DNA of 63,951 nucleotides, filler included, from Octopus bimaculoides (lineage: Eukaryota), in NCBI RefSeq assembly GCF_001194135.2. It is 7 parts of 6 records of this genome, joined end to end, with 100 filler letters (N's around TTAATTAATTAA, not from the genome) between each part and the next. Parts side by side here need not be neighbours in the genome. Positions count along the whole stretch, not along the records: positions 23,431 to 39,040 come from NC_068982.1; 6 more parts are not named here. One strand, given 5' to 3'. This document shows positions 1-63,951 of the stretch, piece after piece. Position 1 is the stretch's first letter. Each line of letters starts with the position of its first letter. The notes below the pieces were generated by a model. The model was not told where the DNA came from. It did no database searches and saw only the letters and a program-made list of their open reading frames with translations. The translations under genes and the position numbers were made by a program.

Positions 1-23769: not shown

Positions 23770-24185
23770 CAAACTAGCATCTTAGAGGTCCTAGTTGGTC
23801 TGAGCAGACGTGAGAGGATTCAGACTATATAGCTTGCTGGCTTGATAGCATCATCACTATTTCTCTCTCTTGTGTGTTAATCATATCCCAAAATCTAAAT
23901 AAATATATAAACATATCAATAAATAAATGTAAAAACAAATTCTAATGTAATTAAATAAATAATTGAACAACAAACAACAGCATCTTAGATGTCCTTCTTG
24001 TTCACAGATGACGTGAGAGCATTGAGAGTATATAGCATAGTGGCTAGATAACATACATCACCTCTTCTCTCCCTTGTGTGTTAATCATACTCTAAATCTA
24101 AATAAATAATAAATACACAAATGAATAAATAATTGTAAATAAATAATTGTGAACCCAATGTAATTAAATAAATAATTGATCAAGT
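23770..24185. repeat. Old tandem duplication of about 205 bp (2 copies)
   Basis: agcatcttaga.gtcct...gacgtgagag.att...tatatagc...cttgtgtgttaatcata...aatgtaattaaataaataattga occurs twice. Confidence 0.85.
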
Positions 24186-24457
24186 AAAGAAACCAACAAA
24201 AGCAATGCAATCGAATCAACGAGGGGACTTTCTAGGCAGCCGTTCGAAGTGCTAAAAATAGTAACTAAATTTTCCTCAGATCACAGTCTGCCATCTGAAA
24301 AAAAAAACGGTTGAAAAAATCCACGTTTGATAATATATTAGTTTCAGGGAAAAGAACAAAGTGGCCAAGACTGGAACGCCTATCATCATAAACTAAACAA
24401 CAACAACAACAACAAAAACAAATAATAATAATAATGATGATAATAATAATGATAATA

Positions 24458-24931
24458 ATAACGTGGCTATGTAGTAAGAAGATTGCTTCCCAGCCACATG
24501 GTTCCAGTTTCAGTCCCACTGCGTGGTATGTTGGGCAAGTGCCTCACTACTTCTGCTCATGATCAGAGATGCACATATCGTCAGCCACCAAAGGACATGC
24601 TCAACTGGTTGAGGTCAAACAACTGACAAGCAAATCTGTGGTATTGAGCAGAATATTTGATGTCGCCCGTCCTTTATACCAAAACAAAACAATGTACATG
24701 ATAACACTTCCAATTAAGATCAGAAGCCTGGTACTGCATCTGGGCATATAACATGGCTATGTAGTAAGAAGATTGCTTCCCAGCCACATGGTTTCGGTTT
24801 CAGTCCCACTGCGTGGTATGTTGGGTAAGTGCTTTCTACTATCATCTCGAGTCAACTAAAGCCTTGTGAGTGGATTTGGTAGTCAGAAACTGAAAGAAGC
24901 CCGTCGTGTGTGTGTGTGTGTGTGTGTGTGA

Positions 24932-24970
<39 letters not shown>

Positions 24971-25200
24971 CATATGTTTGTATTTATATCTATGTATGTG
25001 TGTGTCTTTGTGTCTGTGTTTGTCACCTACTATTGCTTGACAAGCGGTGTTGGTCTGTTTACGTTCGGTTCGGCAAAAAGAGACCGATAAAATAAATACC
25101 AGGCTTAAAAAAAATTGTACTGGGGCCGATTCATTCGACTAAAAGTTCTTCAAGGTGGTGCTCCAGCATGGCTGCAGTCTAACGCCTGAAACGAGTAAAA
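24458..25200 (+). mobile_element. SINE-A with a duplicated head and a foreign insert of about 200 bp (24545-24747)
   Basis: The head segment occurs at 24458-24544 and again at 24748-24834; the body and tail follow to about 25200. Confidence 0.85.
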
Positions 25201-25477
25201 GAAACTACAAAAACAATGCTGATAGTAACAACATAAGAGCAACATTCGGAACAATAAAAGTGAATTTTCCCATCACTGAATTACCTAATACAGCCATCCC
25301 CAATGCTACCATGAAAACCACCGACAGGAGAGGTTCTATGTAGTAGCTCATCCTATTAAAACTAGCAAGCAAATCTCCGTCAATTTACTTCCTAGAAATG
25401 ATCTTAAAGTCGTGTGTAGTTTATGCTTAATTATATGTTCTTACATACATTTCTTAAATATAAGTTAATTATAAAAC

Positions 25478-25598
25478 GTAGGAGTGGCAGTGTTGTAAGT
25501 AGCTTGCTTACGAACCACATGGTTCTGGGTTCAGTCCCACTGCATGGCACCTTGGCCAAGTGTCTTCTATAGTCTCGGGCCGACCAAAGAAGCCTATC

Positions 25599-25674
<76 letters not shown>

Positions 25675-25898
25675 GTGTGTGTATGTGTTTGTGTGTCTGT
25701 GTTTGTCCCCCCAACATCGCTTGACAACCGATGCTGGTGTGTTTACGTCCCCGTAATCTAGCGGTTCGGCAAAAGAGACCGATAGAATAAGTACTAGGCT
25801 TACAAAGAATAAGTCCTGGGGGTCGATTTGCTCGACTAAAGGTGGTGCTCCAGCATGGCCACAGTCAAATGACTGAAACAAATAAAAGAGTAAAAGAG
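25478..25898 (+). mobile_element. SINE-A, full length
   Basis: Head, ccttggccaagtgtcttctatag, internal (TA)n(TG)n, and tail ...aaaagagtaaaagag. Confidence 0.92.
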
Positions 25899-26006
25899 TA
25901 TTGGTTACATATTACAATTACGTAAACCAAACTTGCTATTAAATCGTCAGACGTCCAACCATTAAGCCTAATATTGCTGGAAAGAACATGTGATAATAAT
26001 AGAAGC

Positions 26007-26060
<54 letters not shown>

Positions 26061-26321
26061 NNNNNNNNNNAGAGAGAGAGAGCCACGAGTTTAAAGCCTT
26101 GTATCATAGGCCTGCCTAATCTGGGCTGGCCTAGGTTTGAACAGCCACAACGACGACAACGAGACAGCTTCTACGCAGTCGTTCAAATAGCAGCCATTCA
26201 TTCGCCAAGTGATGACACAGTACGCTTAATGGAGATAAGTGATGTTGGATAAATACAATATATATATGAAAAAGGAATTGGTTGGTCATGGTTAGAACAT
26301 CTTTTGAATGATAACTGACCT

Positions 26322-26435
26322 GGCCATATCACGCTGAGAGCACCGGTTCTCGTCCGATCACCGAAGTTAAGCAACGTCGTGCCTAGTGAGTACTTAGATG
26401 GCTGACCGCTTGGGAAACCTAGGTGCTGTAAGCAT
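26322..26435 (+). pseudogene. 5S rRNA: 5S rRNA retrocopy lacking the first ~6 nt
   Basis: ggccatatcacgctgagagcaccggttctcgtccgatcaccgaagttaagcaacgtcgtgcctagtgagtacttagatggctgaccgcttgggaaacctaggtgctgtaagcat is a metazoan 5S with Box A and Box C. The 5' GCTTAC needed to pair with the 3' gtaagc is absent, and there is no T-run terminator. Confidence 0.93.
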
Positions 26436-26440
26436 CCAAC

Positions 26441-26506
26441 ACTTTAAAGGCGGTGCTCCAGCATGGCCGCAGTCAAATGACTGAAACAAGTAAAAGAGTA
26501 GAAGAG
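26441..26506 (+). mobile_element. SINE-A 3' tail fused to the 5S copy
   Basis: taaaggcggtgctccagcatggccgcagtcaaatgactgaaacaagtaaaagagtagaagag is nearly identical to the tails at 25838-25898 and (inverse) about 42895-42950. Confidence 0.9.
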
Positions 26507-27852
26507 AAACAATATCAAGCAGAAGAACAATTTCAACAACGAATATTATGCCACCTCACTACCAAGGACAATTAGGAGGGAGAGAGAGAGGGGAGAGATA
26601 GAGAGGAGGGCGGTAAAGAAAGGGATGGAGATATATGTAAAGGGAGAGAGAGGAAGAAAGAGAGAGGAAGAGAGAGAAGAGAGAGAGAGGGAGAGAGAGA
26701 GGGAGAAAGGGAGAAAAAAGAGAGTGAGAGAGAATGAGAGAGTAAGAGAGAGAAGTGAGGAGAGAGACAGAGACATAAAAGGAGAAAGAGATGGAGATAT
26801 ATGTAGAGAGAGAGAGAGAGAGAGAGAGAGATATTTTCTTTTCCCACTAGTATCAACGTCTCAAATGAAGCTATGAACATTTGCATCACATGAAATAATC
26901 GGTCACCACCACCACCACCACCACTACAGCCATTACTATTACTACTTCTGCTGCTGCTGCTACTACTACTACTACTACTACCACTACTACTACTACTACT
27001 GCTGCTATTGCGGCTGCCGCTGCCACCACCACTACTAACTAACACTAAGAACAACCTCAGAGGCAATAACCAGACAACAATCATTAAATTCCTTTGAAAA
27101 AGAACCCCCCCCCCCCCATCACTACAAACACCAATCTGTCCTTCCGACAAAAACTTCAGCCGCCGAAATAACAACCACGATCATTATCACTATCGTCATC
27201 GCATCACCAAGAGAAGAGGAAAATGCTGTAACAACACGAACAAGGACAAGAACAACAAGAACAACAATAACTACTACATAACGAAGAATAAGAACAACAA
27301 TAATGACAAGAAGAACAACATCATCGGTCACATAACAAGCGTAATATAACATTAGAAATGAAACAGCTCGTAAGAAACACGTAAGCAAAATAAGAAAAAA
27401 GAAAAAAGGAATGAATTGAATTAAATACAACAACAACAACAAAAAAAAAAGAAGTTAGCAAAACATGGAAAAAAATTAATAGTAAAACCACAACAACAGT
27501 AATAACAAGAGATAATTAAATTGCAACAACTACAAGAAAAAAGCCAACGGCGAGAAAATAAACGTGATTAAATTTCTTTTTACAGCAGAATTTACAGTAG
27601 ATGTTATCGCCATGAGAGAGAAAACTCGATGCGGGAGATTTAATGACACCAGCTGGGAATCGAACTCAAGCCCACCTGCAGTCACTGGAAAAAGAAAAAG
27701 AAAACTATAGAAGAAAAGAAAAACAATTCTTTTTTTTTGTAATTATATCGCGTTTCTTAAGTAGTGTTATCAAACTGTTCATGAACAGGAAAACATGAGG
27801 ACTACAATAAGAATAATAGGAAAAAACACAACATAACACACTCAAACACACG

Positions 27853-27936
<84 letters not shown>

Positions 27937-29042
27937 CACGCCACCACCACACACACTACAGTAAATACATATATGCAATGTAAACTTCTGTATATATTTG
28001 TCATAGTGTGTATGGGGTATATTTGTGTATGGTCTGTGTGTGTGTTCTTTCTTTTACTCGTTCAGTCTTTGGAGTTAGGCCATATTGAGGAAACACCGTC
28101 ATGTGGTTTTGTCGATCGTAACAGGCATTTAGATTCACACATCTATCTATCTAGCTAGCTAGCTATCTATAGATAAATATATCTTTTTATCGTCAAACAG
28201 TATATTAATGGTTATGGCATATGACTGGTCAGAATGTTATAGTCGGTTATGCAGTGGGTATTACCACTAGGATATTGCCTTTTTGTATAGAGAAGGAAAA
28301 GGTACATAACCTGTAGGTCGGTAGCCAAATGGTGGAAAGAAGTATAATGACATATATATATATGTAATAGTAAATCCCCCCCCAAAAACAAACAACAAAC
28401 ACAAAAAACAACAGCGCGAGGACGTGGTATATGTAAAGTATTAGCAGACGCTCAGGGAAGGAAAGAAAGCTGGTTTTGCCTTTGGATAGATCATAAACAG
28501 ACATGACTATGTCGCAAAAACAAATTTGCGCTCATGAGAGCAGCGTTCGAAAATCTCACTTTATGAAAACATCTGAATCGTGAAAATATTTTAGAATGAT
28601 TCTCCTCTCCGCTACGCAGAGTCGGCATCTTTGATCTCTAGGCTGAATAATCACACAATTTTTCCTTTCTTATGAAAAATACTATTTCTCACTATTTTTC
28701 GTTACAAATTTTTGCTACCACCAAGCCAAACTAGAGTTTGTATGTAACTCCATCATAACAGAGGCCATGCACTTCCCGCCAGCATGTCTGAGGAGTCGGA
28801 AATATTTTCTAACTATATCGATGACGGTAGCATCAGTTATGTGCCATAACCAGTAATGCATTGTTTCACAATATACCTTCTCTATTGCTTATATTGGGTG
28901 TAATTTTTTCTTACATATTGAAAACTAACTGACAATATACGTTTCTGTCGGTCTGTCTTTCTCTGTCTGTCTGTCTATCTCTCTCTGTCTGTCTGTCTCT
29001 GTCTTTGTCTGTCTGTCTCTCTCGCTATTCATCTATCTATTA

Positions 29043-29436
29043 TCTTTTACTTCTTTCAGTCATTAGACAGTGGCCATGTTGGGGCACCGCGTTGAAGAAT
29101 TTTTAGTCCAATGGATCGAATCCCAATACTTATTTTTAAACTTTGATACTTATTCTATCATTGCTTTTGCCGAACCGTTGAGTTGTGGAAACGTAAACAT
29201 AGCGACACAAGCTGTTAAGCGGTAGTGGGGGAAAAACGCAAGCATAAAGAAATATATGTACATGTTCATATACGACGGACTTCTTTCAGTCTCTGTCTAC
29301 CAAATTCACTCATAAAGTTTTGGTCGACCCGAGACAATAGTAGAAGACACTTGCGCAAGGTGCCATGCCGTGGGACTGAACCTGGAACCATGAGGTTGGG
29401 AAGCAATTTTCTTGTCACACAACCACACACTCATGC
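29043..29436 (-). mobile_element. SINE-A with almost no internal microsatellite
   Basis: Reverse-complement tail, body and head are recognisable. Confidence 0.85.
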
Positions 29437-29595
29437 TCAAAACAAACTTCTTAATAACATAGCAAAGACACGTACTTATTTAGTAAGCATCCGAGCAATA
29501 AGGTTTATTTTTCTCCCATCTGTGAAACTTTAAGTTACGAGATTCTGAAACAAAAGTTAATACAAATAAATCTAAAATCTGCAGTGTGTTGAATG

Positions 29596-29645
<50 letters not shown>

Positions 29646-29802
29646 TTGTTTGACTGTCTGTTTGTCTGTCTGTCTGTCAATCTATCTATCTGTATATATA
29701 TGTACATAATATATCGTCATATCCGAAAAAGAAACATACTCTATAACCTTAACGCAGTAATATATTTATAGAGGGTTGGTTGCTATGACGAATCAAATAG
29801 TG

Positions 29803-29938
29803 ACCATTGTTTTCGCACATATAAAGCGCTTAGACGTATGGACAACCCACCAGTTGTAGAGAGGTTAGGTGCCTCCGGCCATTTGAGTCTTACAAATCAT
29901 CTATACTGCTAAGCGCTTATAGGTGCGAAATCAATGGT
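29803..29938. repeat. Imperfect inverted repeat of about 30 bp with a 75-nt spacer (MITE-like or hairpin)
   Basis: accattgttttcgcacatataaagcgcttag versus ctaagcgcttataggtgcgaaatcaatggt. Confidence 0.8.
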
Positions 29939-30340
29939 TACTCTCTGACTGGCTATAACAATCAACGTGTGACTCAGCAGTACAATTCTTTTCATAATTA
30001 GTGATGATCTCCCTTCAACCGCAATGGACAGCGCACGCACGCACGCGCACCGACATGCACGCGCATACACACACACACGTTACATATATAAATTTGGTGC
30101 ATATACTCTGTTGATATAAGATTTCAATCTTCATTTATATTATTTCATCTATTTATTTTTTTCCATAGTTTTTTCTTTTTTCATATTATTCTTATAATAA
30201 TGATTACTATAAGCACAACTAGCGCCATCACCATCATCCTGGTCGTCGTCTTCGTCGTTCATCACGATAATCATCATCACTAACTTGCCCTCCCCATTCC
30301 CCTTCTGTTACTCGTCCTTTCTTCGTCATACTCATCATCG

Positions 30341-30372
<32 letters not shown>

Positions 30373-30554
30373 TTCTTCTTCTTCTTCTTCTTCTTCTTCT
30401 TCTTCTTCTTCTTCTTCTTCTTCTTCTTCTTCTTCTTCTTCGTTTCTCCATTTCTCTTTTCCCCTCCAGCGCAATCCCTATTTCTCTCTCCCCGCGCTCT
30501 TTCTTTCTTTCTTTGTCTGTCTCTGACTGTTTGTGTGTGTGTCTCTCTCTCTCG

Positions 30555-30597
<43 letters not shown>

Positions 30598-31825
30598 TTT
30601 CTCTCCCCCCCTCTCTCCCTCTCCCTCTCTTTATTCGCCTGTATTCTACGCTTTCTTTTTTATGTCCTCAGTTTATTATTTGACTTTCTATCTTGCACTT
30701 TAGTCATTCGATGAGATCATCCATCATATAACGCCCAGCAAACAACAGACATGCGAACCATTATATACGTATGTATGTATGTATGTATGTATGTATGTAT
30801 GTATGTATGCAGGTGTGCAGGTATGTATATGTATGTATCTATGCATGTATGTATGCATATGCATCTTTGCATGCATGCATGTATGTATGTGTAATATATA
30901 TATGCATATATATACATATATATATATACATATACATATACATATATATATATACATATATATATANNNNNNNNNNNNNNNNNNNNNNNNNNNNNNNNNN
31001 NNNNNNNNNNNNNNNNNNNNNNNNNNNNNNNNNNNNNNNNNNNNNNNNNNNNNNNNNNNNNNNNNNNNNNNNNNNNNNNNNNNNNNNNNNNNNNNNNNNN
31101 NNNNNNNNNNNNNNNNNNNNNNNNNNNNNNNNNNNNNNNNNNNNNNNNNNNNNNNNNNNNNNNNNNNNNNNNNNNNNNNNNNNNNNNNNNNNNNNNNNNN
31201 NNNNNNNNNNNNNNNNNNNNNNNNNNNNNNNNNNNNNNNNNNNNNNNNNNNNNNNNNNNNNNNNNNNNNNNNNNNNNNNNNNNNNNNNNNNNNNNNNNNN
31301 NNNNNNNNNNNNNNNNNNNNNNNNNNNNNNNNNNNNNNNNNNNNNNNNNNNNNNNNNNNNNNNNNNNNNNNNNNNNNNNNNNNNNNNNNNNNNNNNNNNN
31401 NNNNNNNNNNNNNNNNNNNNNNNNNNNNNNNNNNNNNNNNNNNNNNNNNNNNNNNNNNNNNNNNNNNNNNNNNNNNNNNNNNNNNNNNNNNNNNNNNNNN
31501 NNNNNNNNNNNNNNNNNNNNNNNNNNNNNNNNNNNNNNNNNNNNNNNNNNNNNNNNNNNNNNNNNNNNNNNNNNNNNNNNNNNNNNNNNNNNNNNNNNNN
31601 NNNNNNNNNNNNNNNNNNNNNNNNNNNNNNNNNNNNNNNNNNNNNNNNNNNNNNNNNNNNNNNNNNNNNNNNNNNNNNNNNNNNNNNNNNNNNNNNNNNN
31701 NNNNNNNNNNNNNNNNNNNNNNNNNNNNNNNNNNNNNNNNNNNNNNNNTATATATATTCGTATATGTGTATATATATATACATGAATATATGTAAGATAC
31801 ACTCTTATATATATATATATATGTA

Positions 31826-31859
<34 letters not shown>

Positions 31860-31879
31860 CATACATGTGTGAGCGTGCG

Positions 31880-32085
31880 CACGTACGCACGTACGCATGT
31901 GTGTATTTGTGCTTGTCCTCCACCACACCTTGACATCCGGTGTTGGTGTGTTTATGTCCCCGTAACCAAGCGGTTCAGCCAAACACTCCGGTAGAGTAAG
32001 TACCAGGCACAAACAAATAAGTACTGATGTTGATTTGTTTGATTAAAATTCGTCAGGGCAATATCCCTGCATGGCGTAGTCTAAA
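31880..32085 (+). mobile_element. SINE-A 3' half, diverged
   Basis: gtttatgtccccgtaaccaagcggttcag...gtaagtaccaggc. Confidence 0.75.
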
Positions 32086-32667
32086 CATACTCACACGCAC
32101 ACGCGCACACTCATATGTATATATAAATACACGCACACACACACACTCATATATATATATATATATATATACATATAAATAAAATATGAGTATATGCATA
32201 TATATGTACATGCATGTACATACCTTCATCTACATGTATATATAGATGCATATCTGGGTACATGACATTGCAAAAAAAACATGGACAAAATGATATATAT
32301 NNNNNNNNNNNNNNNNNNNNNNNNNNNNNNNNNNNNNNNNNNNNNNNNNNNNNNNNNNNNNNNNNNNNNNNNNNNNNNNNNNNNNNNNNNNNNNNNNNNN
32401 NNNNNNNNNNNNNNNNNNNNNNNNNNNNNNNNNNNNNNNNNNNNNNNNNNNNNNNNNNNNNNNNNNNNNNNNNNNNNNNNNNNNNNNNNNNNNNNNNNNN
32501 NNNNNNNNNNNNNNNNNNNNNNNNNNNNNNNNNNNNNNNNNNNNNNNNNNNNNNNNNNNNNNNNNNNNNNNNNNNNNNNNNNNNNNNNNNNNNNNNNNNN
32601 NNNNNNNNNNNNNNNNNNNNNNNNNNNNNNNNNNNNNNNNNNNNNNNNNNNNNNNNNNNNNNNNNNN

Positions 32668-32714
<47 letters not shown>

Positions 32715-32964
32715 ATATGTACCATATGTGATAGACGGTATAGCGTAGCTGTCACTTGTGCAACTAATTTTGATTACAAAATAGCTGTCAGCCAATGGGA
32801 TACGCATCTATTCTTGCACTTCACTTCTCTTATTTGATTAATATATATATATTCATACAAACACACATAAACAGACACACACACACGCACACATATATAA
32901 TGCACAGCACATAGTGAATGAGAAGGACTAGAATGAATTTTAACTTTAGAAAACCTAAAAGCTT

Positions 32965-33718
32965 AAGGGCGACGTGCTAACAGAATCCTTAGCGCGCCGG
33001 ACGAAATGCTTAGCGGCATTTCGTCCGTCTTCACGTTCTGAGTTCATGTTCCACCAGTTCGACTTAGCCTTTAATTCTTTCGGAGACAATAATATAAGTA
33101 CCAGTTTAGCACTGGTGTTGATTTTTATCGACTCAGACTCTTTCCCGAATCTGCTGGCATTGGGCCAAAATTTGAGACCAATATTAGAAAGCCTGGGGAC
33201 TGATTGATATAGATGTCTCTAATGAGAATCTAATAAGTTTCGAAAATCGATTAATGTTGTTCATCATTTTTAAAATAAAGCAGCAAGCTGGTATAATCTT
33301 TGGCATACCGGGAAAAATGCTGTGCGGCATTTCGTAAGTCTTTATTTCCTGAGTTCAGATTCTGCCGAAATCGACTTTGTGTTTTATCATTTCAGAATCA
33401 ATAAAATAAGTACCAGTCGAGTACTGGGGTTGATGTAGTCGATTTACATCCTTCCACGAAATTGCTGACCTTGTTCCAAGATTTAAAACTAATATTTAAA
33501 ACGAAGGCCTGAAAGGGGCGGTCTAGCAGAATCATAAGCACCCCGGGCAAAATGCTGAGCGGCATTTCGTCCGTTCTAAGTTCAAATCTCGCCGAGTTCG
33601 GCCTTGCCTTTTATCTTTCTGGGGTCGATAAAGTAAATGTGAGATGTGCGTTGGGGACGATGTAATCGACAAGGTTTCTCCCCACCAAATTTCATGGCTT
33701 GTGCCTATATTAGAAAAT
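32965..33718 (+). mobile_element. Three tandem diverged SINE-B copies
   Basis: Heads at about 32965, 33282 and 33515, each with aaatgct.agcggcatttcgt and gttcaaat/gttcagat B-boxes. Confidence 0.85.
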
Positions 33719-34736
33719 AATTTTAATCTTATTTTTTACTTGTCCACGAATCTTTATGAATTCACCTCTCCAGCAATTCTCTCAGCCAATTCACCTCTCC
33801 AGCAACCACCAGCATTAACTTTATCGACTCCGAAGCGAAGAAATATTAAGTGGAATATGGTAAGTTTAAAATTTAAAACAAGGAAGATCGAAAATAAATA
33901 TCTTATTACATTTTGTCTAGTAGAATAACGTTTGCCCTATCACGCTGCGCTCTCTTATTAAAGTATCATTAAAAAGTAAAATGATTTTTTTTTCTTACAA
34001 AAAAGATATGTATTTTTTTTCCCAATTTTTAGATAGCGATAGGTATGTGTGGGATATTTTAGGAGTTTATAACTGAAATGTATTCCACTGTATACCTCTA
34101 ATGTTAGAAACTGAAATACCATCTGTGAAAACTGGCTTGGCATGTTCCTTTTAGTGATGGCACGATACTATAGCTGACAGGCTTTATGTTCAAAGGAACA
34201 AAAGTAGGGAGTAGATTTCAGTTTTTTTTCTTTTCCATTGGCATTAGATAGGAGGTGAAATCCAAAGATTTTAGACAGCAATAGTTCTAATAAATCGACA
34301 ATGGCACGTCTTAGTGAAATTACTCTCAATTCTCACATGTCAGCAGATTGTGCTTAAAGTTCTGTGAACTGGAGTGGCTTCGCGTTTTGAACGACAGTTA
34401 TTATCATTTACACTGGTCCAGCTAAACCACAACTGTTTCAGAATAAAATACGATTAAATACTTTATCAGTACAAATAGCATAGCGACCACAGCAATATCA
34501 GTAGTAATAGTAGTAATAATGATAATGATGATGAGTAGTAATAGTGGTAGCAGTAGTAGTAATAGTTTCGTATTGATGATGCTGATGCTGTAGCAACAGT
34601 AGTGAATTGCTGAACAAAATACCAAGCCGTGTTTGTCTACGGGCTTTCATATACTGAGTTCAAGTCCTACTAAGATTATCTTAAACTTTCATCCTATCAG
34701 AAATCACCAAAGTACCCGTCACGTACTGAGGGTCGC

Positions 34737-35083
34737 TTACCATTTAAACCAGCCTTATCCGACCAAAATATTCTGCTAGCTTTATGTTCAAACTGGCCAG
34801 ATCTTGCCTCTCACACTTATCCTGCTATGTCATTCCAAATATAAACAATTGCATCATCAAAATTTCGATGCTAGAAGGCAATTTATGATTAATTCAGATC
34901 AATGTAAATAAATAAAGATTACATCCAATCAGGAGTCACCAAAGTACCCGTCACGTCCTGATAGTCGCTTAGCATTTAAACCGGCCTGATCCGGTTGCTA
35001 CAACACAATTTATGATTAATTCAGTTCAATGTGAATAAATAAGCGTTACATTTGACAAAATAATCTGCATGCGAAAGGGTTAA
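34737..35083. mobile_element. piggyBac-type MITE, right end intact, internally duplicated
   Basis: Ends ...gcgaaaGGG-TTAA (35077-35083). The left part (ttagcatttaaaccggcc) occurs twice at about 34738 and 34969. Confidence 0.55.
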
Positions 35084-35361
35084 TCGAGCATGTGTTTCAC
35101 AGAACATTTTCGACCTTCCCTTATGTTAGAAGTTATTATGTTTATTAGGAAGTAGAAAAGCAGTGGATTTACGGTATTTAGGTAGATTTCTTTTCTTCTT
35201 TTATTTTTTTTTTGGAAGGGATGGGCTTTAAATTTAAGGTTGTTAAACCTTGCTTTTCATTCTTCCGGGCGGCTAAATATCAGTAGTATAATGGGATTTG
35301 ATGTAATCGATTATAAATATGTATGTTCTTGTACCTTATTAAATGTTGTTTTTGTTTTTCG

Positions 35362-35393
<32 letters not shown>

Positions 35394-35824
35394 CTTCTTC
35401 TTCTTCTTCTTCTTCTTCTTCTTCTTCTTCTTCTTCTTCTTCTTCTTCTTCTTCTTCTTCTTTACTTAGTTGGCAACACTAGTCAGATAAAAATCTGATG
35501 ACCACAAGAAGCTCCTATACATGGTTCCATTATTCTCAACCTATCATCGATAGTTAAATCCAAACTTCAATAATCAAGAGTTTTTCCATGTATTACCTTG
35601 GCTTATGGGGGAGTTTTCCTTGCAAACATTTCAAGTTGTCAAATTGACAAATTTAACGTTTACTGAAAGGTAATGTCCGCCACAAGGTTGTTGCAGCGTG
35701 GTGCATTGTGTGTCTCAATGAGCCTCAGAGCCATACCAGCGGAGCACAAATTTATAATAGGGTCTCCCATGCTGCACAGGTCGAAAGATACAGGCCTCAT
35801 TAATATCGACTTCTATATTATTAC

Positions 35825-35869
<45 letters not shown>

Positions 35870-35879
35870 ATCAACCACA

Positions 35880-36072
35880 GTTTTTAACTGGTACTTATTT
35901 TATCGACCCCCGAAATTTGAAAGGCAAAGTCGATGTCGGTGGAATTTGAATATTAGTTTCAATTTTGGCACATGGCCAGAAACTTCGTGGTGGTGGCGTG
36001 ATTGGTTTATTATATCGACCCCACTGTCCAATTATTATTATTATTATCATTATTATTATTATGATCATCATT

Positions 36073-36128
<56 letters not shown>

Positions 36129-36320
36129 TATCATCGCATCGGACAAAATGTTTAGCAGCATATCTTTCGGTTTTACGTTCTAAGTTCAAATGCCGTCGAA
36201 ATCAACCTTTTTGTTTATTATTTTAAGGGTCGAAAAAATAAGTATTAGTTAACCCCTGGAGTCAATGTATTCAACTCCATCACCCCAAAATTGCGGGCCT
36301 TGTGCCAAAATTAGGAAACC
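35880..36320. mobile_element. Divergent SINE-B pair around an (ATT)/(ATC)n array
   Basis: Minus-strand fragments at 35880-36025 and a plus-strand copy at 36130-36320. Confidence 0.7.
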
Positions 36321-36732
36321 CGTTCACTTGCACGATTCTCGTCACTTTCATACATCTTTCAGCAAACTGGCTCGAAGATAACACTTCCCTCTCTACCTTG
36401 ACCAGGGATTGGCCAGAGAGAAAAGCGTTTGTCTTCAGCCCCTTTAGTCTCGTCCACCATAAACCTCTTTCGTCATGGCCACCAGACACATAAGGATAGC
36501 TTGCCCTTCCTGGTTAAAGAAAGGCGGCGAGGTGATCTTCACGATGGATTCAGTTGACAGCCTGATCTGTTCCACACACTACAGCAATAATAATAAAAGC
36601 AAGCAATTAATGGCGTTTGTGCTGTGGATTGGATTCGATCGAAGATCGTTCGTTGAAATGGTTGACTTCACTGAAGCATATGGTTTGTCCCATCACACTT
36701 TGTGCGAATTGATAATATTAGTTGATAATATT

Positions 36733-36951
36733 AGAGTGGGTGTGTGGTAAAAAGCAAGGCACAGGCGTGAGGGTGTGGTAAGAAGGTAAACGCAGGCGTG
36801 GCTGTGTGGTAAGAAACTTGCTACACAACGACATGGTTCCGGGTTCAGTCCCATTCCGTTGCACCTTGGGCAAGTGTCTTCTACTGTAGCCTCGGGCCGA
36901 CTAAAGCCTTATGAGTGGGTTTGGTAAACGGAAGCTGAAAGAAGCTTGTCG

Positions 36952-36986
<35 letters not shown>

Positions 36987-37210
36987 GTGTGTGTCTTTAT
37001 GTCTGTGTTTGTTCCTCCACCATCGCTTGACAACCGGTGTTGGTGTGTTTATGTCCCCGTAACTTAGAGGTTCGGCAAAAGAGACCGACAGAATAAGTAC
37101 TAGGCTTACAAAGAATAAGTCCCGGGGTCAATTTCTTCGACTAAAACTCATTAGGGCGGTGCTCCAGCTTGGCCGCAGTTATATGACTGAAACAAGTAAA
37201 AGAATAAAAG
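36733..37210 (+). mobile_element. SINE-A, full length, preceded by two extra 5' head stubs
   Basis: gtgggtgtgtggtaaaaag / gcacaggcgtgagggtgtggtaagaag / gcaggcgtggctgtgtggtaagaaac, followed by a complete element. Confidence 0.9.
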
Positions 37211-37687
37211 CACATACAATAAATTAGGAATCCCTGTCAACAACAGAAAAAGCAAACACACACAACAGCAACTGATATATTAACAGGAATATTTTGAATT
37301 CTATATTGTTAGTAAGTTAATAGTAAAATTAATGACGTTGAAGCTGATGTCGAAAAAGCAGCTGTATAGTTCATTGGCAGAGGAATTATATTTCAAATTG
37401 AGACGAATTTTAATAAAGGAACATAAAGGCGACTGAATTTAAGCAAGTAGACATCATAAAACCTTGCTTTGACAACGTCGGAGCTCATTTAACAAAACTC
37501 CCATACTGAAAATCATAATCTGGTAAGTAAAGAAAACAAAAATATTGAGACGGACATTTAGAAACTATGAAAGCCAAAAATGACGCAAACAATCAGATAA
37601 GCAATATACAGAAAATTTAAGCGAAAAACAATACTTAGACACAGATAAAATGATTGAGGAAACGAAAGAGAGGTGGAGAGGGAGAGG

Positions 37688-37763
<76 letters not shown>

Positions 37764-38557
37764 GAGAGAGAGAGAGAGGGGAGATGGAGAAATACGGATA
37801 GAAAGAGATGCTGACACCCAAAAAGATAAACATAAATATTCTGAGACATTGACATTGAGGCAGGAGAACATCAACACGGTGATAAAGAAACAAAGTTGAT
37901 AATAATTGCTGAGTCACAAAAATACTCAGATAAAACTCTCCGATTCAGTTACGAACATTCACAATTTCTCTGTCTTTCACACACAAACATATAAACGTAA
38001 TATACACAAAACGCCCCCCCCTCCACACACGTGCAGAAAGTGTGAGACAAAATGAGAGTGATGTAAAGATATAAAAACAGAGAGAAAGAAAGAGACTTTA
38101 AAATTAATTAGCTACTAAGAAAATAGGTAGTGAAATGGAAATTGAAAGAGCGTTACAGAAAGAGGAAAGAAGAGATGATTGGGTGAGAGAGATTTTGAAG
38201 TATGCATTAATTAGCCTGAGATGCAAATAGAAAGAGAAATTGGAGACATACATAGATACACATATAAGCGTACTGTACTAATTAGGACATTTTATAAAGT
38301 AATTTTAATTGAGATTGCATGAGTGGGTACACCAGACAAATGTAAACAAATGTCTATACAATCCATCCATTGGTAAACATGAGGAACCTGTTAAATAGGT
38401 TTGATTCCGATTTCGGATACGCATTAAGATCACTACCGTCCGTTATGTATATGTATATATATATATATATNNNNNNNNNNNNNNNNNNNNNNNNNNNNNN
38501 NNNNNNNNNNNNNNNNNNNNNNNNNNNNNNNNNNNNNNNNNNNNNNNNNNNNNNNNN

Positions 38558-38629
<72 letters not shown>

Positions 38630-39140
38630 GCATGTATGTGTGCGTGTATGTCATTAAATCGGTAAGTCAGAGACTTCACTAAACCGGAGAATGTGATTTT
38701 CATAAATAGCATATTGCTGGCAGTTAGTTCAGTTAATTGATTTTGGATACGCTAAACAGCGTATTCGTCTGGATAGATAATAGGCGGATGTACGGTGTCT
38801 GATGGCCACCCCTTCTACCAACTGGGAGGAAAATGGGATGAACTCAGGAGTCCTTTCCAAACCATGGAAACATTTGATTACACGTAGACACAGACATGCT
38901 TCCTCTTTCTTCTTCTTCTTCTTCTTCTTCTTCTTCTTCTTCTTCTTCTTCTTCTTCTTCTTCTTCTTCTTCTTCTTCTCCTCCTCCTCCTCCTCCTCCT
39001 CCTCCTTCTTCTTCTTCTTCTTCTTCTTCTTCTTCTTCTCNNNNNNNNNNNNNNNNNNNNNNNNNNNNNNNNNNNNNNNNNNNNTTAATTAATTAANNNN
39101 NNNNNNNNNNNNNNNNNNNNNNNNNNNNNNNNNNNNNNNN

Positions 39141-39203
<63 letters not shown>

Positions 39204-39900
39204 AGTTATATATCAAGTATGTTTGTATGTAGTAAGGAACTATTAGTTATGACGATGGTTGATCTGTTGTTCGTCCTATTTTACTTTACTCTTCACATTT
39301 GTGTAATGTCCTATATAGTTTTAATAAACTCTATGTAATACAGTATTGTGTGTGTGTGTGTTAACTTTTAATGTAATGTATATATAATATAATGTAATAT
39401 ATGTTAATATATATTGATTTTAAGCGTCGAATCTTATGTTATCCCGTTAATCAACAATGGTTTGTGGGTTCAGAATCCGGTAGGTTGTCTAATGAGAGAG
39501 AACTTCTACGTGTTCCCTTGAGTTTCTGGATGTAGCTGTCAAATCTTCTTCTAAACATCCTACTCTTCAATACCTAGAGAAATGACCTTATATTATCTAA
39601 TGCAGATTATACTGTCCCACTTTAAAAGACGGGATTGTCATCGCTGGAACGAATTTTCCAATGGATATGCTTAATCAGGGGTGATATGGAACTAAAACCC
39701 AATATAGAGAACTAGGTATTTACCCTTTTCTCCATATTACTCTCTCTCCCTCTCATTCTCTTTCCCTTTCTTTCTCTCTCTCTCTCTACGACTTTATCTT
39801 TATCTCTGTCTCTCCGTTCCCTTGGTGTATTTTCTCTCTATTTCACAAATAAACCAAGACATCAATGAATTTTTACGCACACTCGCACACACACACACAT

Positions 39901-39935
<35 letters not shown>

Positions 39936-40055
39936 TACACACACACGCACGCACGTTACTCAATGCAAGACGTAGTGGATGTAGTGTTTTGCCTGAAGAT
40001 CGCAGTGGCGTGAAACATGAGTCACGAGACAAACTCTCAATTATACAAATACGTT

Positions 40056-40087
<32 letters not shown>

Positions 40088-41218
40088 TGTATGTATGTAT
40101 GTATGTATGTATGCGGGCGAACTCTATTATGTGCTATGAGCTGCTGATTTGGGTATATCACCTCTTTTTTTACTTATACATCCAGCGAAGATGTGTAAGT
40201 TATTGTTTCCGATACAAAAGCGCAGTTTTTCATAAAATCATTAAAAGAAATGGGCAAAGAATAAGACGAGTTTTTTTTTTTTTTTATATCCGTTGTGTAT
40301 TAGTTACGTTCTNNNNNNNNNNGAGTTTTTTTTTTTTTTATATCCGTTGTGTATTAGTTACGTTCTCAAACAAATTGTTTGATGGCTTGTGTATTCTAGT
40401 TTACTGACTGACAGAAAACGTCAAAAATCCCTGCGAGGAACAAATAAATTGATAGCTAGAAAATAGCTAGAAATGTGGTATAGAAATATAGATTGGATGG
40501 GAAAAGGAAAGGATTGATTACGTGATGTTATTGTTTTTCTGTTAAATGAAAATTTACCGGAAAGTTTCTAAAAATACGATTATCGAAAACTTCAAATATA
40601 AAGAATTAAAAACGTATTTATTAAACGATGCGAGCATTTCAACGGAAGGAGGAAATTCAAGAAGAAACATTAGAAAATCAATAACGATTCTATTATTAGA
40701 ACAGTTAGCTTAACTTAGAACTATTTATTTTTCTGTTTCTAAAGAACAAAAAAATCATTGGTTGTATATCTAGCAGTCAATACTTTCAGAGTAATTGATT
40801 CAATTGATTGTCTGGTATTTGTGGATGTATATACTATCACTTAATAGGTTCCATTTTGTCATTAGGATTAGCCAAAAGAAACGATCCATATTCAAAAAGT
40901 GAGTTTGACTTTATCAAAAGAAATGTGAGCCTTGTCTATGCTTTTAGCTATTCAGTTTATTTGTATAGAAAACTCACGAAAATGCTATAGAGACGATTCA
41001 GAGGTAGGATATACATATTCTGTATTTGACGGCATAAAAGACGCGCAGGAATATTAGATGCTACCCTATTTCAGCTGCGCATATTCAGAAAAGAAAAAAA
41101 AATTTTTTAATGCGTTATGCTTGACTTCGCATATAAAACCTGGATGATTTTTTTAGACATTGCGGTTGAAAGGAACCCCCCCCCCCCAAAGAAACCACCA
41201 AAATACATGCGTCTAATA

Positions 41219-41220
<2 letters not shown>

Positions 41221-41251
<31 letters not shown>

Positions 41252-41485
41252 TGTGTGTGTGTGTGTGTTGTGTTGTGTATATGTGTGTTTGTTCATCCAC
41301 CGCTTGACGACCGGTGTTAATTTGCTTACACACCCATAATATAGCGATTCGGTAAACAGAGAGCGATAGAACAAGTACCAAACTTTAAATAAGTAATGGA
41401 GGGGGATTCGTTCGATTAAACCCTCCAAGGTCGTATCCTAGTATGGCCGCCGTCCAAAGACTGAAACAAGTAAAAGATAAAAGGT
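41221..41485 (+). mobile_element. SINE-A 3' half
   Basis: (TG)n followed by ccgcttgacgaccggtg...gactgaaacaagtaaaagataaaagg. Confidence 0.8.
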
Positions 41486-42009
41486 AAAATACGCAACTTA
41501 TTTTAATCTTTTGTCAACAACATGGTAAATATTTATCAATAAAGCATTTACCTTTTAAAATTGTATTCAATAGAAAGAGAAATGGACAGCTGACGGTAGT
41601 ATGTATTTGATTATTAAAATCTTAGTCAAACAAGAAAAAGAATCCAATAGGTCTGGGGGGAAATCCCGCTTAAGTTAAGAGAGATATTAAACAGTAAAAA
41701 TAAATATAAAATAACCTTGCTATATTTTGGAAGAGTCATAATCGATAAAGCCTATAAACATACTCAACAGTTGTTGCTTATTTAAATTTCACTTTTCTGT
41801 CTTTTTCAAAACAGTTGATATGAAACTGTGTTTCAGATAAAAATCCTTGCAAAGCAAATTCAAAATATGAACTAATCTATTTACTTTTTATAAATCGGTA
41901 AAATTATATATGAAATAAATTGTCTTTCTTGTTAACAGTAAATATGTAATTTTATAGTTTAGAATCCAATTACATTCTAAATGTAACTCATCCTCATATA
42001 TATTATAAC

Positions 42010-42385
42010 CTGTCTTCACTACTCTGCTTGCTTGATTGCTTCATGCTCTTGCTTGATGGTGCTAGAGACATCCCAGGTTAGTGGTTCCAGAGGCGTCAGC
42101 GTGCTTAAAGTCGACCAGATCCACCAGTGCTCCCATCGCAGGCGGACCCGTGCCAGCGCTCCTGCATCCTCCAAGATGACGTCGAATATCTGGAGATCTT
42201 CCTTAATTACGTCCAGCCATTTGGTGCGGAGCCTTCCACGGAGCCTCTTCCAGCTCGCAGCTACTGCGTCGAACGAGAGTATGGCCCTCGTAGGATGATC
42301 TGGCGGGAGGCAGAGGGCATGTCCGTGCAAGCGCATGCGGCGAATAGCTGTGAGGTGGGAGGCTGCGAGAGCGCATGTAGTTCTT
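42010..42385 (-). mobile_element. RTE-clade LINE 3' end
   Basis: IRRMRLHGHALCLPPDHPTRAILSFDAVAASWKRLRGRLRTKWLDVIKEDL matches RTE R.L.W.GH..R......R....W.RPRGRP.T.W.D.V..DL. It ends in a caagcaag-type tail. Confidence 0.85.
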
Positions 42386-42887
42386 TGTTAGAAATACTAT
42401 GTATAATTAAATAAAGTAAATAGTCAAAATTAATAGCCGTGTTTTTCCTTGGAGCCTTAACTCCTTGATGGAGTTGTAGGGGCGCTATTGTGACATATAG
42501 TGTATCTTGGGCATCTCATTCCTCTTCATGTTTGACCACAGTTTATTCTTCCAGAAAGAAAGACAGGACACAAAAACGAGTAAAAGGAAGAGAAGAATTG
42601 ACCCCAGTACAAAACTGGCACTTTATGTATCGACCCAATAAGAATGAAAAGCAAATATGAACTTGGCGGAATTTGAACTCCGGGCGAAGAAACGATTGCT
42701 AGTCAAGCAATCTGTCCAACATTTTAATAAGTCTCTCAGTTGCTTTGAAGTAAAAAGTAGTGTTTGAGGAAAGTGGTGATTGGCACCATTAGAAAACATC
42801 ACACTGCGATGAAGAGAAGTGCCTGAAACATTAGATGTTTTGTCATCCTCGAGTCAATTTATGTCACTTTTGAACTCTCTTTATTCT

Positions 42888-43316
42888 TTCTCTTTTTACT
42901 ATTTTACTTGTTTTAGTCATTTGACTGCGGCCATGCTGGAGCACCGCCTTTAGTCGAGCAAATCGACCCCAGAACTTATTCTTTGCAAGCCTAGTACTTA
43001 TTCTATCGGTCTCTTTTGCCGAACCGCTAATTTACGTTCCCGTAAACACACCAGCATCGGTTGTCAAGCGATGTTGGGGGGAACAAACACAGACACACAA
43101 ACACACACACACACACACACATATATACATATACATATATACATATATACATATATGCGACGGGCTTCTTTCAGCTTCTGTCTACCAAATCCACTCAGAA
43201 GGCTTTGGTCGGCCCGAGGCTATAGTAGAAGTCACTTGCCCAAGGTGCCCAGTGGGACTGAACCCGGAACCATGTGGTTGGTAAGAAAGCTACTTACCAC
43301 ACAGCCACTCCTGTGC
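42888..43316 (-). mobile_element. SINE-A, full length
   Basis: Near-consensus inverse copy of 25478-25898. Confidence 0.92.
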
Positions 43317-44040
43317 ATAATTATGGTAAATTCTGACAGTTGTTAGCACATCTCCTTTCCTATTATACATGGAATAGAAAGTCATCCAGCTGATTAGTAA
43401 TGACTTAATCGTCAACATATTACAAATAGAGACTCGCGAATACATTGTCCTTCTTCTGACATTTCTGGTCCTCTAAATTTACAGGCTACACCGCACCTCC
43501 ATCCTATCTCACACGATACACCTATTTCTCTTTCTTTCGCCATTACTACTGTATCTTATCCCCCAAAACTAGCACTAAATGCTTATTCAAATTATTCCTT
43601 CTCAGAACTCTAGATTTCCCTTATGCTGCATTTTGTCTTTCAGCTATTGGTCTACAGATGTTCAAGCTAAAGAACATCTACAGCGATCTCACTAATATGG
43701 GAAAGCCTGTAAAAATCAAATCAAGAAGCGTGATTTATATTGTTAAAATTTATATAAGCCACCGTAAGGATGAAATTACAGACTAATCTGAAATTAGTGG
43801 TAATAGTGTACAATTTCTGTAAGCGCGAAATCTTGTAAACTGAGGTAACCATGATGCGGAGTATGCCAGTATATACACATACACAATACTGTACAGTTGA
43901 AGTCACTTAATGTGAACACTTTGAGATGAAGTTTTTCTATAATAATAACAGATTGATAACTATATCCGTAATTGTCTCAAGCGGCTTCTCCTCTCCTCTC
44001 TCTCTTTCTTTGCTCCTCTCTCTTTAAATTCTACAGATAC

Positions 44041-44385
44041 ATATATATATGTATGTGTATGTGTATGTGTATATATATATAAGAATTTAAGGATTGGAGA
44101 AAACGCATGTTATAATTGCATACTTTATTCCTACATATGTTTCAAAGGATTACATTTATTCTATCAGAAGAATTTTTATTCATTAAGATAGAAGAAATAC
44201 ACATAATTATATATATATATATATATATGTATATGTATGTGTATGTGTATATATATATAAGAATTTAAGGATTGGAGAAAACGCATGTTATAATTGCATA
44301 CTTTATTCCTACATATGTTTCAAAGGATTACATTTATTCTATCAGAAGAATTTTTATTCATTAAGATAGAAGAAATACACATAAT

Positions 44386-44405
<20 letters not shown>
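44041..44405. repeat. 178-bp perfect tandem duplication containing a hammerhead relic
   Basis: The unique core of 44080-44210 recurs identically 178 bp downstream, bounded by (TA)n. Confidence 0.9.
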
Positions 44406-44433
<28 letters not shown>

Positions 44434-44613
44434 TGTATATGCCATGTGCTCGTTACACATTGATGGAGTCGCAGGGGCACCGTCGTGAAATATGGCGTCT
44501 CTGCAATCATAGCAGAACGCGTTTCTCTCCAAGTCCAACCACAGTTGATTTCTTCCATCAGGAGACAGCTAGCTAGCTAGATACATAGATAGATAGAGAT
44601 AGAGAGAGAGATT

Positions 44614-44696
<83 letters not shown>

Positions 44697-44889
44697 AGAG
44701 AGAAATAATAATCGAACCCCTGAATAGAACTAGTACTTGATTTATTCATTTCGTAAGGATCAAGGTAGAGTTGATTGCAGCAAGATTTGGGAGTCGGAAC
44801 GATTACTCCAAAGTGATTTATCCGACGCTCAAATGATACTGACAATTAGCCTCAAATACATACATACATACATACATGTATTAACATTA

Positions 44890-45125
44890 TCAACCACATA
44901 TACTTAACGTGTATGCTTCGCGTGTACGTCGGTAGGATGCGATTTCGCGAGGTAGAGAATACTCTCTCGAAGCGCCTGGTATTAAAACATCTGAAAGTCA
45001 TGGACAGGCGAGATAACCCATGTGTAATCACATCTAGGAGTGGTGAACAGCTATGTTTCGCCATTTTTGTGGCTTATCAACATCACATACCTGGACAGGA
45101 TCGGAGATGAATCACTTCGCCAGTA
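44890..45125 (-). mobile_element. Short non-autonomous element (Penelope/retrozyme-like) carrying a hammerhead ribozyme
   Basis: A mixed-composition island of about 230 bp between (TACA)n tracts, containing the fold below. The boundaries are inferred. Confidence 0.55.
45033..45095 (-). ncRNA. Type I hammerhead ribozyme with a U3-A8 variant core
   Basis: Minus strand: uccagg-uau-gugaug UUGAUAA gcca(caaaaa)uggc GAAA ca(uagc)ug UU caccac-u-ccuaga. All three stems and the NUH site are present. Confidence 0.7.
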
Positions 45126-46231
45126 TGTATGTTTGTACACACTCATATAAATATACATACATATATATATATTTCGTTTTTGGATTTGGTTTGCAAGATT
45201 TTTTATGTGATTTCGTGTGTTGAAGCATATTCTGTTGTGTCTGGGGAGAGTCATCTTCTTTTCGTGCCTTAAAATTTAACACACTCACCGTTAAAATTTC
45301 CACTTATTTTTATTTTCCTAAAATTTTCGTTGCGTCTTGCAACCTTTTCAAGTCTTGACTCTGTCCGTTATTCACATTGCGTTCTGTTTTTTCTGTTCTT
45401 TTTTTTTTGCGCATGCGTGTGTCTCAGTGTGTGTGTATGTATGTATGCGTGTATGTATGTATGCGTGTATGTGTGCATGTGTGTGTATGTATGTCTGTGT
45501 GTGTACATATGCATATATGTATGTATGTGTGTGTATGTATATATGCATGCATGTGTGTGTTTGCATGTATGTATGTATGTATTCTGCATTTGTGTGTGTG
45601 TGTTTTTTTGACCAATCTGCACTTGTATTTGAAATATCCTTTTGTTTTTTCTTTTCCGCTTCTTTTTTATAATTGTATTTTGTATTTCCGAACTGGCGTT
45701 TTATCATTGGGCATAATATTTTCCATGGTAAAAATACTAGTTCGGAAATTGAGAAAATTAGCCCAGTGCTATTTTAGTAACTGATATTTGGATCAAATTA
45801 TTAGGTTTGTTAGCTTCATGATGCAAATGATTATAGTCACATCCTGTATGGCTGCTTTTCTTTCTTTATATATATATATTCTTTCTTTTTTCTTAGTTTT
45901 GTAAAACTGAATTATACTAAAAATATTAAAATAACCGATATACTAACTTTCCAGATGATAAAAGCATGCACATAATACTATATCATTTTCCCTACAAATT
46001 TGAAATATTAATATTAACTTAGACCATGCACAGAATATACTTGCAGTATGTTAGTTAAAATATTTTTTCTAGATATTAGTACTTGAAATCTAAATACACG
46101 ATAACTTGAATTTACCAGTGTAAGTCATACATCTAGGAAATTAATTAAAATCGCTGTGACAATATCTTAAACATTTTGCTGAATAAAACGAACAGACCCA
46201 ACACTAGACCAACAATATTATTTTAATTTTC

Positions 46232-47010
46232 GAAGGCGGCGACCTGGCAGAAACGTTAGTACGCCGAGCGAAATGTTTAGCAGTATTTTGTCTGTCTCTA
46301 CGTTCTGAGTTCAAATTCTGCCGAGGTTGACTTTGCCTTACATTCTTTCGGGGTCGATAAATTAAGTACCAGTTGCATAGTGGGGCCATCTAATCGACTG
46401 GGCTCCTCTCCCTAAAAATTTCGGCCCTTGTGCCTAGAGTAAAAAAGAAGATTATTTTAATTTTCACGGCAAGTATGGCAGACAGCTCCGGGCATGTTTC
46501 GCTTCTGCTATATTTGTCGAAATAGTGAGGAGAGGATTAACCAAACCAGAAAGACATTTTATTCTATTCCTCACTCATGGTTGCTTGCTGGCTTTCTGCA
46601 TTTGGTAAAGTTTTCTGCGACTCAAGCTTTACAAAGATGACTTTGTAACTGAAAGCAAAATGATTGTCTCCTTCTCAAATAATATTCCAGAGACGCAGTC
46701 TGCGGTTCTGTTTATTTTTGGCACCAAACCTCATGTTATTTCTTTTAGTATTTGATTAATGGTATTAAGAGTTCTTTTTGTATTATATGAATAATTAAAC
46801 GAGGCGAACTGTCAAAATAATTAGAGCATCGTAAAAAAAAAAATACTTTGCAGTATTTCTTCCAGCTCTTTACAGTCTGAATTCAAATCTCGTGGAAGTC
46901 AACTTCGCATTTTATCCTTCCGGGATAAAATAAAGTGCCTGTTAAGTACTGAGATTGTTGTAATCGACTAATTTCCCTCCCCTCAAAATTGGTAACGCTG
47001 TGCCCTAAAT
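46232..47010 (+). mobile_element. Two SINE-B copies (46232-46455 and 46800-47010)
   Basis: Heads ggcggcgacctggcagaaacgttag and gaggcgaactgtcaaaata, each with the core and tail. Confidence 0.85.
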
Positions 47011-47169
47011 CAGAAACCACTATATGATTAACTAAGTGCAATTAATCAAGCCAGTATCGTATTTAAATATATAAAGAAGCAATTAATCTTAAATATTTTG
47101 ATTTCGATTCTGTAATATGATTTCTAATGAAATATAAAAGAACTTCAAGGAAATCCCTTTCACATTTTT

Positions 47170-47385
47170 CTCTTTTACTTGTTTCACTCATTGGACTGCG
47201 GCCATGCTAGGACACCACCTTAGAAAGTTCAGAAGAATAAATCTACCTCAGGAATTTTTTTAAGTGTCACACTTATTTTAGAGTCTCTACCAAACCCCTA
47301 ATTTACGGGAATGCAAACAAACCAACACTGGTTGTCAAGTGGTGATGGAGAACAAACAGAACACAAAGACACATACATACATTTT

Positions 47386-47425
<40 letters not shown>

Positions 47426-47566
47426 TTTCCGCCTACCAATTCGCAGGGCATTGTCGGTGCGAGGCTATAGTAGAAGACACTTAAACCAAAGTGTGTCACA
47501 CAGCTGGATTGAACTCGAAGCCAGGTAGTTGCAAAGCGAACTTTTTAACCACAGCCATGTCTGCGC
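47170..47566 (-). mobile_element. SINE-A, diverged, with an internal (GA)n
   Basis: Reverse-complement tail cttttacttgtttcactcattggactgcggccatg and head aaccacagccatgtctgcg. Confidence 0.8.
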
Positions 47567-47939
47567 CTAGGTATATGCAAAACAGAAATGATTTCTAACA
47601 TCTACCCAAGGCCACCCGTTTTGAAGGTGAAGCTAGTCAATCATAATGACTCCACTATTTCACTGGTATATATTTTATTATTCACGGAAAACTGTTAAAT
47701 AATATCGACATTAGGGGAAATTGAACTGAGAACATAAATACCGTTTTAAGGCACTGGTACATTGGGCAATTGTCCAGGTTCCTCATGATTGTAGGGGCCT
47801 CACTTCTGACCTGTATATGTTGTAGTCTGTTATCAATAAATAAAGCAGTATAGGACTTTATTGAAAACGGTGCCAAATTTACTAAAGTTTGTGGTGACAC
47901 AGCAAAATGTCTTATTCGTAGTTATTACTGTTATCATCA

Positions 47940-48680
47940 GATTTCAAATTCCACCGATATCAACTTTGTCTTTCATCATTTTGGGATGAAATAAGTATCA
48001 GCGGAACACTAGGGCTCGACGTAAGCAACTTACCCCTCCTTTAAAATTGCTGGCCTTGTGCCAAAATTTTAAACCATAAAGGCGGCGAGTTGGCAGAATT
48101 GTTAGCACGCCGGACAAAATGCTTAGTGGAATTTCTTCCGGATTTTTACGTTCTGAGTTCAAATTCACCGAAGTCAACTTTGTCTTTCATCCTTTCGGGG
48201 TTCGATAAAATAAATAGCTGTTGAACATTGGGATTCGACAAGCCACCAACTCCAAATTCCAGGCTTTGTACCGATAGTAGATAATATTATTAAAACTATA
48301 TTAGTACGCGGGAGGGCGGCGAACTGGCAGAGTCGTTAGCATGCAGGACAACATGCTTGCGGCATTTCGCCCTTCTTTATGTTCTGAGTTCAAATTTCGC
48401 TGAGATTGAATTGCCTTTTATCCTTTCGAGGTCTATAAAATAAGTATCAGTTGAGTACTGGGGTCAATGTAATTGATTTACCCACTTCGACTAAGTGTAA
48501 GGCATTGTGCATTTAGAAGAAAGGACAATATTAATACTTGAGTTCAAATTCCGCCGGAGAATTTCGGGTCGATAGAATAAGTACTATTTGATCACTGGGA
48601 CTGATGTAATCGACTAACTCTTCTCTACCCACATTACTACAATTTTCCAGCCTTGTACCTACAGTAGAAATGATTATTAT
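47940..48680 (+). mobile_element. Four tandem SINE-B copies or fragments
   Basis: Repeated gagttcaaatt...tcatcctttcg.gg..gataaaataa blocks with heads at 48081 and 48315. Confidence 0.85.
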
Positions 48681-48758
48681 TGTCAAAAGACTTGAAATTG
48701 AATAAATAATTCTGGATACTGCTCTTCAAGCTTTTTAATGTTCTATATTTTGGACTCC

Positions 48759-49113
48759 CGTGGAGGCACAATGGCCCAGTGGTCACGGCAGCAGACATGC
48801 GGTCATAGGATCGCGGTTTCGATTCCCAACCGGGCGTTGTGAGTGTTTATTGAGCGAAAACACCTAAAGCCCCACGAGGCTCCGGCAGGGGATGGTGGCG
48901 AACCCTGCTATACTCTTTTACCACAACTTTCTCTCACTCTTTCTTCCTGTTTCTGTTGTGCCTGTAATTCAAAGGGCCAGCCTTGTCACACTGTGTCACG
49001 CTGAATATCCCCGAGAACTACGTTAAGGGTACACGTGTCTGTGGAGTGCTCAGCCACTTGCACGTTAATTTCACGAGCAGGCTGTTCTGTTGATCTGATC
49101 AACTGGAACCCTC
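48759..49113 (+). mobile_element. SINE-C, running into a gap
   Basis: cgtggaggcacaatggcccagtgg...ggtttcgattccc...gatcaactggaaccctc. Confidence 0.9.
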
Positions 49114-49840
49114 NNNNNNNNNNNNNNNNNNNNNNNNNNNNNNNNNNNNNNNNNNNNNNNNNNNNNNNNNNNNNNNNNNNNNNNNNNNNNNNNNNNNNNN
49201 NNNNNNNNNNNNNNNNNNNNNNNNNNNNNNNNNNNNNNNNNNNNNNNNNNNNNNNNNNNNNNNNNNNNNNNNNNNNNNNNNNNNNNNNNNNNNNNNNNNN
49301 NNNNNNNNNNNNNNNNNNNNNNNNNNNNNNNNNNNNNNNNNNNNNNNNNNNNNNNNNNNNNNNNNNNNNNNNNNNNNNNNNNNNNNNNNNNNNNNNNNNN
49401 NNNNNNNNNNNNNNNNNNNNNNNNNNNNNNNNNNNNNNNNNNNNNNNNNNNNNNNNNNNNNNNNNNNNNNNNNNNNNNNNNNNNNNNNNNNNNNNNNNNN
49501 NNNNNNNNNNNNNNNNNNNNNNNNNNNNNNNNNNNNNNNNNNNNNNNNNNNNNNNNNNNNNNNNNNNNNNNNNNNNNNNNNNNNNNNNNNNNNACACACA
49601 CACACACACATTGTTTTTCTTTATTTTTTTTAGTAACTTTACTGTTTGTATCAATCCGATACTCTTGATACAAATATTTGTTCTTCCAAACTCATTGAAA
49701 CTTCGTATTTTAGGTTTAATTTTTTTTCTAAAGATTTTATTTAGCACGATGATATTAGATCTATTCCTAAATTAACCGCTACAATTTCGTTTTTTATCGA
49801 GCTCTTGTCATTATCTTTCCAAGAATGTGTTTATCTTAAA

Positions 49841-50755
49841 AGGAGGCAAGCTAGCAGAATCGTTAGTGCGCCGAACAAAATGCTTCTTCCGGTTCTTTAC
49901 ATTCTATGTTAAAATCCCGTCAAAGTCAACTTTACTTGCATTCTTCCAGGGTCGGTAAAAACAAAGTAGCGGTCATTAACTGGGTCGATGTGATCGACTA
50001 ACCCTTTCCCCTTTATATTACTGGCCTTGTGCCCCAAATTGAAACAATTATTTTGAAGGTGGCAAGCTGACAGAATCGTTTTCTCAGGCTCTTTACGTTC
50101 TGAGCTCAAATCCAATAGAGGACAACTTTGCCTTTCGTCTTTTTGGGGTCGATAAAATAAATACCAGTCCGGAGTCAATGTAGTAGGCTTCCCATTCCCT
50201 TATAAACTGCTGGTTTAGAAAGAATTATTATTATTTTTATTATATGCAGATTTGAAATTTTAGGGTTTGTGGTGTTGGCCGATTACATCAAACCCAGTAC
50301 TCAACTGGTAATTATTTTATCAATCCACAATAGGATGAAAGCCAAAGTATAACAGCCGGAAGAAATGCTGCCAAGCATTTTGTCCGACGCAGTAACGATT
50401 CTGCTAGCTCGCTGCCTAAATAAAAATTGTCTCAAAATTTGGCATAAGGCCGAGAATTTGTGGGTGCAGATTAATCGATTACATCAATCTCAGAACTTTT
50501 CTGGTACTTTATTTTATCGAGCCTGAAAGGATGGAAGACAAAATTGACTTTGGCGGAATCTGGACTCAGAACGTTAAGAGCCGGAAGAAATGTCGCTAAA
50601 CATTTCATCCGACGTTCTAACGGCTCTACCAGCTCGCTGCTTTAATAATTCTTTCTAATTTTGGTTCATAGCCAGCATTTCCTAAGGGACGGGGGTAAAT
50701 CGATTACATCAACCCCAGTACTTGATTGGTACTTTATTTTATCAACGTCGAACGG
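49841..50755. mobile_element. Five SINE-B copies: two plus, then three minus (convergent)
   Basis: Plus heads at 49841 and 50055. Minus copies at 50250-50417, 50435-50642 and 50655-50755. Confidence 0.8.
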
Positions 50756-51794
50756 NNNNNNNNNNNNNNNNNNNNNNNNNNNNNNNNNNNNNNNNNNNNN
50801 NNNNNNNNNNNNNNNNNNNNNNNNNNNNNNNNNNNNNNNNNNNNNNNNNNNNNNNNNNNNNNNNNNNNNNNNNNNNNNNNNNNNNNNNNNNNNNNNNNNN
50901 NNNNNNNNNNNNNNNNNNNNNNNNNNNNNNNNNNNNNNNNNNNNNNNNNNNNNNNNNNNNNNNNNNNNNNNNNNNNNNNNNNNNNNNNNNNNNNNNNNNN
51001 NNNNNNNNNNNNNNNNNNNNNNNNNNNNNNNNNNNNNNNNNNNNNNNNNNNNNNNNNNNNNNNNNNNNNNNNNNNNNNNNNNNNNNNNNNNNNNNNNNNN
51101 NNNNNNNNNNNNNNNNNNNNNNNNNNNNNNNNNNNNNNNNNNNNNNNNNNNNNNNNNNNNNNNNNNNNNNNNNNNNNNNNNNNNNNNNNNNNNNNNNNNN
51201 NNNNNNNNNNNNNNNNNNNNNNNNNNNNNNNNNNNNNNNNNNNNNNNNNNNNNNNNNNNNNNNNNNNNNNNNNNNNNNNNNNNNNNNNNNNNNNNNNNNN
51301 NNNNNNNNNNNNNNNNNNNNNNNNNNNNNNNNNNNNNNNNNNNNNNNNNNNNNNNNNNNNNNNNNNNNNNNNNNNNNNNNNNNNNNNNNNNNNNNNNNNN
51401 NNNNNNNNNNNNNNNNNNNNNNNNNNNNNNNNNNNNNNNNNNNNNNNNNNNNNNNNNNNNNNNNNNNNNNNNNNNNNNNNNNNNNNNNNNNNNNNNNNNN
51501 NNNNNNNNNNNNNNNNNNNNNNNNNNNNNNNNNNNNNNNNNNNNNNNNNNNNNNNNNNNNNNNNNNNNNNNNNNNNNNNNNNNNNNNNNNNNNNNNNNNN
51601 NNNNNNNNNNNNNNNNNNNNNNNNNNNNNNNNNNNNNNNNNNNNNNNNNNNNNNNNNNNNNNNNNNNNNNNNNNNNNNNNNNNNNNNNNNNNNNNNNNNN
51701 NNNNGGTATGGTGGTAGAGCAAAGGAGGCATTAGGAGGAAGGCAGTGGATTGGGGAACGCTATGAATTTATAATATTAATATAGTATTGTATAC

Positions 51795-51828
<34 letters not shown>

Positions 51829-51829
<1 letters not shown>

Positions 51830-52151
51830 GAGCACTTTGTCGCTTACGACGACGAGGGTCCCAGCTGACTCGATCAACGGAACAGCCTGCTCGTGAAATT
51901 AACGTGCAAGTGGCTGAGCACTCTACAGACACGTGTACCGTTCTCGTAGCTCTCAGGGAGATTCAGCGTGACACAGAGTGTGACAAGGCTGGCCATTTGA
52001 AATACAGGTACTACTCATTTTTGCCAGCTGAGTGGACGGGAGTAGCGTGAAATAAAGTGTCTTGCTCAAGGACACAATGCGTCGCTTGGAATTGAACTCA
52101 CGACTTTACGATCGTGAGCCGAATGCCCTAACCACTAAGCCACGCGCCTTC
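51829..52151 (-). mobile_element. SINE with a different tRNA head and CORE-like segment, but a SINE-C tail
   Basis: Minus strand gaaggcgcgtggcttagtggttagggcattcggctcacgatc...gagttcaattcc...tgtgtccttgagcaagacac, then the SINE-C tail gtgtcacgctgaat...gtcgtaagcgac. Confidence 0.85.
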
Positions 52152-52199
52152 ACACACACAAAAAAATATTATATTAAATACCAAATGATTCATAGTATA

Positions 52200-52580
52200 T
52201 CTTTTAATCTTTTACTTGTTCCAGTCATTTGACTGCGGCCATGCTGGGGCACCGCCTTTAGTCGAGCAAATCGACCCCAAGACTTATTCTTTATAAGCCC
52301 AGTACTTGTTCTATCGGTTTCTTTTGCCGAACCGCTAAGTTACGGGGACATAAACACACCAGCATCGGTTGTCAAGCGATGTTGGGGGACAAATACAGAC
52401 TCACACACACACACACATACACGACGAGCTTCTTTCAGTTTCCGTCCACCAAATCCACTCAGAAGGCTTTGGTCGGCCCGAGGCTATAGAAGAAGACACT
52501 TGCCCAAGGTGCCACGCAGTGGGACTGAACCCGGAACCATGTGGTTGGTAAGCAAGCTACTTACCACACAGCTACTCCTA
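52200..52580 (-). mobile_element. SINE-A, full length, short internal repeat
   Basis: Near-consensus inverse copy. Confidence 0.92.
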
Positions 52581-52629
52581 TATAAAATATAAAATATTTA
52601 TTTACACATAAAAATAGTGGTGGGGTGCT

Positions 52630-52692
52630 GAGGGTATTATGTGGCCATGAGGGGTGGGGGCAGGAACCCAAAAAGTTTGAGAACTTCTGATC
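52630..52692. mobile_element. hAT-type MITE right-end remnant
   Basis: aaaaagtttgagaacttctg resembles the inverse of the CAG...TTCTCAA hAT terminus. A left-end-like cagggtttctcaaact lies at about 61896. Confidence 0.4.
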
Positions 52693-53282
52693 TAATTGAT
52701 TACATGTCGCTTCAAAATATTGGCATTACTTTTGCAATATACTGTTTAGCATATGTCTTCGAAGCTTTGTTTTAACCTTTTCGAAACTGTATAAACATTA
52801 ATAAAAATATATTTAGTGGTTAATATCACGAGAAAAGAGGACTAGTGCCGTAGAGCGAAAAATAGGTTTTGGCAAGTCGATTCCAGTTCACTTTACTTAC
52901 TGGCAATGCCTTTGAGGAAAATGCAAAGGTCATACAATTTTATTCTACTCCACCGAAATTTGTGGCCTGGTGCCAAGGTTATTATAACATTATTTTTAAT
53001 ATTGTTATTAGCACTTTCACGACGCCTAAGACTAGGTTTTTGAATTTGCTTGTGTCACATTCCTGCGAAAGTGTTTATTTGTTTATATCGTTTAACCCTC
53101 AGAAGGTTTCCTACTACTGTTAAGTTTCTGGTAGTTTTAACAGATTTTTTACTGTCAGAATGCCAAGATGACATTGAAAATCAGAGGTATCAACCATCTG
53201 ATCCATGGCAAATGGAAGGTGTAAAGATGGTTGAGACGACAATACACCGTACTTGAAGCTTTACTATATCTAGTTTGGTGTA

Positions 53283-53515
53283 AAGGGTGCGTGGCCTAGT
53301 GGTTAGGGGCGTTGTATTCACGTTCGCAAGATCGTGGTTGGATTCTCGGACCAGGTGGTGCGTTCTGTCTCTTGAGCAAAACATTTCATTAAACGTTGCT
53401 CTGCGATCACTTTGACATCTGACACTTTGCACCTGTGCAGGTAATGTCGATTTCATGGAGGGAGTGAGCTAATGTGCCGCTCAAACATTTGATCACTATA
53501 AACAAATCTTCTGCG
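53283..53515 (+). mobile_element. SINE-E (tRNA head plus CORE-like segment), diverged
   Basis: gggtgcgtggcctagtggttagg...gatcgtggttggattctcgg...tcttgagcaaaacattt. Confidence 0.7.
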
Positions 53516-53539
53516 TAGCTTTTTCATATATTTTTTTCT

Positions 53540-53685
53540 TTACTCTAGGCACAAGTTCTGAAATTTTGGGGGAGGGGGGGCAGTCGATTAGATCGACCCC
53601 AGTACGCAACTGGTACTTAATTTATCGACCCCGAAAGGATGAAAGGCAAAGTCAACCTCGGCGGAATTTGAACACAGAACGTGCA
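53540..53685 (-). mobile_element. SINE-B, 5'-truncated
   Basis: atcgaccccgaaaggatgaaaggcaaagtcaacctcggcggaatttgaac. Confidence 0.85.
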
Positions 53686-55789
53686 GCTTCTTCATATTAC
53701 AAGAAATTGGAATACTGTCTTTCTCGGACTTGCGAGACTATATACTATATTCAGTTATATCTGAATATGGTATATAAGATATTCCTTATATCCCAAGTTC
53801 AATAACAATCAGGCCGACTTTCTCTATTAATCCTTTTTGAACAAGATATTTATCCTTGTTGTGAGCTAATTCGGAAGCCTCAAACACAATCGTTATATCT
53901 GCTAGAAATATCAACCAAATCTACCCCAAATATAACATAGAGTTTTTTTTTAAGGACTCTTTGGAAAATACAGTTCGAGATGAATAAAAAAAAGTTTAGT
54001 ATTGACTGATCTTGGATGAAACAAAATGTTATTTTATATAATGAGGTGGGTTTAATCAACTATAAAAGTTAGTCTCGTAAATAGTCAATAGAAATCAATA
54101 ATACAGGAAAGCGGTGTGAGTGGCTCATCACTCCTTCGATCGTTCCAGGCGAACAGTCTCCGATCTATTTCTGATTCCTTATTGTAACCATGTGTTATCC
54201 TACCTTCTTTGCTAATGCTCAAAAGAAAAGCATGATCTTTGCTCAATCATTTCTACACTCTCATAAGTTATGTTTATTTAGCACACCTATGTTAAAGAGA
54301 AATAAATAACAAAGAAATTATGTGAACAATACAGTTGATTTCAATTAGAAATGGCTGCCCATTTGCAATGATCAGAAAAAAGAAAAAGAAAAAAGAAAAG
54401 TGTTACAGCAAAATCTAAAAACATCAATCCAAGCCACATTACCACTATTACAATTAATTTCGATCGATTTTTTCCTTACCATCAATTACTCGGACATTTC
54501 TGTTAGGCAAGAAATCAAATAAGGATGTCGATTCAGACCGTAACAATTAATCAGAAATTTCATTGATACGAACAAAAACAAAAACAAAAACAGAAACAAA
54601 AAACAAAAAAAGTTAATTCAGTCCACCCCACCCCACCCCACCATTACTTTCTAAATATGACATTTAGCTTCTTGTTAATGTTCTTGAGCTTATCTGAATC
54701 TCTGTGAAGCTGACTTTGTATCTAAGCATCAAATGCATGTAAATAATGCTATTTCGAGGAAAACAAACGGGAAGGAGAAATTATTTTTAGAATTAGTATT
54801 TTATTTTAATACCATTGACTCTCTTCTGGTTCGGTTATTATTCTGTGTCAAAAGAGACTGAACGAACTTGAACAATGTAAGTGTATTTGTGAGTTGTACT
54901 GTCATACAAAGTCTGTTGAAAATAAATAACCAGGGCATGAGCCTTCATACAAATGGGTCTGATGAAGTGAACAATGATATTAATATTTGGCAAAAATACA
55001 TATATGGTCTGCTTTCAAGTTATCACATGCTCTAAATTAATGCTGAGTTGAGAGTGGGTAAAAGTGAATACGGCAGACTAAAAAGCCAGATGCTGCTCAG
55101 CTGTCACGTGCATTGAGTTGGTATTCGTGTGTGTATGTGTGTGTGTATGTGTGTGTGTGAGTGCGTGCGTGTGTGCGTGCGTGCGTGTGCATGTGTGTGT
55201 GTGCGTGCGTGTGTGTGTGCGCGACACGTGTGAGCGCATGACGGCTCAAAATTAAATACATAAAAATAACCAATCGGGAAAACGAAATATAAGTATATTT
55301 GTTGCTGGACGATAGATTATGAAAATACGTTGTTGAGAATACAATTTTAAAAAAAATAATAGACAACTTTTCTGTTGTCAGGAAAGCTTAGAAAAAAAAA
55401 ACTGTTCTGCTATTAGGAAAACTTAACATTATATAAAAACTATCCAAAATATTCTGCTTACATAAACTCAGAATTAATTATTTTGGCAGGTTCTTATTTA
55501 TCTAACAAATTCTGTAGAAAGTTGGTGATGATTCCACATTTGTCATATTCTTTTTCCTTAAAACGTCTCATGTAAAAGATGGACGTACTGTTGTGTTCTG
55601 CTCAGTTGGTAATTGTTTTTCAAGGCTAATAATAGCTGCATTGTTATCGGTTATAGCTATTTCGTAGTTAAAGCAAATCGGTTGCGAAAATATAGTCTCT
55701 GACGTTATATCATATAAAAAAAACTGGCTTCAAACTGTGAAAAGCAGTGTACGGTCGACAACTTAAAGGAAAACAGATTTATGCTTACG

Positions 55790-56320
55790 GATATATTTCG
55801 TCCACGCATCCATCTTCTCTGCCAATCATTTTTGGGAGGTTCGTGGTGGGTAGGGTCCTTAGCACTAGCGTAGCTAGAGGGAGTGATGGCACAATTTTGG
55901 GGTCTGTTGTAAGCAACATGTATTTTTTGTTGGGGCATGAAGGCGGCAAACTGAAGGGCTGCTCCGGTCGGAACTACGCTAGCGGTTCTTAGGTATCTTT
56001 TCCATAGGATCAGAAGCAACTGTCATTAGACTTCCCAGCTGGATTCCCAAGCGTGACCAGCTGAAGCTATGGATATTATCCCACCATCTCGTTCTTAGTG
56101 TACTCCTTCGTTTCCTGTCGGCTTGAAGAATCTGTCTTGCGATTCTTTCCTGCGACATTCTAATCACATGTCCATTGTACCGGAGCTGTGACCTCTCAAT
56201 ACGGAGAAGTAGCAGCTCGACCTGGAGAGATTCCCTGATCTCCCAGCTACACGTCCGGTCGTCTAACGTTACTCCAGAGATCCTTTGGAAGATCCCCCAT
56301 TTCGGCTACTTGTTTTGACG
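55790..56320 (-). mobile_element. RTE-clade (Expander/Rex3-like) LINE 3' region
   Basis: QVAEMGIFQRISGVTLDDRTCSWEIRESLQVELLLLRIERSQLRYNGHVIRMSQERIARQILQA...RTRWWDNIHSFSWSRLGI matches Rex3-type AEM.FLRR..G..L.DR.RS..IRE.L.VEPLLL.IERSQLRW.GH..RM. There is a degenerate gatgg-type tail near 55800. Confidence 0.85.
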
Positions 56321-56948
56321 ATCATACTTTTACAGTCATTACCTAACTAACATTCTGGCACGAAAACCGAATTGTAGATAACGGGTATGGTGACTCAGTC
56401 AGACCTCCTGGCCTGAGGAACATAATCTCTTTACTAATGGAAGTAAGAATAGTTCTGGTCAACATGACATATATTTATGCATACTTTTAGTAGGAAAAAA
56501 AAAGCTAATTTTCTATGAATATTTGAAGTCTAAAAACAAAAAGCAAGGGAGATGACTCCACCAAGATCAATTAATCGAAATGTTTGGACAATAACAGACA
56601 ATAAAGACAATACAGATTGGAGTAGATCTGGTCTTTAAAACTAATTGGTAAAAGCAACGGGCATGTTTCCGCTGATCCTCCTCAGCGAAACATTCGTGCC
56701 AACCTGCTTTGTTTGTTTTATCTAGAAATTTCGATCAGCCGATCTAACTGAAATTGTCTCAGTTGTTTGTTGACTTTTAAAATATTTAAATACACTTAGA
56801 ATGAGTTTTTTGCCCACTAATTGATAAAATAATTTCAATTGATTGATGGTCTTCAACTCAATATATTACATAAAAGACGTTACTGTATTAATGTAAGAAT
56901 ATATACTTGTATACAGACATATTCATATATTCTACATTCGCACACTCA

Positions 56949-57009
<61 letters not shown>

Positions 57010-57061
57010 NNNNNNNNNNGCATAGGGTGGGGTGGGACAAAAGCAGCACAAAGATAAGCTC

Positions 57062-57246
57062 GCTCACACACACACACACACACACACACATACATACACA
57101 ATGGGCTTCTTTTACTTCCCTACTAAGAATCCATTCATGGTCGCTTGGAAGTATAATAGAGGACACTTGCCCAAAGTGTCACGCAGTGGGACGGAACTTA
57201 AGATCACATAGTTGGGAAGCAAACTTCTCAACTAACAACGCCTGTG
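57062..57246 (-). mobile_element. SINE-A 5' half
   Basis: gaggacacttgcccaaagtgtcacgcagtgggac, with an internal (CA)n. Confidence 0.75.
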
Positions 57247-57328
57247 TCAATATGAAAAACTTCTTGACTAAAAAATTCACAATAATTCTATTTAAAAAAC
57301 ACAGCATATCTAATAGCTTTGGTCTGAC

Positions 57329-57595
57329 CTTGTACCAAAATCTAAAACCAATATCTAATAGTTTTGTCAATGCTTCTACTAAGCAACCATTCATTTGTTC
57401 CGGTACTTCTATATTCCTTTTAATTCTTGTTCCATTCCATTTCCATCCATTTACTGGGATGTGTCCGTCACTGCTTTGATATGGTTCATATGACAAATGT
57501 CGCAGATTTTCCTGTGTAAATAGCTTGTAATTTGCTGTGGAAATGCGCTGAAATGACTCGTCGATATAGGTTTCTTTTGATGGATTATAGTATAT
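57329..57595 (-). CDS. Candidate internal coding exon (89 codons, phase 0-0), unknown protein
   Basis: AG|ATA acceptor (weak polypyrimidine tract) and AAG|gtcaga donor. Peptide IYYNPSKETYIDESFQRISTANYKLFTQENLRHLSYEPYQSSDGHIPVNGWKWNGTRIKRNIEVPEQMNGCLVEALTKLLDIGFRFWYK, of ordinary amino-acid complexity. Confidence 0.4.
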
Positions 57596-57757
57596 CTTTA
57601 ATTACAAGGTTTATTGTTTTTTTTTATTCGTTATGATATAGGATTATTTGTAGGTTGCGTTCTCTCCTTCCCCTTCTCTCTCTCACACTTGCAATATGCA
57701 TGCACACATATATATATATATATAAATATATATATATACACACACACACACAAACAT

Positions 57758-57822
<65 letters not shown>

Positions 57823-58015
57823 TAGATAGATAGAGAGATAGATATAGATATATATATGTATATGTATGTATGTATATGTATATATATATATGTATATAAT
57901 TGAGATACAGTTGAATTAGGCACTTAAGGTGAAGCACCAAGTCAGTGCGGTATTATCCGTACAACTCAAAGTAAGGTGAATAAAATCAAAATAAGCAACA
58001 GGATATCAAGAGGTG

Positions 58016-58103
58016 ATGCAGTACGATCGTTTCAAGCAGTTCCATTTAATTGAACAATGCAATCATTGCATTAATTTAAATACAGGGCTATCCTCATCTG
58101 CAT
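58016..58103 (-). ncRNA. Degenerate type I hammerhead with a long stem II (Penelope-like)
   Basis: Minus strand: augcag AUGAGGA [hairpin of about 60 nt] GAAA cgaucg UA cugcau. Stem I is 6 bp and the stem III palindrome is ACGAUCGU. Confidence 0.55.
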
Positions 58104-58423
58104 AATAAATAGAATGTTTTTAATCAGTTAGACACATTAATATAATTTTACTCAAATTCTCTAATTGAGAATATATATACAAGAAGAAGGAAAAAGTCCA
58201 TGTTGCTACCAATGGAACTCAGAATATACTACACTTCTGAGAACTGTATGAAGTTTGTTAAGGTCATAGCTTGTAAAGGATTGTAGTTCACTTTTAATGT
58301 ATTAGTCTTTCTTTGAGAACTACCAAATCTAAGGTTCGAGGACAGTATCTGTTTAGAATGGATAGAGAGAGTGAGTTGACAGTTTATAGTTAGGTATGGT
58401 CATAATTATTATTATTTTGATTT

Positions 58424-58458
<35 letters not shown>

Positions 58459-58558
58459 NNNNNNNNNNNNNNNNNNNNNNNNNNNNNNNNNNNNNNNNNN
58501 NNTTAATTAATTAANNNNNNNNNNNNNNNNNNNNNNNNNNNNNNNNNNNNNNNNNNNN

Positions 58559-58601
<43 letters not shown>

Positions 58602-58609
58602 TATATATA

Positions 58610-59112
58610 TACGCCAGACAAAGTGATTAGTAGCATTTCGTCAGTATTTACGTTCTGAATTCGAATTCCGCCCAATTCACTTTACCTGTAATTCTTTTCG
58701 GGGTCGATTAAATAAGTACCAGTTGAGCACTGGGGCGTTTGCAATCAACTTATACTTCCCAAAACTAGTTAGCCTTGTGCCAAAATTTGAAACCAATGCG
58801 TAGCTCTAAATTATGATGGGAACAAAAAAAGATAGACTTTGTCGAGAAGCGATGGGCCATTTCGCATAAATCCCAATTGGTATACTTCGATATACACCAG
58901 CGTTGCCTTGGAAATATTAAATTTATTGGTGAAATTTTTTTCTGGTGTTGCTGCGTCTAATGTTTGATAGAAATCCTTATATTATTTTCTACTCTAGGTA
59001 CAAGGCCCAAACTTGTTGGGGAGATGGTCGGTCGATTAGAGCGACCTCAGTACACAACTGGTCCGTATTTTATCGACACCAAAAGGACGAAAGGCAAAGT
59101 CGACCTCGGTGG
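58610..59112. mobile_element. Convergent SINE-B pair (58610-58797 plus, 58985-59112 minus)
   Basis: Core and tail motifs in opposite orientations. Confidence 0.75.
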
Positions 59113-60909
59113 ATAGAAAATACTTATATCATTGCATTGCAAAACTAACATTCTCTGTCTTATTTTGTTAATCCGAACTGCTGTGAGGCCTATTGATATG
59201 CTAAATATAACAGCCAAATATCACTGAAGTCATACACTACAGAGTTATAACAGAATACATTAGATAATGTCCGAGGCACACTATCATATGACTTAATCAT
59301 AATATGGCCTATGTTCAGTTGTGTTTTATAGTATTAGTAAACATATTGGCACTTGAGCAAATATTACCGAGAGAGAAAAGAAAGAAAAAGTACGTAGAGA
59401 TTTGAAATGAAAATTTGGAGAAGCGGTTTTAAAGTATATCCGGCAGTTTTAAAAAAAAATATGAACAGAATTAAATATTTTGTTTGACAGACGCATTACA
59501 CACACACGCCCCCACACACACACACGCATACACACACACATACACACACATGCACATGCACACACACATGTGTACGTATGACAAGTGACAGTGCACGAAA
59601 TTCTTGGCTTCTGAGTCACTATGTGACTCATGCCGATTAGATAATCTCTTTGTCTCCCTTTCTCTCTCCCCCTCTCTCTCTCCCTCTCTCTCCATGTATG
59701 TATGTATATATATGTAATAATTATGTTGCACACGATTTTTACCAGGGAACTTTTCAACCATTGGTAGTGAAGAAGATAATTTCTCTGGTGATGGAACAGT
59801 ATTATTTTATTATTTGTTTAAACTAAGTATAGAAAGTAAATTTCTTTGCCAGAAGTACGACGCCTCGAAGGTAATAGGATTCGAACTAGTGGCCCTTTGC
59901 GTCATTATCTCGACACCCTATCGACTCACCGTCTTCCTGAAAGCCAGGCATTGCTAGTCTGGGTCTCCTTTGATCAAGAAGTTTTTGCTAGTCAAATCGT
60001 TCGTTTAAATTATTTTAACACCGATAAAGACATTATCAAGATCATAAAGAAAACACGAGTGACATTACGATGTAAAACAAAAATAATAATGTAATATATG
60101 AAAAAACATGCATTGTTTATAAAAATAAATATCATTTTTTATATACGTTCATTCTATGGAGTTCAAAAACAGTTAACATAAAAATATAGGCAGTTTTAGA
60201 AAACAAAGCCACGGGTACTATTTTTATATTAAGAAAAAAAGAGGGAACTCCTTTCAAGTTGTCAGAATACGTTTCATGTAGATTTCTTCCCCGTAAGCAA
60301 GCTTATTTGCTTATCAATGTATGTAAACTTGTTTTTAGTTAATTTAAGTAGTTTTACATACGAAGACAAGCTACCCATCGGCTGTTCATTACATCAATAT
60401 ATTAGTTTATTTTCTCTGCTCTGTTTACTTTGTATATTAGTATCTATATTTTTTTTTTGTCTTTTGCATTCTTTCTTGAATTATTCCTTTAAAAAGAAAA
60501 TATAAAAGAAATTCAACTGAAGTTATGTGTGAAGAATATGATACAGTGAAATGGTAATACAAACAAATGAAAGAAAATGAATAAATCTATCAAATGAAGG
60601 GGAAAATAATGTTTAAGGCAATAACAACAAAAAATTGTTTTGTTATATCGTTTTAAGTCCTTGAATGAACGTTAAGAGTACCTGGTAGATACGAACTTTT
60701 AGAACCGGTTTCGATTTCAGCTGTTACTCTTTCGTTTCCCTCGAATAAAGCGCTTGAAAATTGGCGACATGGTTTGAATGTTTACAACTTGACCCACTCT
60801 AGAAGTTCTAACTCGATGCTCGTGGAAGTAAAGAATATGCTGGAGATTTTTTTCTTTTGTAAAGATTGTGATTATCTTGCTATTAGTAATGTGTTACTAC
60901 AGTATGTTG

Positions 60910-61061
60910 GCACAGTGGCTATGTGGTAAGTAGCTTGCTTACCAACCACATGGTTCTGCATGACACCTTGGGCAAGCGTCTGCTACTATAGCTTCGGGCC
61001 GAACAAAGCCTTCTGAGTGGATTCGGTAGACGGAAACTGAAAGAAGCCCGTCGTACATATC

Positions 61062-61105
<44 letters not shown>

Positions 61106-61330
61106 AGTGTGTGTGTGTATGTTTGTGTGTCTGTATTTGTCACTCAACAACGCTTGACAACTAATGCTGGTGTGTTTACGTCCCCGTAAACTAGCTGTTC
61201 GGCAAAAGTGACCGATGGAATAAGTGCTAAGCTTACAAAGAATAAGTCCTGGGGTCGATTTGCTCGACTAAAGGGGGTGCTCAGCATGGCCACAATCAAA
61301 TGGCTGAAACAAGTAAAGGAATAAAAGAAT
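60910..61330 (+). mobile_element. SINE-A, full length (small deletion in the head)
   Basis: gtggctatgtggtaagtagcttgcttaccaacc...gaaacaagtaaaggaataaaag. Confidence 0.9.
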
Positions 61331-61336
61331 ACACAT

Positions 61337-61379
<43 letters not shown>

Positions 61380-61586
61380 AATTAAAACAGTTTGATTTAA
61401 ATTCCTTAGTACTTCGAGCTTCAAAGTGTGATGCTAATCTTCAACCGTTCACATTTCCAATGGCTGGCGATTACTTTCATCACGCTTTGAAACTCGGAGT
61501 AGCAAGGAATTTGAATCAAACTGTTTTGATCCATACATGTAATGCCCTATAAATGTGTTGATTGTTCTTTCGTTTGTCCACTCACT

Positions 61587-61670
<84 letters not shown>

Positions 61671-62119
61671 CATGTTGTTAATGTCCTGTTGTTTGTATTT
61701 GTAATTGTGTACCATTTCTCTGTTTTATTTCGACCTTGTTTTCGTATACATTTGCTTGCTTTCTTCCAAAGAATCTAGTGATCTTAGCTTAGATTTCCTT
61801 GGTGCCGGACACACAAACATAAGCACCAGCGGCTTAAACTGAAAATACTGTGACAGGAATTTAAAGGATGGCATATTCAATGCAACTACCATGTAGGGCA
61901 GGGTTTCTCAAACTATCTGTGTTACAGTAAAGACGTAAAGGTTTGTGTATTGGATGCATTTCGTACTATATATTACGCAAACCTGAGACGTACGTATTAA
62001 ATGATTTCAAAATAGCAATATTTGGTTTGACCTCATTATTACAACTATGTGTGTGTGCGTGTGTGTGCTTGCGTAGGTCCGTGTGTGCGTGTGTGTGCGT
62101 GTGCGTGCGTGTAAACGCT

Positions 62120-62250
62120 TTTATTCGTTTATTCTTTTACTTGTTTCAGTCATTTGACTGCAGCTATGCTGGCACATCCACATCTCCTTACAGGATTTTT
62201 TAGTCGAAGAAAAGACTCGCCCAAGGTGCCACGCAATGAGAATGAGTCCG
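62120..62250 (-). mobile_element. SINE-A, internally deleted
   Basis: The tail (cttttacttgtttcagtcatttgactg) is joined to the head (gcccaaggtgccacgca). Confidence 0.7.
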
Positions 62251-62289
62251 GAATCATATATATATATATATATGTATACATACATACAT

Positions 62290-62348
<59 letters not shown>

Positions 62349-62448
62349 NNNNNNNNNNNNNNNNNNNNNNNNNNNNNNNNNNNNNNNNNNNNTTAATTAA
62401 TTAANNNNNNNNNNNNNNNNNNNNNNNNNNNNNNNNNNNNNNNNNNNN

Positions 62449-62750
62449 AGTGTTTATTGACCGAAAACACCTAAAGCTCCACGAGGCTCCGGCAGGGGAT
62501 GGTGGCGAACCCTGCTGTACTCTTCTACCACAACTTTCTCTCACTCTTACTTCCTGTTTCTGTTGTGCCTGTAATTCAAAGGGTCAGCCTTGTCACACTG
62601 TGTCACGCTGAATATCCCCGAGAACTACGTTAAGGGTACACGTGTCTGTGGAGTGCTCAGCCACTTGCACGTTAATTTCCCGAGCAGGCTGTTCCGTTGA
62701 TCTGATCAACTGGAACCCTCAATGTCGTAAGCGACAGAGTGCGACAGCAT
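62449..62750 (+). mobile_element. SINE-C (5' end in the gap)
   Basis: Matches 48840-49113 and continues to gtcgtaagcgacagagtgc. Confidence 0.9.
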
Positions 62751-63951
62751 ATAGGCAACTAGGATATACATATATACATAGAGAGAAAGAGAGAGAGAGA
62801 GAAACAAAGCCCAGTATTTGAATGATTAAGGCTAGTTATTGACAAGTAGAAATATTTCTCCATCAAGCAATTGTCTAAATATCTACTTGAATACATTCTG
62901 CCAACCGTTTACAGTGATATAAGAGAATTTAGTATGATTTGAACTACATCTATACTGAATATAAATTATAATTAATAGCGCAAGTAAACCATAGATTTAT
63001 CGAAGCAGAAAAGACGGCTTCCAAAAATCGATCTTATAGTTTGATCTCGTTGCTGTCTAATCTTCACTAACAGCAGTCAGGAATGCGAGAGGAAGCTGTT
63101 GAATATATCATCTGATATTTCAGCGAATGCCTTGCTATTACATCTAGATCAAAGTAAATCCGGTGAACACACTTTCCATCCAGATTATATTATGGAATGC
63201 TTATCACAAAATGGATTCTTTATGGGCGAAGTTCATAAATAGTGAAACAAAGATGTAATATAGGTACATTACTTGAATTGTGAATTTTCTGGGCTGTTAA
63301 CAAACGCTATGGGTTCAAAATCGATTACTGTTGTTTCCAATATGTTATTCTCTCAGATAATTCACCTAAGATTAAAACCTATACATTTTTCTCTTTGTGG
63401 TTGATTCAAAACCACTACGAAAGTCATGCAACTGTAAAATAGTTATTTCAGTGTTCAATTGATGTCAATGCCCGCTATGTTAACATACATACACACATAT
63501 TATACATATATACATATTTAGGGAAATCCATTCTGAAACATATATATAAACACACGTGCGTATTATACACCCCCTCACTCACGTACACAATCTCAATCTC
63601 TCCCTTTAGTGGGCCCAATCGATGGATTGCACACATGCCAAGGCACGACTTACAAACTTTTTAGCGATTACAGTGACCCCATTACTTATTCAGTTTGGTA
63701 CTCATGCATGCATATTCATCGTCTCTGGAAATTTACGAGCACGATAGCTATAACAACGTAAACACACTAACACAGAAATACGCAGTATATACTAAGCACA
63801 CTTTCAAATCCCACACCCACGTGTATGTATATATACATATGTATATACATTACAAACACATACATATATATATACGTATATATATAAGTGCGGTGTGTTA
63901 ATGTGTATACATACATACATACATACATTATATATATATATATATATATAT

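What the first reader, a model, noticed from the sequence alone, without database searches (positions are those of the whole stretch)
26322..26506. 5S rRNA head fused to a tRNA-SINE tail: candidate 5S-derived SINE (SINE3) or template-switch chimera
Seen: a nearly complete 5S with its internal Pol III boxes, no terminator, and about 65 nt of SINE-A 3' tail joined within about 5 nt. Known: SINE3 elements use a 5S head with a LINE-recognised tail, and U6/5S-LINE chimeras arise by reverse-transcriptase template switching. If the junction recurs, this is a 5S-headed SINE family sharing SINE-A's mobilising LINE. I do not recall one being described in cephalopods.
Basis: partly seen in the sequence, partly recalled or inferred. 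Interest (0 to 1): 0.72.

Follow-up and report, generated by a model that had tools for sequence, protein, structure and literature searches.

The report
Octopus 5S-headed SINE-like retrocopy
A 5S ribosomal-RNA copy with no terminator is fused to the 3' tail of the common octopus tRNA/CORE SINE. It looks like a 5S-headed SINE, a well-known kind of element, but I could not test here whether it belongs to a family or is a one-off chimera.

Summary
Window 26314-26434 (+) is a full-length 5S rRNA match (Rfam RF00001, 84.7 bits, model 1-120). No T-run follows it. At most 7 unexplained bases later come about 65 nt (26441-26506) that match the consensus 3' tail of the abundant Octopus tRNA/CORE SINE. 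Three copies of that SINE lie in the piece, and 12 lie in 120 kb of O. bimaculoides and O. sinensis.

The tail is young: both CpGs are intact and it differs from the consensus at 1 of 62 positions. It also keeps a short segment that the young tRNA-SINE copies have lost. Its source was therefore probably not a young tRNA-SINE RNA.

The decisive test is whether the junction recurs genome-wide. No second 5S copy was found in about 136 kb.

The literature makes a family likely. Repeat tables already list "SINE/5S" classes in O. bimaculoides and O. vulgaris (9.8 Mb, 4 families), and about 24,000 5S-derived loci in giant squid. The same head swap is known as HaSE3/HaSE1 and CoeSINE5/CoeSINE4.

Verdict: probably a member of an undescribed 5S-SINE family (about 0.6). 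This would be a new member of a known kind, of modest interest.

The parts
26314..26434 (+). 5S rRNA-derived head. It is full length by the covariance model, but the first 6-8 nt are non-canonical.
   Evidence: Rfam RF00001, 84.7 bits, model 1-120. There are four non-canonical pairs, two in helix I and two in helix II. CpG observed/expected is 8/8.7.
26365..26412 (+). Internal Pol III type-1 promoter region: box A-like at about 26365-26379, IE-like at about 26382-26387, box C-like at about 26395-26412.
   Evidence: Located by eye against the Xenopus 5S control region, recalled from memory: 11/15, 5/6 and 14/18 matches. This stretch is also the best-conserved part of the Rfam alignment. Promoter activity was not tested.
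26434..26440 (+). Junction or linker, ATCCAAC, where the 5S terminator T-run should be.
   Evidence: No T4 run is present. The linker aligns weakly with the CGAC/CAAC that precedes the tail in tRNA-SINE copies. Its origin is not settled.
26441..26506 (+). LINE-type 3' tail shared with the Octopus tRNA/CORE SINE. It has two predicted hairpins (26449-26468 and 26470-26483) and ends in GTAAAAGA-like 8-mer repeats (26490-26506).
   Evidence: It matches the 16-tail consensus except for one base. It is 100% identical over 54 nt to L001:3798-3851. RNA fold z-scores are -2.1 and -3.5 in the two youngest copies. There is no covariation support.
25474..25898 (+). Comparator: full tRNA/CORE SINE copy ('SINE-A') with an internal (TA)n(TG)n run and the same tail.
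36788..37212 (+). Comparator: full tRNA/CORE SINE copy, long-variant junction before the tail.
24743..25211 (+). Comparator: older tRNA/CORE SINE copy, long-variant junction before the tail.

Best explanation
The element is most likely a young retrocopy of a compact, roughly 190-nt 5S-headed SINE (SINE3 type) of Octopus.

**Proposed mechanism.**
- The 5S part supplies an internal type-1 Pol III promoter (box A, IE, box C).
- The 5S terminator is missing, so transcription would run on through the attached tail.
- The tail has two small hairpins followed by GTAAAAGA-like repeats. It is the same tail carried by the dominant Octopus tRNA/CORE SINE.
- That tail would be recognised by the reverse transcriptase of the same, still unidentified, stringent-type LINE (RTE- or CR1/L2-like). 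The LINE would then copy the RNA into the genome by target-primed reverse transcription.

**Shown here:** the 5S identity, the absence of a terminator, the tail identity, and the youth of the copy.

**Inferred:** Pol III transcription, recognition by the LINE, and membership of a multi-copy family.
For: - Full-length 5S match, with the promoter region the best-conserved part.
- No T4 run between head and tail.
- The tail equals the consensus of 16 tails from three sources, differing at 1 of 62 positions. Both CpGs are intact, whereas neighbouring tRNA-SINE tails have lost them. So this is a recent copy of something close to an active master.
- Before the tail it keeps ACTTTAAAGG. This aligns with a segment present in old, diverged tRNA-SINE copies and deleted in the young ones. 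That argues against a recent young tRNA-SINE RNA as template and for a separate master or the LINE itself.
- The flanks are not repeated in 120 kb of Octopus DNA; only the tail is.
- Literature on cephalopods: the SINE class '5S' covers 9.83 Mb in 4 families in O. vulgaris (PMC13282606). SINE/5S is 0.030% and SINE/5S-Core-RTE 0.021% of repeat copies in O. bimaculoides (PMC8967140). About 24,000 5S-derived loci in giant squid are 'likely SINEs' (PMC6962438).
- The same head swap on a shared tail is established elsewhere: HaSE3/HaSE1 (PMC3272025) and CoeSINE5/CoeSINE4 (PMC5786205). SINE3 families are said to have arisen independently several times (PMC10886601).
Against: - I found no second copy of the junction, or of any 5S-like sequence, in the 15.6-kb piece or in 120 kb of O. 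bimaculoides plus O. sinensis. All 15 other tails sit on tRNA-SINE bodies.
- There is no convincing target-site duplication; the best is an exact 6-mer. The full tRNA-SINE copies lack one too.
- The first 6-8 nt of the head are not canonical 5S. That fits 5' truncation or a diverged master equally well.
- The published '5S' classes are automated labels with no sequences given. I cannot show that any of them has this junction.
- Type-1 promoters are thought to depend on upstream signals, which makes retroposed 5S heads poor promoters (PMC3272025).
Confidence: 0.6

Rival explanations
1. A one-off chimeric retrocopy. A LINE reverse transcriptase began on the 3' end of its own RNA, or of a SINE RNA. 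After about 70 nt it switched template to a 5S rRNA molecule and copied it almost to its 5' end, as in U6/5S-L1 chimeras in mammals. No family followed.
For: - The order (small RNA at the 5' end, LINE/SINE tail at the 3' end) and the junction at the natural 3' end of 5S are what template switching gives. The mechanism is cited in PMC4824008 and PMC3272025.
- The head may be 5' truncated by 6-8 nt.
- No second copy was seen in about 136 kb.
Against: - Genome tables already report 5S-class SINEs in Octopus, on the order of thousands of copies in O. bimaculoides and megabases in O. vulgaris. A randomly met 5S-plus-tail element is therefore far more likely to come from such a family.
- The head has two broken helix-II pairs. 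A fresh copy of functional 5S rRNA should not have these, given that the tail shows almost no decay.
- No 3' U residues of 5S are present at the junction.
Confidence: 0.22
2. Two independent events. A dispersed 5S pseudogene was already there, and a severely 5'-truncated SINE or LINE copy later inserted right behind it. Alternatively, a deletion brought the two together.
For: - tRNA-SINE tails are dense here: 4 in 15.6 kb, and about 6 per 60 kb elsewhere.
- No target-site duplication brackets the whole unit.
Against: - It needs an insertion in the same orientation within about 7 nt of the exact 5S 3' end, together with loss of the terminator.
- None of the 15 other tails is a tail-only fragment.
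- The segment ACTTTAAAGG is not what a young tRNA-SINE copy would bring, yet the tail is young.
Confidence: 0.1
3. An assembly artefact: a false join of a 5S read path and a SINE tail in a short-read scaffold.
For: - The piece is a gap-rich draft with 8% N, and a 10-N gap lies 250 nt upstream at 26061-26070.
- Both parts are repeats.
Against: - There is no gap between 26071 and 30966.
- 5S and the SINE share no sequence at the junction that could mislead an assembler.
Confidence: 0.05

Closest known systems
HaSE3 / HaSE1 of Helicoverpa armigera (PMC3272025)
   Same: A 5S-headed SINE and a tRNA-headed SINE in one genome share their 3' end (94% between consensuses). That end comes from one partner LINE (HaRTE1). 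The origin proposed is a template switch from the tRNA-SINE RNA to 5S rRNA. The 5S form is much rarer than the tRNA form.
   Different: HaSE3 shares the body as well as the tail with HaSE1. Here only about 65-72 nt are shared and there is no body. The partner LINE is not identified, and a family has not been shown.
CoeSINE5 / CoeSINE4 of coelacanth (PMC5786205)
   Same: A 5S head and a tRNA head sit on the same LINE-derived 3' part.
   Different: Those elements carry both 5'-UTR and 3'-UTR pieces of RTE and are established multi-copy families.
SINE3 of zebrafish and the Deu-type 5S SINEs such as AmnSINE1 (Kapitonov and Jurka 2003; Nishihara 2006; both cited)
   Same: A 5S-derived head with box A, IE and box C, no internal terminator, and a LINE-recognised tail.
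   Different: Those elements have a body or a Deu domain and are 300-600 nt long. This one is about 190 nt with the head joined almost directly to the tail.
U6/5S-LINE chimeric retrogenes of mammals (Buzdin 2003, cited)
   Same: The same order of parts, and the junction lies at the 3' end of the small RNA.
   Different: Those are single-copy, L1-driven, end in poly(A) and have target-site duplications. Here the tail is a stringent-type tail with no poly(A), and no duplication is visible.
'SINE/5S' and 'SINE/5S-Core-RTE' classes in Octopus repeat tables (PMC8967140, PMC13282606)
   Same: Same genus, same head type; the second class also has a CORE-SINE relationship.
   Different: Only class labels and totals are published. 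No consensus is available to compare, and this copy has no CORE domain.

Membership tests
SINE3 (5S rRNA-derived SINE) | Head derived from 5S rRNA that keeps the box A / IE / box C region | tested here: met
   Rfam 5S_rRNA, 84.7 bits, model 1-120. The promoter-region motifs are present by eye (using a reference recalled from memory).
SINE3 (5S rRNA-derived SINE) | No Pol III terminator between head and the rest of the element | tested here: met
   No run of 4 or more T between 26306 and 26833.
SINE3 (5S rRNA-derived SINE) | 3' tail shared with a partner LINE, or with a co-mobilised SINE | tested here: inconclusive
   The tail is shared with 15 tRNA/CORE SINE copies. No LINE carrying this tail was available to compare.
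SINE3 (5S rRNA-derived SINE) | Many dispersed copies with the same head-tail junction and different flanks | not testable with these tools
No further copies were found in 15.6 kb plus 120 kb. At the published densities, about 0.1 (O. bimaculoides) to 2 (O. vulgaris) copies would be expected in that much sequence, so this result is uninformative.
SINE3 (5S rRNA-derived SINE) | Target-site duplication | tested here: inconclusive
   The best flanking repeat is an exact 6-mer 20 nt away from each end. The full tRNA-SINE copies nearby have none either.
SINE3 (5S rRNA-derived SINE) | Pol III transcription | not testable with these tools
   No RNA data could be reached.
Template-switch chimeric retrocopy (small RNA + LINE/SINE 3' end) | Small RNA complete up to its natural 3' end, joined to a 5'-truncated LINE/SINE 3' part | tested here: met
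   The 5S sequence runs to model position 120, and tail homology begins 7-12 nt later.
Template-switch chimeric retrocopy (small RNA + LINE/SINE 3' end) | Single locus | not testable with these tools
   Same limits as above.
Functional 5S rRNA gene | Intact helices, a terminator T-run right after the 3' end, and a tandem array | tested here: not met
   Four non-canonical pairs, including the 5' end of helix I. No T-run follows. Only one 5S is present in the piece.
CORE-SINE (for the comparator 'SINE-A') | tRNA-like head followed by the CORE domain (…CCTTGGGCAAGT…GCCTC.G…) | tested here: inconclusive
   The copies carry CACCTTGGGCAAGTGTCTTCTACT.TAGCCTCGGG. This resembles the MIR CORE as I recall it. 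tRNA-Core is the largest repeat class in O. bimaculoides at 30.9%. ARAGORN and Rfam call no tRNA.

The most novel reading that the evidence does not exclude
An independent and recent birth of a minimal, body-less 5S-headed SINE in octopods. It would have taken its tail from the partner LINE (or from an old SINE lineage) rather than from the currently dominant CORE-SINE, and it may still be active. Octopus would then offer a natural pair: a type-1 and a type-2 Pol III head on one and the same LINE tail, in one genome. That pair could be used to measure how head type sets SINE success.
Probability: 0.3. Interest if true: 0.4.

Novelty: new member of a known kind. Interest (0 to 1): 0.25.

Why it matters
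If the junction recurs, this would be the first characterised 5S-headed SINE of octopods. So far such elements appear only as class labels in repeat tables. It would also mean that the LINE driving the large octopus SINE expansion mobilises elements with two different promoter types. That is useful for repeat libraries and for dating LINE activity, and it adds one more example of repeated SINE3 births. It would not change how SINEs are understood. If the junction is unique, the element is an ordinary chimeric retrocopy.

Tried and rejected
- **Read-level tests.** I then tried read laying once, using O. bimaculoides RNA-seq run accessions printed in the supplement of PMC8967140. I did not pursue this further.
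- **Junction pattern in metagenome contigs.** No hits. A tail-only control in metagenome, prokaryote-genome and viral collections also gave none. These collections therefore hold no octopus DNA and the negative result means nothing.
- **Protein-index detour.** The minus-frame ORF across the junction found no candidate (one search was rejected as too short).
- **Six-frame SINE query.** A concatenated six-frame translation of the tRNA-SINE found three proteins with SINE-derived exons, two of them named as O. bimaculoides models. This ties the SINE to Octopus. None of the three is in the contig index.
- **Window ORFs.** They are not on record either.
- **Fetched Octopus loci.** The VPS51 orthologues gave two 60-kb loci, one from O. 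bimaculoides and one from O. sinensis. They contain no 5S-like sequence by Rfam, blastn or nhmmer. They contain 12 tails, all on tRNA-SINE bodies.
- **Target-site duplications.** Nothing convincing for this element or for the full SINE copies.
- **Covariation in the two tail hairpins across 16 copies.** No better than shuffles. The hairpins remain a prediction only.
- **Printed sequences in the paper library.** None found.
- **Albertin 2015.** Not held.
- **tRNA calls on the SINE heads.** ARAGORN and Rfam give none.

Full report
**What is there.**
Rfam finds one family above its gathering score in the 15.6-kb piece. It is a 5S rRNA match at 26314-26434 on the + strand: 84.7 bits against a threshold of 38, covering model positions 1-120 without truncation. 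A permissive scan adds nothing except microsatellite noise.

The alignment is clean from 26322 onward. The first eight bases (ACTGACCT) fit only with a 2-nt insertion and two non-canonical helix-I pairs. Two further helix-II pairs are also broken. The part that corresponds to the internal control region of 5S genes, roughly 26365-26412, is well kept. For that comparison the reference was recalled from memory, so the box coordinates are approximate.

The head shows no CpG depletion: 8 observed against 8.7 expected.

**What follows the head.**
A 5S gene ends in a run of T. Here ...GCTGTAAGC is followed by ATCCAAC ACTTTAAAGG CGGTGCTCC... The next run of four T lies at 26834.

From 26445 to 26506 the sequence is 94% identical to the 3' end of a tRNA-type SINE at 25474-25898. 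It is 85% and 77% identical to the ends of two more copies, at 36788-37212 and 24743-25211. A 26-nt probe of this tail hits four times in the window, against none in 100 shuffles.

**What the comparator SINE is.**
The copies have a tRNA-like head, a stretch that resembles the CORE domain (my recollection of the MIR core), an internal (TA)n(TG)n run, a body and the tail.

A concatenated six-frame translation of these copies found three proteins containing SINE-derived peptides, two of them named as Octopus bimaculoides models. The same tail occurs 5-6 times in 60 kb of O. bimaculoides chromosome CM046614.1 and about 7 times in the orthologous 60 kb of O. sinensis. One O. bimaculoides copy matches the window's tail 54/54.

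This fits the published picture. tRNA-Core and tRNA-Deu SINEs are the largest repeat classes of Octopus (PMC8967140).

**How young the element is, and where its tail came from.**
In an alignment of 16 tails, the 5S-linked tail equals the majority consensus except for one base in the terminal repeat. It keeps both CpGs, which copies A3 and A2 have lost. It is therefore a recent copy of something close to an active master.

Just upstream of the shared tail, the young tRNA-SINE copies read CGACTAAA-AAGG. The older, more diverged copies have an extra 6-8 nt there (for example CTTC, TCTTTT, CCTTCG). The 5S element reads ACTTTAAAGG, which aligns with that extra segment.

This is a short stretch and the argument is modest. 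It does suggest that the tail was not copied from a young tRNA-SINE RNA. The source would then be either the partner LINE or a separate master lineage. If so, the unexplained linker shrinks to about 7 nt, or to about 2 nt if CCAAC is taken as the CGAC/CAAC that precedes the tail in the SINE.

**The tail as a recognition signal.**
In the two youngest copies the tail folds into two small hairpins followed by A-rich GTAAAAGA-like repeats, with z-scores of -2.1 and -3.5. This is the general shape of tails of stringent-type LINEs, according to established knowledge of L2/CR1/RTE partners. The 16 copies give no covariation support, which is expected for decaying copies of a single master. The hairpins therefore remain a prediction. 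No LINE was available for comparison.

**Family or single event.**
This is the question that matters, and I could not answer it directly.
- The metagenome, prokaryote-genome and viral collections contain neither the junction nor even the very abundant tail, so they hold no octopus DNA.
- Protein-index detours gave nothing for the junction.
- The only Octopus DNA I could fetch was two orthologous 60-kb loci around VPS51. It has no 5S-like sequence by Rfam, blastn or nhmmer, and its 12 tails all sit on tRNA-SINE bodies.

At the published densities one would expect only about 0.1 copies in that much O. bimaculoides sequence, and up to about 2 at the O. vulgaris density. The negative result is therefore uninformative.

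There is no convincing target-site duplication. The neighbouring full-length SINE copies have none either.

**What the literature adds.**
- Table S2 of PMC8967140 lists SINE/5S at 0.030% and SINE/5S-Core-RTE at 0.021% of repeat copies in O. bimaculoides, and SINE/5S at 0.039% in O. vulgaris. It lists much more in the giant squid, where 5S-Deu-L2 reaches 1.18%. With 3.6-10 million repeat copies per genome, that is on the order of a thousand or more copies.
- The 2026 O. vulgaris annotation lists a SINE class '5S' with 4 consensus families covering 9.83 Mb. One of those families has recent insertions (PMC13282606).
- The giant squid paper reports about 24,000 5S-derived loci, 'likely SINEs' (PMC6962438).
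- None of these papers gives sequences, and none characterises the elements, so I cannot show that any listed family has this junction.

They do, however, make a family the more probable source of a randomly met 5S-plus-tail element.

**Comparison with known systems.**
A 5S head on a tail shared with a tRNA SINE of the same genome is established. Examples are HaSE3/HaSE1 in Helicoverpa, which share an RTE-derived 3' end and are explained by a template switch to 5S rRNA (PMC3272025), and CoeSINE5/CoeSINE4 in coelacanth (PMC5786205). SINE3 families are said to have arisen independently several times (PMC10886601).

This element differs mainly in being very short, about 190 nt with no body. It also differs in that its family status is unproven.

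**Verdict.**
| Reading | Probability |
|---|---|
| Member of an undescribed Octopus 5S-SINE family | about 0.6 |
| One-off template-switch chimera | about 0.2 |
| Two adjacent independent events | about 0.1 |
| Assembly artefact | about 0.05 |

In every case this is a known kind of element, and interest is modest.

Noticed in passing
window 24453-24560 and 24743-24850: Two tRNA-SINE heads about 95% identical to each other lie 290 nt apart in direct orientation. They are only about 70% identical to the other heads. The first is cut off after about 100 nt and is followed by unrelated sequence with a different hairpin-bearing tail-like stretch (…AAAGGACATGCTCAACTGGTTGAGGTCAAACAACTGACAAGC…). This could be a local duplication or a second SINE type.
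   Followed up: partly
window 36740-36817: The first roughly 23 nt of the SINE head (GGCGTG…GTGTGGTAAGAA) are partly repeated two or three times just upstream of the copy at 36788-37212.
   Followed up: no
window 24905-25010, 25596-25700, 36955-36995: Every full tRNA/CORE SINE copy carries a (TA)n/(TG)n microsatellite at the same internal position, between the CORE-like part and the body. The SINE therefore seeds dinucleotide repeats.
   Followed up: no
P0002 (UniRef A0A0L8… O. bimaculoides VPS51 model) versus P0005 (NCBI model): The older gene model contains a SINE-derived peptide (…FDCGHAGVPHRPFSRANLPQDLFFVSLVLILLVSFAKPLGYGDVNTPALVVK…) and is only 84% identical to the NCBI (GCA_001194135.2) model. 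This looks like an annotation artefact from an exonised SINE.
   Followed up: partly
L001:59465-59533 (-): A mir-252 precursor match above the gathering score (50.2 bits against 45) lies about 9 kb downstream of VPS51 in O. bimaculoides.
   Followed up: no
window 30927-31794: The '434-nt perfect palindrome' reported by the repeat finder (I1) is an artefact of a 782-N gap at 30967-31748.
   Followed up: yes
window 26003-26090: AGCCACGAG occurs on both sides of a (GA)n run that contains a 10-N gap. The gap probably sits inside a collapsed microsatellite.
   Followed up: no
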